This document shows positions 1-64,000 of a DNA stretch of 64,000 nucleotides, piece by piece; position 1 is the stretch's first letter, and every line of letters begins with the position of its first letter. The position numbers and the translations under genes were made by a program. The notes below the pieces were generated by a model. The model made no database searches. It had not been told where the DNA came from and saw only the letters and a program-made list of their open reading frames with translations. The stretch comes from Vulcanimicrobiota bacterium (GTDB taxonomy: Bacteria > Vulcanimicrobiota > Vulcanimicrobiia > Vulcanimicrobiales > Vulcanimicrobiaceae), in assembly GCA_963833095.1 (NCBI GenBank), contig CAWHWQ010000001.1, positions 288,001-352,000 on the forward strand, written 5' to 3'.

Positions 1-2
1 AC

Positions 3-194
3 GAGCGCATTCTCGACGAGATCGACCTTGCGCCCAACGAGGCGATCTTCTTCTCCGACAACGAAGCCGAACTCGACGCAGCGCAAGAAGCCGGGGTGCA
101 GACCGTTCAGCTCGCGCGTCCCGAAGACCTGACCGTTCCGACGACGCGACATGCCTGCGTCGAATCGTTCGACGAAATCGAGGTGACCCGATGA
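3..194 (+). CDS. mtnC: Enolase-phosphatase E1 / acireductone synthase (HAD family), C-terminal fragment truncated by window edge
   Basis: Own translation of frame 3: ERILDEIDLAPNEAIFFSDNEAELDAAQEAGVQTVQLARP...HACVESFDEI*. It matches the MtnC FxSD..ELDAA..AG motif, and the stop overlaps the next ATG (ATGA). Confidence 0.75.
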   Translation, partial: ERILDEIDLAPNEAIFFSDNEAELDAAQEAGVQTVQLARPEDLTVPTTRHACVESFDEIEVTR

Positions 195-643
195 GTTCCC
201 CCAAGCAGTTCTACGAGGATTTTGAAGTCGGCGACGTGCGCGAGACCGGCCGCTATCGCATCACGCAAGAAGAGGGGCTGGCCTTCGCGCGTGCCTACGA
301 TCCGCAGCCCTTTCACCTCGACGAAAAAGCTGCTGAATCGAGCTTCTTTCGCAAGCTGGTGATCAGCGGCTGGCAAACCGCCGCGATCAGTATGCGCTTG
401 CTGGTCGATGCGCGCGCGAAGGAGGACAGCCCCCTCGTAGGCAGCGGCGTCGACGAATTGCGTTGGACGTTTCCTGTCGCGCCTGGTGACGAGCTGCGCG
501 TGCGCAGCGAGGTGATCGAAAAGACGCCGTGGCCGGGCGGCAAGCCGCGGGGGCTCGTACGTTTTCGCAATGAAACGCTTAACCAGGACGATGTGGTGGT
601 GCTGACCTACATCGCCAATACTATCGTTCCCAAGCGCGAGTAA
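191..643 (+). CDS. MaoC-family (hotdog) dehydratase
   Basis: FYEDFEVGD, YDPQPFHLD, ISGWQT, LRWTFPVAPGDEL motifs. Confidence 0.9.
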   Translation: MSSPKQFYEDFEVGDVRETGRYRITQEEGLAFARAYDPQPFHLDEKAAESSFFRKLVISGWQTAAISMRLLVDARAKEDSPLVGSGVDELRWTFPVAPGDELRVRSEVIEKTPWPGGKPRGLVRFRNETLNQDDVVVLTYIANTIVPKRE

Positions 644-2768
644 TTGACGCAATAACATCGTTCTGACGATCGATGCGATCGGCGAGCGAACGCACGACCA
701 CAGCGTGAAACAGCATGGCGGCGCGCGCGTCTGCCGCCTCGATTGCGTCGAGCCCATCGCGGGTGAGCGCATAGACGACGGCGGGCGTTTCGGCCACGAC
801 GGTCGCGTCGCGCGGCAGGTGCCGATAAAATCCCATCTCGCCGATGGTCGTTTGCGGCCCAAGACTCGCAACGCGGACCTGACCTTCGCCGATGATGACG
901 GCAAGACGCCCAGAATCGATAAAGAACATTCGGTCTGCGACGTCGCCTTGCGCGCACAGAACGTCGCCCGTCGCCAATTCGATGGGCTCGAGGCGATCGT
1001 AGATCAGTTGCGCAAGCGTCGCGCCGAACCGCGCCGCTAGCCATGCTGCGACGCCTGGTAGCGCGTCAGGAGACGAGTCATAAAGCTGCAACAGCTGCGC
1101 TTCGCAGAATTCGAGCGCCAGATCGCGATCGCCGAACGCGAGCGGACGAAGGTGCTCTTCAAGCGACGCATCCCAAAGCATCCGGACGCGCGACGACATT
1201 CCACAGATCATGAACTGCACTCGATCCGCGTCGATGTTACGCGCGAACTTGACGAAGGCCGCGGCGGCCGACGAATCCATGCCGGTCACGCCGCCGAAAT
1301 CGACCACGATCCACATCACGCCGTCGATCTCGCGCGTGCAAGCAAGAAGTTCCCGGTAAAGCCGATCGGCGATGCCGAAAAACACGAACCCGCGCAGGCG
1401 AAAGATCCGCACGCGCGCGCCGTACTCGGCGAGCACCTCGGATTCGCGCTGCGAACGCTGCAGGCTCGAGCGGATCACCGCTCCAGACCAACGATGCTCC
1501 ACGACGTCGACACGTCCGTAGCGCACCACGAATGTGATGCAGCCTACGGCAAGACCGACGACGATGCCCGGCACGAAGCCAAACCAGACGATCGCGAGGA
1601 CGATCGCCCAAATCGTTACGTAATCGCCGACCGATTGACCGTGGGCCGGCCGTAGCAGCCATCGATAGGCTACCCCGCCTCCAAGAGCCATCAATAGGCC
1701 GGCGGGTGCAAATAGCGGGACGAAATTGATGAGGCGCCAAGGGCCGATCAGCATCGCCGCGACCGCACCGAGTCCGACGATGACGCCGACCGAGCGATCG
1801 CGCACGCCGAGCTGGTGATTCATCGACGTCCGCGCAAACGAGACGTAAGCGACCATACCGCCGAACAGCGCCGAGCCGATGTTCGCCCAGCCGGTGAGAC
1901 CCAATTCGCGATCGAGATCGACGTCTTTCCCGGTGAGGAGCTCAAGCCCGGTCTCGTTGAACAGAAGCGTAACCGCCGACACGATGGCCACCACCAGCAT
2001 AGCGGGAACGCTCATAAACGTGGCGCGCACATCGATCGGGGCGTGCAACGACCATGCGAACCACGGTGCGGCGGCCGGCATATCGAAGAACCACCCGCTC
2101 GCGCGCAAGCCCGCGAGCGGCAAATGGAACGCGGCTACCACCACGAGCGCCGCAGCGATCGATCCAAGAAAGCTCGCCGGAACCGCAACTGCGCCGAACT
2201 TGCGCGAAAGCAACAGCAGTGCGGCGGCGAGCGCAAGCGCGAGCGCGAACTGCGCGAGCACGGGCTGCGCAGCAAGCGCGCCCAACCCTCCAAGCCCTAG
2301 CGAATGCCCGGTCAGCACGCGCACCGAGCCGAGCATCACGAGCACGCCGGATGCCGCGTTGAAGCCACCGATCATCGGCTCGGGAATGAAGCGGATAACT
2401 CGCGACGCGCGAGCGGTTCCAAACGCAATCAACACGACGCCGGTCAGCAACGTAGCCAGCGCGATGACGGTGAGCAGCGTCGCAATGCGCTGCGCCGGAG
2501 CGACGACGACGAGCGCAGAGGCCACGAGCACCAGTACCGCCGTTGGATTGTTGTCGGGGCCTGCCATGGCGATCGGAAACTTGCTGAAGACCGCAGCGAC
2601 GAGGCCTCCGACTGCAACCGCGATCAACGCGGAAAAGACGCCTATTCCAAACCCGGCCTGGAACTCGCCGGAGAAAATGAGCGCTGCGAACGAAAGCGCA
2701 TAGGCCAGCGCAAGCGCGATGGCAACGAGGGAATGAAGCCCCCGCTCTACGGGTGCTTGATTTTGCAA
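621..2768 (-). CDS. SulP/SLC26 anion transporter with STAS and C-terminal cyclic-nucleotide-binding domain
   Basis: Multiple TM segments with AGPDNNP; STAS (LRGFVFFG, DFGGVTGMDSSA); cNMP domain (IGEMGFY..PRDATVVA). Confidence 0.9.
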   Translation of the reverse strand: MQNQAPVERGLHSLVAIALALAYALSFAALIFSGEFQAGFGIGVFSALIAVAVGGLVAAVFSKFPIAMAGPDNNPTAVLVLVASALVVVAPAQRIATLLTVIALATLLTGVVLIAFGTARASRVIRFIPEPMIGGFNAASGVLVMLGSVRVLTGHSLGLGGLGALAAQPVLAQFALALALAAALLLLSRKFGAVAVPASFLGSIAAALVVVAAFHLPLAGLRASGWFFDMPAAAPWFAWSLHAPIDVRATFMSVPAMLVVAIVSAVTLLFNETGLELLTGKDVDLDRELGLTGWANIGSALFGGMVAYVSFARTSMNHQLGVRDRSVGVIVGLGAVAAMLIGPWRLINFVPLFAPAGLLMALGGGVAYRWLLRPAHGQSVGDYVTIWAIVLAIVWFGFVPGIVVGLAVGCITFVVRYGRVDVVEHRWSGAVIRSSLQRSQRESEVLAEYGARVRIFRLRGFVFFGIADRLYRELLACTREIDGVMWIVVDFGGVTGMDSSAAAAFVKFARNIDADRVQFMICGMSSRVRMLWDASLEEHLRPLAFGDRDLALEFCEAQLLQLYDSSPDALPGVAAWLAARFGATLAQLIYDRLEPIELATGDVLCAQGDVADRMFFIDSGRLAVIIGEGQVRVASLGPQTTIGEMGFYRHLPRDATVVAETPAVVYALTRDGLDAIEAADARAAMLFHAVVVRSLADRIDRQNDVIASITRAWER

Positions 2769-2848
2769 GGCGGTTTACTTCGTGAGCGAAACTTTGAATC
2801 TTCTGCGCGCGAACAAAGTATACCGTGGTTATTTAAATTGAGCGCTTC

Positions 2849-3826
2849 TTAATGCTCTGAGTCGATCGAGGCGTCGATGAGCGCGATTGCCTGCGCGCCA
2901 CGCTCTTCGTACGTTCCGCGCAACACCTCAAACCGATGCCCCATTTGCGCGAAAAGTTCGATCAGTCGTTCGTACATCCAGTAGCGCTTATGCTCGCCGT
3001 CGCGGATCTCGTCGGCGACGAACGGCACGTCGGGATAGGGAACCAAGTACAGGCAGATGCGCGAGGGAGGCAGCGGCCAGCGCGTCGGCACGCGATCGAG
3101 ATACCGCTCCGACCACACCATCGTCGCGAGTGCGTCCGTATCGCAAATCAATACGGGATTGGCGCGGCGCGCAGCATCGTCTTCGCGACGCTGCTGCTCG
3201 AATGCGATGTGCACGAACTCATCTTCGACCCACTGTCCCTGCAAGCCATTGCGCAACTTCTCGAGCGAGTACTCGCGACCGTATTCGGGAACCCAGACCG
3301 TATCGTAGTGCGCGGCAAGGCGCTCGCACAGCGTGCTCTTGCCGGTTGACTCCGATCCGACGACACAGACGCGCGGAACGTAGTGCGCCCGCACCGGTGG
3401 TTCGAGCCATTCGAGCATCGCGGCGGGGGCGCGGCGCACCATTGTCCCGGTAACCGGAACGAGTGCACGTTCGCGGTCGACGTCGAAGTGGCGCGCGCCA
3501 AGCGCCGCCGCCATCATCTCGCCGTAGTCTTCGGAAGTAAAGAGCACGTCCACTCGCTCGCTAAGGAATGCATGCACTCGAGCGGCTTCGCGCTCGGCAT
3601 CGTCCGGTGTAAGCCGTGGATAGTTAAACGTCGAAAGAACCCGCACGTCGACGCCTGGATGAATCTCGCGTAGCCACTCTGCGCGCACGTCCGACGGTAC
3701 GGTTTGCGCCTCGAAGTCAAAAAGTAGCACGATCAAACGATCGCACCGCGCGCGCGCCGTGTCGATCAACAAGGCGTGCCCGCGGTGCGGTGGGTCGAAT
3801 TTTCCGGCCACCAGGCCGGTGGTCAT
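2849..3826 (-). CDS. NadR-like nucleotidyltransferase / ribosylnicotinamide kinase (no HTH)
   Basis: [10 protein letters not shown] (HxGH) N-domain; Walker [20 protein letters not shown]. Confidence 0.85.
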
Positions 3827-6321
3827 GCGTGGGCCGGTTCGCTCGGTTCCGACGGCAGTTCGATCGAAGGGATCTTCGAGAATTTCAGCTTCTCAGGATC
3901 ATCCGGATCGACGTCGGCGAGGACGTGATCGCCACCGACAAAGTTCCCTTTGAGCATCTCTTCGGCGAGTTCGTCTTCGACGTTGCGCTGAATCGCGCGG
4001 CGTAACGGACGCGCGCCGAACTGCGGATCCCAGCCTTTCTTGGCTAGGAGCGCTTTCGCCGCTTCGGTCACTTTGAGGTGCATATCTTGCGCGCGGACCT
4101 CGCGCAGAACTTTCTCGAGCTCGAGCCCGACGATCTCCTCGATCTGCGGCTTGGTAAGTTGATGGAAGACGACGACTTCGTCGACGCGGTTGAGGAACTC
4201 GGGACGGAAGGTGTGCTTGACCTCCTCGAGCACCTTGTTCTTCATCCGCTCGTAGCCCTTGGCTTCGTCTTCTTCGGTGCCTTTTTGCGGGCGGAACCCG
4301 ATGTCGGTCGTCGTCTGCATGCCGGCAGCGCCGACATTCGAGGTCATGATGATCACGGTATTTTTGAAGTCGACTTGGCGACCTTGCGAATCGGTCAGCC
4401 GGCCGTCGTCGAGCACTTGCAGCAACAAGTTGAAGACGTCGGGGTGCGCTTTCTCGATCTCGTCGAGTAATACGACCGAATACGGACGGCGACGGACGGC
4501 TTCGGTGAGCTGCCCGCCCTCTTCGTAGCCGACATATCCCGGAGGCGCGCCAACCAAACGCGACACCGAATACTTCTCCATGTACTCCGACATGTCGATG
4601 CGGATCATCGACTCTTCGTCGTCGAACATGAACTCCGCGAGCGAACGCGCGACTTCGGTCTTGCCGACGCCGGTCGGACCAAGGAAGAGGAACGAACCGA
4701 TCGGACGATTCGGGTTCTTGAGCCCCGCGCGCGAGCGGCGGATGGCACGGGTAATCACGTTGATTCCTTCGTCTTGACCAACGATCCGCTCGTGCAGCTT
4801 CGCGCCCATGTTGAGCAGCTTCTCGGTTTCCGCCTGCGCAAGACGGCTGACCGGAATCCTGGTCCACGCCGCGACGATCTCGGCGACGTTTTCGCTCGTG
4901 ACCTGAAGCGGCTTGTCGGCGTTGCGCGCCTTCTTCTCTTGCCACTCCTGTTCGAGGCGCGACTTCTCGAGACGCAGCTTCTCCTCGCGATCGCGAACCG
5001 AAGCGGCCTTTTCGAACTCTTGGTTCTTGACGACCGATTCTTTCTCAGCGATGACGCGACGCAGTTGCGCATCGACTTCGCGAATCTCGGGCGGCGGTAG
5101 CGTTGCTTGCAAGCGCACGCGCGAGCTCGCCTCGTCGATCAGATCGACGGCCTTGTCGGGCAAGAAGCGATCGGTGATGTAGCGATCGGCCAGCTTGGCT
5201 GCCGCAGCCAGGGCCTCGTCGGTGATCTGCACCTTATGGTGCGCCTCGTAGCGGTCGCGCAGCCCCATCAAGATTTCGACGGTCTCTTCGACCGACGGCT
5301 CGCCGACCATGACCGGCTGAAAGCGCCGTTCGAGCGCGGAGTCTTTTTCGATGTGCTTGCGAAATTCGTTGAGCGTCGTCGCACCGATGCACTGCAGCTC
5401 GCCGCGCGCCAGGGCCGGTTTGATGATATTACTCGCGTCGATCGCGCCCTCGGCAGCGCCCGCACCGACTAGCGTGTGCAGCTCGTCGATGAAAAGGATG
5501 ATCTCGCCCGCTGCGCCGCGGATCTCATCCATGACGCGCTTCATGCGCTCTTCGAACTCGCCGCGGTACTTCGTACCTGCAACTAGCCCGGCAAGATCGA
5601 GTGTGATAACGCGCTTGTCGCGCAGGGGATCGGGGATGTCACCCTTGATCACGCGCTGCGCAAGACCCTCGGCAATCGCCGTCTTGCCGACGCCGGGTTC
5701 ACCGATGAGCGCGGGATTATTCTTAGTGCGTCGCGAGAGAATCTGAATGACGCGTTCGATTTCGTTGCTGCGTCCGATCACGGGGTCGAGTTTGTTCTCC
5801 CGCGCGAGCTGCGTGAGATCGCGTCCGTAGGCATCCAGCGTCGGCGTCTTACTCTTGCCTTTGGGTGCGGGCGGCTGACCTTCCGCGCCGAGCAGCGAGG
5901 TCGTTTGCACGCGCACCTTCGCGGGATCGACGCCGAGGTTGGTGAGCACGCGCGCAGCAACGCCTTCGCCTTCGCGGATCAAGCCGAGCAGCAAATGCTC
6001 CGTACCGATGTAATTGTGATTGAGTTGACGCGCTTCTTCGAAGGCAAGCTCAATGACGCGCTTTGCGCGCGGCGTGAAGACCATCTCCTGCTGCACGGTT
6101 TGGCCGCCGCGACCGACGATGGCCTCGACCTCTTGGCGCACCTTGGCGAGATTGACGCCAAGGGACTCGAGGACTTTTGCAGCGAGGCTTTCGCCTTCGG
6201 AAATAATGCCGAGCAGAATGTGCTCGGTTCCGATGTAGTTGTTCCCGAGGCGCTGCGCTTCTTCTTGAGCGAGCACGATGCTGCGTCTCGCACGCTCGGT
6301 GAACGGTTCCCACATTGACAT
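3823..6321 (-). CDS. clpC: ATP-dependent Clp protease ATP-binding subunit ClpC
   Basis: Two Clp-N repeats, GEPGVGKT and GPTGVGKT Walker A motifs, UVR coiled coil. Start placed at ATG 6321, downstream of a GGAGGG SD. Confidence 0.95.
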
Positions 6322-6482
6322 TGCTTGGCTCTTCCCTCCGAAGACTGTGCCTTGCGCCCCGCGCAAGTATTTTACTCTAACGCTACCCAGGTCAGGTGGG
6401 TTTCGTGACGCTCTTTACTCTTTTGTATCAGGCGGTACGCCACCGCATCGCCAAGGGCCTCGGGTGAGTTAAGATAGTAGCC

Positions 6483-6794
6483 ATGCCAACCAGCGATCAA
6501 ATTCGTACCGCCTTAGCCGAAGTCAAGGATCCCGAACTGAATCTGGGCATCCTGGAGCTTGGGCTTGTCTACGACGTAAGCGTTGAAGGGGATGCCGGCG
6601 AGCACGCGACCGTCGTCATGACCCTCACCTCACCTATGTGCCCGGTGGGCCCCATGTTCAAGAAGTCCGTCGAGGATCACGTCCTGGCCGTTGAGGGAGT
6701 CAAGACCGCCACGGTAGACATCACCTTCTCGCCGCCCTGGGACCCAGTGACCATGGCCTCTGACGACGTAAAGGCCGCCTTGGGTATATGGTGA
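6483..6794 (+). CDS. Metal-sulfur cluster assembly factor (DUF59/SufT/PaaD-like)
   Basis: DPELNLGILELGLVY, MTLTSPMCP, PPW motifs. Confidence 0.9.
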   Translation: MPTSDQIRTALAEVKDPELNLGILELGLVYDVSVEGDAGEHATVVMTLTSPMCPVGPMFKKSVEDHVLAVEGVKTATVDITFSPPWDPVTMASDDVKAALGIW

Positions 6795-6821
6795 GCCCGA
6801 GCGAAGCCGCGCGACTTTAGC

Positions 6822-7322
6822 CTACTGAGCCGTTCCGATAATTGCAAAGGTGCCGGTGCCGTGGGCGATCAGTTTGCCGTCGGGGCTGAGGACCCGGCCT
6901 TCAGCGGTGGCGAAGTTGGCCCCGACGTGAACCGCGCTTGCTTCGGCGGTCATGCTTCTCGCCCGTCCGGCAGCAGCGGACGCACCATGTGCACGTGCAA
7001 GTCGACCGTCGTGGCCATCCGGTCTTGCGGCAAACGGGTCTGCACGGCGAGCGTCAGGACCGTATCGAGCAGCGTTGACGTGAAGCCGCCGTGCACGACG
7101 CCGGCTGGATTGCCCGTCCACTCATGTGTCGGGCATGGAGAACGTCACGCGTCCCGGCTCGGCCGTCTCGAAGACGAAGCCGAACGCACTAGCCAGCGGC
7201 GGTGGAGGCGCCTCACCTGTGATGATGCTTTGCATCCACTCTAAATGCGGCTTTCCGGCCATCGCACGCGCGAGTTCGCGCGGGTCGGACCAAGTGAACG
7301 AGTACTCGCGCAGGGTATCCAT
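6822..7322 (-). CDS. PaaI-family thioesterase (frameshifted in this sequence)
   Basis: Fragments in different frames give PPLASAFGF..GRVTF, NPAGVVHGGFTSTLLDT and AEGRVLSPDGKLIAHGTGTF. Confidence 0.75.
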
Positions 7323-7334
7323 CCTAGTCTCCTT

Positions 7335-8198
7335 TTAAGCGGGTGCCGGCGCTTGCAGTGCGAGCGCGTCGCGCGCGATCGGCCACATGGCGGGGCCATT
7401 TGCCGATCGAAAAAATCCCATGTGCCCGACAACGCTTGCACCATAATCCCGCGGATCGATCCTGCGGATCTCCGCCGTCGTGCCGGAGAACGCCGATGCG
7501 AGGCCCTCGATCGCGGACCGCGTCGCCCAGCGGTCGTCGGTCAGCTCGAGCATACAGATCGCCATGGTAGGAGGCCCCGTTGCGCAAGGAGTCGAGGGTT
7601 CGGTCGTCCAGAAAGTAGCGCGGCTGCAGCACCCACTTGCGCCACTCGAGGGCAATACCGCGCGCAAGATCCTCGCCGAAACCGATTCGCGAACCGGGCA
7701 AATAGCCGACGCTCGCGGTCACGACCGGAACGATGAACTTCATCAACGCGTAGATACGGTAGTTGTCGGGAAACCGGCAGTTGCCCCAATAGCCCAAAAA
7801 CGATGCGACGGTGAGCGCGCGTGACACTTCGCCGTTGTTCGGCGCGATAAGCAGCGCGTGACCGCCATAGCGAATGTCCAACCAGGTGGAGCGCAAGCTG
7901 CGGATAACGGCCGCGGATCCATGCGATCACACCCGGCGAGTCGCGCTCGCCCCAATCGCGCATGCGCGCATCGCTGCGCGAAAGTTGCTGCGCGCTCTCG
8001 CCCGATCCGCGGTAATCGTAGGTCACCGTAACGGCACCGCAGCCGGCAAGGTACGAGGCGAAGCGCGCGATAGTAGCCGCGCGGCATCGCGGTTGCACCG
8101 CTCACGATCACCGCTGCGCTGGCTTCTCCCAGCGGTTCAAAGAGCGTCGCGCGAAGCGGCAGGCCATCGAGGGCGCCAATTTCAACGTCGCACTTCAT
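7335..8198 (-). CDS. Predicted alpha/beta hydrolase (COG4757-like), frameshifted
   Basis: Fragments DGLPLRATLF, ATAMPRGYY, TYDYRGSGES, MRDWGERD, VGHS, GEDLARG, GHMGFFR spread over several frames. Confidence 0.75.
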
Positions 8199-8209
8199 CA
8201 GCCTCGCGC

Positions 8210-8802
8210 TCACGGCAGCACGCGCTCCTCGAGCCAGGCACGCAGTCCAGCGCAAACGTTGCGAGAGTGCGTACGCGAGCGCATTCCGCGCGCGAGCAGA
8301 ACGGCACCTTCGAGCGACGCCACGATAAAGTCGGAGGCTTGTTCGATATCGGTGCGCGCGTCGATTTCTCGCGCAAGCACGCCGCGCTCGACGTTCCGGC
8401 GTACGATGCCGCGCATCGCACCGAACGCCTTGGACACGCGCTCGCGCAAGAACGGCAGCGCATCGTCGGCCTCGACGCAGGCGTTGATCACCGGACATCC
8501 GCCGTCGATGACCGGCCGCTCGCAATAATGTTCGAAGGCGTCGACATAGGCGCGCAAGGCGCGCCAGGCCCGGACTCGCGCCACCCAGCGCCTTGCCGAA
8601 ATACTCGACGACCTGCGCGTATGCGAAATCGAAGGTCTCGACCGCAAGCTCTTCTTTGCTCGCAAAGTGGTTGTAGAGTCCGCCTTTCTCAAGCGACGTC
8701 GCTTCAAGGATGTCGGCGATCGACGTCCCCGCAAAACCGCGCCGGTTGAACATCGGCGCGGCCGACGCGAGGATCGCCGGCGCGGCGCTTCGAACCTTTC
8801 AT
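8210..8802 (-). CDS. TetR/AcrR-family regulator, frameshifted
   Basis: FNRRGFAGTSIADIL..LEKGGLYNHFASKEEL HTH; GGCPVIN and LEGAVLLAR in the C-domain. Confidence 0.8.
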
Positions 8803-8805
8803 AAA

Positions 8806-8823
8806 ACAGACCGTTCGGTCTGT
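8806..8823. promoter_or_regulatory. Palindromic operator, probably for the adjacent TetR
   Basis: Perfect inverted repeat ACAGACCG-TT-CGGTCTGT, 3 nt from the TetR ATG, between divergent tetR and MFS genes. Confidence 0.7.
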
Positions 8824-8860
8824 AACCAAAGCGATCCTTGAGGGCGTTCCTACAGCGATA

Positions 8861-10425
8861 ATGCAGTCACCCCGAAGCCACTGGTTGAATACGGCGCTGC
8901 GCCGCTGGCTGATCGTCGTCGGCGTCATGTCCGCGACGCTGCTTGCAAGTGCTCGACGCGACGATCGTCAACGTCGCGCTGCCGACGATTCAGGGCAACA
9001 TGGGCGCAAACTTCGACGAAGGCGCATGGATCGTCACTGCCTACATCATCGCAGCGGTCATCGTCATTCCGCTCACGCCGTGGCTTCAGCAAGTCTTCGG
9101 CCGGCGCAATTACTACGTCGCGGCGATCGTCGGCTTCACGATCACGTCGATGCTGTGCGGCACTCGACCTCGCTCGACGAGCTGATCTTCTTTCGCGTGC
9201 TCCAAGGCCTGTGCGGCGGCGGCCTGATCGCGACCGGTCAAGCGATCATGCGCGACACGTTCCCCGCCAAGCAGCTCGGCTTGAGCCAAGCGCTCACCTC
9301 GATCGGCGCGATCGTCGGTCCCTCGATCGGCCCGACGCTCGGCGGCATGCTCACCGACGCGCTCTCTTGGAACTGGATCTTCTACATCAACATCGTTCCG
9401 GGCATCGTCGCGGCCATTCTCTGCGCGATGCTGCTGCGCGATCCGCAGCGCAAAGGCGCCCGAGTCGCCTCGACGGCGTGGGCCTCGCCTTCATGGCGAT
9501 CGGCCTGGGCTGCCTCCAATACGTCCTGGACGAAGGCGAACGCTACGACTGGTTCGGCGATCGAACATCACGATCATGGCCGTGCGTCGCTGTCGCGGCG
9601 CTCGCGGCGTTCGCCTATTGGGAGCTACGAGTCGTCAAGAATCCGATCGTCGATCATCGCGGATTCTGCTGCACAAATCGCATCGTTGCCGCCGGGTGCC
9701 TGTGGCTCGCGATGCTGCTGGCGTTTCAGCTTTTCGGCAGCGTCATCCTCGCTCCGCAATTTCAGCAGTCCTGCTCAATTTCACCGCGACGCTTTCGGGG
9801 CTCTCGATTCTGACGCCGCGCGCTCGGCATCATGGTGATGACGCTCGTGACGCTGAGTCTTATGAACCGCTTCAAGATCACGCCCGCCGATTCTGCTTGG
9901 CTACCGGTTTCATGATCGTCGCGATCGCCAACTTTCAGACGGCCGCGCGTATTCACCACCGACAGCGTCTTCGGAACGTTCGTCTTTCCGCTGGTCTTCG
10001 GCGGCATCGGTTTCGGCATGATCTTCGTGCCGCTCTCGGTCGCGGTGCTCTCGTCGGTACAAGGGTCCGACACGCAGAAGGCAACGTCGCTGATCAGCCT
10101 GTGCCAGCAGCTCGGCGGCTCGATCGCAACCGCGGTCCTCGTGACGTTGCTCGACCGGCGCGGCGCGTTGCATCTCGACACGCTCGCCGGCATCGATCAA
10201 CCTCGCAGAGCCCTGCCGTGCAAGCACGCGCTGCAAGCGCACGCGCCGCTCAGCGCGATGGCCGGGATCGTGTCAAGCAACAGGCCGCCACCATGGCCTT
10301 CGCCGACGCCTTCTACTTCTTAGGTGTCGTCACGCTCGTCCTTTCGCCGCTGGTGCTCCTGCTGCGTCCGCCCAAGCGGTGCGGCCGCCGGCCCGCAGCG
10401 CGCATGCACATTGCCGATAGAATAA
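8861..10425 (+). CDS. DHA2 (EmrB/QacA) MFS efflux permease, heavily frameshifted; end approximate
   Basis: [62 protein letters not shown] in successive frames. Confidence 0.8.
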
Positions 10426-10436
10426 CTCGTCGCGCC

Positions 10437-12014
10437 ATGCGGCTGAGGACGCACGAAGAAACGCAGTACCGTGGAGCTCGCCGCAAAAACGCGAGCTGGC
10501 GCAGGCGCCGGCCGGCGCGGAAGCGATCGACAAGCAGCACGAGCGCGGCAAGCGAACCGCGCGCGAACGCATCGAGGCGCTGGTCGACGAGGGCTCGTTT
10601 ACCGAGCTCGACCGTTTCGTCGTGCACCGCACCAACGCGTTCGGCATGGACGAGAAAGAGTTTCTCGGCGACGGCGTCATCACCGGCCGCGCGACGATCG
10701 ACGGCCGCCAGGTCTTTCTCTTCTCGCAAGATTTCACCGTGCTCGGCGGATCGCTGGGCGAAGCGTTACGCCGAGAAGATCTGCAAGGTGATGGATCTCG
10801 CGGTTCGCACCGGCTCGCCGATGATCGGCATCAACGACTCGGGCGGCGCGCGCATTCAAGAGGGCGTCGTTTCGCTGGGCGGCTACGCGGAGATCTTTTG
10901 GCGCAACGTGCAGGCCAGCGGCGTGATTCCGCAAATCAGCTTGATCGCCGGTCCGTGCGCGGGCGGCGCGGTGTATTCGCCGGCGATCACCGACTTCATC
11001 ATCATGACCGAGAAGATCTCGCAGATGTTCATCACCGGCCCCGAGATCATCAAGACGGTGACCGGCGAGGACGTCACGTTCGAAGCAGCTCGGCGGCGCG
11101 ATGACGCACGCCACGAGGAGCGGCGTCGCGCACCTCGTCGCTGCCGACGAAGACGATCTGGTCGAGCGTCACGCGACTCGCTCTTTTCGTTCGTTCCGCA
11201 GAACAATCTCGAGGATCCGCCGCGCTCCGCTTGCGACGACGACCCGCATCGCGCGAATCACCGAGCGCTCGACGACGTCGTTCCCGACTCGCCGAACAAG
11301 CCGTACGACATGCATGCAGGTCGTCGAAGCGCGTGCTCGACTACGGCGACTTCTTCGAGATCCAGCCGCTCTTCGCGCAGAACATCCTCTGCGGGTTCGG
11401 CCGCGTCGACGGGCGCAGCGATCGGCGTCGTCGCCAATCAGCCCAGCGTGCTGGCGGGCGTGCTCGATATCGACGTCGTCGATCAAAGCCGCGCGCTTCG
11501 TGCGCTTTTGCGACGCGTTCAACATTCCGCTGGTCACGTTCGTCGACGTCCCCGGCTTCTTGCCCGGCACCGAACAAGAGTACGGCGGCATCATCCTGCA
11601 CGGCGCGAAGCTGCTCTACGCGTTCGCCGAAGCGACGGTTCCGAAGATCACCGTCATCACGCGCAAGGCCTACGGCGGCGCGTACGACGTCATGGCCAGC
11701 AAACACATCCGCGCCGACTACAACGTCGCGTGGCCGACGGCCGAAATCGCGGTGATGGGCGCCGAAGGCGCGGTGAAGACGATCTTCCGCCGCGAGATCG
11801 CCGCCGCCGGAAGACCCGGATGCGAAGATGAAAGAACTGGTCGACGACTACGTCGAGCGGTTCGCCAATCCGTACATCGCGGCGCAGCGCGGCTACGTCG
11901 ACGACGTCATCGAAGCGCACCGTACGCGCGGCGCCATCGCGACGGCGCTGGACGATGCTTGCGAACAAACGCGTCGAACGCCCGCGCCGCAAACACGGCA
12001 ACATCCCGCTGTAG
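10437..12014 (+). CDS. pccB: Acyl-CoA (propionyl-CoA-type) carboxylase carboxyltransferase beta subunit, heavily frameshifted; start approximate
   Basis: [68 protein letters not shown], and C-terminal RKHGNIPL*. Confidence 0.85.
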
Positions 12015-12803
12015 CTACGGCTTCGGAATCACCTGAAACGTCGCCGGTCCCCGCGCGCTTGGCGCGTGCAGATCGCGCATCGCTACTGGAGCGCCCCGCA
12101 TTGCTGAGCGGATCGCCGCGATCTCGGGTGCGCTGATTCCCGATCCTTGGGTCACTGTCATGAGCTGATCGCCATTGCGCCAGGCAGACTGTTCGTGCCG
12201 CACAATGACGGGCCGCCCGTCAGGTGCCGGATCCCTCGCTTCGAAGAGATATTTCGCCGGCGGGGCATTCGGGTCGTAGCGCGCCGCGCCCAACGTGAAT
12301 TCGCGCCCGTCTCTGCGCCGGTAGGTAAAGGTTACATGCATCTGACCCGCTTTCCACGACTGCGTCGTCCGCGAGTACGCACCAAGAGGGACCACGTACA
12401 ACGCGGAGGACACGACATCGTACGGTAAGCCCACAGGCGGCGTTATCATGAAGTTGACTTGCGACTGCGCCGCGGCAAGACTCGCAAGGTGAGGCCGCAG
12501 CTGCGAAACGAGCGATCGCGGGACCGGCACCGGCGGGGGCGCGATGCCTCCAAGCGCCTGCAACGCTGCGCGATATCGCGCATCCAAGTTTTGCACGAAC
12601 GCCGGCGAAAGCGCCGGTAACGCGATGCATACAAGCATCGCAGCGGCCGCCGCCCAGATTCCGACGCGAAGAACGTTCGTATGCGTTGCGCGTTCGCTGG
12701 GATGCGCGACCCTATGCTGAATCTCTTCAAGCCGGACGGGCGGTATGTCGATGCCCTCCATCCATGAATCCAGCGCCTCGCCGATGCGTGCGTCAATTGA
12801 CAT
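12015..12803 (-). CDS. Putative membrane-anchored anti-sigma factor
   Basis: Overlaps the ECF sigma stop; short N-terminal domain, one TM ([16 protein letters not shown]), C-terminal soluble domain. Confidence 0.6.
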
Positions 12804-13341
12804 TTGGAAGTACCTCCACAGGAGAGAGCGCTCGTAGCAGTGCGCGTCTGGCAAGCATGAGATTAAAGCGCACGGTGGGCGCCGGCAAGCCGCAGGCTGC
12901 GGCGATTTCCGCGCTGGTCAGGCCGGCGTAATAGTGCAAGACGATCGCGGCGCGCTGCGAAAGCGGAAGCGCCGCAAGCGCCATAGCGAGATCGATCGTC
13001 GTCGTCGCGTCGTTTTCGGTCGCGCGTTCGCGCAGTAAGTCTAGCGATGCAACGCGTGGGCGGCGGCGCGCAGCCGACATCGCGCTGTTGGTGATGATGC
13101 GGTACGCCCATGCCCGAAAGCGCTCGGCGCTTTTGAGCGCCGGCAACGAGCGGGAAATTGCAGCGCACGCATCTTGCGCCGCATCTTCGGCAAGTCCGGC
13201 GTCGCGTAAGATGCTAAAGGCGATCCGATAGGCTTCGGGCCAGACGGCAACGATGAGATGGTCGAGATGCTCTCCGCCCCGTTTGGCGCGTTCGATGAGC
13301 GTTTGTGGCACGTCTAATGGCACACTCAGGAGCTCCTTCAC
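12793..13341 (-). CDS. ECF sigma-70 factor
   Basis: Region 2 AEDAAQDA..FRAWAYRI; region 4 LPLSQRAAIVLHYYAGLTSAEIA. Confidence 0.9.
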   Translation of the reverse strand: MKELLSVPLDVPQTLIERAKRGGEHLDHLIVAVWPEAYRIAFSILRDAGLAEDAAQDACAAISRSLPALKSAERFRAWAYRIITNSAMSAARRRPRVASLDLLRERATENDATTTIDLAMALAALPLSQRAAIVLHYYAGLTSAEIAAACGLPAPTVRFNLMLARRALLRALSPVEVLPNVN

Positions 13342-13446
13342 CCCAATAGACGCGCCCGAGCGTCAAACTGTTGGCCCAGGTAGCATGAAATGGAGCGTAA
13401 ACGTAATACAACGCCTTTTTGGCACCTCATCGTCCAAGGAGCAGCG

Positions 13447-14145
13447 ATGACCACGCGCAAGGACTTTCTCGTAGCGGGAACGCTCGCCGCAGCGATTCCG
13501 GGCCAGGCGCTCGCCGATGCACCGGCAACGGCGCACCCCAAGACCCCGAAACTCGACTTCGATCTCGAGGCGTTTAACGCGCTGCTCGACGGCGCCCAGG
13601 CGCACAAGAACCTCTTCACCGCCGTGCAGATCGAAGGCGGCGAGGTGCTTTTGGCAATGCGCAACACGTTGGGCGGCTACCGCGACGTCGGTGTCGATTG
13701 GAGCGAGGTACTTCCGGTCGCGGTGCTCTATCACGGTTTTTCGATTCTCCTCGCGTTCGACGATTTCGTTTGGAACCGCTACGTGATCCCGTTCTCGGGA
13801 AAGCTCAAACACGGAAACGGCGCGGCTCAGATCGCCTCGGTTCGCAAATTAGACGTAGGCGGGAATCCATGCTTGCGCGAGCAGGGTGGCGACGGGGATA
13901 TCTCGATTCGTTCGCTTGTGGCCGACGCCGGTGCACGATTCTTCGTCTGCAACAATGCGGCGCTGGGCACAGCCTCGATGCTCGCAAAGGCGCTGGGCAA
14001 GCCGTTCGACACCGTTTATAGCGATCTCGCGCACCATCTCGTGCCGAACGCGCTACTGGTTCCCGCCGGCGTTTGGGCCATACATGCGATTCAAGAGCAG
14101 CGCTTTACGCTGCTCCAAACGTCGCTCGCTCCGCCCAAGGGTTAA
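13447..14145 (+). CDS. Exported DsrE-like protein with Tat-like signal
   Basis: MTTRKDFLVAG...ALA signal after AAGGAG SD; VAVLYHG, FFVCNNA, LVPAGVWAI..QE as in DsrE-fold proteins. Confidence 0.55.
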   Translation: MTTRKDFLVAGTLAAAIPGQALADAPATAHPKTPKLDFDLEAFNALLDGAQAHKNLFTAVQIEGGEVLLAMRNTLGGYRDVGVDWSEVLPVAVLYHGFSILLAFDDFVWNRYVIPFSGKLKHGNGAAQIASVRKLDVGGNPCLREQGGDGDISIRSLVADAGARFFVCNNAALGTASMLAKALGKPFDTVYSDLAHHLVPNALLVPAGVWAIHAIQEQRFTLLQTSLAPPKG

Positions 14146-15662
14146 GGCGTCGTCCCCAAGTTCTCGATACCGTAGTGCTTGAACGTCGGCCAGCGCTGCG
14201 GCAGCGGCGGATGCATGCCGCGGCAGAGGACGATCGGGCGATTGACTTCGTAGGGCATGGCGTAAGGTGAAGTGCCGAAGCGCGCGACGACGCGCGCCGA
14301 GTCGCAGAACGTGGCCCACTGCACCGGATCGACGTTGATCGCAATCACGACCGACCCATCATACCCGCGCGGACCCCATAAGTAGTACTGATTGTTTCCG
14401 CTGAGCGCCGGCGGGAGATCGTGACCGTACACGTCGACTGCGGCCGCTTCGCCGTAATTCGAACCGTAGATTGCGGCATTTTGCCGATCGGCCGCGGAGA
14501 GCGACGCGTACACGCTTTCGACGGTCTGCGCAACATCGCGCCAGCCAAACTGGTCGGCAAGCTGCTGGGGAATCGGCGCGCCGATGCCGGCGTGTTCCAT
14601 CGGCCGCATCTTGAACGCGGAATGGTCGTACATGAACTTCAGCCGCTCGGGCGGAAGCACCGGAAGCACAAATGGTAAAGCGAGAGCGGCATTCGCGTAG
14701 GCGAGGACCGCCCAGATGCCTACAAGGATGCTCGGCAACATCGTGCATGCGGCGGCGCCGAGCGCGAAAATCGTCGGATAGGCGCCGGCATAATAGTACG
14801 CCTTGCCATGCGTCGCGAAGATCAGAACGCCCATCATGACAAAGGTGACGGCGAGAAACCGAAACGGCGCCAGGCGCTTGGAAACGAAGGGCGCGATGGT
14901 GCCCGTCAACCAGAGCGGGGCCAACAAGAAGTTCGTAAGGAAGACTTGCTGCAGCACGAATCCGATCGGACTCCCGATGAGATTCCCGCTGCTGTCGTTG
15001 CGCACGAGTTCGAGAAACGGCATGCCGTGGGCGATCTGCCAGACCGCGTTGGGCAGCGCGATCACCGCAGCGATGGCGAAGCCGATCCACAGGTCGCGCG
15101 AGCGAAAGATCGAGCGCGGCCCGAAGAGCGCAATGCCGAGCGCCAAGCCGATCACCCACAACAGGATCGTGTATTTCGTTTCAAAGGCGAGGCCGCCGAC
15201 GAGACCCGCCCACCAATACATGCGCGGCTCGTTGCGCAACACTCCGCGCGTGATGAGGTAGGCCACCAGCGTGAAATCGAACGGCTCGAACGTCGCGGTG
15301 GATAAGCTGCCAAACATCGCGGTAACCAGCGACGAGCTTGCCGCCGCGACGGCGGCTAACCACGCGCCGCGCGTGTTTGCGCCGAGCAGTTGCGCGAAGA
15401 TAACGGTGAGCGGAACGAGCGCGATCGCGGTCAACACTGCGGGCAAGCGCTCCAGCCACACGTTGACGCCGGCAACCTGCGTGAGCGCGGCGAGCAATGG
15501 AACAATCGGCGGCTGATCCACGTAGCCGAACGCCGGATGGCGGCCACACACGATAAAATACAGCTCGTTGCGGAAGAGATCGTACTTCCCGGCGACGGAG
15601 AGGTGCAGCAAGGCGACGAGCACCACCACAACACCGACCGCCCAACGAGCGCCTTTTGTCAT
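14142..15662 (-). CDS. Glycosyltransferase family 39 (ArnT/PMT-like)
   Basis: FRNELYFIVCGRHPAFGYVDQPP, ETKYT, multiple TMs, NYGEAAA. Confidence 0.85.
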   Translation of the reverse strand: MTKGARWAVGVVVVLVALLHLSVAGKYDLFRNELYFIVCGRHPAFGYVDQPPIVPLLAALTQVAGVNVWLERLPAVLTAIALVPLTVIFAQLLGANTRGAWLAAVAAASSSLVTAMFGSLSTATFEPFDFTLVAYLITRGVLRNEPRMYWWAGLVGGLAFETKYTILLWVIGLALGIALFGPRSIFRSRDLWIGFAIAAVIALPNAVWQIAHGMPFLELVRNDSSGNLIGSPIGFVLQQVFLTNFLLAPLWLTGTIAPFVSKRLAPFRFLAVTFVMMGVLIFATHGKAYYYAGAYPTIFALGAAACTMLPSILVGIWAVLAYANAALALPFVLPVLPPERLKFMYDHSAFKMRPMEHAGIGAPIPQQLADQFGWRDVAQTVESVYASLSAADRQNAAIYGSNYGEAAAVDVYGHDLPPALSGNNQYYLWGPRGYDGSVVIAINVDPVQWATFCDSARVVARFGTSPYAMPYEVNRPIVLCRGMHPPLPQRWPTFKHYGIENLGTTP

Positions 15663-15665
15663 CGT

Positions 15666-15935
15666 CTAGGGATTGATTGGGCGGGTCGGTTTGAACTCGA
15701 TGATCTGATATTCTGAGACGCCTTCGCGCACGAAAGGATCTTCGGCAAGCATCGCCTCGACCTGCTCGCGCGTGAGATCGTGGGTGACGATCACGCCCCC
15801 GACACGCGGATTTTGCGGGCCGGACGTGAGGAGGTGGTGCGCCTCGAAATGTCGCTCCAAAAACGCGCGGTGCTCGGGCACCCAGCGATCGACCTCATCC
15901 AGGGGTTTGAGATAGCGTGAAAGCAGCACAAACAT
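15666..15935 (-). CDS. YciI-family protein
   Basis: MFVLLSRYLKPLDEVD..HRAFL..SGPQNPRVGGVI..DPF. Confidence 0.8.
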   Translation of the reverse strand: MFVLLSRYLKPLDEVDRWVPEHRAFLERHFEAHHLLTSGPQNPRVGGVIVTHDLTREQVEAMLAEDPFVREGVSEYQIIEFKPTRPINP

Positions 15936-15990
15936 GCCGCTACCGGTTCGCGCGAGAGGACGAGGGCCCTTGCGCTGGTATGTATCGGGC

Positions 15991-16779
15991 GTGAAGCTAC
16001 TCGAAGGAAAGCGCGCCCTGATCACGGGCGTCGCCAATCGCTGGTCGATTGCGACCGGCATCGCGCGCAAAATGTACGAGCACGGCGCGACGATCGCCCT
16101 GACGTATCAGGGCGAGCGCGTGAAGGACGAGGTCGAAAAACTGGCCGCGGAACTGGGCGGCGGCCCGGTGCTGGAATGCGACGTCTCAAATGATGCCTCG
16201 CTCGAGGCACTCCGCGATGCCTTAACCGCGCAATTTGGTCCGCTCGATGCGTTGGTTCACTCGATCGCCTTTGCCGACAAAGAGGATCTGCGCGGAACTG
16301 TCTACGACACCTCGCGCAAAGGGTTCGCGCTCTCGCTCGACGTGTCGGCCTTTTCACTCATTGCGCTGGTTTCCGCGCTACGCGATAACTTCAACGACAG
16401 CGCCTCGATCATGGCGATGACCTACCTCGGCGCGACGCAGATCGTTCCCAATTACAACTTGATGGGCATTGCCAAAGCGGCTCTCGAGTCGTCGGTACGC
16501 TACCTCGCGTACGATCTAGGCGCACGCGGCATCCGGGTCAACGCGATTTCAGCCGGACCGATCAAAACTGCGAGCATGCGGCAAGTCGCGGGCGCAACGA
16601 AGATGCTCGACGTGGTACCTAAGGTGGCACCGCTGCGTCGTAACGTCTCGGCCGAAGACGTGGGGAACACCGCGGTCTACCTCGCGTCCGATCTTTCTTC
16701 CGCGATCACCGCCGACGTGCACTTCGTCGATGCGGGCTATCACACGGTCGGGATGTATCCGCCCGATTTCCACGCGTGA
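15991..16779 (+). CDS. fabI: Enoyl-ACP reductase FabI
   Basis: GVANRWSIATGIA, VHSIAFA, YNLMGIAKAALES, RVNAISAGPIKT. Confidence 0.92.
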   Translation: MKLLEGKRALITGVANRWSIATGIARKMYEHGATIALTYQGERVKDEVEKLAAELGGGPVLECDVSNDASLEALRDALTAQFGPLDALVHSIAFADKEDLRGTVYDTSRKGFALSLDVSAFSLIALVSALRDNFNDSASIMAMTYLGATQIVPNYNLMGIAKAALESSVRYLAYDLGARGIRVNAISAGPIKTASMRQVAGATKMLDVVPKVAPLRRNVSAEDVGNTAVYLASDLSSAITADVHFVDAGYHTVGMYPPDFHA

Positions 16780-16943
16780 TCACGGAGGATGAATTGGCTG
16801 CGATCGCGGCCGCGCTCACCATATTAAACGCGCGTCACCCTGAGGTGCGAGCGCAAGCGAGCCTCGAAGGGCAAGATCGGTCACGCTGGAAAATAGCTGC
16901 GCGCAATCCCGACCTCGAAATCGAGGATCTGCGTGTTCACTAA
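16776..16943 (+). CDS. Small acyl-CoA carboxylase epsilon-like subunit (55 aa, absent from ORF track)
   Basis: Own translation: MITEDELAAIAAALTILNARHPEVRAQASLEGQDRSRWKIAARNPDLEIEDLRVH. GTG overlaps the fabI TGA and the stop lies inside the start of the next gene; ELAAIAAA..SRW..AAR pattern. Confidence 0.65.
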   Translation: MITEDELAAIAAALTILNARHPEVRAQASLEGQDRSRWKIAARNPDLEIEDLRVH

Positions 16944-18732
16944 GATCCTCATTGCCAATCGTGGTGAGATCGCGGTGCGCGTGATACGCACCGCGCGCGA
17001 GATGTCGATCACAACGGTCGCCGTCTATTCCGAGGCCGATCGCGACGGCATGCACGTGCGCATGGCCGATGAGGCGTATCTCATTGGTCCGGCCGCGCCA
17101 TCGGCGAGCTATCTCAACATCGATGCGATTCTCGAGGTCGCCAAGCGCTCGGGCGCGCAAGCGATTCACCCCGGCTACGGCTTTCTCGCCGAAAACAGCG
17201 CGTTCGCGCGACGGGTTGTCGCTGCGGGCCTGGTCTGGATCGGCCCGCACGCGGATGCGATCGATGCGATGGGTGATAAGCTGCGCGCGCGACAAGCAAT
17301 GGCGAAGGCTGACGTGCCGTTCGTGCCCGGCGGCACCGAAGCGATCGAGGATGTCGCGGCCGCACGCGAAGCAGCCAAGTCCTACGGGCTCCCGCTCGCG
17401 CTCAAAGCGTCTGGGGGCGGCGGCGGCAAGGGACTCAAGGTCGCGCACACGCTCGACGAGATCGAGTCGGCGTTTACGACTGCCAAGCGCGAAGCCGAAG
17501 CCTATTTCAAGAACGGCACGATCTACGCCGAGCGCTATCTCGACAACCCAAAACACGTGGAACTCCAGATTCTGGCTGACAAGCACGGCAACGTCGTGCA
17601 CGTCGGCGAGCGCGACTGCTCGCTGCAGCGCCGCCATCAAAAGCTCTGGGAAGAAGCGCCGGCCAACATTCCGCTCAAAGTGCGGCGCGCGATGCGCGAA
17701 GCCGGCGTGCGCGCGGCGCAGGCAATCGGTTATGACTCGGTCGGGACGATCGAGTGTCTGGTCCAGGGCGACGACTTCTTCTTCCTCGAGATGAACACGC
17801 GCATCCAAGTCGAGCACACGGTTACCGAAATGATCTCCGGACTCGATTTAATCCGCGAGCAAATCCGCGTGGCCGCGGGCGAAGAACTCGGCTTCGGGCA
17901 GGACGACGTCAGTTTCCGCGGCTTTTCGATCGAAGGGCGCGTCAACGCCGAAGATCCCGCCGACAACTTCCGTCCTGCACCCGGCACGATTTCCGCCTAT
18001 CGCGAACCCGGCGGCCTTGGCGTGCGTGTCGATTCCGCAGCATATCCCGGGTACACGATCTCCCCCGACTACGATTCGATGATCGCTAAGCTCATCGTCT
18101 GGGCACCCACGCGCGCGCAAGCGATTGCGCGTCTCGCTCGCGCGATCGATGAATACGTCGTCGAGGGTGTCCCGACGACGCTGCCGTTACTGCGCGCATT
18201 GTGCGACGAACCCAGTGTCCAAAACGCATCGTACGGAACGGCAACGCTCGAACCATTCGCCGCGAAATTTTTCGACGGTTCCTCCGGAGGCGAGCGTAAC
18301 AAGACTCAGCGAGCCGAAGGAGGAACCGTCGAAATTGCGCTCGGCTCCGGAGGAGGCGCTGAAACTTCTCCGCCACAAGACCTACGGGTTGAGGTCAATG
18401 AAAAGCTCTATCGCGTTCGTGTTTTTGACTTACCGGAGCGCGCGTCAGGTGCGCCACGCAATGGGTCGCCGCGAGTAGCGCCGCGCGCCGGTGGAACAAA
18501 GAAGAGCTCCACGTCGAGTGGAAATGACGTCGTGTCGCCGATGCACGGTGTGGTCGTCGAGATGAAGGTTGCGCCCGGCGATGCGATTGCTGAAGGTCAG
18601 GTCGTCGCGATCGTCGAGGCAATGAAGATGATGAACGAGGTTCGCGCGCACAAGGCCGGCACGGCGAGCGCCGTTCACTCGAAGGCCGGCGATACCGTCG
18701 AGGCGCAAGCGCCACTGGTCACGATCGGCTAG
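16933..18732 (+). CDS. Acyl-CoA carboxylase alpha subunit (biotin carboxylase + BCCP)
   Basis: ANRGEIA, HPGYGFLAEN, ERDCSLQRRHQK, EMNTRIQVEH, biotinyl EAMKM. Confidence 0.95.
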   Translation: MFTKILIANRGEIAVRVIRTAREMSITTVAVYSEADRDGMHVRMADEAYLIGPAAPSASYLNIDAILEVAKRSGAQAIHPGYGFLAENSAFARRVVAAGLVWIGPHADAIDAMGDKLRARQAMAKADVPFVPGGTEAIEDVAAAREAAKSYGLPLALKASGGGGGKGLKVAHTLDEIESAFTTAKREAEAYFKNGTIYAERYLDNPKHVELQILADKHGNVVHVGERDCSLQRRHQKLWEEAPANIPLKVRRAMREAGVRAAQAIGYDSVGTIECLVQGDDFFFLEMNTRIQVEHTVTEMISGLDLIREQIRVAAGEELGFGQDDVSFRGFSIEGRVNAEDPADNFRPAPGTISAYREPGGLGVRVDSAAYPGYTISPDYDSMIAKLIVWAPTRAQAIARLARAIDEYVVEGVPTTLPLLRALCDEPSVQNASYGTATLEPFAAKFFDGSSGGERNKTQRAEGGTVEIALGSGGGAETSPPQDLRVEVNEKLYRVRVFDLPERASGAPRNGSPRVAPRAGGTKKSSTSSGNDVVSPMHGVVVEMKVAPGDAIAEGQVVAIVEAMKMMNEVRAHKAGTASAVHSKAGDTVEAQAPLVTIG

Positions 18733-18743
18733 AATAGGGCGAG

Positions 18744-20321
18744 ATGGCACGGGAGTTCAATGGCAGCGGTATTCCGCTCGAACCGCACTACGACCAGGTC
18801 GAGGGCAGCGCGCACGATCTCGGCGAGCCGGGGGCGTTTCCGTTTGGACGCGGGACGCGCGCCAATATGTATCGCGACCGGTTGTGGACGATGCGCCAAT
18901 ACGCCGGCTTTGCGACGGCCGCCGAATCGAATGCGCGCTATCGCTATCTCCTCGAACGCGGCACGACCGGGCTGTCGGTAGCCTTCGACCTTCCAACCCA
19001 ACTCGGATATGACTCAGACGCGCCGCTCGCGCGCGGCGAGGTCGGCAAAGTCGGTGTCGCGATCGACTCGATCGCGGACATGGAGACGCTCTTCGAAGGC
19101 ATTCCGCTCGAGACCGTCACCGTCTCGATGACGATCAACGCGCCGGCCTCGATCCTCCTCGCGATGCTGCTCGCGGTTGCTCGCCGCCGCCGTATTCCCT
19201 TCGCAAAGCTCGGCGGAACGGTCCAGAACGACGTGCTCAAAGAGTACGTCGCGCGCGGAACCTACATCTATCCGCCGGGCCCGTCGATGCGTTTGGTCAC
19301 CGACGTGATGGCGTATTGCGCGCGCGAAGTCCCGCAATGGAATACGATCTCGATCTCGGGCTACCATATTCGTGAAGCCGGATCGACCGCGGTCGAAGAG
19401 ATCGCTTTTACACTTTCCAATGCCAAGGCATATCTGCGCGCAGCGCGCGAGGCCGGCATCGATCTCGACCTGGTTGCGCCGCGCATCTCGTTCTTCTGGA
19501 ACGCGCACAACGATTTCTTTGAGGAAGTTGCAAAATTCCGGGCGGCACGATATCTTTGGGCGCATATCACACGCGATGAATTCGGGTGCGCAGACCCGCG
19601 CTCGCAGATGCTGCGCTTTCATACGCAGACGGGCGGCTCAACGCTGACCGCGCAGGAGCCCGACAACAACGTCGTACGTGTCACGCTGCAGGCGCTCGCG
19701 GCCGTCCTCGGCGGGACCCAATCACTGCACACCAACGGCAAAGATGAAGCGTTAGCGCTACCTACGGCGGAAAGTGCGAAGGTTGCGTTACGCACGCAAC
19801 AGATTATCGGTTACGAATCCGGCGTTACCGATGTCGTCGATCCGCTGGCAGGTTCGTACTATGTTGAATCGCTGACGAATGAGCTGATCGAACGCGCGCG
19901 GCAACTCATCGTTACAGTCGACGAGCTCGGCGGAAGTATCGCCGCGATCGAGAGCGGCTGGATGCAGGCGCGCATCGCCGATTCCGCCTACGAGGCGCAA
20001 CAGGCGATCGAACGTGGAACCAGCGTCGTGGTCGGCGTGAACAAATTTGTCGAAGAGGGCGGCGACGCTGCGATCCCTTTACTGCGCATCGACCAAGCGA
20101 TCGAGCGCGAGCAAGTCGCGCGCTTGGCGGCGTTTCGGGCTGCGCGCGACCTGCCCACGGTCGAGGCGCGTTTGGCCGATGTCCGGCGCGCCGCGGGGTC
20201 GCGCGAGAACTTGATGCCGCCATTCGTCGAAGCCGTCGACGCCGGCGCCACGCTCGGCGAAATCTGTAACGTGCTTCGTGACGTCTTCGGCGTTTATCGC
20301 GCAAAGGAAGTTGTCGCATGA
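18744..20321 (+). CDS. Methylmalonyl-CoA mutase, substrate-binding (large) subunit
   Basis: [51 protein letters not shown]; no B12-binding domain. Confidence 0.93.
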
Positions 20322-20716
20322 CGATCGATCACGTCGCAATCGTGGTCAAAGATCTCGACGCCGCGATCGAACTCTACACGCAGACGCTGGGTTTCCAACC
20401 ACTCTATCGCGAGACGATCGCCGATCAGGGCGTAGAGGCAGTCGGATTGCAAGCCGGCGATTCGGTCATCGAACTGTTGCGACCGCTGGATCCCGGCTCG
20501 CCGATCGCGCGCTTCCGCGGCGAGGCCGAGATGAAACTCCACCACACGGCCTATCGCGTCGATGACATCGAGACGGCGCTCGCCGACTATAAGGCCAAAG
20601 GTGTGCGCTTGATCGACGAGCGGCCGCGCAAAGGTGCGCACGGAAACCGGATCGCGTTTCTCCATCCAAAGTCGACGGGCGGCGTGCTCATCGAACTCTG
20701 CCAGCGCTCGAACTAA
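20318..20716 (+). CDS. mce: Methylmalonyl-CoA epimerase
   Basis: [37 protein letters not shown]. Confidence 0.92.
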
Positions 20717-22179
20717 GGATTTGGCGCTAAGCGCACGTCGATTGCGGTCTCGAAGGTGCGGTCCCACGGCAGCGTGATCGACATCGCGGCGATGTGCAAT
20801 TGCGGATAGAGCTGCGCGAGCGTTTGCTGCGCTTCGTACCAAAGCAGCGCGCGATTGCGATCCGCGGTCCGCCCGGCGACTTCGGGCGCAAGCAAGGTAT
20901 GGTCGGGGACGCCTTGCTCCGCCAGCCAATCGTTGAGCTCGGGGCGCACATCGTCGTGGAAGTCGACGTCGTCGACGAATCGCACATACGTGAACGTCTG
21001 GTGCGCCAGCGCATCGTAGCTGTGCATGCGCCGTCCGGAACCGGCGGCAATCGCTTCGGCCAATGCCGTTCCGGTCGTATTTGCGTCGGTGTTCCAGGCC
21101 GCGTACGCATCCAAGCGGCTGGCCAGGCCTGACGTCAGCAGCGAGGTCGCAAACGCCTTCTGCTCGGGATAGGTTCCTTCAAACGAGAGATCGACGACTG
21201 CGACCGAACGCCGGGCGTCCAGACCGGAGCGAATCGAACCGAGGAAGGCATCATCGAGCGCGGCGCCGGTGGATGGAACGCGAACGTAGAGCGCGATATC
21301 CGGTGCGGTATCATCGCGCACGCCTCCGCACAGCGAGATCAAACGATCGATCGTGACGCCGATCGGTGCGTACTCCAGCGGATCTTGATACAGCGCGCCC
21401 TGCGGCGTCGAGTAGTGGACGGCCACCCGCGGTGTCCATCCCGCATCGCGCGCAAGCGTGTTTGCCACCAGTGCCATCCCGAGTTCGTCGGCGCCCGGTT
21501 CAATCGAGGCACGGCCGCCCAGATCGCTCGCATCGAGATAGCGTTGCAATGCCTGCACTTCGGGCACGTGCAGCCCGTAGGTCTTGGCATCGTCTTGGCC
21601 AAGCACGAGCCGGTCGATCGACTTCGCCCGGGCGTCGTCGATGAGCAATTGGTCGACGCCGTAGTCGCGCGCGCGCGTTTGAAGGTAGGCATCGAGCACA
21701 TTCTGACCGATCAGGCCGCGCAGACGCTGCGCTTCGCTTTCCTCAGACGGTTCGAGAGGATCGTGGAGATTTGCGTACTGCTGAAGATACAACCACACTG
21801 GATACGGCGCAAAGTAGGACGCGTTTGCTGGAATACCGGTTGGCGCAAGGCGCATGATCGTACCAAAGACGCCGATCCACGCATCGGGATAGCGCGAACG
21901 CAGACGCGCGATTTCACGAAGGCGCGCGAAAGCATCCGCATAGCTTGGGCCCGGAACACGCGATGCGATCAGGCCACCATACGCGAGCATGTCGCTCGAA
22001 AGCACGTACGCTTGCGCGCGCGGCGCACGCGCGTTGAGCCACGCGATAATTGCGTCGGGAGCACCGGGCTGCAAGTTATTCCCAAGCAAGCTGCGCGGCG
22101 GCGTCACGACCGCGCGCCCGGCAATCTGCCCGAGCATAATCGGTAGGCCCCAGGTGACTGGACGATCGTCCAACGGCAC
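20713..22179 (-). CDS. DUF4127-family protein; true start probably slightly upstream
   Basis: VPLDDRP, DMLAYGGLIASR, GQDD, PGADE, YAAWNTDANTTG. Confidence 0.75.
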   Translation of the reverse strand: MPLDDRPVTWGLPIMLGQIAGRAVVTPPRSLLGNNLQPGAPDAIIAWLNARAPRAQAYVLSSDMLAYGGLIASRVPGPSYADAFARLREIARLRSRYPDAWIGVFGTIMRLAPTGIPANASYFAPYPVWLYLQQYANLHDPLEPSEESEAQRLRGLIGQNVLDAYLQTRARDYGVDQLLIDDARAKSIDRLVLGQDDAKTYGLHVPEVQALQRYLDASDLGGRASIEPGADELGMALVANTLARDAGWTPRVAVHYSTPQGALYQDPLEYAPIGVTIDRLISLCGGVRDDTAPDIALYVRVPSTGAALDDAFLGSIRSGLDARRSVAVVDLSFEGTYPEQKAFATSLLTSGLASRLDAYAAWNTDANTTGTALAEAIAAGSGRRMHSYDALAHQTFTYVRFVDDVDFHDDVRPELNDWLAEQGVPDHTLLAPEVAGRTADRNRALLWYEAQQTLAQLYPQLHIAAMSITLPWDRTFETAIDVRLAPNP

Positions 22180-22211
22180 GAAGACAATCGTCGCGAGTAG
22201 GGCGAGCGCCT

Positions 22212-23090
22212 TTAAAGCAAGGATCGCAACGTCTCCGATCGCAGCAGCTCACGCGCGCGCTCCGCGTCAACCCTGCGCGCGATCATCACCACGGCGACCT
22301 TTGCGCTGCCTCCCGAACTTTCGAGCGCCGCTTGCACGCGCTCATCGTCGGCGCCGGTCAGGATACCTACGAGCCGCTGCGCGCGCGCGCGCAATTTGTC
22401 GTTGGTGGCAACGACGTCGATCATCAGGTTGTCGTGGACCTTACCCATCCGCACCATGACCGCGGTCGAGAGGGTGTTGAGCACGATCTTCTGCGCGGTT
22501 CCGGCTTTCAAACGTGTGGAACCGCTCAAGACCTCGGCCCCGGTCGGCAGCGCGATGGCCTCATCGGCGGCACGAACCAACGCCGATGCGCCGCTGCTCG
22601 TGATGGCGATGGTGAGCGCGCCGATCGAACGCGCGTGCTCGAGCGCAGCGACAACATAGCGCGCGCCACCGCTAGCTGAGATGCCGACCACGACGTCGCC
22701 AGGGGCTACGTGATCGCGCAGCGCGCGTTGGCCCTCCTCCGCATCGTCTTCGGCGCCTTCGACCGCATGGCGCAATGCGCGCTCGCCGCCGGCGATGTGC
22801 GCGCAGACCAGCTCGTTTGGCGTTCCAAACGTCGGCGGCATCTCGGACGCATCGAGCACACCCAAACGTCCGCTCGTACCCGCACCGACATAATGCACGC
22901 GTCCGCCCAAGCGCAACCGCTCTGCCACCGCATCGACCACGCGCGCCAGCGTCGCCGACTGCGCGCGTACTGCCGCAACGGCTTCGCCTTGATCGCGCAC
23001 CAGCAGATCGACGAGGTCGCGCGTCTCGAGCAGGTCGAGGCCGGCACTGTCAGCTTGCCGCTCTTCGGTTGGGGGAAGGCGCTCGCTCAC
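22212..23090 (-). CDS. murQ: N-acetylmuramic acid 6-phosphate etherase
   Basis: GAGTSGRLGVLDASEMPPTF, EGAED, GSTRLKAGTAQK. Confidence 0.95.
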   Translation of the reverse strand: MSERLPPTEERQADSAGLDLLETRDLVDLLVRDQGEAVAAVRAQSATLARVVDAVAERLRLGGRVHYVGAGTSGRLGVLDASEMPPTFGTPNELVCAHIAGGERALRHAVEGAEDDAEEGQRALRDHVAPGDVVVGISASGGARYVVAALEHARSIGALTIAITSSGASALVRAADEAIALPTGAEVLSGSTRLKAGTAQKIVLNTLSTAVMVRMGKVHDNLMIDVVATNDKLRARAQRLVGILTGADDERVQAALESSGGSAKVAVVMIARRVDAERARELLRSETLRSLL

Positions 23091-23983
23091 TGCTTCATCC
23101 TGCGCGCCAGCTCGAGCGCCCCGTGAACTGGAAGCGGTGGCGACTTGATCGGATGCAACAAGGGAAGGTCGGCGAGCAAACGTGTCTCGACCAGATATGA
23201 GAGCAGCGAGTTTTGGGCAAAGAGTCCGCCCGCGAAGACTAGCGGGATTTCGCGCGCCTCGATCTTCGCCAGGCGCACGAGCGCCTTGAGTAACTCCACG
23301 AGTTCCAGCGCGGCCGTCTGGACGATCTTGTTTGCCAGCCGGTCTCCGGAACCGGCGCGGTCCAGAATCAGCGGCGCAATCGAAGCGACGATCGCCACCG
23401 GATGCGGCTCACCATACACGCGACGCAAAAGCTCCTGCGCGTCGTGCACCGCGAGTTGCACGCGCATCGCGTCAAACAGCTCGGTGTGCGCTGCGCGTCC
23501 GTCGTACCACCGCAGCAAGTGGGCCAGCGCGGCGCGACCAATGGCAAATCCCGAGCCGTCATCGCCGAGCAGGTAGCCGTACCCGCCGGTGCGATGGGTC
23601 TCCTCGCCCACATGAGCATACGCAATCGATCCGGTGCCGGCGATCAAAACGGCGCCGTCTCCGTCTGGAACGGCTGCGCGCAATGCGATTTCCGCATCGT
23701 CGAACACCGCGATCGCCGCGCCGGGAAAATGTTCGCGCAGCGCAACCTCGAGCGCGCGTGCCAGCGCGAAGTCGCCGGCACCGGCAGCACCGACGGCGAG
23801 CGCGTCACACGCCTCTCCCCGCAAAGCGCTACGAACCGTCGCCGCGATACGCTCAGCAGCATCGGCAACACCTGCGGTGCGCACGTTGACGCCCTCGCCG
23901 CGCGCGGCGTGCTTGTCACCATCACGCTCGACGACGCACTCGGTCGAGGTGCCGCCGGCATCCAGCCCTATGAAGATCGGCAC
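23087..23983 (-). CDS. BadF/BadG-family amino-sugar (GlcNAc/MurNAc) kinase
   Basis: GLDAGGTST, LIAGTGSIA, GGYGYLLGDDGSG. Confidence 0.88.
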   Translation of the reverse strand: MPIFIGLDAGGTSTECVVERDGDKHAARGEGVNVRTAGVADAAERIAATVRSALRGEACDALAVGAAGAGDFALARALEVALREHFPGAAIAVFDDAEIALRAAVPDGDGAVLIAGTGSIAYAHVGEETHRTGGYGYLLGDDGSGFAIGRAALAHLLRWYDGRAAHTELFDAMRVQLAVHDAQELLRRVYGEPHPVAIVASIAPLILDRAGSGDRLANKIVQTAALELVELLKALVRLAKIEAREIPLVFAGGLFAQNSLLSYLVETRLLADLPLLHPIKSPPLPVHGALELARRMKQ

Positions 23984-25122
23984 TCTTTTTCTACCTCCAA
24001 GATCAATCGGCGCAACGCAAACGGCGCGATTGCTCCCAACGGCACCGCGTGAGAAGCTCCGGTCACGCGCGGCACATTTGCGGCGCGCTCGCGCAGCGTT
24101 TCATAGCCGAGCACGGCAAAGGCGACTGCCTCCTTTGCGTCGCCGCGGACGCCAATCGTCTCGCTAGCTTCGACGCGCGCGTGCGGCAATCGTGCCGCAA
24201 TCCGTCGCAGCAATGCTGGATTGCATGCGCCGCCGCCGCTGCACAGCACGCGTGCAGCCGACATGCCCAGCACCCCGACGGCGTCCGCGATCGCAGCAGC
24301 GCTCAACTCCGTCAGGGTCGCAGCGCCGTCCTCGGTCGATAAACGCTCGAGCACATGGCGATGCGAAAGCAGAAACTGCGCGCCGAACCGCTCCCGTCCG
24401 GTTGATTTTGGCGCAACCAGCGCAAAATACGGATCGCTGAGCATGACGTCGAGCGCCGTCTGGTCCACTTGACCGGCTGCGGCGAGCAAGCCGTCGACGT
24501 CGTAGCGCTGGGTTCCACCGGTACGCATCTGGACAAATGCGTCGATGAGCATCACGCCCGGCCCGCAGTCGAAGGCCTGCACGTCATTTGCTATGCAGCC
24601 GCGCGGCAGCGCCGTCAGGTTCGCGATGCCGCCTATATTGAGCGCCACGCGATCCTCGTTTGGATTCGCGAGCAGCAGCACGTCAACGTAAGGAACCAGT
24701 GGGGCGCCGTTTCCGCCAACGACACAGTCGGCCGTGCGAAAATCGTAGCAGACCGTCGCGCGCAGAGCTTCGCGAATGACGAACGGATCGCCGATCTGCA
24801 GCGTCAGGTGCGCGGCACCATCATGAAACATCGTGTGCCCGTGCGAAGCAACGTAATCCACGCTGAGAGCTCCGCTGGCGCTGCGCGCCGCTCGCGCAAA
24901 CGCGGCACCCAAAGAGCGGTGCAGGCCGGCGATGGCGGCGGCGTTCGCGTCGTGCGGCGGAAGCGCGGCACGCAAGCGTCGCTCGAGCTCACCGTCGAAA
25001 GGCGTCGTTACAAAGTTGAGCAGATCGATTCCATATCCCGCATCACGGGGAACGATGCGCACCAGCGCCGCATCGATTCCATCGAGCGACGTCCCGCTCA
25101 TCAAGCCCACAGCAATCATCAA
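23968..25122 (-). CDS. anmK: Anhydro-N-acetylmuramic acid kinase
   Basis: GLMSGTSLDGIDAA, SHGHT, GNGAPLVP, LNIGGIAN, KSTGRE, AKEAVAFA. Confidence 0.95.
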   Translation of the reverse strand: MMIAVGLMSGTSLDGIDAALVRIVPRDAGYGIDLLNFVTTPFDGELERRLRAALPPHDANAAAIAGLHRSLGAAFARAARSASGALSVDYVASHGHTMFHDGAAHLTLQIGDPFVIREALRATVCYDFRTADCVVGGNGAPLVPYVDVLLLANPNEDRVALNIGGIANLTALPRGCIANDVQAFDCGPGVMLIDAFVQMRTGGTQRYDVDGLLAAAGQVDQTALDVMLSDPYFALVAPKSTGRERFGAQFLLSHRHVLERLSTEDGAATLTELSAAAIADAVGVLGMSAARVLCSGGGACNPALLRRIAARLPHARVEASETIGVRGDAKEAVAFAVLGYETLRERAANVPRVTGASHAVPLGAIAPFALRRLILEVEKECRSS

Positions 25123-26153
25123 CCGAACGTTTCGATGACGGCATCATAAAACGCCACTCGCAGCGGACGGGAATCTTCGCGTCCGAAGTAGACGGCATTG
25201 GTGAGGAGCACCGCTTGCAGGTCGCGGTCGGGATCCGCCCAGACGCAGGTACCCGTAAAACCCGTGTGACCGAAGCTGCGCGGACCAAAGCCGGCGCCGC
25301 ACGAATTTTCGTCGGTCGTTTTGAGCGCCCAGCCAAGACCCCGTCGCAACACCGGATCGTCGGCGGCGCACGCGATGGCTTCACGTGCCAATGCCGGAGA
25401 GAGGAGCGACGGCGCGCGTCCGCACGCCGCCCCGAGGTAGATCTCGGTCAGCGCGGCGACGCCGGCGGCGCTCCCGAAGAGGCCGGCGTGCCCGGCGATG
25501 CCATTCATCAAGTGCGCCTTTTCGTCGTGCACGCTGCCCTGCACGCGGCCGCGCCAGCGATCTTCTTCCGTCGCCGGAATCGCGGCGCGTTCGCGAGCGA
25601 GCGGGTTGAACTCTACCTGCGAACCCCAAAGCCGCGCGCTCGATGCCAAAAGCGATCGCCGCGTGATCCGTTCGATCGCGACGCCCAGCGCGATCATTCC
25701 AAGATCGCTGTAGATCACGCGCTCGCCGGGCCGCGCCGCCAGCGGCCGCCGCAGCGCAAAATCCGCTACTTGCGTATCGAGCAGCGTACGGTAGTCGGCG
25801 CCCGAGTGCATGCCCGACGTATGGGCTAGCAACATCCTGGGCGTGATTCGCGCATGTTCGGTGCCTTCCCATTCGGGAAGGTACGCGCACAGCGTGGTGT
25901 CGAGATCGATGACACCGCGCGCCACGAGATCGAGCGCAATCGTCGCAACGAATAGCTTCGTGATCGAAGCAAGATCGAAACGCGTGTCGACGTAGACCGC
26001 TTGCGTGTTCGCGTCCAGACGCGTTTCGCCGACGGCGCGCTCGTAGACCAGAACGCCTCCGCGCTCGACACGCGCCAATGCGGCGGTGAAGCTGCGGTTC
26101 TGCGCACCGCTCAGAACGTCGTCGATTGCGGTGACGCGTTCAAGCGAGCGCAA
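25119..26153 (-). CDS. Beta-lactamase-fold serine hydrolase (AmiE-like amidase candidate)
   Basis: FDLASITK (SxxK), YSD, VHDE, GHAGLF, GHTGFTG. Confidence 0.85.
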   Translation of the reverse strand: MRSLERVTAIDDVLSGAQNRSFTAALARVERGGVLVYERAVGETRLDANTQAVYVDTRFDLASITKLFVATIALDLVARGVIDLDTTLCAYLPEWEGTEHARITPRMLLAHTSGMHSGADYRTLLDTQVADFALRRPLAARPGERVIYSDLGMIALGVAIERITRRSLLASSARLWGSQVEFNPLARERAAIPATEEDRWRGRVQGSVHDEKAHLMNGIAGHAGLFGSAAGVAALTEIYLGAACGRAPSLLSPALAREAIACAADDPVLRRGLGWALKTTDENSCGAGFGPRSFGHTGFTGTCVWADPDRDLQAVLLTNAVYFGREDSRPLRVAFYDAVIETFG

Positions 26154-27603
26154 CGGGAAGCACTCCAGCGCTTGGAACGCCGAGGAAGATGACGTCGGAA
26201 AGCCCAGCGAGGCTCACCTCGTCGTTGCCGTAACAGGCCAGCACGTGCCGCGCGCGCGCGAAGAGCGGTACGTCGTATGGTTCGCCGGTCGAAACGACCA
26301 GAGCATCGGGGGCATGCGCGAGGATCGCGTCGATTGCACGCGCCTGACCCTCATGGAGATGCGCGCGATACGCAAGCACGATCGGACGCCGGCTGTTGCT
26401 GCGGACCGCCGCCACTGCTGCTGCGATCTCGCCGTCGTCGGGATCGATGCTCAGCACGCGTTCCTCGAGCGCGGGCGCGTGCGCCGCCAGCGATGCTTGG
26501 CCGAAAACGATCGCGACATCAGCCGGCGCATCGGCGCGCGGCGCTCCCCGCAGGACGGTCACCGCTTCGCGCGCGATGCGGCGGCCGATGCCCGGGTACG
26601 GCGCAAATGCGTGCACGTCGAGCGGTGCGAGGGCCCGGGCCCGCAGCGCCATCACGCGACCGTGCGCCTCGCGCAAACGCTCGAGCGGAAGATCGCCGCC
26701 CTCGACGGCGCGCGCGAGGTGGTGCGCCGCCTCGAATGCTAGCTCCGGATCGTGGCTCACCAGCGCGCAATCGGCGCCTGCAGCGATCGCCTCGGTTACG
26801 CCGCGGACCGTACCAACGCCATGAGCGATCGCGTCCATCTGCATGCAATCGCTGAAACACACCCCCGCGAATCCCCATTCGTTCCGCAAAATGCCGGTGA
26901 GGAACCGGCGCGAGAGCGATGCCGGACGCTCGCCGTCGATCGCCGGTACCGCGACGTGAGCGGCCATGATCGCCACACCATCACCAAGTGTGGCTGCAAA
27001 GGGCGCAAGATCGCGTGTGCGCAGCGTCGCCTCGTCGGAATCCAGGCGTGCCGGCCCGACGTGCGTATCGGACGCGGTCGCGCCATGACCCGGAAAGTGT
27101 TTGAAGGTCGCCGTGATGCCGCCGCTCTCGAGACCGCGCGCAAGCGCGCCGCCAAGTCGCGCTACCAGTTCGCCGCTTGAACCGAAGGCGCGCGTTCCGA
27201 TCACGGTGTTTCGCGAATCGAGCGCCAGATCGAGGACCGGCGCGAAGTCGTGCGTGCAACCTACGCGCCGTAGATCGTGGGCCAGTGCCTCTCCGGCTTC
27301 GAAGGCACGCTCGGCATCGGCGAGCGCACCCAGCGCCATCATCGGCGGAATGGCTTCGAGGCCGGCGCGCAGTCGCATCACGCGCCCACCTTCCTGATCG
27401 ATCGACACGATTGGAGGAATCGACGCCTTTTCGCGTAGAGCATCGGTCAGCGCGCGCGCTTGCGCGACGTCCTCCAGATTTCGCGCGAACAAGATGTACC
27501 CCGCAAAGGGGACGCGTTGCAATGCGGCAATTTCACTCGGGCCCAGGCGCGTTCCATTGAAGCCCGTGATGATGACGCCGCTCGCGAGCTCGAGCGCGTT
27601 CAA
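26140..27603 (-). CDS. nagZ: GH3 beta-N-acetylhexosaminidase
   Basis: DQEGGRV, FAPVLDL, KHFPGHG, DTH, SDCMQM. Confidence 0.93.
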   Translation of the reverse strand: MNALELASGVIITGFNGTRLGPSEIAALQRVPFAGYILFARNLEDVAQARALTDALREKASIPPIVSIDQEGGRVMRLRAGLEAIPPMMALGALADAERAFEAGEALAHDLRRVGCTHDFAPVLDLALDSRNTVIGTRAFGSSGELVARLGGALARGLESGGITATFKHFPGHGATASDTHVGPARLDSDEATLRTRDLAPFAATLGDGVAIMAAHVAVPAIDGERPASLSRRFLTGILRNEWGFAGVCFSDCMQMDAIAHGVGTVRGVTEAIAAGADCALVSHDPELAFEAAHHLARAVEGGDLPLERLREAHGRVMALRARALAPLDVHAFAPYPGIGRRIAREAVTVLRGAPRADAPADVAIVFGQASLAAHAPALEERVLSIDPDDGEIAAAVAAVRSNSRRPIVLAYRAHLHEGQARAIDAILAHAPDALVVSTGEPYDVPLFARARHVLACYGNDEVSLAGLSDVIFLGVPSAGVLPVALA

Positions 27604-28235
27604 ATGCGAATCGTCTGCGCGACGAGTCGACCGCCGACGTCATAGACCGAAATATCGGCATGCTGCCCGCGATGCAAATCGGCGAAGGTCGCGTATTCCC
27701 CGTGCTGATAGATGGTCGTTGCCGGAACGACGGCCACGACCGCAGATCGTGAACCATCACGCACGACGAACGTTCCCCCCGGATAGTCGACCGACTCGAT
27801 CGTTCCGTGAATCTCACGCGCTGGACGCGACGACGGACCGGCCTCGAGAGACCGATAGAGGTTGGGTATCGGTGTCGCCGTCTGCGCCGAAGCAGAGGCG
27901 CTGGGAGCAAACGCAAGCAGAATTGCGAAGACGATCAGCGCGAGCATGCGCTGATAGGCCTCGCGAGCTGCGGCAGCATCCGCGCCGCCCGCGCGAGCAC
28001 CTTCGGCGTAGCCGCGCAACTGGACGACGCTTGCATCGTCGGCTCGCCTGCCCGCCAGGACCAGCCGCAGGGCGACCAGGGTCAGGTCGGGCGTACGAGG
28101 CCCCAGCATCCGCATTCCCTCGTAGAAAGGCGCCGCCTCGGGCAGCGTGCTCCGATTTGCCAGCAATTTTTCAATCACGTCGGCCTTACGCCCGGTTCCG
28201 CGCAGAAGATACTCATCGATCAACTCGAACTGCAT
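27600..28235 (-). CDS. Hypothetical protein: helical N-domain, central hydrophobic segment, C-terminal beta-rich (DUF5666-like) domain
   Basis: MQFELIDEYLLRG...AREAYQRM-LALIVFAILLAFAP-..GTIESVD..TFVV..TTIY..DLHRGQHADI; stop overlaps the nagZ start. Confidence 0.55.
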   Translation of the reverse strand: MQFELIDEYLLRGTGRKADVIEKLLANRSTLPEAAPFYEGMRMLGPRTPDLTLVALRLVLAGRRADDASVVQLRGYAEGARAGGADAAAAREAYQRMLALIVFAILLAFAPSASASAQTATPIPNLYRSLEAGPSSRPAREIHGTIESVDYPGGTFVVRDGSRSAVVAVVPATTIYQHGEYATFADLHRGQHADISVYDVGGRLVAQTIRI

Positions 28236-28239
28236 GAAC

Positions 28240-29718
28240 ATGTTCTTCGCCAAGCGGCTTGCTGTGCTTTTTGCAGTCGGCCTTGCGCTGCTGGCCGCGA
28301 CCCCGCCGCACGAATCGCTCGCCCGACTGCTCGCCCGCATGCGTGAGCGAAGTGGCCCGGTTTGGAGCGCGCACCTCAGTTCGACCTCGCACCTGATCGA
28401 CAGCGGCGAAACGGTCGACCTGCGTAGCGAGTCGTCGGGATTGCGCTTTGCGACGTACCGATGCAACGGCGGCGTGTGCTTGGGAACGTATTTTGACGGC
28501 GAGCGGCTCTTCTCGATCAATATCAACGGTACGACCTTGCCGGAAGCTGACGGCAGCGACCCACTGCTACGGGCCGAGCGCACTGTCGCCTCCCTCGCCT
28601 TTCTCGACCCGGAATTCACCGCGCACGGCGGACGCATCATCGACGACGGCCCGACCATGATCTCGCAGGTCGCTTATCGCACGCTCCTCATCGCGAACGG
28701 CGACAGCGTGCCGATCCTCGTGTACGTCAACCCGAAGACCGCCGCGGTCACGTACATGCGCGATGTCAACGGCGATATGACGTTCGAATACCGCGACTAC
28801 GTGCAGGTCGGTGGGCATTACGAGCTTCCGCTCGAGGTCTATCGTAACGGCGCATTGTTCGAACGATACGATCAACGCGATGCACTGGCCACGTCATTCG
28901 AAACGCCGCATGGCCCCATTGCGGCGTTCTCCTCGATGCCGGCACCCGTTGCTACCGATCCCGACCAAACAACGCCGATCTTCGCCTGTACGCTCGGCGG
29001 CATCGCAACGACGTGCCAGCTCGATAGCGGCAACTCCGGGCTTGCGGTAAGCTCGGCCCTCGCAGAACGGCTCAAAGCTCCGACTATCGGCTCGTTTCAA
29101 GTTCTTGGTTTGGGCGATTACGCGACCGAGGTCGTGCACGCGGGCGAATTGCACGTCGGCGCCATGACGCTCCCGGCGGCGAACTACGTGGTGCTGCACG
29201 ACATCGATCGCTTCGGCTATCAGGTCGTGCTTGGCGCTGACGTCTTCGCCGCAACGACGATCGAGCTGGATAATTCGGCCCACCGCGTCGTGTTCGGTGC
29301 GTCGGCACCGCAAAATGGTTTCACCGTGCCTCTCGCATTCGATAATTTCGTGCCCGTGGTCGACGTGCGCCTGGGCACCTTGCCGGCGTCGCTCACGCTC
29401 GATACCGGCGACGAATCGAATATCAATCTCGCCTACAACTATTATCAGGCGCATCGCGAGCTGTTCCGGGCAACCCGTCAGCAAACCGTCGACGGCGTCG
29501 GCGGTTCGAGCGTCGAGGTGTTCGGCACCATTCCGCTGGTGCAAATCGGAGGCTATTCGATCCAGTCATCGACCATCGGTGCGACGGAGAGCCTGCAAGG
29601 AAACGAGCTTGGACACTTGGGCGCCGGGTTGCTCGCGCGTTTCAACGTGACGATCGACTACGCGGCGGGCGAACTGCACTTCGTACCGCTGGCTGTGCAA
29701 TCACCGAACCCTCCGTAG
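28240..29718 (+). CDS. Secreted retropepsin-like aspartyl protease (two domains); start uncertain
   Basis: Signal peptide; LDSG and LDTG catalytic motifs with VLGAD and HLGAG..VTIDY. Confidence 0.8.
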   Translation: MFFAKRLAVLFAVGLALLAATPPHESLARLLARMRERSGPVWSAHLSSTSHLIDSGETVDLRSESSGLRFATYRCNGGVCLGTYFDGERLFSININGTTLPEADGSDPLLRAERTVASLAFLDPEFTAHGGRIIDDGPTMISQVAYRTLLIANGDSVPILVYVNPKTAAVTYMRDVNGDMTFEYRDYVQVGGHYELPLEVYRNGALFERYDQRDALATSFETPHGPIAAFSSMPAPVATDPDQTTPIFACTLGGIATTCQLDSGNSGLAVSSALAERLKAPTIGSFQVLGLGDYATEVVHAGELHVGAMTLPAANYVVLHDIDRFGYQVVLGADVFAATTIELDNSAHRVVFGASAPQNGFTVPLAFDNFVPVVDVRLGTLPASLTLDTGDESNINLAYNYYQAHRELFRATRQQTVDGVGGSSVEVFGTIPLVQIGGYSIQSSTIGATESLQGNELGHLGAGLLARFNVTIDYAAGELHFVPLAVQSPNPP

Positions 29719-29721
29719 CGA

Positions 29722-31798
29722 CTAGCGCCGATGTCCCGATTGCAGGTCGCTGAGCGCGTCGAGCGCGTCTTGCGGCGGCCCGGGTTCACCAAGGAAATAG
29801 CCTTGGACTTCATACGCGCCGATCGCGCGAATTTGCTCGAGCGTGACCCGCGATTCGATGCCTTCCGCGACCGAGGTGAGACCGAGATTTTCGGCCAGCG
29901 TCACGATCGTTTTGACGATCGCCTCGTCTTGCGAACCCGGCAACATGTCGCGCAGGAAACTTCGATCGATTTTGAGCGTGTCGATCGGAAAGCGCCGCAA
30001 ATAGCCAAGCGACGTGTAGCCCGTTCCAAAATCGTCGACTGATAAACGTACCCCTAAGCCTTTAAGCTCGTGCAGCATCGCGATACCGCCCGAGATGTCG
30101 CGCATGATCGAGCTCTCGGTCAATTCGAGTTCGAGTCGCGAGGGCGCTATGCCCGACTCGCGCGATATCCGCGCGATCGAATCGCGCAGTCCCGCCCGCT
30201 CGAATTGACGTGCGGAGATGTTGACGCAGACGCGTGGAATCTCGATGCCCCGCGCGTCCCACTCCTCAAGCTGCCGGCAGACGTCGCGCAACACAAAGAC
30301 GCCGAGGTCGTCGATTGCTCCCGTCTCCTCTGCCAAATGAATGAAGTGTTCGGGCGACAAGAGCCCGAGATCGGATGCTGCCAGCGGACCAGCGCCTCGA
30401 ATCCGGTGAACGAAAGATCGTCTGCGCGAAAGATCGGTTGATAGTGCAAAACGAACTGCCCGGCACTGCGGCCCCGCGAAGATCGCGCTTGAGCGAGAGG
30501 CGCTGCGACGACGATGCGATCATGCTCGGTACAAAGAACCGGAAGGCGTGCCCCCCGGCGGCCTTTGCGGCCTGCATCGCGGCCTCCGACGAACGGATCA
30601 GCGTTTGCGTGTCCGCGCCGTCTTCTGGGAAGGATGCAAGACCCGAACTCGCACTGACGTAGACGTCGATATCGCCGACCACGAAAGGAGCGTCGAATGA
30701 TGCGTGGAGACGCTCGAGGAACGCGCGGCCCTGCGTGGGTTCGAAGCGTCGACCAACAGGACGCGAATTGGTCGTCGCCGATGCGCGAGACCGTAGCGCC
30801 CCGTCGACCAGACGGCGCATGCGGCTCGCGATCATGCGCAACACTTCGTCGCCGTTGCTGGTTCCGTAGAGATCGTTGACTTCGCGAAAGGCGTCGAGAT
30901 CGGTGGTAATAACGTGCAGCGGAGTGCGATGCCGCTGCGCCATCGAGATGGCTTGCATCATACGGTCCTCGAGCAATGCGCGGTTCGGCAGATCCGTCAG
31001 CGGATCGTATTGCGCGAAATACGCCAGGCGCTGCTCGGCGATCTTGCGCTCGGTGATGTCGAAGGCGACCGCGATCGTGCCGACGATGCGTCTGTCGACG
31101 TCGCGCAGAGGCTCGACGTGTCCGCGGAACGTCTTGCCGCCCCAGATCATCTCGTACTCGGCGGCGCCGCCTTGCAGCGCTTGCAGATGCGCGTGACGGA
31201 TCGGAAAGCGCGACTCGTCGGCCAGCAGCGCCGAGCTCGCGACGTGCGTGCCGATCAGCGCTTCGGGGGCGTCGGGAACCTGAGAAAGCTGCGCGCCTTC
31301 GACCGACGTGACCGTGAGCGCGGTGTCGCACGAGATGACCAGCGCCGGGAGTTGTTCGAAAAGCAGGCGCAGCCGCGTCTCGCGCTCGCGAAGCTGCTCT
31401 TCCATGAGCGCGCGGGCGCGTCGCAGTTCGGCATCGCGCAGCGCGCGTTCGGCGGCGGGCCCGAGACGCTTGAGGTTGTTCTTGAAGACGTAATCGTAGG
31501 CGCCCAAGCGGATCGTTTCGACGGCGGCTTCTTCGCCGACCGCGCCCGAGACGACAAGCGTGGGCACGTCGGTACCCGCGGTCTGAACAGCTCGAGCATG
31601 CGCGATCGCGCTAGAACGCCGGCATCGAGTAATCGCACAGGATAAGGTCCCACTGCTCGGACAGCGCGACCCGCGCTGCCTCGTCGCTCGTCCACTCGCG
31701 CGCTTTCGCAACGCGAATCCGTGGCGTTGCAGCGCCAGAACGTTGAGCTCGGCATCGTCGGGCGAATCGTCGACGCAGAGCACCCGAAGCTCGGCAAG
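29722..31798 (-). CDS. REC-PAS-GGDEF(degenerate)-EAL c-di-GMP phosphodiesterase, frameshifted
   Basis: REC LCVDDSPDD; PAS; YDPLTDLPNR; SRIGDDQF; FEALVRWQHP; ELELTES; DDFGTGYTSL; QGY. Confidence 0.85.
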
Positions 31799-32242
31799 CT
31801 ACAAGCCTCCCCCCCATCGCGGGCGGCGGTTCGTTGAGCACGAGCCAATACAACCCGACTTGGCGCACGGCTTCGACGAACTCGTTGAAGTCGACCGGTT
31901 TGCGAACGTAGCTGTTCACCCCAAGCCGGTAGCCTTCGAGCAGATCTTCTTCTTGCTTGCTGGACGTAAGGATGACCGTCGGATCAGAGCGCGTCGCATC
32001 GTTAGCGCGAACTTGTTCCAGCACTTCAAGTCCGGAGATCTTCGGCAGCTTGAGGTCGAGCAGGATCAGCTGCGGCAAGCCCCTCGCACCGGTTTGCGCT
32101 TGGCTGAAAAGAAACTCGCACGCTTCGGCGCCGTCGCGCAGCACGACGACCTCGTTGATGATGTGATTCTTCGCGAAGGCGCGCTGCGTGAGTTCGATAT
32201 CGTCCGGGTTGTCTTCGACGAGCAGAATGTACGGCTTTCCAT
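31799..32242 (-). CDS. Single-domain response regulator (Rcp1-like), frameshifted
   Basis: [42 protein letters not shown]. Confidence 0.85.
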
Positions 32243-32252
32243 CGAGTCCGGC

Positions 32253-34196
32253 TTACGATCCGGATGCGGGCGGAAGCGTGAAATAGAACGTCGCGCCGGC
32301 TCCGAGCGCACCTTCGGCGCGAATGCTTCCCCCGTGCCGGTGGATGATGCGTGCGACGGTCGCCAGACCGATTCCCGTTCCCTCGTACTCCTCGAAGGCG
32401 TGAAGCCGTTGAAAAGCCCCGAAGAGCTTGTTCGGCGTAGGCCATGTCGAAGCCGGCGCCATTGTCCCGCACGAAGAACTCGCCCTCGTCGTTCCGTCCC
32501 GAACTCGATCCGCGCGCGCCGGTGTGTCGCGCGTGAATTTCCACGCATTGCCGAGCAGGTTCTCCAACACGCTCGCAGCAGATTCGGCTCGCCGTGGGCC
32601 GAAAGGCCCGGCTCGACGACGAACTCGACGATGCGCTCCGGGTCGCGCTCGCGCAACTCGGCGACGAAAGCGCCTCGACGATGCCGAAAGTCGACGTGGC
32701 GTAAAGACGATCGCCGCGCGCGCGACGCGGCGAAAGTTGCAGCAGCGCGTCGATCAGATCGGCCATGCGTTGCGCGGCCTTGCGAACGCGATCCAAGTAG
32801 TTGCGGGCGCGATCGTCGAGCTGATCGTTGTAATCCTCGACCAGCGCATGCTGAAAGTCCGTCGATGGCGCGCAGCGGCGCGCGAAGATCGTGCGACACG
32901 GAATACGAGAACGACTCCAGCTCCTTGTTCGCAAGTTCGAGCTGCTTGCGTGCGTTCTTCGACGCGCCGTTCCAGCTCGACGTTGAGGTCGAGAATGCGC
33001 TTCTGCTCCGTCTTGCGCGCGCGTGATGTCGCGAACGTAGGCCGCGACGCCGTCGCTGAACGGGATAGAGCCGCGAAACTCGTACCAGCGATCGTTGTAT
33101 AGTGATTCTCGAAGGTTTGCGCGGCGCCGGTCGTGCAGCGCCGTCCTGAAAATCGCGAGCGCTCGCTCGCCGCATCGCTCGGCGGCCGCGTGACGTCTGC
33201 CAGCGACATCCCGATCATCTCCGACGGGTCGAAGCCCCAGAAGCGCGCCATGCGCGCGTTGACGTACGTGATCCGCAGGTCGCGATCGACCGAGACGAAC
33301 GCGTCGCGTATGCTCTCGATCACCTGGCGCATGCGCTGATTGGAATGGTTGCGTGCCGGCGGCCTCGGCGATCGTCTGCGCGATCGATTCGACGAAGCGC
33401 ACGTCGCCGACCGCGAAGGTGCGCGGCTGCGTCGCGTAGGCGAGGATCGCCCCGATCGGCTGCTTGGGCGGTGCCGATCAAGGGCACGCAGACGCAGGCT
33501 CGCGCGCCGCCGGATTCGAGCTGCCGAGCGACCGCGCGCGCGGATCGACGCGCAGGTCGGTCGAGACGAACGGTTCGCCGGTCCGCACGACGTGCTGCGA
33601 GGTGCCCGAGCGCGGACGCGGCGGATCGAAGGCGACGCGCGCGGCCTCCGATCCCTCGCTGCGATACCGCGAAGCGTTCCGGCGGACGATCGTAATCGTA
33701 CGACTTCGACGATCGGCGCGTCGAGAACGTCGCGAACCAGATCGAGCGCGTCGAGCATCAATTGCTCGAAGGAGAGCCCGCCGAGCGCCAGAGCGCCCGA
33801 AGTCGATGATCGCCCGCTGCCGCCGCGCGTTGCGCTCGACTTCGCGCTGCGCTTCGATGCGCGAGCTGACGTCGCGAAAGTACACCGAGAGGCCGTCGGG
33901 CGACGGGATAGGCTTTGACCTCGAACCAGCACTCCGACGGTGATCGAGTACTCGACGAATTGCACCGGCCGTTTGCTCGCGCATCGCGCGGACGTACTCG
34001 CGTTCGAAGAGCCGGCCGCGCGCCTTGGGAAACGTCGAGCCAGAATGCGCCGATCGGATTCGGGTCGACGCTGCAGCAGCTTGCGCGCCTGCGCGTTCAT
34101 GTATGCGATGCGCCAATGGGCGTCCAACGCAAAAAAACCGTCGGTGATGCGTTCAAGGACGAGTGACAGGTCGGGCCGCAGCGCTGCATCGGCCAT
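32253..34196 (-). CDS. PAS/GAF sensor histidine kinase, heavily frameshifted
   Basis: [30 protein letters not shown]-box [41 protein letters not shown]. Confidence 0.85.
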
Positions 34197-34262
34197 GGGT
34201 AATGCTTCTTCTGCACGCGGGGTGGAACCCGCCCGGCGTAGGGGTCTTGCGCAGGGGAGACA

Positions 34263-34292
34263 GCCGCAGGAAGGTCCGCCGCAGGAAGGTCC
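34263..34292. repeat. Perfect 15-bp tandem repeat (GCCGCAGGAAGGTCC)x2 in a divergent promoter region
   Basis: Copies at 34263-34277 and 34278-34292. Confidence 0.85.
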
Positions 34293-34338
34293 CGATCTTA
34301 AGTAATGACGGTGGCCGAGTCGATGATAGGTAGGTAGA

Positions 34339-35007
34339 ATGCTGAACGACCTGATCACCTTTTTCACCGGGGCGCCTCAGAACCGGCGCAAATATGCGCG
34401 CCGTACTGGGCCATTTCCGGCGTGGGTAGCGATCGGGACGCAGTGGACGAATTGCGCGTGTTTGGACATTTCGGGCAGTGGCATGGGCGTGGTCTGTCCG
34501 GCCGCGGTCCCCGAAGAGGCCAACTTTCGGGTCCAGCTCGAAGGCCGCAACATCGTCATCCGCGCCAAACGCGTGTGGCAGCAGCCCGGAACGGCCCAGG
34601 GCAAGCCGGCCTGGCGCTATGGTCTGACCTTTACCGGCATCAGCGCCGACGATTGGGACGCGGTCATACGTTTTTCAAACAGCGATTCGGTCGCAGTCGA
34701 CAACAAGGCGCAAAAAGACCTCGAACTGGTGCGCCTCAAGGCCGATGACGTCGCGCGGCTCATCCCCAAGAAACTGCAAGACACGATGCTCAGCATGCTC
34801 GTTCAAAAAGGCCGCCTTGCGCCCATCGACGAGAAGACGCCGCTCGTGCAGTATTCGTACGGCGGGGTCGTCAAGCGAAATGGACGCGCCCTACACCGGC
34901 TCTCGATCCATTCGCGCCTACGCGATGCCGCGACCAACGAAGTGAAGGCGTTCGATACGCGCTTCTTCTTCGACGATCAAGGCGGCAACGTTGCAATGGA
35001 CGAGTAG
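34339..35007 (+). CDS. PilZ-domain protein with uncharacterised C-terminal domain
   Basis: RRKYAR (RxxxR) and DISGSG (DxSxxG) motifs; YGLTF. Confidence 0.8.
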   Translation: MLNDLITFFTGAPQNRRKYARRTGPFPAWVAIGTQWTNCACLDISGSGMGVVCPAAVPEEANFRVQLEGRNIVIRAKRVWQQPGTAQGKPAWRYGLTFTGISADDWDAVIRFSNSDSVAVDNKAQKDLELVRLKADDVARLIPKKLQDTMLSMLVQKGRLAPIDEKTPLVQYSYGGVVKRNGRALHRLSIHSRLRDAATNEVKAFDTRFFFDDQGGNVAMDE

Positions 35008-36203
35008 CGCCGAAGCATCTTAGCGAACGAATCGAGCACCGCGTCAACCGCGGGGCGGCGATACGTCCACATCGGTTCTCGGGCGGATAGCGCACCGCCA
35101 TCGTCGCGTTACTTTCAAAAACGACGACCGCTCCGCGCTGATCCAGCGTAAAATCGATCCCGGCGTAATCCAACCTCAGCGTCTGGGCGATGCGTCCTAA
35201 CGCGTCCCAGGCACGCCCGCCCAGAACAGCCGCGGGATCGCGCAAAAAGACAGCTTCGCGCTCACGGTAAGCCGGTTGCGCCGCCATTTCGCGCTGAAGT
35301 AATGCACTTTCCAATCGCGCGAGATCGCGAGATGCAGCGGATAAAGGCGCCCATCCACCACCATGACACGGTATTTCGCGTACGCACCGCTTGCGTCGCG
35401 CGTGTCGAGAAAGCTGATGGCGAAGAGCCGGTCTCCGGGCAACTGCGCGAGCGCGGCATCCAGGTCTTCCAACCGGTCGACGCGAGCGAAATGCTCGCCC
35501 GCGTGATAGCCCGGTGCGCGCAACAAGATGGGGAGCCGGCGCTTCGCGCGGCGTCGCGAGCGATCGACGTGATCGCCGGGGCAACGACACCGTCGATCCC
35601 CGCAAGGCGGTGGCCTTGCTCCACGCGCCCGGTGCGTTCGACGCATTCGGGATCGTTGAGCACCCGCTTGTCCGTTGTGGCCAGGAGCGTTCGCACCGTC
35701 GCGAGCGCGTCGGCTGAACTGTCCGCATCGCCGACCGCGTTGAACACCACGTCGTGCGCGGGCAACGGTTCGCCGGGCTGATGAAGTTCGACCGCAAGCT
35801 TGGTCACCGCGAATATCCGATCGTCGAAGAGGCGTTCGGTGACAACGTTCCCGCTCCCAAGCGTGATCGGCACCAGCACGCGAACTGGTGTCCCCGTCCC
35901 GCGAAAGGGCAGCGTCGTCACCGAGTCGCCCCTGGCGGCGATTCCGCATTGGGTCTTGGCAACCGCGAGCCCACGCCGCGCCTCGGCATTTTGGGGATTG
36001 GCGCGCACGGCCGACTCATATACTTCCAAAGCGCGCGCCGGCTCGCCGCGCAGGATATAGAAGTAGCCCGCATTGGTCAGCGCCAGCGAGCTGTGCGGGA
36101 ACCGCTGGGCCGATTCAAGCGCCAGCTCGAATGCGTCCTGCGATCTCCCCGCGCGGTACAGGCGCTCCACCTGGCCCGCCAGGCTCTCCGGCGTACTATC
36201 CAC
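34977..36203 (-). CDS. TPR + ATP-grasp-like protein, frameshifted
   Basis: N-terminal TPR; VVFNAVGDAD, VLNDP, LLRAPGYHAG, KYRVMVVDG, LDYAGIDF..VFESNATM. Confidence 0.7.
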
Positions 36204-36276
36204 GATTTGGTTTTACCAAGCAGATGTTCGGCGCGCCTTCCAGGGACGCACGCCGCCTCGCGCGCAATCTGGTCGG

Positions 36277-36479
36277 ATGAAACGAAATGCTTGGTGGAAT
36301 CTACTCTTACTCATTCCGTTCGTCGCAACGTTGTTTCCCAGTTTTATAATCAGCTCGATCCGCCGCTCTTCGGCATGCCGTTCTTCTACTGGTATCAGCT
36401 TGCGTGGACGATCGGTTCAGGCGTACTGCTCGCGATCTACATCGCCGTGACGCGCGGAGGAGCATCGAATGCACGCTAG
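36277..36479 (+). CDS. DUF3311 small membrane protein (one indel)
   Basis: MKRNAWWNLLLLIPFV + FYNQLDPPLFGMPFFYWYQLAW; directly precedes an SSS transporter. Confidence 0.8.
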
Positions 36480-37971
36480 TTCGATCATCCTCATCGTTCT
36501 CGTGCTCGCCGTGACCGTACTCGGGTTTGCCGCCGCACGCTGGCGCACGGCCGGCTCACTTGCGAACATGGATGAGTGGGCGCTGGGCGGGCGCAGCTTC
36601 GGCACCGTCATCTCGTGGTTTCTCATCGGCGGCGATCTATACACCGCGTACACGTTTATCGCGGTGCCTGCGCTCGCCTACGCCGCAGGGCCGGTGGCGT
36701 TTTTTGCGCTCCCGTACACCATCGTGGCCTATCCGTTCGGCATCTTGGTACTGACGCGGTTCTGGAGCGTCGCGCGCACGCGCGGCTACATCACGGCCGC
36801 GGACTTCGTGCGCGATCGTTTCGGCGATCGCTGGCTCGAGCTCGCGATGGCAGTCACGGGGGTCCTTGCCGTGCTTCCGTACATCGCCCTGCAGCTCGTG
36901 GGTATGAAAGTTGTCTTCCTGCAGCTCGGCGGCGGATTTGCGGCCGGCGGAGGAACGCTGGCGCTTGCAATTTCGTTTGTGCTGCTCGCCGCGTACACGT
37001 ACACCAGCGGTTTACGTGCCCCGGCGTTGATCGCGTTCATCAAGGACACGCTGATCTACCTGACGATCATCTGTGCGGTCATTGCGATCACGCATATGTT
37101 CGGCGGATGGGCCGGCATCTTCGATGCAGCCGGCAAAGCGCTCGCGGCCAAGCCCAAGCCGGCTACCTTGCTACTCCCGCCGCCGTCCTACTTCACCTAT
37201 GGCTCGCTGGCACTGGGATCGGCGCTCGCACTCTTCATCTATCCGCACTCGATTACGTCGATACTCTCGGCCAAGAGCCGGACCGTCGTGCAACGCAACA
37301 TGGCGCTGTTGCCGATCTACTCGCTGATGCTCGGGTTCCTCGCGCTGCTCGGCTATGCCGGGCTCGCCGCCGGAATCAAGACGACGAATCCCCAACAAGT
37401 CGTCCCGATGCTCTTCGCGCAGATCTTCCCGGATTGGTTTGTCGGTGTCGCCTACGCGGCGATCGTCATCGGCGCGCTCGTCCCGGCGGCAATCATGGCG
37501 ATCGGTGGCGCAAATCTCTTCGCCAGCAACATTTTCCGGCAGTTCTCGGCACAGCGTGACTCGCTCGAGACGACAACCGCGAAAATTCTCACGCTGGTGA
37601 TTTGCCTGTTCGCGCTACTCTTCGTGATCTTCATCACGCCTCAGTACGCGATCGGCTTTCAATTCCTGGGCGGCGCGTGGATTCTGCAGACGTTCCCGGC
37701 CTTCGTTATCGGCCTGTTCACCCGCTGGTTCAATCCCAAAGCGCTACTCCTGGGTTGGGCCGTGGGGATCGCGGCCGGCACATACATGGCCATTCAAACG
37801 AACTTCACTGCGGCGTTTCCCTTGCATCTCTTCGGCGGGACGCTCGTCGGCTATGGGCCGTTCTACGCGTTGTTGCTCAATCTCATCGTAACGATCGTTG
37901 CAACACCGCTCTTTAATGCGGCCGGAAGCACCCGCGGTGCCGACGCAACGACCACCGCGGATTACGCGTAG
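36469..37971 (+). CDS. Sodium:solute symporter (MctP-like monocarboxylate permease)
   Basis: EWALGGRSFG..WFLIGGDLYTAYTF, YIALQLVG, SGLRAPA. Confidence 0.9.
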   Translation: MHASSIILIVLVLAVTVLGFAAARWRTAGSLANMDEWALGGRSFGTVISWFLIGGDLYTAYTFIAVPALAYAAGPVAFFALPYTIVAYPFGILVLTRFWSVARTRGYITAADFVRDRFGDRWLELAMAVTGVLAVLPYIALQLVGMKVVFLQLGGGFAAGGGTLALAISFVLLAAYTYTSGLRAPALIAFIKDTLIYLTIICAVIAITHMFGGWAGIFDAAGKALAAKPKPATLLLPPPSYFTYGSLALGSALALFIYPHSITSILSAKSRTVVQRNMALLPIYSLMLGFLALLGYAGLAAGIKTTNPQQVVPMLFAQIFPDWFVGVAYAAIVIGALVPAAIMAIGGANLFASNIFRQFSAQRDSLETTTAKILTLVICLFALLFVIFITPQYAIGFQFLGGAWILQTFPAFVIGLFTRWFNPKALLLGWAVGIAAGTYMAIQTNFTAAFPLHLFGGTLVGYGPFYALLLNLIVTIVATPLFNAAGSTRGADATTTADYA

Positions 37972-37985
37972 CGCGAGCTACGAAT

Positions 37986-38046
37986 AAAAAGCTCCGGTTT
38001 TGTTCAGGCCTAGGCGCCAAGGGCCAGACGAAACCGGAGCCTTTTT
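37986..38046. terminator. Bidirectional intrinsic terminator-like hairpin
   Basis: AAAAA-GCTCCGGTTT...AAACCGGAGC-CTTTTT between convergent genes. Confidence 0.7.
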
Positions 38047-38224
38047 ACGCGTAGACGTCGATGTTCTGCCCAACGCCGATCGCGCGAAAATAACGAACGA
38101 CATCGGGCGGATCGTGCGGGAGACGCACGGGCCCGAGGCCCTTGTTCGAGCCGACAGCTCGCAGGGCTTGACGATATTGATCCAGCGCCCAGGCGACCGA
38201 GATCGTCACCGCATTTAAAGCCAT
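38045..38224 (-). CDS. Small protein with YjfB-like C-terminus (59 aa)
   Basis: GGAG SD + [19 protein letters not shown]...[10 protein letters not shown]. Confidence 0.5.
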
Positions 38225-38359
38225 TCGCTCTCCGATTCGGCCGCTGCGGTAAACGTCCTTGACGGGCGGGGGCTCGGCGTGCGATACTGCGTCGACCCCC
38301 TCCGCGCGAATCTTTCGGAATGCGATCGAGTTGCGCACACTCGAAAGATCAATTTACAA

Positions 38360-39554
38360 ATTCCAAATTTTGAACAGCTCGGCTTGCAGCCGGAGCTGCT
38401 GCGCGCCGTGAACGACCTCGGGTTCACCGAGCCCACCCCCATTCAAGAGCTCGCGATCCCGCCGGCCTTCGAAGGCCGCGACGTTCTCGCGAGCGCCCAA
38501 ACCGGCAGCGGCAAATCGGCCGCCTTCGGTCTGCCGATCGTGCAGACGCTGATCGGACCTGCCGCGCGGCAAGACCCGCGCGCTGATCCTCGCGCCGACG
38601 CGCGAACTCGCCGAGCAGATCACCGGCGCACCTCACCGCGCTTGCCAAACACACCAACGTTCGCGTCGCGGCCGTCTACGGCGGCGTCGGCTTCGGCCCG
38701 CAAATCGGCGCGTTCAAGCGCGGCGCCGACATCATCGTCGCGACGCCCGGCCGCCTGATCGATCATCTCGCGCAGAGGAACCGCCTCGCTCGACGACATC
38801 ATCGAGTTCCTCGTCACTCGACGAAGCCGACCGCATGCTCGACATGGGCTTTCTGCCCACGGTGCGCCGCATTCTGCGCGTGCATGCCGACCAAACGTCA
38901 GACGCTGTTCTTCTCGGCCACGCTGCCCGCCGGAGATCGCGGCGCTCATGCAACGACATGCTGCAGAACCCGGTCCGCGTCGACCTCGCCGCCGACCAAG
39001 CGCCGGTCGAATCGCTCACGCAGACGCGTCTACGCCGTCGCCCAGGAGCAGAAGACACGATCTGCTCCTCGAGCTGCTCAAAGACAACAACATCTTCAGC
39101 GCGATCGCGTTCACGCGCACCAAAGCGCGCGCCAACCGGCTCGCGGCGCATCTGGCCAAAAGCAACATTCCCTCCGACGTGATTCACGGCGATCGCTCGC
39201 AAGCGCAGCGCACGCGCGCGCTGCGAGACTTCAAGCGCGGCAAGTTCCGCGTGCTGGTCGCGACCGACATCGCGGCGCGCGGCATCGACATCGCCGAACT
39301 CGGTCACGTGGTCAACTTCGACGTGCCGATGGTCCCCGAAGATTACGTCCACCGCGTCGGCCGCACCGCCCGCGCCAAGGCGACCGGCGATGCGATCACG
39401 TTCGTCGCCTCCGACGAAGAGCCGCTGATCCAGCAAGATCGAGTACCTGATCGGGCGGACCCTCGAACGCGAAATCAACCCGCTCTTCCCCGACGTTCCC
39501 GCCGTCGCGCCCAAGCCCCGCGTCGTTTACCAGTCGCGGCGCCGTCGCCGCTAA
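38360..39554 (+). CDS. DEAD-box RNA helicase (RhlE-like), frameshifted; apparent ATT start
   Basis: [62 protein letters not shown]. Confidence 0.85.
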
Positions 39555-39557
39555 GCC

Positions 39558-40316
39558 TTAAGACCCGCCCCCGCTCGGACCAAACCGTTCGGTTTTGATC
39601 CGCTGCGCGTCATGACCGGCCGCGATCAAGAGATTCGCGGCCGTTTCTACAAACGGCGTCGGGCCGCACACATAACACAGCGGCTTGCGTTCCGGTGCAA
39701 AAACCGCAGCGCCCAGGATTTGCGCGTCAATCCGCCGCGGCGAGGTTGGCCAACCGTCGGGCGCGATACGCGTGTACGCGTAGGTGACGCCGAGATCCGC
39801 ATCATGCGCGATACGTTGCCGTAGTTCGTCCCCGTAAAGGATCGCCTGGGGTGAGCGCACCGAATAGAGTAAACGAAACGGTGCGGCGTTGTTCGCTTGC
39901 GCGCGCGTTCGAATCATCGCCATCAGCGGTACGATGCCCGATCCGCCGGCCACGAGTTGTACTGGCTCGATTTGCGCAGGCTGCCAGACAAACCATCCGC
40001 CGATCGGTCCGCGAATCTCGAGTGGGTCACCGGGTGCGACCATTTCCGCGAGATACGGCGAGACCTCGCCGTCGGCAAGCTCTTCAATCGTGAGTTCGAG
40101 ACGATTTCCCCCCGGCGCATTGGCGATCGAGTACGAACGCGCGGCAGTGTAGCCGTCGGGCGCGGTGAGACGCACGTCCACGTGCTGTCCAGCCTCGTGA
40201 CCCGGCCAATCCGGCACGTCGAGCACCAGCGTGTGCGCTGTGGCGGATTCACGCTGACGTTTGATCAGCGTGCCGGTGCGCCAGACTAATCCCCCGTGTA
40301 TCGCTGTTCCCGCCAC
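39558..40316 (-). CDS. FAD/NAD(P)-binding ferredoxin-reductase-family oxidoreductase
   Basis: GQHVDVRL, RSYSIA, GEVSPYL, AGGSGIVP, YVCGP, TERFG. Confidence 0.9.
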   Translation of the reverse strand: MAGTAIHGGLVWRTGTLIKRQRESATAHTLVLDVPDWPGHEAGQHVDVRLTAPDGYTAARSYSIANAPGGNRLELTIEELADGEVSPYLAEMVAPGDPLEIRGPIGGWFVWQPAQIEPVQLVAGGSGIVPLMAMIRTRAQANNAAPFRLLYSVRSPQAILYGDELRQRIAHDADLGVTYAYTRIAPDGWPTSPRRIDAQILGAAVFAPERKPLCYVCGPTPFVETAANLLIAAGHDAQRIKTERFGPSGGGS

Positions 40317-40900
40317 GGGTCGCCATACATGTTGTAGCCAAGTTGTTCCCAAAAGCCGGGTTCATCTTGCGGCATCAGCGTGAGTCCCTTCACCCATTTC
40401 GCGCTCTTCCAAAAATACAGATGCGGCACGAGCAGTCGCGCCGGTCCTCCGTGCTCCGGCTCGAGCTCCTCTCCTCCGTAGCGAAAGGCCACCCACGCTT
40501 TCCCTTCACGCAAATCCGCGAGTGGAACGTTGGTCGTGTAGCCGCCGTATGAGTGCGCCATCGCGAATTTTGCGGTGGTTTGCACACCGTCCAGCAAGGT
40601 GTCGATTGCGATGCCTTCCCAGGTGGTGTCGAATTTCGACCAGCGTGTCACGCAGTGGATGTCGGTCGTGATCGTGACACTCGGCAGCGCGCGAAACGCG
40701 GCCCAATTCCAGCGGCGAACATCACCGGTCTCTGTCGTGAGCGTAAACTCCCATCGGTCAAGCGGAATGCTCGGCGTCGCCGTAGCCGAGAGCACGGGAA
40801 AATCGTGGGTGAGATATTGGCCAGGAGGAAGCTTTGTGCCGGCCTGAGGTCTGCGCCCCGTAAAACCGCGCGAAACGATTTTCTCTTCGCTCATGCCCAT
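40286..40900 (-). CDS. Sulfite-oxidase-like molybdopterin oxidoreductase (no export signal)
   Basis: LPPGQY, DIHCVTRWS, HGGPARL, YFWKSAKWV, GFWE. Confidence 0.9.
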   Translation of the reverse strand: MGMSEEKIVSRGFTGRRPQAGTKLPPGQYLTHDFPVLSATATPSIPLDRWEFTLTTETGDVRRWNWAAFRALPSVTITTDIHCVTRWSKFDTTWEGIAIDTLLDGVQTTAKFAMAHSYGGYTTNVPLADLREGKAWVAFRYGGEELEPEHGGPARLLVPHLYFWKSAKWVKGLTLMPQDEPGFWEQLGYNMYGDPWREQRYTGD

Positions 40901-41172
40901 GGTGATTGGCTGCGATTAGGCGCTGCTCTTGTCCGCGAGCCTTTCAATTTTTCGGGGCACCCAGCCGCCGTTCAAAAGCCGGTCGTCGGGCGAGGCGACG
41001 TAAAACGGTTACCAGACTGTTCTTCGGAGGTCCATTACTCGCACTACCTGCCTATGCCGGGGCTCCAACAAGCACAACGCCCGGGCGTAGAAAAGCGCGC
41101 TCTCATTCTAGGAATCGCTCGGCTTCTCAGGAACGTGTCAAACGATTCGCAGTCCCGGGACACCGTAGTGTA

Positions 41173-42096
41173 ATGAAGATATCATCGAAATCGCCCGGGT
41201 GTCGTGCTACATTGCCGATCCAGTCGGTCTCGCACCTCACCAACCTGTCGGTGGACACGATTCGTGCCTGGGAGAAACGTTATGGCGCGGTGAGACCAGC
41301 ACGCGCTGCGGGCGGCCAGCGACTCTTCTCTCCCGAGGACATCGCACGTCTCGTCTTGCTCAAGGCAGCGGTTGAAGCCGGCGAGTCGATCTCTCACCTT
41401 GCGGCCCTCGGTGATCTGGAACTTCAGCGCTTCGTTCGCGCCGAGCAGCGCAGCGGCGAGAGCGACGACGCAGCGATCGCCAAGCTTTTGAAACGTACGC
41501 GCGCGATGGACGCGCGCGCGCTCGCGCACGACCTGTGCGCGATTTCCTTGCAGCGCTCGGCTATCGAGTTCGCCGACGACATCATCGCCCCGGTTATGGC
41601 TGAGATCACGCTGGAGTCACGAAGCGCCGACGAGGTGACCTCGCAGCATCTGCTGCTGTGCGAGTCGTTGCGCTTCGTCTCGATGGCCCTCTTTGCAAAA
41701 TACGAGCAGCCCTCCGCGACAGCAGCGATGCTCTTTCTCACTTTGCCCGGCGAAAGGCATGCGATTCCACCGCTTCTCGCCGCTCTTGTGGCGAGTGAAC
41801 TCGGCTATCAAGGAATCTTTGCCGGCACGGAGATTTCGCCGAGCCAGATCGTGCAACTCGCGACGTCACTGCATGTCGTCGGCCTGGGCATCTTCGCCGG
41901 CGTCGAGAGCCACGACGCATCTCGCCTCGTCGGCGAAGTTGCGAAGGCAATGCCCTTAGTTCCACTCTTCGTGGGGGGCGCCGGGCTCCGCAGGTCGAGC
42001 GCATTTCACGCGACGCAGTCAATGCATGAGTTTGCCGCCGTCCTCTCGCACGGCGGGCGAATTCTGGGCGCGAAACGCGCCGTGGCGAACGCCTAA
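41173..42096 (+). CDS. MerR-family regulator with CarH/LitR-like cobalamin-binding domain
   Basis: TIRAWEKRYG..RPAR..GQRLFS HTH; TLPGERH; FVGGAG. Confidence 0.75.
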   Translation: MKISSKSPGCRATLPIQSVSHLTNLSVDTIRAWEKRYGAVRPARAAGGQRLFSPEDIARLVLLKAAVEAGESISHLAALGDLELQRFVRAEQRSGESDDAAIAKLLKRTRAMDARALAHDLCAISLQRSAIEFADDIIAPVMAEITLESRSADEVTSQHLLLCESLRFVSMALFAKYEQPSATAAMLFLTLPGERHAIPPLLAALVASELGYQGIFAGTEISPSQIVQLATSLHVVGLGIFAGVESHDASRLVGEVAKAMPLVPLFVGGAGLRRSSAFHATQSMHEFAAVLSHGGRILGAKRAVANA

Positions 42097-42097
42097 A

Positions 42098-42346
42098 TTA
42101 CGGTGGGCAGCCTTGGAGCTGCCATTGCTTGAACGTCTCGCACATCGCTGCCGACCAACGTGCTTCGCCTGAGCTCGGAGGCGGCATGCTCCCTGCGCTA
42201 ACGGTCGCGTAAATCGCATCCGCGTGCTTTTTAACGTCGGCGGCACTCGAGAGATCGATGCCTGCGGGCTTCATGTGCGCGACGTCCATATCGGTGAACA
42301 TGGCCCGAATGTCTTTAGCGAAACTCAATGTAGGCGGCGCGCTCAT
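42098..42346 (-). CDS. Small conserved-looking hypothetical protein
   Basis: LSFAKDIRAMF..HM..DLSS..DV..HADAI..GSMPP..W..F.QW; coupled to the upstream gene by ATGA overlap. Confidence 0.65.
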   Translation of the reverse strand: MSAPPTLSFAKDIRAMFTDMDVAHMKPAGIDLSSAADVKKHADAIYATVSAGSMPPPSSGEARWSAAMCETFKQWQLQGCPP

Positions 42347-42927
42347 GGGCTCATCCTCCGGACACGAAATGCAATGCTTATACGGGGTCCGACTTCCCCA
42401 CCCGTCTTGGGAATCCCGTGATCGTAGGTGCGCTGCGTCTCGTAAGACATCACCAAAAGGCTTCCGGGCTCGAGATCGAGATCGAGCACGCGGCGCGGTA
42501 ATGACTTGCTGCGAATGGTCATACGGCGCGTTGCGCCGAGAGAAACGAGCGCGATCGGTTCGCCCGCGACGAGCTCAGGCAGGCGGTCGTTATGCGGCGC
42601 GACACTATCGCGACCGTCGCGATAGAGATTGAGCCCGATGCTGGTGAAATGCGCGCCCGTCAAGCCCTCGACGATCGGGACTATCTCGGCAAGCGGCTGC
42701 GCTAGTTCACCGTCGATGCGCGTGGATGCGACAAGTCGCGGGACGTCCACTTCGCGCTCGTACATCATGCGCCGCTCGCTGCGCCAGGGAATCGCGTTCA
42801 ATAGTTGCTCGAAAACGCGCAATGACTGCTCCGCGCTCAGCGCCGCCGGATAATAGACGATCGTTCCGCTCGAGTCATCGAGGATGACCCGAGCATCCGA
42901 TTGGAAGAACCCGAGCTGTTGCGACAC
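42343..42927 (-). CDS. AlkB-like 2OG-Fe(II) dioxygenase
   Basis: LNLYRDGRDSVAPHND, SLGATR, HGIPK, RISIAFR. Confidence 0.9.
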   Translation of the reverse strand: MSQQLGFFQSDARVILDDSSGTIVYYPAALSAEQSLRVFEQLLNAIPWRSERRMMYEREVDVPRLVASTRIDGELAQPLAEIVPIVEGLTGAHFTSIGLNLYRDGRDSVAPHNDRLPELVAGEPIALVSLGATRRMTIRSKSLPRRVLDLDLEPGSLLVMSYETQRTYDHGIPKTGGEVGPRISIAFRVRRMSP

Positions 42928-42968
42928 ACGATCTTCAACACGTATGTGGCCGAGATCGTTCCGGGGTG

Positions 42969-43343
42969 TTACAGCGGGAGGATCACGCTGACTTGCGAGC
43001 GTGGCCGAGGCAGAATGTTGATAACGCCGCCAAGCCGTTCGATGATCTCGAAGCCGCGCCCGCGCAACGATTCGGGATCGCGCCGCCCCGGCCGCGCGAT
43101 ATCTTGACCCGAATCCAAGACCTCAAGGACTAGCGACTTGCCTTGCGAGCGCAGCTGAATATCAACCGGAATGCGCCCGTGTTCGCACGCATTTGCGATC
43201 AGTTCGCCAAAGATCATCACGGCCGTTTCGATATCTGCCTGGGTGCGACCGTCATCGCGCAGCACCTGCGCGAAGGCGTGCCGCGAGCCCGCAACGGCTC
43301 CGGCGTCGGCTCGCGTGATTCGCCACGTCCATCGCTTCGTCAT
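42969..43343 (-). CDS. Anti-sigma-type HATPase (RsbW-like)
   Basis: ELIANACEHG, EVLDSG, GRGFEII. Confidence 0.85.
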   Translation of the reverse strand: MTKRWTWRITRADAGAVAGSRHAFAQVLRDDGRTQADIETAVMIFGELIANACEHGRIPVDIQLRSQGKSLVLEVLDSGQDIARPGRRDPESLRGRGFEIIERLGGVINILPRPRSQVSVILPL

Positions 43344-44812
43344 TGGCCAGTTCGAACCGTTAGCATCGGCGGGGCCGATGCAAGCAGAGTGCCCAGGCTG
43401 CGACCCAGGATCGGGCGCGCACGCTCCGGCGCGCTCGCATGTTCCATTGCTCCATCGACGTTAGTTTCCCGGAAACTTACCGTGAGAATCGCAACGTCGT
43501 CGATTGGCGGCTCGCCGCCGAAGATCTCCCGCATCAACGCGTCAGCCGGATCGCCCGCATCGTGAGGAATTGCGCGCAATGCGTCAAGCAAGCGGCGTTC
43601 ACCCTGGTCCCAATCGCGATCGTATTCGACGAGTCCGTCGGTGTAAAGCGCGAGCAACGATCCCGGCGATATGAGCGCCGACGTCACCGCGTAGGCCGGT
43701 TGATAGAGAGCGCCGAGCGGAGGCCCCGTAGCTCCGATCGTTTCGATCGTGCCGTCCACCAGTCGAATAAGCGCAGGCGGATGGCCGGCGTTCGCCAGGC
43801 GAATCACACCTTTTGCAAGATCGATTGTGCCACAAATTGCCGTGACGATCGTCCCATCTTGCATGAGCAAAATTTCATTAGCCCGCGAGAGCACGGCGGC
43901 TGGATCCGGCTCGTCGATTCCGACGGAGAGCAGCGCCTGACGTACTCGGCTCATCACGACGGCGGCTTCGATGCCGTGACCGGCAACGTCACCGATCGAG
44001 AAGAGAATTCGATCATCGCTTAATTCGAAGGCGTCGTACCAATCGCCGCCGACGCGCGATTCGCGGCCGGCCGGAACGTAGACGGCGTGCAGCTCGGCTT
44101 GGGCGACATCCGGCAGACTTTTCTGCAAGAACGCCTCCTGTAGCGCATCGGCAATCCGCTTTTCTTCGAGATAGGCTTGGCGCTGCAGTTCAACCTCGAA
44201 GGCGAGACGCCGTTGCGCCGCCGAGAGCCAGGTCAATAATCCCGCGAGCACGACGCCGAGAACGATCGCGCCGACGAGCGTCTCGGTCACCGCTTGCGCG
44301 GTCGACGTCTCGGCGATATCAGCAGCGGTGGTGAGTTCGTCGGACAAAATCACGTCGTTCGCGCGAAATTGGTCGACGAGGCGTTTTCCCTCGACCTGCG
44401 TCGCGATGTGCTCATTGCTTCCGGGATTTCGAATTAGCCGGGCAGCGACGGTGCGCAACCATCGCTGGTTCAAATCGATTTCGTCCCGTAGCGGCGCCTC
44501 GTCAACTCCGAGACGTTGCAGGCCTTGACCCAGCTGCGCAGCGGTCGGAGCGAATGTGTGAAGCGCTGCCGTATACGGCGCCAAGAACAGAGGCATTCTG
44601 GTGTCGGTGTAGCCGCGAACGCCCGCCTCCTCGTCGATCTGAAAACGCAACAGCCGCGCGCGATCGAGCTGCGCCATGCGCAATTCACGCTGAAACGCCA
44701 GATTTCTCTCGACGGCGTTGCGAATCGAGAACGCGGCGAAAATGAACACGAGGAGCACCGCAACAGCGGACAAGTATCCCAGTATCGGGCCGAGGCGCTC
44801 GGGCCTCGTCAC
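43340..44812 (-). CDS. CHASE3-like sensor SpoIIE/PP2C phosphatase
   Basis: Two TMs flanking DEEAGVRGY..FLAPY; VGGDWYD, GDVAGHG, YTDGL, DDVA. Confidence 0.88.
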   Translation of the reverse strand: MTRPERLGPILGYLSAVAVLLVFIFAAFSIRNAVERNLAFQRELRMAQLDRARLLRFQIDEEAGVRGYTDTRMPLFLAPYTAALHTFAPTAAQLGQGLQRLGVDEAPLRDEIDLNQRWLRTVAARLIRNPGSNEHIATQVEGKRLVDQFRANDVILSDELTTAADIAETSTAQAVTETLVGAIVLGVVLAGLLTWLSAAQRRLAFEVELQRQAYLEEKRIADALQEAFLQKSLPDVAQAELHAVYVPAGRESRVGGDWYDAFELSDDRILFSIGDVAGHGIEAAVVMSRVRQALLSVGIDEPDPAAVLSRANEILLMQDGTIVTAICGTIDLAKGVIRLANAGHPPALIRLVDGTIETIGATGPPLGALYQPAYAVTSALISPGSLLALYTDGLVEYDRDWDQGERRLLDALRAIPHDAGDPADALMREIFGGEPPIDDVAILTVSFRETNVDGAMEHASAPERARPILGRSLGTLLASAPPMLTVRTGQ

Positions 44813-45120
44813 GGCGAGGCTTTCGCCTCGTCGAGCGTATCCGCCACAGAAAGAACACCGTTGAGGCCGGCCGCCTCAAACAGGCGACGGACGGCCGGGC
44901 TAGCCACGACCCAAACGCGCGCCCTTCCCGATCGATCCCGTCCGCGCTGCACGTACAGAATCTCAGCAAGCGCGCTCGAGTCGATGTAGGTGACGGCCGA
45001 CAAGTCAACGATCGCCGCTCGCGCTTCGCTAAGCGGCGCAAGCTTTGTCCGAAGCTCCTCGCGGGTCGTGAAGTCGATCTCTCCCGAGAACCCGGCTATC
45101 TGGAATTGGTCATCGTTCAC
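44809..45120 (-). CDS. STAS anti-anti-sigma factor
   Basis: GEIDF, DLSAVTYIDSSAL, RRLFEAAGL. Confidence 0.88.
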   Translation of the reverse strand: MNDDQFQIAGFSGEIDFTTREELRTKLAPLSEARAAIVDLSAVTYIDSSALAEILYVQRGRDRSGRARVWVVASPAVRRLFEAAGLNGVLSVADTLDEAKASP

Positions 45121-45290
45121 GCGCTTGTCACTTTAGCGCTACGACAGGAATCCCCCCTAGAAGTCAAGCTCCGGTTTTTAGGATGGTCCCGCTCGGCTCG
45201 CCGAAGGAACCGGCGGAACTCGAGCGCCAGCGCGTCCTAGCCGCGCAGGCCAAGGCGCTGGTCGCCGATATTGCGAAATCGCAGTAGCCT

Positions 45291-45470
45291 ATGTCACAAC
45301 TCCGATACGGCGACCATGTCGTCATAGAAAACCTCGGCACTCGAGGTGAAGTCATCGAGGTCGACACGCGCTCCGTTGTCGTTCGCTACAAGAAGGACGA
45401 CGGCGAACTGATCGAGCACCGCTTTCGGCCCGAAGACCTCACCTACGTTCCGAAACCGCACGTGGAATAA
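45291..45470 (+). CDS. Small SH3/KOW-like beta protein (59 aa, absent from ORF track)
   Basis: Own translation: MSQLRYGDHVVIENLGTRGEVIEVDTRSVVVRYKKDDGELIEHRFRPEDLTYVPKPHVE. Confidence 0.6.
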   Translation: MSQLRYGDHVVIENLGTRGEVIEVDTRSVVVRYKKDDGELIEHRFRPEDLTYVPKPHVE

Positions 45471-45831
45471 TTCGTACGGGAATACGCACTCTGAGCGCAA
45501 CCCCCGGGTGGCGATTAGCGGCATCGTCGAAAACCGGGGTGTCGTCGGTGGTCGGATAGGTGCAGTCGTTCGCGTGATGACATTTGTTCGCCTGAACGAC
45601 CGAAGCTACGACGAGCACAGCGACCAAAGCGCCGATCGCCCCTTGAACCCATGCCACTGTATGGTTCGGCGCGGGTGCGGGCAGTGGCGCGTTAACCGGC
45701 GCTACCGTGCTGACGGCAGCGGGCGGCGCGGCGGTGAGCGGCACCGTTTGCGACTGCGCTGCCGGCGACGTGTCGAGCGCGATGATCGTCGCGATGAGGG
45801 CTGACGTAAGAATGCGCTGGGGGCGATTCAT
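45439..45831 (-). CDS. Hypothetical exported/membrane protein
   Basis: AGGAG SD; signal peptide; Pro/Ala linker; TM; CHHANDC. Confidence 0.5.
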   Translation of the reverse strand: MNRPQRILTSALIATIIALDTSPAAQSQTVPLTAAPPAAVSTVAPVNAPLPAPAPNHTVAWVQGAIGALVAVLVVASVVQANKCHHANDCTYPTTDDTPVFDDAANRHPGVALRVRIPVRIIPRAVSERR

Positions 45832-46008
45832 GAGCAGCTCCTTCTGACCTAGCGGTCCAAGTTAGCATGCTCTCCTCGCTTGATATGCGGGTGACAGTCA
45901 CTTGACAAGTTCTAACGGATCGATGCCCCCGGCCCGCTGCTATGATTGAGTCCTTTTCGCCCGGGGCACAAGGGGCCATGGCAACAAGAGACGCGTTGAG
46001 ACAAACTC

Positions 46009-46869
46009 GTGCCACGAGCGAATAGCGTCGAAGAAGGCAGCGGCACCGGCGCACTTAGTGCTCAGGAAGTCCGCGAAGCGGATCGGCGTACGAATCCGCG
46101 AGCAGCCATTGTTTTCGAAACTGTTCGGCGTGAAGGACAGCAAGAACTCGAACGGCCGACCGTGTCACTGGCATTCTCCGGTTTGGCGGCGGGTCTTTCG
46201 ATGGGTTTTTCGCTCGTAGCCACGGGCGTTATTCAAGCGGCATTGCCTGTCAATGCAGCGTGGACACCGCTGGTTGCAAATCTTGGCTACACACTGGGCT
46301 TCTTGATCGTCGTCATGGGGCGGCAGCAGCTCTTCACCGAAAACACCGTAACGGCAATCATCCCGCTGCTCGACAGCCGTAGAAAGTGGAGCACGTTTCG
46401 AGATGTCGTACGGATGTGGACAATCGTGCTGACGACAAACCTTCTTGGTGCGGCGATCTTCGCGCTGCTCGTTGCGCACACCGACAGTTTTTCACCGGGG
46501 ATAAAAGCGGCATTTTTGGAACTTGGGACGACGACGCTCTCGTACGGCTTCGGAACGACGCTGGTAAAGGGGATTTTTGCCGGCTGGCTCATCGCGCTGA
46601 TGGTGTGGCTATTACCCGCCGCCGAGCACTCGCGGCCGGCCATCGTGATCATCATCACGTATATCGTCGGTGCTGCCGGCCTCTCCCACGTCATCGCGGG
46701 ATCAGTGGAAGGTTTGTATGCGGTGTTCGAAGGCGCCGTATCGTTCTCCGATTACGTCGTCAATTTTCTCTTGCCCGTGTTCATCGGGAATTGCCTCGGT
46801 GGCGTTTTGCTCGTGTCGATTCTCAACTACGCGCAGGTTGCGCAGGAAGGTCCGGATTCTCACGTTTAG
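46009..46869 (+). CDS. Formate/nitrite transporter family (YfdC-like)
   Basis: EGQQELERP, AAGLSMGFS, QQLFTENT, HVIAGSVE, GNCLGG. Confidence 0.88.
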   Translation: MPRANSVEEGSGTGALSAQEVREADRRTNPRAAIVFETVRREGQQELERPTVSLAFSGLAAGLSMGFSLVATGVIQAALPVNAAWTPLVANLGYTLGFLIVVMGRQQLFTENTVTAIIPLLDSRRKWSTFRDVVRMWTIVLTTNLLGAAIFALLVAHTDSFSPGIKAAFLELGTTTLSYGFGTTLVKGIFAGWLIALMVWLLPAAEHSRPAIVIIITYIVGAAGLSHVIAGSVEGLYAVFEGAVSFSDYVVNFLLPVFIGNCLGGVLLVSILNYAQVAQEGPDSHV

Positions 46870-47221
46870 CTCGGTGGACGAGTACATCGCTTCTCAGCCC
46901 GAAGGATCGCAGAAAACCCTGCAGCGTCTGCGGGATACGATCCGCAAGGCGATACCGAATGCGCAGGAAGTAATGTCATACAACATGCCGACGTACACGT
47001 GGCAGGGCTCGTCGGTACTCCAGTTCGCGGCGTGGAAAGGCCACTACTCGCTCTACGGATCGACCGGGCCGATACTTCAAGCGTTCGCGGATGATCTACG
47101 CGGATACAAGATCGACAAAGGCACGATCCGTTTTCCGCTCGACGAGCCCGTACCCGAGAAATTAATCGCTCGGATCGCGAAGTATCGACTCCAGGAACTT
47201 TCGCGAGTGCGCAAGAGCTAA
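46862..47221 (+). CDS. DUF1801 (YdhG-like) protein; start uncertain (first canonical GTG at 46874)
   Basis: SVDEYIA, LRDTIRKAIPNAQEVMSYNMP, KGTIRFPLDEPVP. Confidence 0.8.
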   Translation, partial: TFSSVDEYIASQPEGSQKTLQRLRDTIRKAIPNAQEVMSYNMPTYTWQGSSVLQFAAWKGHYSLYGSTGPILQAFADDLRGYKIDKGTIRFPLDEPVPEKLIARIAKYRLQELSRVRKS

Positions 47222-47222
47222 G

Positions 47223-47534
47223 CTATAACCCGATTCGCGTGAGGTCGAAAACGATCTGCTGCGTCGTCGGGCTGTCCCACCAATTCGCAATGGCAGCTTC
47301 GAGCTCGCGCACCGACCGTAGCGCGCTTACGTGCTTCTCAAGGGCTTCTCGACTTGGCGCCGTTTTTGCAAGCTCGGCATGGAGCCGATCGATCGACTCA
47401 TGCGCGCTGTGGGTTCGAGGAAGCGCACTGCGCAGGGCCTGCGCGGGAAATGACGCGAGCAATTCTTGGTTTGCGACCATTCCGGTCGCATCGGCGGCTT
47501 CGACCTCTTTACGAATATCGTCGTTCTTGTCCAT
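47223..47534 (-). CDS. Hypothetical protein
   Basis: Intact 103-aa helical ORF ending L.RIGL. Confidence 0.55.
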   Translation of the reverse strand: MDKNDDIRKEVEAADATGMVANQELLASFPAQALRSALPRTHSAHESIDRLHAELAKTAPSREALEKHVSALRSVRELEAAIANWWDSPTTQQIVFDLTRIGL

Positions 47535-47581
47535 GGGGTCGAGCTACGCCAGTTTGTCGATGCGCGCCTGGTGGGGAAAAG

Positions 47582-47654
47582 CTCCCGGTGCTGGACTCGA
47601 ACCAGCGACCCATTGATTAACAGTCAATTGCTCTACCAACTGAGCTAACCGGGA
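47582..47654 (-). tRNA. tRNA-Asn(GTT), CCA not encoded
   Basis: TCCCGGT-TAGCTCAGTTGGTAGAGC-ATTGA-CTGTTAA-TCAAT-GGGTC-GCTGGTTCGAGTCCAGC-ACCGGGA-G cloverleaf. Confidence 0.97.
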
Positions 47655-47742
47655 AGGCAGCGTCCCCGCGATTCTCGCGGGGTACTGCGGGATTCTACTG
47701 GATCAGAGACCACCGGCGCAAGCAGCCTTGGTCGTGCGGGCG

Positions 47743-47913
47743 CTAAAAGGTTTGAGCGTAGCCGGCCGAAGCGGTCGACGCGCCGTGCGGATGGGCTACG
47801 ACGGTGGCGATAATCTTGAGCTGTGGCGGCGCGATCGCTGCTCCGAGAGCTTCGGACCCTGCGAGGACGACAAGGGCGGCGGCGGCGAGGCTAAGGACGA
47901 ATCGGGCGTACAT
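47743..47913 (-). CDS. Small secreted peptide (56 aa, absent from ORF track)
   Basis: MYARFVLSLAAAALVVLAGSEALGAAIAPPQLKIIATVVAHPHGASTASAGYAQTF; AGGAG SD and sigma70 promoter upstream. Confidence 0.55.
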   Translation of the reverse strand: MYARFVLSLAAAALVVLAGSEALGAAIAPPQLKIIATVVAHPHGASTASAGYAQTF

Positions 47914-47948
47914 TTCCGGCATCTCCTAAAGAATTAGTTGATACCGCT

Positions 47949-47977
47949 ACGTTACTCCGGCCGGCTTAAACTGTCAA
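47949..47977 (-). promoter_or_regulatory. sigma70-type promoter
   Basis: TTGACA-17 nt-TAACGT on the minus strand. Confidence 0.6.
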
Positions 47978-47989
47978 CTAAAGAATTAA

Positions 47990-48448
47990 TTAGAAGCCCG
48001 GAACCCCCAGGGCTAGCAGAGCGGCCAAGAATGGGATGCAGGCCAGCAGCGCAATCTCGGCCCCTAGGAGTCCCCACATCCGCCGATAGCCGCCCGGATC
48101 GACCGTGACCAGCCCCGAGGCATCCGCGCGCGCTCCGAGGCGAATGTAGTGGATCGTCGGCGGGATCGAAAGCAACGCGATCGCGACAAAGAACCCCATC
48201 TTCGTCCAAAAGATGGGGTTGTGCAGATAAAAGGCCGCGCCCTTGAGTCCGAGGGTGACGCGCAAAATTCCACTCACAACGACCAAGGCCGCGCTGATGC
48301 CATACCAGGCATCGACGCGCCGCAAGGTCGTGAGGCGCGCGAGATCCATGTTGCGGCGATAGAGCGCGACCTCCGAAACGAGCGTACCGACGAGCCCAAA
48401 GATGCACACGAAGTGCAGCCACGCCAGCAGCGCTTCGAGCGGCGGCAT
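47990..48448 (-). CDS. DUF2214-family membrane protein
   Basis: AWLHF, DAWYGISA, KGAAFYLHNPIFWTK, LSIPPT. Confidence 0.85.
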   Translation of the reverse strand: MPPLEALLAWLHFVCIFGLVGTLVSEVALYRRNMDLARLTTLRRVDAWYGISAALVVVSGILRVTLGLKGAAFYLHNPIFWTKMGFFVAIALLSIPPTIHYIRLGARADASGLVTVDPGGYRRMWGLLGAEIALLACIPFLAALLALGVPGF

Positions 48449-49060
48449 CTAGTGGTTATTCGACGGCGAGTTCGGAGCCTGACGGCGAATCGTTACCGTT
48501 TGATTGAGCGTGATCTGCACGTCGGAGCCTGAGAGCAGTTGGAAGTTCGCCTTCCCGTTGAGGCCGTAAAGCAGGCCGCCGGCTGCGCCGACCGCGCCGC
48601 CGCCGCTCACATGGAAAATCGTCTTCCCGATTGCATTGCCCAGCAGCATGCCACCGAGCGTCGTGAGCGCAACCTTGAGCCCGTTCTTGTGCTCGTCTTT
48701 GCGCTGGTCCGACGTCATCGTCGCCGAGATATCGACGGTGCTGCCATCTGCAAGACGAAGATAATCGAATTGCAGACCGATCGACGGCTTGCGTCCTTGC
48801 CCTGCTGTGGTAACACTCGTGACTTCGCCCGCGATGATCCCGCCTTGAAACGCCGGATTGCCGCTTGGATACGGCGGCACGACATCCATCACAAACCGGT
48901 CGCCGACGTGCGCTTTGCCAGTGTCGATCGTCGTTCGCATCCGCGCATTGATCTGCGCTCCCTGGTACAGCGTCAACTGTTCCTGAGCCGACGCGATAAG
49001 GGTGCTGCCAACGATAGAGGCAAGGAGCGCGAGCGCTATGAAACCGTTTCGAAATCTCAT
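48449..49060 (-). CDS. Secreted TrbI/VirB10-like beta protein with glycine zipper
   Basis: Signal peptide; GDRF..V..P..GGIIAGEVTSV; GGMLLGNAIG..GAVGAAGG. Confidence 0.6.
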   Translation of the reverse strand: MRFRNGFIALALLASIVGSTLIASAQEQLTLYQGAQINARMRTTIDTGKAHVGDRFVMDVVPPYPSGNPAFQGGIIAGEVTSVTTAGQGRKPSIGLQFDYLRLADGSTVDISATMTSDQRKDEHKNGLKVALTTLGGMLLGNAIGKTIFHVSGGGAVGAAGGLLYGLNGKANFQLLSGSDVQITLNQTVTIRRQAPNSPSNNH

Positions 49061-49087
49061 ATTCTCCCCTTTTGCTCTCAAACGTAA

Positions 49088-49116
49088 GAACCCCGCGGGC
49101 CGGTTCCGCGGGGTTC
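49088..49116. terminator. GC-rich hairpin (possible terminator/processing site)
   Basis: GAACCCCGCGG..CCGCGGGGTTC. Confidence 0.55.
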
Positions 49117-49123
49117 GTGTTTT

Positions 49124-49711
49124 CTAAGGCGTTTGTAAGCTGCTGGCGAGCTGGAGCGTTACCGGTGCGCCTACTTGCACCACGATCGGCTTGCGTCGCT
49201 CCGACGCGTATGCAAAACCGCCGGTTTGCGCGGTTTGTGACGGCGAACTGGAACCACCGCCACCGAGATTCATATTCATAGACCAGATCATCGAGGATTG
49301 ATTCGGCGGCCCAACCGTATTCGGCATACTGACCGGTCCGGGCGGAGGTAATGGAGCGCCTGGGCCCGTGGCCGTGCGTTGCACGACGTTCCTCGACACC
49401 ACAAACGCTCGAATCGGTACGCGCGCCCCGTCCGAGAATACGATGGTGTCGAACAAGAACGCGATTTCGGCGCGTTCGAAACCGTGCGGCTGATAGACGT
49501 GGGTTATGTGCCCGTGAATGACGGCTCCCGCAAGTGACGGAAGCGCGGGATCCTTCACGCTCAGTTTGAAGGTATCGCCGGCCTGCGCCGTGCTTGAATT
49601 CACGGCGGTCTCCATGACGCACGAAATGCGCGTTCCGGCCTTGAGTGTGGTCGGTTGGGTGAGCGTCGTCACTCCAAGAACAACGGTCGCGAGCGCAGCG
49701 AGAATGTTCAT
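49124..49711 (-). CDS. Secreted protein resembling the downstream TrbI-like protein
   Basis: Signal peptide; [25 protein letters not shown]. Confidence 0.6.
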
Positions 49712-50934
49712 TGCGCGAAGTTCGGGACGCGCAGCGCCTCGCCCGTAAAGCCGGTCGCGCTTCGCAGCGCCTCGATTCGATCGGCTCGCTCCCACGGAAG
49801 GTCGAGATCGGGACGTCCGAAGTGGCCATACGCCGCCGTTTGTTTGTAGATCGGGCGGCGCAAATTAAGGTAGTGGATGATCGCCGCCGGACGCAGATCG
49901 AAGACTTGCTTGACCGCGTTTGCAATCTGCTCTTCGGGGATCTTTGACGTGCCGAAGGTCTCGACGAGCACGCTCATCGGTTCGGCGACGCCGATCGCAT
50001 AGGCAACCTGCAGCTCGCAGCGATCCGCAAGCCCGGCTGCAACGACGTTTTTGGCTACCCAGCGCGCCGCATAGGCCGCCGAGCGATCGACCTTGGTCGG
50101 ATCTTTGCCCGAAAACGCGCCACCGCCGTGCCGAGCCATGCCGCCGTACGTGTCGGCGATGATCTTGCGCCCGGTGAGTCCGGCGTCGCCCTTGGGACCA
50201 CCAATCACGAAACGTCCGGTCGGATTGACGTAGACGCGCGTGTTCCGATCGAACATCGCACCAGGGATGACGTGCTTGATCACCTTGTCGGTCACTTCGT
50301 TACGAATCACTTCTAGCGCGATATCGGGATCGTGTTGCGTCGAGATCACGACTGCGTCCACGCGTACCGGGCGGTCGCCGTCATACTCGACGGTGACTTG
50401 CGATTTCCCGTCAGGGCGCAGATACGGAATGTCGCCGTTCTTGCGCAGTGCGGCGAGATGGCGCGTCAAATTGTGCGCGAGCACGATCGGCAGCGGCATA
50501 AGCTCGGCCGTCTCACGCGAGGCATAGCCGAACATCATGCCTTGATCGCCGGCGCCTGTCTGCTCGAACTCGTCGTCGCGTCCGCCCTTGGCTTCGAGCG
50601 ACTTATCGACGCCCATTGCGATGTCGGGCGACTGCTCGTCGATCGACACGCTCACGCCGCACGTATCGGCGTCGAAGCCGACCGCCGACTTCGTGTAGCC
50701 GATTTCAGCGATCGTCTGGCGCACGATGCGCGGGATGTCGATATACGTCTTCGTCGTCACCTCGCCGGCGATGTGGATCTGTCCGGTGATGGCGAACGTC
50801 TCAACCGCGACGCGCGAATACGGATCGTCTTTGAGCAGCGCATCGAGGACTGCGTCGGAGATTTGGTCGGCAACCTTGTCGGGATGCCCTTCGGTCACGG
50901 ACTCAGATGTGAACAGTCTGCGGTAATCGCCCAT
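49708..50934 (-). CDS. metK: S-adenosylmethionine synthetase
   Basis: [28 protein letters not shown]. Confidence 0.98.
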
Positions 50935-52905
<1,971 letters not shown>

Positions 52906-52909
<4 letters not shown>

Positions 52910-53463
52910 TGATTCGCGTTGCGACGCCCGACGATGCTCCAGCATTCGCCGCGATCTATGCGCCGATCGTCACCGAGACGCACATCTCGTTTGAAGAGCA
53001 CGCGCCCGGCGAAGCGGAAATGCGCGAGCGCATCGTCGCGACGCTGACGTGGACGCCCTGGCTAGCGGCGATCGTGGGCGATCGGATCGCAGGGTACGCG
53101 TATGCGAGCCGGCATCGCGAACGCGCAGCATACCGCTGGTCAGTCGACGTGTCGGTCTATCTCGATTCACGCGCCCGTGGGCGCGGCATCGGCCGCGCGC
53201 TCTACGAAGAGCTCTTCTCGCTGCTCGAGCGGCAGAACTTTCACCACGCGTACGCCGGCATCACACTTCCCAACGACGCGAGCATTGGTCTCCATCGCGC
53301 GCTCGGGTTCGAACCGATCGGGATCTATCGGCGCGTTGGTTGGAAGGCCGGCGCGTGGTACGACGTCGCCTGGTTCGGCCGCGACCTGCGCGCAGACGGC
53401 GATGACGCCTCGCCGCCTGCCGAACCGATTCCCTTTGCGCGGATTAGGGCATCGCCGCCTTGA
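52906..53463 (+). CDS. Phosphinothricin/arsinothricin-type GNAT N-acetyltransferase
   Basis: ISFEEHAP, RAAYRWSV, AGITLPNDASIGLH, VGWKAGAWYDV. Confidence 0.88.
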
Positions 53464-56400
53464 GCCCAGCCTCGGCATGGACCGCGTCAGCGCTGAGCTT
53501 GTCGAATACCGTGTACTCCGCCGCCGTCGGACGCACGTAGCCGGTGTCGACCTCGGCATTGAGGTACGCAAGGAAGTTACGTAGCCGCGACTCGTACAAC
53601 AAAGAGCCCTCGTCGGCCTGAGGATGCACGATGTCGACGACCGAACCGATCGCTGCATTCAGCTTCGAGGCAGCCGCGCTTCCGGGTGTAACCGTTGTCC
53701 GCGCGGCGATCGCCGCATTGACCGCTCGATCGAGCTGATCGAGCGCCGCGTGGATCTTCAAGCCGAGATCGCGCCGCGCCGCCAGATCGTTCGCGCTCGC
53801 CGTGCTGCGCGGATCGAGCGCGAGCACGAGCGGTTGCGAGCTCTGCGCGCCGCCGTAATCGAGTGTGACCGTGTAATTTCCCGGCACGATCTGCGGCCCG
53901 AGCAGCGAATCCTCGAGCCCGCCGCCCGAACCCGAGGGCTCGAATCCGGTGACTTCGGTTGCATCCGGGTAGCGCAGATCCCACTGGAACACGTTCATTC
54001 CAGGCGTGACGCCGGTGAGGCGCCGGTAAGCAGCTTCTCGGTCCTCGGTGGGATGATAGCGCTCGCTCGGCGCTTGCGGCCTGCCGCGATGCCTCACGAA
54101 ATGGAGCGCGAACGAACGCACGATATTGCCCGCGCCGTCTTTGAAAGTAAGCGAGATCGGCATCTTGCCGTCGTACGAGCGCGGCACATAGAAGATCACC
54201 GTTGCGCCGAACGGCGGATTTTCGCCGTTGCCCGCGATGTTGGGCGGCCCACCGTAGGCCGAGGCACCGTACGCATGCGTGAGCCACGCGCGCTGCGGCG
54301 CATAGAGCACCGCACCGTTCGCGCTGGACGGCGTCGCCGTCGTAAGCTGTTCGAGCAGTGCGAGATTATCGAGCACCCACATCGAGCGACCGTGCGTCGC
54401 GATGACGACCTTGCCTTCGCGCGTGTCGATCGCCACATCGCGCACCTGCACGTTGGGGAGATTCAGCGTCAAGGGTTGCCAATGCGCGGCACCGTCAAAG
54501 CTCACGTAGACCGTGCTCTTGGTCGTAAGGAAGAACAGGTTCGGCGCATCGGGATCCTGGCGAACGGTGTAGAGGTACTGGTCGGACGGAAGCCCGCCAC
54601 TGCGCGACGTCCACGTCTTGCCGAAGTCCGTCGTCTTGTAGAGGTACGGATGGAAATCGTCATATTGATAGCGCGAGGCCGTCAGGTAGGCGGTGCCCTT
54701 GTCGGTGTGCGAAGGCTCGATCGAGGTGATCTCCGCCCACTGCGGCAGCGCCGGCGGGGTAATCGCGGTCCACGTCGCGCCGTGATCGGTCGTCACGTGC
54801 ACCAGGCCATCGACCGATCCCGCCCAGAGCTCATCACCGTCGAGCGGTGAGACCGCAAGCGCGGAGATATTCGGGTAGATCTCGGCGCTGGATGCATCGA
54901 TGTCGATCGGTCCACCGCTGGGCGCTTCACTCTTTTTATCGTTACGCGTGAGATCCGGACTGATCTTCTTCCACGTTTGACCCTCGTCGGTGCTGCTGAG
55001 CACAAACTGCGCGCCGACGAGCAGCTCTTTCGGGTTGACCGGTGAGAAGAGAATTGGATGCGTCCAAGCCAAGCGGTCCTCGAGTTCGCCCGAACTTGCG
55101 CCTTCGCGGTAGAGCGGGTACGGACTAACGCTGTTGTACTCATCGGTCACGGCGTTGTGCCGCATCATGATGCTGTAGTAGCCGCTACCGTAATCGACGT
55201 CGGTATTGCCGGGTTGCGGCGCGATGAACGTGCTCTCGCCCAGTGCCGTGCGCTTCCAATCGGTCGTGAGGATCGAGCCGTTCGACGACGCGCTTGGGCC
55301 CTCGAACGAGCCTTCGTCCTGCTGCGCGCCATAGACGTTGAATGGAAACGCCTCATCGAGCGCGACGTGATAGAACTGCGCGGTGAGCTGGTTGTGTTCG
55401 GTGCTCCAGGTTTGCCCGCGATCGACCGAAACGGTCGCGCCGCCGTCGTTGCCTTCGAGGATAATCTTCGGATTGTGCGGATCGATCCAGACGATGTGGT
55501 TATCCCCGTGCGGCGGACGCAAGAGGCTGAAGTTCTTTCCACCGTCGTGCGAAACGAAGAAGCGCGCGTTGGGCACATAGATCGTGTTGGGATCGGTCGG
55601 ATCGGCGTAGATCGCCATATAATAGAAGGCCCGCTGACGCATCTCCATGCTGGCGTTCACGAGCTTCCAATGGCCGCCACCGTCATCCGAGCGGAAGACG
55701 CCGCCGTCTTTTGCCTGCACGATCGCGTAGACGATCTTCGGGTCGCTCTGCGCAAGGCTCACACCGATGCGGCCGAGCACGCCGGTTGGGAAACCGGGAT
55801 TGGCGGAAATTTTCGTCCAGTGCGCGCCGCCGTCGTTCGTCTTGTAGAGACCGCTGCCCGGGCCGCCGGAGTTGAGTGAATAGGGCGTGCGATATGCCTG
55901 CCACATTGCCGCATAGAGTGTCTGCGGATGCGAGTTGTCCATCACCAAATCGATCGCACCCGTCGCGTCGTCGACGTAGAGCACCTTGCTCCAATGCGCG
56001 CCGCCGTCGATAGATTTGAAGATGCCACGCTCGGCGTTCTTTGCATATACGTGGCCCATCGACGCGGCGTAGACGACGCTGGGATTGTGCGGATCGACCA
56101 CGATCTTGGCGGTTGTGTGCGTGTCCCTGAGGCCCGTGAAGTGCCAGGTCTTGCCCGCGTCGGTGGTCTTGTAGATACCGTCGCCGCTAATGAACGTATT
56201 GCGGATGTCGGCTTCGCCCGTACCGGCGTAGATGACGTTCGGATTCGAGGGCGCTACCGCAAGCGCGCCGATGCTGTTGGATGCGTTGAGCTGGCCGTCG
56301 GTAATGTTCGTCCAGGTGAGGCCGTAGTTCGTCGAGCGCCACACGCCGCCGTCGACACCGCCAAAATAGAACGTGAACGGATTTCCGGGCACCGCATCGA

Positions 56401-56557
56401 CCGCGACGGATCGTCCGCCGATACCGGGACCGATGTTGCGCCAGCGCAGCGCGCTCATCACGGCTTGCGCCGAGGGGGCCGGCGTTTGCGCGGCAGCCGG
56501 AAACGCGAAGATCGCTAGCGACGCAGCGATCAGTGCAAAGCCCTTATATCTCCACAT
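53444..56557 (-). CDS. Secreted BNR/VPS10-repeat (sialidase-like) beta-propeller protein
   Basis: Signal peptide; WRNIGP..GGR; many S/T-x-D-x-G-x-T-W Asp boxes. Confidence 0.88.
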   Translation of the reverse strand: MWRYKGFALIAASLAIFAFPAAAQTPAPSAQAVMSALRWRNIGPGIGGRSVAVDAVPGNPFTFYFGGVDGGVWRSTNYGLTWTNITDGQLNASNSIGALAVAPSNPNVIYAGTGEADIRNTFISGDGIYKTTDAGKTWHFTGLRDTHTTAKIVVDPHNPSVVYAASMGHVYAKNAERGIFKSIDGGAHWSKVLYVDDATGAIDLVMDNSHPQTLYAAMWQAYRTPYSLNSGGPGSGLYKTNDGGAHWTKISANPGFPTGVLGRIGVSLAQSDPKIVYAIVQAKDGGVFRSDDGGGHWKLVNASMEMRQRAFYYMAIYADPTDPNTIYVPNARFFVSHDGGKNFSLLRPPHGDNHIVWIDPHNPKIILEGNDGGATVSVDRGQTWSTEHNQLTAQFYHVALDEAFPFNVYGAQQDEGSFEGPSASSNGSILTTDWKRTALGESTFIAPQPGNTDVDYGSGYYSIMMRHNAVTDEYNSVSPYPLYREGASSGELEDRLAWTHPILFSPVNPKELLVGAQFVLSSTDEGQTWKKISPDLTRNDKKSEAPSGGPIDIDASSAEIYPNISALAVSPLDGDELWAGSVDGLVHVTTDHGATWTAITPPALPQWAEITSIEPSHTDKGTAYLTASRYQYDDFHPYLYKTTDFGKTWTSRSGGLPSDQYLYTVRQDPDAPNLFFLTTKSTVYVSFDGAAHWQPLTLNLPNVQVRDVAIDTREGKVVIATHGRSMWVLDNLALLEQLTTATPSSANGAVLYAPQRAWLTHAYGASAYGGPPNIAGNGENPPFGATVIFYVPRSYDGKMPISLTFKDGAGNIVRSFALHFVRHRGRPQAPSERYHPTEDREAAYRRLTGVTPGMNVFQWDLRYPDATEVTGFEPSGSGGGLEDSLLGPQIVPGNYTVTLDYGGAQSSQPLVLALDPRSTASANDLAARRDLGLKIHAALDQLDRAVNAAIAARTTVTPGSAAASKLNAAIGSVVDIVHPQADEGSLLYESRLRNFLAYLNAEVDTGYVRPTAAEYTVFDKLSADAVHAEAGLKAAMP

Positions 56558-56648
56558 GAGCGCAACTTTGACCGCTCACTCGCCGCCGCCTCTGCGGGGA
56601 GAGCGGATCGGCCGAGGATCGAACGCCAAGGGTTCAGCGAAGCTGAAC

Positions 56649-57453
56649 CTAGGTTATTAAGTTGAGAAACGGCGCGATGTCAGCGCGGTCGACTTCCATG
56701 CCGACGCCCCGCGTGTGATAGCGAATATCGTGAAAGTCCATACCGGCGGTCATCACTAAGCCGTAGCGCGCGGCGGTCTCGCGAAAGATTTGGATATCTT
56801 CGCGCGTCGTGTAACGGATAGAAGACTTCCAATCCGCGCAGCCCTTGCGGTGCGAGTTCGTCGATCAGGTTGCGATCTTTGAGCCGGCCGGGATGTGCCA
56901 GAACCGCGACACCGCCGGCGGCGGAAACCCGTTCGATGGCCTCCTGCGGCGTGATGTGCAGTGAAGGAACGTAGCCCGGCATCCCGGTGCGCAACAGATA
57001 GCGGAACGCATATTCAATATCGGGGACGAGCCCTTTGGCGATAAGCGCCTTGGCCACGTGCGGACGCCCAATGGCCTTGGCGTCGGGGGCTTCGCGCAAA
57101 ACCTCGTCATAGGTGATGCCGTATCCCGCGCGCTGGAGCTGATCCACCATGCGCTGCGCCCGAACGCGCCGCGCGTCGCGATTGCGTTCGATCATTGCGA
57201 CCAGTTCAGGCGCATCAGCCGGCATGCCGTAGCCGAGCACGTGAACCTCGTTCCCGCGATAGGTCGTATTGATCTCGACGCCGGTAACCACCCGCGCACC
57301 CGGCGGCGGCGTAAACTTTCCGTACGCCGACATCGTGTCGTGATCGCTGATCGAAAAGACTTCCACCGCGCGCTCGCCCATGAAATCGGCAAGCGCCTGC
57401 GGGGTAAGCGTGCCATCGCTTTCGCTGGTATGGCTATGAAAGTCGACGATCAC
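56649..57453 (-). CDS. PHP-domain phosphoesterase (one indel near 56800)
   Basis: DFHSHTSESDG, SDHD, GRPH, LAHP; the shifted frame continues TAGMDFH...PFLNLIT*. Confidence 0.88.
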
Positions 57454-58244
57454 GCGATGCCGCGAAGGAAGACGCGCTTGATCTCCGTCGCGCGCCCGCT
57501 TGTCCGGTCGATGCGCACGACCGCGGCGCAGAATTGTTTGGTCCCGCTCTTCTGCACGCTGAATTTGTCGGACAACCCGGTGAGAAAGCGGTCGAGCACT
57601 GCTCCTTGCTCCATACCGATCACGCCGTCGGTTGGTCCAGTCATGCCGAGATCGGTGATGTAGGCGGTGCCGCCGGGAAGGATCTGCTCGTCGGCGGTCT
57701 GCACGTGCGTATGCGTGCCGTAGATTGCCGAGGTGCGTCCATCCAGGAAACGCCCCAGCGCGACTTTTTCCGAGGTTGCTTCGGCATGTACGTCGACGAT
57801 GATGATCGGCGTTTGCACGCGCAGTTCGTCGACCAAGGCGTCGGCGCAGCGGAACGGATCGTCGACCGTTGGCATGAAGGTGCGGCCCATCACGTTGAGG
57901 ACCCCAACGGTCACGCCGTCCGCGACGAACGTGCCATGGCCTTTGCCCGGGAGGCTGGGGGGATAGTTGGCCGGACGCAGCACACGGTCGCTCGATTCCA
58001 AGTACGTCTTGAAATCACGCTTATCGAAAATGTGATTGCCGCTGGTAATGAAATCGACGCCGGTTTCGAACAGCTCATCGGCGGTTTGCGCGGTCAAACC
58101 AAAACCGCCCGCGACGTTTTCGCCGTTGGCGATGCAGGCGTGAATCTGATACTGCTCGCGAACTCCCGCCAGGCAGCGCTTGAGCGTGTCGCGGCCGGGC
58201 GAGCCGACCACGTCACCGATCAATAGGAGATTGAGTGTGTTCAG
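57450..58244 (-). CDS. ymdB: YmdB/TIGR00282 metallophosphoesterase; apparent CTG start
   Basis: GDVVGSPG, NGEN, TSGNH, RPANYP, HAEATSEK, GTHTH. Confidence 0.92.
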   Translation of the reverse strand: MNTLNLLLIGDVVGSPGRDTLKRCLAGVREQYQIHACIANGENVAGGFGLTAQTADELFETGVDFITSGNHIFDKRDFKTYLESSDRVLRPANYPPSLPGKGHGTFVADGVTVGVLNVMGRTFMPTVDDPFRCADALVDELRVQTPIIIVDVHAEATSEKVALGRFLDGRTSAIYGTHTHVQTADEQILPGGTAYITDLGMTGPTDGVIGMEQGAVLDRFLTGLSDKFSVQKSGTKQFCAAVVRIDRTSGRATEIKRVFLRGIA

Positions 58245-58451
58245 TGTGCTGCTCCCCAAGTACCGGTGCACCCGCTGGAAGCGCCGCTGGCAAGAATCGA
58301 GGCGCGAGGAGGGAGCATAACCGTAGTTCTGTGACCGACGAGCAACGAAGAGTCCTGCCAACGGCGCCTCAGCCCGAAGGGTTGCGTCATCGGCATTCCG
58401 CGAACGCCGATGAGCGCAACGGGTGTATCGCTACTTGGGGAGCAGCACACT
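58243..58451. other. 209-bp structured inverted-repeat element (MITE-like element or ncRNA)
   Basis: 20-bp perfect terminal IR AGTGTGCTGCTCCCCAAGTA (58243-58262 / 58432-58451), extended imperfect stem, and internal hairpins. Confidence 0.8.
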
Positions 58452-59001
58452 AGCGGCGAGACGAAGCCTTCGCTTTCCGTTGCGCTTTCAAGAAGTAGAC
58501 CAGCACGCGCGTCTCTTCGCGAAAACCGACCAGACTCTTGGATTGCGCTGGATCGCGTAGCGCCTCGATCGCATAGAGCGCCGCCTCGTCTTGCGCAGCA
58601 GGATCGGCGTCGAGGTGATCTTCCGGTTGCGGATTGCGAACCAGCACCTCGGGATAGCGTTCGCGCAAGAGTGCGCCGATTAGTTCCAGCTCTTCCTTCG
58701 AAAAGCTGTCCGTGTCGCGAGTCACGTGAATGAAGGTCGTCGAGCGGTCGCCTTCGCATTCGACGCGCGTCAATCGCGCTTCGTCCTTGGCGAGCATCAG
58801 GTAGCCATTGATGTGATCGTCGATCGTCTCGGCCAGCGCCGCCTGCGCGCGCTTATCCAGCCGGGCGCGCAACGCAAACGTCAGCCGGACGCTGCCCTCG
58901 GCCGGCATCGAGCGAATCGATGCCAGTTCCGGGAAGCGCACCAGCAGTGCGCACACCAAGCTGACAGTGTCAGCGTTCTCTAAGGGAAGACGGCTATTCA
59001 T
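58450..59001 (-). CDS. Hypothetical protein
   Basis: VSLVCALLVRFPEL...LVGFREETRVLVYF; intact ORF. Confidence 0.7.
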   Translation of the reverse strand: MNSRLPLENADTVSLVCALLVRFPELASIRSMPAEGSVRLTFALRARLDKRAQAALAETIDDHINGYLMLAKDEARLTRVECEGDRSTTFIHVTRDTDSFSKEELELIGALLRERYPEVLVRNPQPEDHLDADPAAQDEAALYAIEALRDPAQSKSLVGFREETRVLVYFLKAQRKAKASSRR

Positions 59002-59069
59002 GATCGGGTCCACCTGATACGACGTGGCCTCCAGGCACCCCCTGCGGTCCACGTAGAATGGTAACCAAT

Positions 59070-59627
59070 GTGAGACCCCGGCAGTTGCCCGGCCTCGCCA
59101 TCTTGGGGTTGCTTGCCTCGCTTATCGCCCACACGGCGAGCTACGGCGGCAATCACGAGCTCGGCGGCGCCTACCACTCGACGCTCGAACTCCTGGCCCT
59201 CGTGGGCGCAGGGGCCTTTGCCGCGTCGCTGGTGGCATTTGCCTGGCTTGGAGCACGGCGCCACGCCGACGGCTCGATTCTGGCCGCCGCATTGCGGCCG
59301 CTGATTCCATCGGGAGCGCCCCTGGCGGTCAGCGCCAGCCTTTGGTTTGGGCTGATCGAAAGTCTCGAGCCCGAGCATCTCTGGCATGCCTCTCTTCTGG
59401 CTGTCGCTCTTTGCTTGATTGCGGCCAGCTTGCTGGTTGCGTTCTTGGCGAGCGCGGTCGTGCGTGCCGTCGCCGCGATCGTTCTTGCGATCGCGCGCGA
59501 GCCATTTGTCCGCCGGCCGGTTTGCTATCGCCGCCGCTTCGCTCATCGCTCCTCTGCGCGCCGCGCCGTTTTCGTCTACCGGCGCTTCGCCCGGCCTCCG
59601 CCGGGCCTGATGCTACTCCCCGTTTAG
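59070..59627 (+). CDS. His-containing membrane protein ending in RRFARPPP (putative regulatory arrest leader)
   Basis: About 4 TM segments; AHTASYGGNHELGGAYH and EHLWH; Arg-rich tail then RPPP; GTG start just after TAGAAT. Confidence 0.7.
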   Translation: MRPRQLPGLAILGLLASLIAHTASYGGNHELGGAYHSTLELLALVGAGAFAASLVAFAWLGARRHADGSILAAALRPLIPSGAPLAVSASLWFGLIESLEPEHLWHASLLAVALCLIAASLLVAFLASAVVRAVAAIVLAIAREPFVRRPVCYRRRFAHRSSARRAVFVYRRFARPPPGLMLLPV

Positions 59628-59654
59628 CATCACTTCAGTTTCAGAGGAGTACCC

Positions 59655-62079
59655 ATGTCTCGATGGATCGCGGCCGTCGATTGCCGCGTGCATATTTTTT
59701 TCCACCGCGCCTGCGCTTGCCGCTGTCACAGGCTTCGTACGCGGCGTAATCACTGAATCGGGTTCGCCGGCGGCCGGCGCATCGGTTACACTCACTGGCG
59801 AAGGGTCGCGCTTTGCTACCATGACGAACGCTCGAGGCGAGTACTCGTTCGCTGCGATTCCGTTCGGGCGTTACCAGCTCGTGGTCCATCGCGGCGGCGC
59901 GGAAGACCGCAGCGCCGAGGTCGAGGTTTCGGGCGACTCGGTTTCCACCGTCAACATCGACTTGCTCAAAACCATTGCTGTCACCGCCGTCAGCGCAAGC
60001 GCGGGCGCAAGCGGCACACCGGTTGCAGTTACCACCATCGACCGCGCACAGATCGACGATTCCCCCAATCGCGACAGCCTCAATAAGTTGATCACCACCG
60101 TGCCTGGCGCGGTCTCGTTCTCCTATAATGAGCCGGTGATCAACGGTTTCCATGGCGTGACCTACGAAATCGACGGCGCCCCGCTCCCGCTCGCGACCAC
60201 GTCAAACTTTGCCGAGATCGTGGATCCCAAAGATATCGATTCCCTGGAGATCTACACCGGTGCGATTCCCGCCGAATTCGGCGGCGACCGTATGGGTGCG
60301 GTGGTGAACATCATCACCGACCGGTTTGCCAACATCCCGGAAGGGACGTACGGGACGATTACCGGCGGCGGCGGCAATCAGGGACAAGCGTTGGGGCAGC
60401 TTGATACCGTTTCCCGCTTCGGGAACAACGAGGTTTTCCTCAATTTCAATGCATCTAGCACAAATCGCGGGATTGACGCTCCCACGTATACGCCGATTCA
60501 CGATGCCAGCTCAGCCAATGACCAGTTTCTACGCTGGGTTACGAAGCTCAACGATCGCTCGACGCTGGCCTTCGATTTTTCGAATCAATTCTCGCAGTTT
60601 CAAATCCCGATCAACACCGATCCAAACAATATCAACGATCCGATCTACGCGATTCCGGGCACCGATGACACGCAGCTGGAATACGATCGTTTCGCCAATC
60701 TTAATTTCACGCAGGTGTCGCGCGACGGCAACGGCGTCTTCCAGTTGATTCCGTGGTTCCGTTCGACCCGCGTCAACTATGACGGGGATCTCGCTGCCGA
60801 TGTCCAGGGGATGGGGCCAAACTTCGGCTGCGCAAACTATCCGGACTGCGCCTCCGACACGCCTCCCGATCCCGACTACATCAACAACGTCGGCCTCGCG
60901 CAAACCTCATACGCAAACTACCTCGGCCTGCGGGTATCGGAACTGCGTTCGAGCGACCGCCACACTTGGAAGGTCGGCCTTGACGTCAACCGTTCGAATT
61001 CAACGGGGTCGCAAACATATGCCTGTTATTACGTTGGCTGCGCGTTGCCGAGCGGCGGCGTGACGCCGCCAGTCGCGACGCCGTACTCTGCCTCGTCATC
61101 ATCGCAAGCGCAAGCCGGATCGCAGATCGGAATCTACGCCCAAGACAAGTGGCAGGCGTCGCAAAATGTCGTCTTCGACTACGGAATTCGCTATGATCAC
61201 TCGACGGGGTATACCAGCGGGTATATGATCGAACCGCGGTTCGGCGTGAACGTCTCCGACGGCGGACGCAACGTCTTCCACCTGTTCTACGGGCGCTACT
61301 ACGCGGCGCCGCTTCTTGAAGACGTGCGTCAAGCCTGCGTGATCTTTGCCGCGCAGGGCGGATGTTCAACCACTGCGCCGCCCTATGACCTCCAGCCCGA
61401 AATGGACAGCTACTACGAAATCGGGCTCCAGCATATCTTCAGCGGCAACCTTACCGGCTGGGTGAACCTCTATGAGAAGAACGTTGTCAACGTGCTCGAC
61501 ACGACGCAGCTTTTGAACACGCCGCTCTTTGCCGTCTACAACAACGCGATCGGGCACGCGCAGGGACTCGAGATCCGGCTGCAAGACCGCCAAAGTAACG
61601 GCAACAACTGGTTCTTCACCTCGACGATCTCCGAATCGCTCGCGGGTGGCATCTCGGGTTCGACGTTCCTGTTTCCGCCGGATGTGAACCAGGGGTTACC
61701 GCTCTCGTCGCCAGCGCAGCTCAGTATCGAAGATCACTCGCAGCTCGTCGACTCCACGGCGGGGTACACGGCGCACTTCGGCGGGCACCGCGCTTGGTTT
61801 GCGACGCTGCAAGCCGATTACGGAAGCGGGTTCCCCGTCCAGTTCGAAGACGCGAACGTCAACCTGAGCGGAACGCTTCCAGCGCACACGACGTTCGACT
61901 TTAGCACGGGGCGGATCGTCGGCGCCGGGGTCGGACCGGATTCCAAGGGCCTCGGCGTCACGCTCGATGTGCAGAACCTGCTCAATCACCAATACGTGAT
62001 CAAGATCGCGAACGGATTCAACACGACGCAGATCGCGAACTCGCGCACGTTTCTGCTCCGCTTTACGCAGCCGTTTTAG
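59655..62079 (+). CDS. TonB-dependent receptor (one indel in the signal-peptide region)
   Basis: GAGGAG SD + ATG 59655; carboxypeptidase-regulatory-like N-domain; plug YEIDGAP..IPAEFGGDRMGAVVNIIT; GIRYD; NLLN; C-terminal F. Confidence 0.9.
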
Positions 62080-62091
62080 AAAGTTGCTTAT

Positions 62092-62614
62092 ATGATTCAC
62101 CTATTCTCGCGCTTTTCGCGGTATTGCAATCGCGGCAATTGCCGCGGTCGCGATCCCCGCAAATGCAATGAACATGGGAACGGGCGTTACCTTAACGAAG
62201 GTCGCCGGGCCGTACAAACTCGTGCTCCAACTTCTGCCTGCTGAGCCGTTCTACACACAAGGCCAGTACGCCAAAGAGCACCCCAAAGATGGGATGCTCG
62301 TCGTCGGAGGCGCAACCCCGCTTGCGCTCAACGCCGCATCGCATCCCAATCATCATCTAATCGTTCACGTCTACAATGCCGCGAGCGGGAAGGCCGTCAC
62401 CGATGCAAAAGTGACGATCAGATATACGACGGTGTCGGGCGCGACTGATAGTCTTCCGGTGGTCGAAATGCAGGCGATCGGGAAGGGGCCGCAATCGACG
62501 CACTACGGGAATAATCTCAACCTTCCCGACGGTACCTGGACTGTTTCCGTCACGGCGAACGGGGCTGCGGCCACATTCACGGTGACGGCACAGGCCCCCA
62601 AGATGAAAATGTGA
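62092..62614 (+). CDS. Periplasmic P19/Tp34-like metal-binding protein (indel in signal peptide)
   Basis: IAIAAIAAVAIPANA signal in frame with MNMG...; HHLIVHVY, HYGNN, C-terminal MKM. Confidence 0.6.
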
Positions 62615-62617
62615 GCC

Positions 62618-62696
62618 CTTGTCATCCCGAGCGTAGCGAAGCGTAGTCGAGGGGCCAACGTTATCTCGGCCCTTCGACTACGCTCAGGGTGACAAA
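62618..62696. repeat. REP-like palindromic intergenic repeat
   Basis: TTGTCATCCCGAGCGTAG..GCGTAGTCGAGGGGCC..GGCCCTTCGACTACGCTCAGGGTGACAA between convergent genes. Confidence 0.75.
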
Positions 62697-62706
62697 GCGT
62701 TACGGG

Positions 62707-64000
62707 CTAAACCGGATGCCCATGCTGAAGGTGCGCGGGGGAGCGTAATGGTTCCCCTGCGCATTGAGCAGCGTGACGTAGTAGCGGTCGTTGAGCAGGT
62801 TTTGAATGTTGAAGGTGAGCGCGGTCTTCGGCGCGATCGCGATGCCTTTCTCGACCGAGAAGATCGTGTGTGGCGTTTCTTTGCAGTAGCCCGGCGTCGT
62901 GTCCGGGCATACGGCCGACGAGAGGCCGCTGCCGTATTCGCCATCCAGCGATAACCAACCATTGTGCTTGTCGCGCAACAGCACGCCGCTCGCGACGCTG
63001 TAAGCGCTGCTCGTGATCGGCAGGCGTAAAGCCCGTCGGCTGGCCGAAACACGGCGCGAGCAATTGCGTTTCGCAACCGCTGTTCAGCGAGATCACGTGC
63101 GCGACCGAAGCGTAAAAACGACCGCCCCGCGCGAGCGGCTGCGTGTAGTTCAGCGCCTCTTGCGAGAGCCGGCCCAGCGTATAATTGATGTCCTGATGCA
63201 GCAGCGTCACGCCGACTTGGGTGTCGTCGATCAAATCATTCGCGTTCTTCTGCCAGACGCGAAAGCCGAGGTCGCCGGAGCCGAGCGGAATGTGGCCGCC
63301 CAGTTCGAGTTGCGTATCGCGCTCGGGCTTGAGATCGAATTGTGCGGCAGTTGGCTGCAAAGGCAGATTGAGCAGTTGCGCCGCATCCGGACTGACGTTT
63401 TCGAGCGAGAACGGTTCGAAGAACCGCCCGACGTACGCGTAAACGTTGGCCCGCGGTCCCCAGAACCGCGTCAGCTTCAGGCGCGGGCTGAAGGCGCCGA
63501 ATCCCTCGCCAAAATCAGTCGACTTGATCGAGAAGAAATCGTAGCGCAAACCATAGTCGGCTTCCCACAGGCTGCTCATCCGCCAGCTGTCCTGAATGTA
63601 GGACTGATAGGTATTGCCGAGGTTCGGCGCATTGTCGACGACCGTCGTGGGCACGTCGGGCGTGCCCGGCGTAAGAATCGGAGCCAGAAAGTTATTGGGC
63701 TGGAGCGTGATCGCGTAATACTTCAAGATGCGCGCCAGATCATACGAACCGCCGGCCGCGATGGTGTGCTTCCCGAATTGCTGGGTGTAGTCGGCCTGCA
63801 TGATGTAGTCGATCGCAGTGCGCTGGTCGGCCAGCGAGTAGGCGCAGGTCGTCGGGAGATACGAATCAGGGTTACTCATGGCGTCCGCGCAATCGGAAGA
63901 CGTGCCCCCGTTGCCGAACGGCGGCGGCGTCACGTTGAGCGACTCGCCGTAGATGAAATCGTTGTTCGGATCGCCGTAGTCCGCGATCTTGGACGATTTG
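62707..64000 (-). CDS. Second TonB-dependent receptor, C-terminal part (runs off the window; indel near 63000)
   Basis: YIQDSW, GLRYD, FSPRL, LKPERD, FNIQNLLNDRYY, PRTFSMGIRF. Confidence 0.88.
   Translation of the reverse strand, partial: KSSKIADYGDPNNDFIYGESLNVTPPPFGNGGTSSDCADAMSNPDSYLPTTCAYSLADQRTAIDYIMQADYTQQFGKHTIAAGGSYDLARILKYYAITLQPNNFLAPILTPGTPDVPTTVVDNAPNLGNTYQSYIQDSWRMSSLWEADYGLRYDFFSIKSTDFGEGFGAFSPRLKLTRFWGPRANVYAYVGRFFEPFSLENVSPDAAQLLNLPLQPTAAQFDLKPERDTQLELGGHIPLGSGDLGFRVWQKNANDLIDDTQVGVTLLHQDINYTLGRLSQEALNYTQPLARGGRFYASVAHVISLNSGCETQLLAPCFGQPTGFTPADHEQRLQRRERRAVARQAQWLVIAGWRIRQRPLVGRMPGHDAGLLQRNATHDLLGRERHRDRAEDRAHLQHSKPAQRPLLRHAAQCAGEPLRSPAHLQHGHPV

Follow-up and report, generated by a model that had tools for sequence, protein, structure and literature searches.

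In Bordetella pertussis, the gene for CruR (Bp2923, DUF2946) precedes that for the TonB-dependent transporter BfrG (Roy et al. 2022, PMC9426467). CruR is described as small and exported, with a signal peptide, a CXXC motif and a C-terminal RAPP sequence; metal relieves its arrest and uptake is turned off, and control runs through Rho with a 162-nt spacer. CutF (DUF2946) of Rhodobacter capsulatus lies upstream of cutO (Ozturk et al., bioRxiv 10.1101/2025.02.05.636593). Fujiwara et al. 2025 (PMC12992588) reported that SLIV_18480 and other four-transmembrane (4-TM) RAPP/RGPP proteins of Streptomyces lividans arrest translation, both in vitro and in B. subtilis, and that RAPP/RGPP uORFs are enriched before TonB receptor, YcnI, PCuAC and PepSY genes.

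We analysed a probable leader gene of this kind in the window, the whole 64,000-nucleotide stretch of DNA studied here. Like CruR, the leader opens an operon that includes a TonB receptor, stands in a copper context, carries R-x-P-P near its stop and has a conserved metal-ligand motif whose distance from that sequence is fixed; the same logic, in which metal relieves arrest and uptake goes off, is proposed for it. In contrast to CruR, it is polytopic (4 TM) with His/Glu candidate ligands and no conserved Cys, its family has RPPP in 95% of members instead of RAPP, and its spacers are short, with masking of the Shine-Dalgarno (SD) sequence. The likeness to CutF, as that system is described, lies in a C-terminal PPP stall subject to EF-P, a stalled ribosome that melts structure shielding the downstream SD, and periplasmic metal sensed through a membrane-spanning nascent chain; CutF differs in being secreted and Cys-based, in controlling a detoxifying oxidase and in that copper induces its stall. 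Because uptake-type genes follow here, a sign opposite to that of CutF is expected.

Compared by description only, the SLIV_18480 type resembles the leader in its four predicted TM segments, its C-terminal RxPP, its predicted copper site based on His and the metal-related gene that follows; the predicted site is His/Met there and His/Glu here. The first-pass annotation had presented a His-ligand, polytopic version of CruR as new, which overstated the case, since arrest of 4-TM RAPP/RGPP proteins had already been shown in S. lividans (PMC12992588). The TonB-linked uORFs of that report are described as almost all signal-peptide proteins, whereas the present family is polytopic. The survey searched for RAPP and RGPP only, and RPPP does not appear in its main text; a survey of that type would miss about 95% of the leader family because the motif is mostly RPPP. 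ApdA/ApdP/ApcA and SecM also have an R-x-P-P core, which sits at the peptidyl-transferase centre and is encoded a few codons ahead of the stop, together with an N-terminal localization signal (PMC7897499, PMC10951233, PMC12992588), but they are reported to monitor Sec/YidC and to precede sec or yidC genes.

Leader gene and candidate metal site

The leader and its candidate metal site have the following features.

59058..59627, + strand: leader gene (open reading frame and codon-position GC); 189 aa, 4-TM, uncatalogued family
C-terminal tail of the leader: Arg-rich, disordered in the AF2 model and predicted to be cytoplasmic, ending in RRFARPPPGLMLLPV
59130..59378, + strand: candidate metal-site codons (conservation in 218 full-length members); codon starts H25 59130, H33 59154, H40 59175, E101 59358, E104 59367, H107 59376

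The ORF is a genuine gene of an uncatalogued family. It ends with a TAG stop (59625-59627) and has an alternative GTG start at 59070. We found 188 homologues at E ≤ 0.01 and 213 cluster representatives at E ≤ 0.001, and the range of the family is one bacterial family of Vulcanimicrobiota/Eremiobacterota. Profile searches of the leader protein against Pfam and NCBIfam gave no match, and DUF2946 (PF11162) was matched neither by 120 family members at E ≤ 0.1 nor by the window protein in Pfam. No alignment column held Cys in at least 80% of the 218 members, and a CXXC/CXXXC motif with a cleavable signal peptide was not found. The AF2 model (pLDDT 87.9) showed four long hydrophobic helices (7-29, 37-65, 72-102 and 113-150), which represent the N-terminal localization signal of the RAPP-like class, followed by a tail with pLDDT of about 62-65. 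This well-folded, conserved domain suggests that the leader protein may serve some purpose in its own right as well.

Among the 218 full-length members, H25, H33, E101 and E104 were conserved in 100%, H107 in 92% and H40 in 84%, and R179, P181 and P182 were likewise invariant. The H25-H33 spacing was 8 in 215 of the 218 and the E101-E104 spacing 3 in all of them, while E104 and R179 were separated by 74-75 residues in 180 members (range 72-79). By the positive-inside rule, the candidate site residues would be found where TM1/TM2 and TM3/TM4 end on the periplasmic side. The first-pass annotation had listed the His clusters H25-x7-H33-x6-H40 and E106-H107-L-W-H110 and the tail RRFARPPP, all of which are present at these positions; the conservation that it expected of the His residues is complete for H25 and H33 and partial for H107 and H40.

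RxPP motif and predicted arrest

59592..59603, + strand: R179-P180-P181-P182 codons, predicted arrest site (motif conservation and CruR analogy)

These RPPP codons had been located correctly before. R[PA]PP was present in all 245 members reaching the C-terminus (234 RPPP, 11 RAPP), which bears out the expected conservation of a terminal R-[AGP]-P-P, and it stood 0-11 residues ahead of the stop in 242 of them. The canonical RAPP substitutes for RPPP in several branches (L012, L038, L049b, L055, L058, L059), and the residues after the motif vary freely. This comparative evidence, the same position in one homologous family, suggests that RPPP and RAPP can functionally replace each other in nature. 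By analogy with the CruR toeprint described in PMC12992588, we predict that P181 occupies the P-site and P182 the A-site at the stall.

RPPP is the strongest XPPP stall reported in E. coli without EF-P (PMC4176338), and RxPP is reported to arrest for x = G, A, S or P, with ApdA/ApdP keeping partial arrest after an A-to-P change (PMC12992588). RAPP arrest is described as refractory to EF-P, whereas RPPP, as in the leader, is a classical EF-P substrate. EF-P is encoded in the window's genome, so a lasting RPPP arrest would need upstream nascent-chain context, as in CutF. Stalls at RPPP are normally relieved by EF-P.

Downstream genes and synteny

Two genes follow the leader.

59655..62079, + strand: TonB-dependent receptor gene (CarboxypepD_reg, Plug and barrel), with a frame break near 59677-59680
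62092..62614, + strand: P19/FetP-like periplasmic protein gene (AF2 and Foldseek); mature part in the frame 62168-62614

The receptor ATG (59655) is 27 nt from the leader stop, as previously noted. Its frame has only 33 codons, and the receptor body lies in the +1 frame; this frame opens at 59611 and has no start codon before 59821. On this frame (59611-62076) we detected PF07715 (6.5e-11), PF00593 (5.5e-14) and an N-terminal CarboxypepD_reg (1.4e-13), that is, both the Plug and the barrel domain of a TonB-dependent receptor, whose barrel has 22 strands. The window carries one extra base near 59677-59680 relative to its relatives. Among 15 loci of the genus, 13 have a receptor frame that is open from its ATG. 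In L004, a second genome of the genus, the receptor is also broken, in its signal-peptide region, and a short-read contig from a 95-99% similar strain lacks the extra base, though only 9 letters cover the site.

The ATG (62092) and signal peptide of the P19-like gene are likewise split over two frames, leaving an ORF (62168..62614) without the signal peptide that homologues of 172-184 aa possess, and a convergent receptor at 62700-63999 is split over two frames as well. The window's genome is an 8-contig assembly with an estimated completeness of 80.7%. The AF2 model of the P19-like protein (pLDDT 91.1) gave FetP, FtrA, CrdA, P19 and Tp34 as its top Foldseek matches (TM about 0.6, all with probability 1.00); FetP 5i0x_A had the best E value (1.2e-3; TM 0.63/0.61), P19 3lzo_A had a TMq of 0.65, and no match reached E ≤ 0.001. 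In its modelled fold the third gene product is a beta-sandwich of the P19/FetP/FtrA/Tp34 type. Its sequence matched no Pfam family at E ≤ 0.01, so the PF10634 (Iron_transport) profile was unmatched, and PDB sequence matches went no further than E 0.25. An Atlas feature lead (score 0.90) pointed to a cluster with PF10634 in 71% of its members, and the gene is syntenic in three other assemblies by source locus tags. Of the two products named by the first-pass annotation, the receptor is supported by its domains and the P19-like protein by its fold; the frame break in each gene had been missed.

A CarboxypepD_reg-Plug TonB receptor is the next gene in 50 of 59 leader/downstream pairs, confirming the expected synteny; leader paralogues precede CopC, CopD-cytochrome c, a CopC-CopD-S26 fusion or YcnI/DUF1775, and neither sec nor yidC was the downstream gene in any of the 59 pairs. 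The OprC/TonB-copper type is not among the NCBIfam matches of the receptor, so copper is suggested by the paralogue context and the P19-like fold only.

SD masking in other genera

In most genera the stall codons themselves mask the downstream SD, and the flanking bases covary. Of 44 loci outside the window's genus, 40 had the MFE partners of the SD between -12 and +15 of the predicted P-site, compared with 10 of 119 control gene pairs of the window's genome. The Pro codons of the motif were CCU in 51% (65/127), as against 6% of 1457 Pro codons in the downstream genes, indicating selection among synonymous codons. Cognate anti-SD/SD duplexes averaged -16.0 kcal/mol and non-cognate ones -13.0, with none of 5000 permutations as low, a test inflated by kinship among the loci. 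The codon following PPP was fully paired in 22 of the 44 loci, with six distinct codon/partner types. When a single ribosome masked the stall site, the mean SD opening cost fell from 9.7 to 6.3 kcal/mol (n = 44), and no locus, here or in the window's genus, showed a rise of at least 2 kcal/mol.

Leader-to-downstream spacers measure 22-79 nt. CCUCC-type Pro codons are inherently complementary to any SD. Some other loci (L019) have a GC hairpin across the stop, followed by a U-run.

RNA elements in the window's genus

The elements below were located in the last part of the leader gene and on to the receptor start.

59549..59556, + strand: CUCCUCUG (codons R-S-S-A), main predicted anti-SD of the window's genus
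59558..59585, + strand: hairpin A (GCGCCG / CGGCGC), within the junction (RNAalifold consensus, 6 pairs, nearly invariant)
59589..59607, + strand: hairpin 0, made of the A-R-P-P-P-G codons (single-sequence fold and consensus)
59608..59632, + strand: hairpin 1 (UGAUGCUA / UAGCAUCA, loop CUCCCCGUU), across the stop codon
59614..59619, + strand: UACUCC, secondary SD partner, predicted only with hairpin 1 disrupted
59642..59657, + strand: SD CAGAGGAGUA and receptor ATG (59655)

In contexts of 90-400 nt, CUCCUCUG is predicted to pair with CAGAGGAG (59642-49) with a probability of 0.86-0.89, and this pairing is part of the RNAalifold consensus of 15 same-genus loci. No compensatory change was seen in it because both sides are nearly invariant; the SD AGAGGAG is identical in all 15. 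The Ser codons of the anti-SD are UCC-UCU in 14 of the 15 loci, whereas UCU makes up 5% and UCC 16% of 646 Ser codons nearby. The consensus of hairpin 0 has 5 pairs, two of them changed on both sides. In hairpin 1, 93% of cells across the 15 loci are paired, with compensatory changes; pair 76/97 occurs as UA, CG and AU, and the covariation score was equalled by 3 of 500 shuffles. The 8-bp stem TGATGCTA/TAGCATCA (59608-15/59625-32) proposed earlier is thus above chance by covariation in the 15 loci.

The first-pass annotation had further proposed that a stalled ribosome occludes TACTCC (59614-59619) as the anti-SD. It is the exact complement of GGAGTA (59646-59651), but their pairing is not above chance (157 of 500 shuffles pair as well, and only the CUCC:GGAG core is kept); the anti-SD covariation is found instead at the stall-codon/SD flank in other genera. 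The occlusion is not supported either: a footprint reaching +15 from P181 (59598) ends at 59613, so TACTCC is not covered, and the dominant predicted partner of the SD is CUCCUCUG (P about 0.88). The stalled footprint instead covers the 5' arm of hairpin 1, and TACTCC would therefore be freed to pair with the SD. In the window the share of SD pairing held by UACUCC rose from about 0 to 0.47 under the stall; the SD opening cost fell from 9.6 to 7.6 kcal/mol, with the SD recaptured by UACUCC. For the genus (n = 15) the mean cost went from 9.1 to 6.9 kcal/mol under the single-ribosome mask. Because the SD partner lies under the stalled ribosome in 0 of 15 loci and the drop in the window is small, the switch may work differently in this genus, for example by queued ribosomes, by termination and reinitiation over the 27-nt spacer or at the level of transcription. 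A terminator scan of the window region found 2 candidates, not above the 1.2 +/- 1.4 of shuffles.

Discussion

With a probability of about 0.62, we read the leader as a member of the RAPP-like, metal-linked arrest class built on a folded four-helix membrane sensor, with copper as the likely metal. During leader synthesis, TM1-TM3 would insert into the inner membrane and expose on the periplasmic side the His/Glu site of H25, H33, E101 and E104, with H107 and H40 in addition. The ribosome would stall with P181 and P182 in the P- and A-sites and with TM4 just out of the exit tunnel, since about 31 residues separate TM4 from P181. The stalled ribosome would cover or disrupt the RNA masking the next gene's SD, and the TonB receptor and P19-like protein (CopC/CopD/YcnI in paralogues) would then be translated. 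Periplasmic binding of the signal, likely copper, would most likely alter folding or TM4 packing and release the arrest; the ribosome would terminate, the mask re-form and the uptake genes go off, the logic reported for CruR. Motif and site are observed to be invariant and set at a fixed distance, synteny is kept, the stall codons of most genera mask the SD and covary at its flank, and synonymous codons are under selection. This comparative evidence favours the earlier idea of a metal-linked arrest leader gating the receptor, whereas the RNA geometry proposed earlier for the window is not supported. The arrest, the metal, the direction of the response and, in the window's genus, the way in which rewired RNA would read the stall are inferred.

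This kind of leader is already known from CruR, CutF and the Streptomyces 4-TM leaders, and what is new is the protein family, an unannotated one, through which the known range of metal-linked RAPP-like arrest leaders would take in an uncultured soil phylum. The CruR and CutF work raises the question of how metal outside the cytoplasm changes the force on the arrested chain, and the family offers a test case: its sensor is well folded, four candidate ligands are invariant, and the spacer is fixed at 74-75 residues. Two or three masking solutions for the same protein switch show how RNA switches get rewired. In annotation, 'candidate regulatory leader' can replace 'hypothetical protein' for members of the family, and the receptor/P19-like pair can be labelled an uptake unit, likely for copper or for copper-dependent iron. 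A bolder and distinctly unlikely view is that nature has fitted a single periplasmic copper sensor with a range of alternative read-outs across the family: a folded 4-TM nascent chain would bind metal outside the cell, and TM4 packing force would carry the signal to an RPPP/RAPP arrest that overrides EF-P. The window's genus would place its mask 45 nt upstream, in a junction enclosing the stall site, with UACUCC kept in reserve by hairpin 1, and queueing of collided ribosomes or reinitiation would make a collision- or dwell-time-counting switch, not simple occlusion.

An ordinary inner-membrane copper/metal uptake component, such as a metal-binding subunit that faces the periplasm, with RRFARPPP as a protein-binding or sorting motif and plain operon co-expression or translational coupling, would also account for the confidently folded four-helix domain, the invariant His/Glu site and a full-sized gene of 189 aa, unlike short leaders; moreover, EF-P is present and arrest here is predicted. 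We consider this improbable. The Pro codons (51% CCU vs 6%) and the genus's own Ser codons indicate RNA-level selection, and bases flanking the SD covary with the codon that follows PPP. The RPPP/RAPP swap and the free following residues are better matched by a motif of the peptidyl-transferase centre than by a binding epitope, the motif is constantly a few codons before the stop, and the S. lividans 4-TM RAPP/RGPP proteins were shown to arrest (PMC12992588). There is a still slighter chance that the leader arrests but answers to a non-metal signal: the force of TM4 insertion would release the stall, and the leader would monitor Sec/YidC or membrane state like MifM, SecM, VemP or ApdA/ApdP. 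TM4 (113-150) ends at a suitable distance from P-site residue 181, and most characterised RAPP peptides are described as localization monitors, yet in the 59 pairs examined it is receptor and copper-protein genes that lie downstream, and sec or yidC never does, and a pure monitor would have no need of the invariant H/H/E/E.

Two further explanations were weighed. If the breaks in the receptor (about 59677) and the P19-like gene are real, the operon is decaying in this genome and the leader gates nothing functional; two adjacent genes and the convergent receptor (62700-63999) each run over two frames, and L004, of the same genus, is broken in the receptor signal-peptide region. We regard this as unlikely, because 8 contigs and 80.7% completeness fit indel errors, 13 of 15 same-genus loci and the leader are intact, and the contig of the 95-99% similar strain lacks the extra base over its 9 covering letters. 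Arrest may also act mainly on transcription, through Rho protection or terminator prevention, replacing or adding to SD unmasking, particularly in the window's genus. This would suit the action of CruR through Rho (PMC9426467), the stalled ribosome that does not cover the main anti-SD in this genus, and the L019-type GC hairpin and U-run of some other loci. We give it little weight, since the spacers are 22-79 nt compared with 162 nt in cruR (PMC9426467), the terminator scan of the window stayed at the level of shuffles (2 vs 1.2 +/- 1.4), and SD masking is strongly supported in 40 of the 44 loci.

Conservation of the leader gene and its C-terminal motif

The ORF upstream of the TonB receptor gene had been put forward in the first-pass annotation as the leader of a metal-sensing ribosome-arrest switch.

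59058-59627, (+): leader ORF, 189 aa; RPPP codons at 59592-59603, stop codon at 59625-59627

The results showed that all the described sequence elements, namely the ORF, the His clusters (H25-x7-H33-x6-H40, and EHLWH at E106-H110), the RPPP codons, the 27-nt spacer between the leader stop and the next ATG (59655) and the stem downstream of the motif, were present at their coordinates. The codon-position GC of the leader (0.71/0.54/0.76) was coding-like, as it was in the adjoining genes, and its Arg-rich tail ended in RRFARPPPGLMLLPV. We found 188 homologues at E<=0.01 and, with an exhaustive library, 213 cluster representatives at E<=0.001. Scanning the protein against Pfam and NCBIfam matched no family, 0/120 family members matched DUF2946, and an Rfam scan of 58800-59900 gave nothing close to any gathering score. 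A search for fused or longer relatives found none, which is weak evidence by the search tool's own caution. Among 401 sampled genomes of the phylum, including five unpublished ones (G178, G213, G248, G264 and G276), the leader was found in 191/296 that belong to the window's own family and in 0/104 from 20 other families. The homologues carry the source names Baltobacteraceae, Aquilonibacter, Cybelea, Tumulicola and Eremiobacteraeota, and the Atlas name Vulcanimicrobiota.

For the motif count, the last 30 residues were examined in the 245 of 262 family proteins extending to at least profile position 170. The expected conservation of a terminal R-x-P-P held in 245/245 (234 RPPP and 11 RAPP), at 0-11 residues from the protein end in 242 of them. 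One locus that at first appeared to be an exception (L033) also carried RRFARPPP, with the usual stop out of frame. Among 218 full-length members, H25, H33, P84, E101, E104, R179, P181 and P182 were invariant, and conservation was 95% for P180 (otherwise A), 92% for H107 and 84% for H40. The residues C-terminal to the motif varied freely. Judged from these alignments, the C-terminal ending is the most conserved feature of the leader gene, and the gene is real.

Predicted fold and topology of the leader

An AlphaFold2 model of the leader, built on a 120-sequence alignment, had a pLDDT of 87.9 and a pTM of 0.77, with helices at 7-29, 37-65, 72-82/86-102 and 113-150 and a tail (151-189) without structure (pLDDT about 62-65). 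Foldseek found no match for this 4-TM model in the PDB at E<=0.001. The positive-inside rule (R6/R8, R67/R68 and the Arg-rich tail) suggests that the N-terminus and tail are cytoplasmic, a topology that would place H25, H33, H40, E101, E104 and H107 at the periplasmic face. Spacing was fixed between H25 and H33 (8 residues in 215/218 members) and between E101 and E104 (3 residues in 218/218), and the distance from E104 to R179 was 74-75 in 180/218 members (range 72-79). The ribosome tunnel holds 30-40 residues of nascent chain. With a ribosome at RPPP and residue 181 in the peptidyl-transferase centre, TM4 would accordingly just have emerged from the tunnel.

Predicted SD masking in genera other than the window's

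We predicted the pairing of the downstream SD, with the P-site set at residue three of the motif on the model of the CruR toeprint (PMC12992588). In 40/44 loci from genera other than the window's, the majority of the SD's MFE partners lay within -12 to +15 nt of the P-site, compared with 10/119 by the same measure for co-directional gene pairs of the window's genome. The partner was usually CCUCCUCCG and the next codon, or, in a few distant genera, the last codons and the stop. CCU accounted for 65/127 Pro codons of the motif; its share of Pro codons was 8% (n=347) elsewhere in the leader and 6% (n=1457) in the downstream genes. The helix also took in the codon that follows PPP, whose changes were matched by bases upstream of the SD core (AUC:GAU, GUC:GAC, GUG:CAC, ACG:CGU, CGG:CCG and AUCUUG:CAAGAU), and this codon was fully paired in 22/44 loci, in 6 types. 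The mean energy was -16.0 kcal/mol for cognate duplexes and -13.0 for non-cognate duplexes; 0/5000 permutations were as low, in a test that is inflated by the relatedness of the loci. Masking the footprint of a single ribosome (-15 to +15) lowered the mean SD opening cost over the 44 loci from 9.7 to 6.3 kcal/mol, with a drop of at least 2 kcal/mol in 28 and a rise of that size in none. In these models, the design in the other genera is of the SecM/CutF type, in which the stalled ribosome would sit on the anti-SD.

In one subclade (L019, 1482-1499 on the minus strand, and also L022, L027 and L030), a GC hairpin spanning the leader stop was followed by a U-run, resembling a terminator (3 sites against 0.7 +/- 0.8 in shuffles). 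It may be an added layer of attenuation.

Predicted RNA architecture in the window's own genus

None of the 15 own-genus loci had an SD partner under the stalled ribosome. The SD CAGAGGAG (59642-59649) was instead predicted to pair with CUCCUCUG (59549-59556), with P of 0.86-0.89 over upstream contexts of 90-400 nt. In the RNAalifold consensus of the 15 loci, this helix closes a junction that holds three hairpins.

59558-59585: hairpin A
59589-59607: hairpin 0, formed by the ARPPPG codons, with compensatory changes
59608-59615/59625-59632: hairpin 1, a perfect 8-bp stem across the stop, with compensatory changes

The closing helix is invariant, so no covariation is shown for it; its Ser-Ser codons were UCC-UCU in 14/15 loci, while nearby Ser codons (n=646) were UCU in 5% and UCC in 16%. 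The first-pass annotation had assigned the anti-SD role to TACTCC (59614-59619), to be occluded by the stalled ribosome. Its complementarity to GGAGTA (59646-59651) is present, but TACTCC was rejected as the principal anti-SD: 59549-59556 is the main predicted partner, 157/500 shuffles paired as well, and only a CUCC core is conserved in the genus. Nor would the ribosome occlude it, because the footprint of a ribosome on P181 ends at about 59613, reaching the 5' arm of hairpin 1 but stopping short of TACTCC. The original observation was largely right and its arrest-leader reading has good comparative support; its anti-SD geometry for the window is not supported.

With a ribosome on P181, the window model shifted SD pairing with the upstream element from 0.88 to 0.18 and with UACUCC from 0 to 0.47. 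The opening cost of the SD, 9.6 kcal/mol without the ribosome, fell only to 7.6 kcal/mol; a footprint extending to +18 would bring it to 6.6, and queued ribosomes that also cover the upstream RNA would bring it to 4.2. The own-genus mean fell from 9.1 to 6.9 kcal/mol under the mask. Given this modelled fall, a stall would probably still favour initiation in the window's genus. It could do so by partial unmasking, by ribosome queues or by reinitiation across the 24-33-nt spacer; the response could also lie in transcription. A terminator in the window's spacer was rejected as a candidate (2 sites against 1.2 +/- 1.4 in shuffles, neither inside the spacer).

Frame breaks in the window's operon

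The first-pass annotation overlooked two frame breaks: the frame opened by the ATG at 59655 closes early and the receptor body lies in another, and the third gene is also broken.

59655 (ATG), (+): receptor start frame, stopping after 33 codons
open from 59611, (+): receptor body in the +1 frame, with no start codon before 59821
62168-62614, (+): ORF of the third gene (P19/FetP-like), ATG at 62092, with signal-peptide core and ATG in two different frames

The third-gene ORF encodes 148 aa without a signal peptide, and its homologues have 172-184 aa with one. This is a second +1-type break directly after a start codon, beside that of the receptor. A convergent TonB-dependent receptor (62700-63999, minus strand) also appears split over two frames: a 430-aa open frame closes with Arg-rich sequence that looks out of frame, and a 94-aa ORF (62700-62984) has a typical receptor C-terminus.

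We lean towards assembly indels as the source of the breaks, because the genome is in 8 contigs with an estimated completeness of 80.7%. Same-genus loci have one base fewer than the window near 59677-59680. Contigs of one other strain part from the window at 59674, and no contig spanning 59675-59695 has the window's form; one, from a 95-99% similar strain, covers the site with 9 letters and lacks T59677. Over 3.5 kb, four same-genus loci were 74-91% identical to the window, with gaps that were mostly alignment noise. A one-base break also occurs in the receptor signal-peptide region of L004 (G281; 39-codon ORF), at a different position. The window itself has a GC hairpin (CGCGGC/GCCGCG) and a T7 run in the receptor signal-peptide codons at 59669-59700, with the extra base in the loop; this arrangement was not above shuffle expectation.

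Downstream genes and copper context

We compiled 59 non-redundant leader/downstream pairs, leaving out duplicates (L003, L062), L033 (frame change), L042 (mini-ORF ahead of the next gene) and N-terminal fragment rows (L061/L062), and keeping L004, whose broken receptor frame was not scanned for domains. The predicted synteny with TonB receptors was borne out in 50/59 pairs, in which the next gene encoded a CarboxypepD_reg and Plug (and barrel) receptor. In 6/59 it encoded a 287-318-aa protein without a Pfam family, followed in L041, L049 and L050 by CopC and/or CopD-cytochrome c; in 2/59 it encoded a CopC-CopD-S26 fusion and preceded YcnI/DUF1775. In the window operon, the third gene gave a sandwich model (pLDDT 91.1) whose best PDB neighbours were the copper-binding FetP, FtrA, CrdA, P19 and Tp34 (TM about 0.6, probability 1.00, best E 1.2e-3); sequence profiles gave no match. 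In three further assemblies, source locus tags put its homologues two genes away from those of the leader. This gene context points to copper.

The 287-318-aa protein (L024, L038, L041, L049, L050 and L057) is secreted, has a mature N-terminus beginning HVVCGDR, and is encoded immediately behind the leader in operons of the CopC/CopD type. In L049 (G222, contig 9), two leader-led operons stand in tandem, 3.7 kb apart. An RPPP leader heads the first, ahead of an unknown protein of 301 aa, CopC and CopD-cytochrome c, and a RAPP leader heads the second, ahead of a TonB receptor and an unknown protein of 278 aa. An SD and a mini-ORF of 17 codons come after the leader of L042 (about 1055-1160), and the mini-ORF stop overlaps the ATG of a gene for an AhpC/TSA-type membrane-anchored redoxin.

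Relation to known arrest leaders

CruR (DUF2946; CXXC; RAPP) heads a TonB-transporter operon, and its arrest is relieved by copper, which allows Rho-dependent termination (PMC9426467). In CutF (DUF2946), periplasmic copper induces a stall at the C-terminal PPP that overrides EF-P and melts an SD-shielding stem-loop (bioRxiv 10.1101/2025.02.05.636593). Fujiwara et al. 2025 reported RAPP/RGPP small proteins enriched upstream of TonB receptor (signal-peptide type), YcnI (TM type), PCuAC and PepSY genes, and arrest by seven S. lividans proteins, among them the 4-TM SLIV_18480 with a predicted three-His-plus-Met copper site (PMC12992588). An A-to-P substitution in RAP partly kept arrest, and RPPP is absent from the main text of that paper (PMC12992588). 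RPPP was the strongest XPPP stall without EF-P (Starosta et al. 2014, PMC4176338). The window's genome encodes EF-P.

We liken the leader family to CruR, CutF and the S. lividans 4-TM leaders in mode of action, although it is not a member of DUF2946; the likeness to SLIV_18480 is drawn from the published description. Our literature search found no publication on this family. It is an unannotated example of a switch type described in 2022-2025, not a new type. The gene is likely an RxPP arrest-type leader, and we put the probability of the overall proposed mechanism at roughly 0.6. We are less sure than that about copper being the signal and about the sign of the response.

Other R[AG]PP-ending ORFs in the window's genome

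Two further polytopic ORFs ending in R[AG]PP were observed in the genome of the window, and neither had detectable homology to the leader family (hhalign probability about 1%). One (L064 28-723; G000:C7:46927-47622, plus strand) ends in RCKRGPPLSARALPAH and lies 24 nt upstream of an 846-aa CarboxypepD_reg-Plug receptor. The other (L063 4096-4749; G000:C1:613395-614048, minus strand) ends in RIGNRAPPISFA; after it come an SD and the ATG of a gene of the LytR_cpsA_psr (LCP) type. This ORF may be a RAPP leader that serves a cell-envelope gene.
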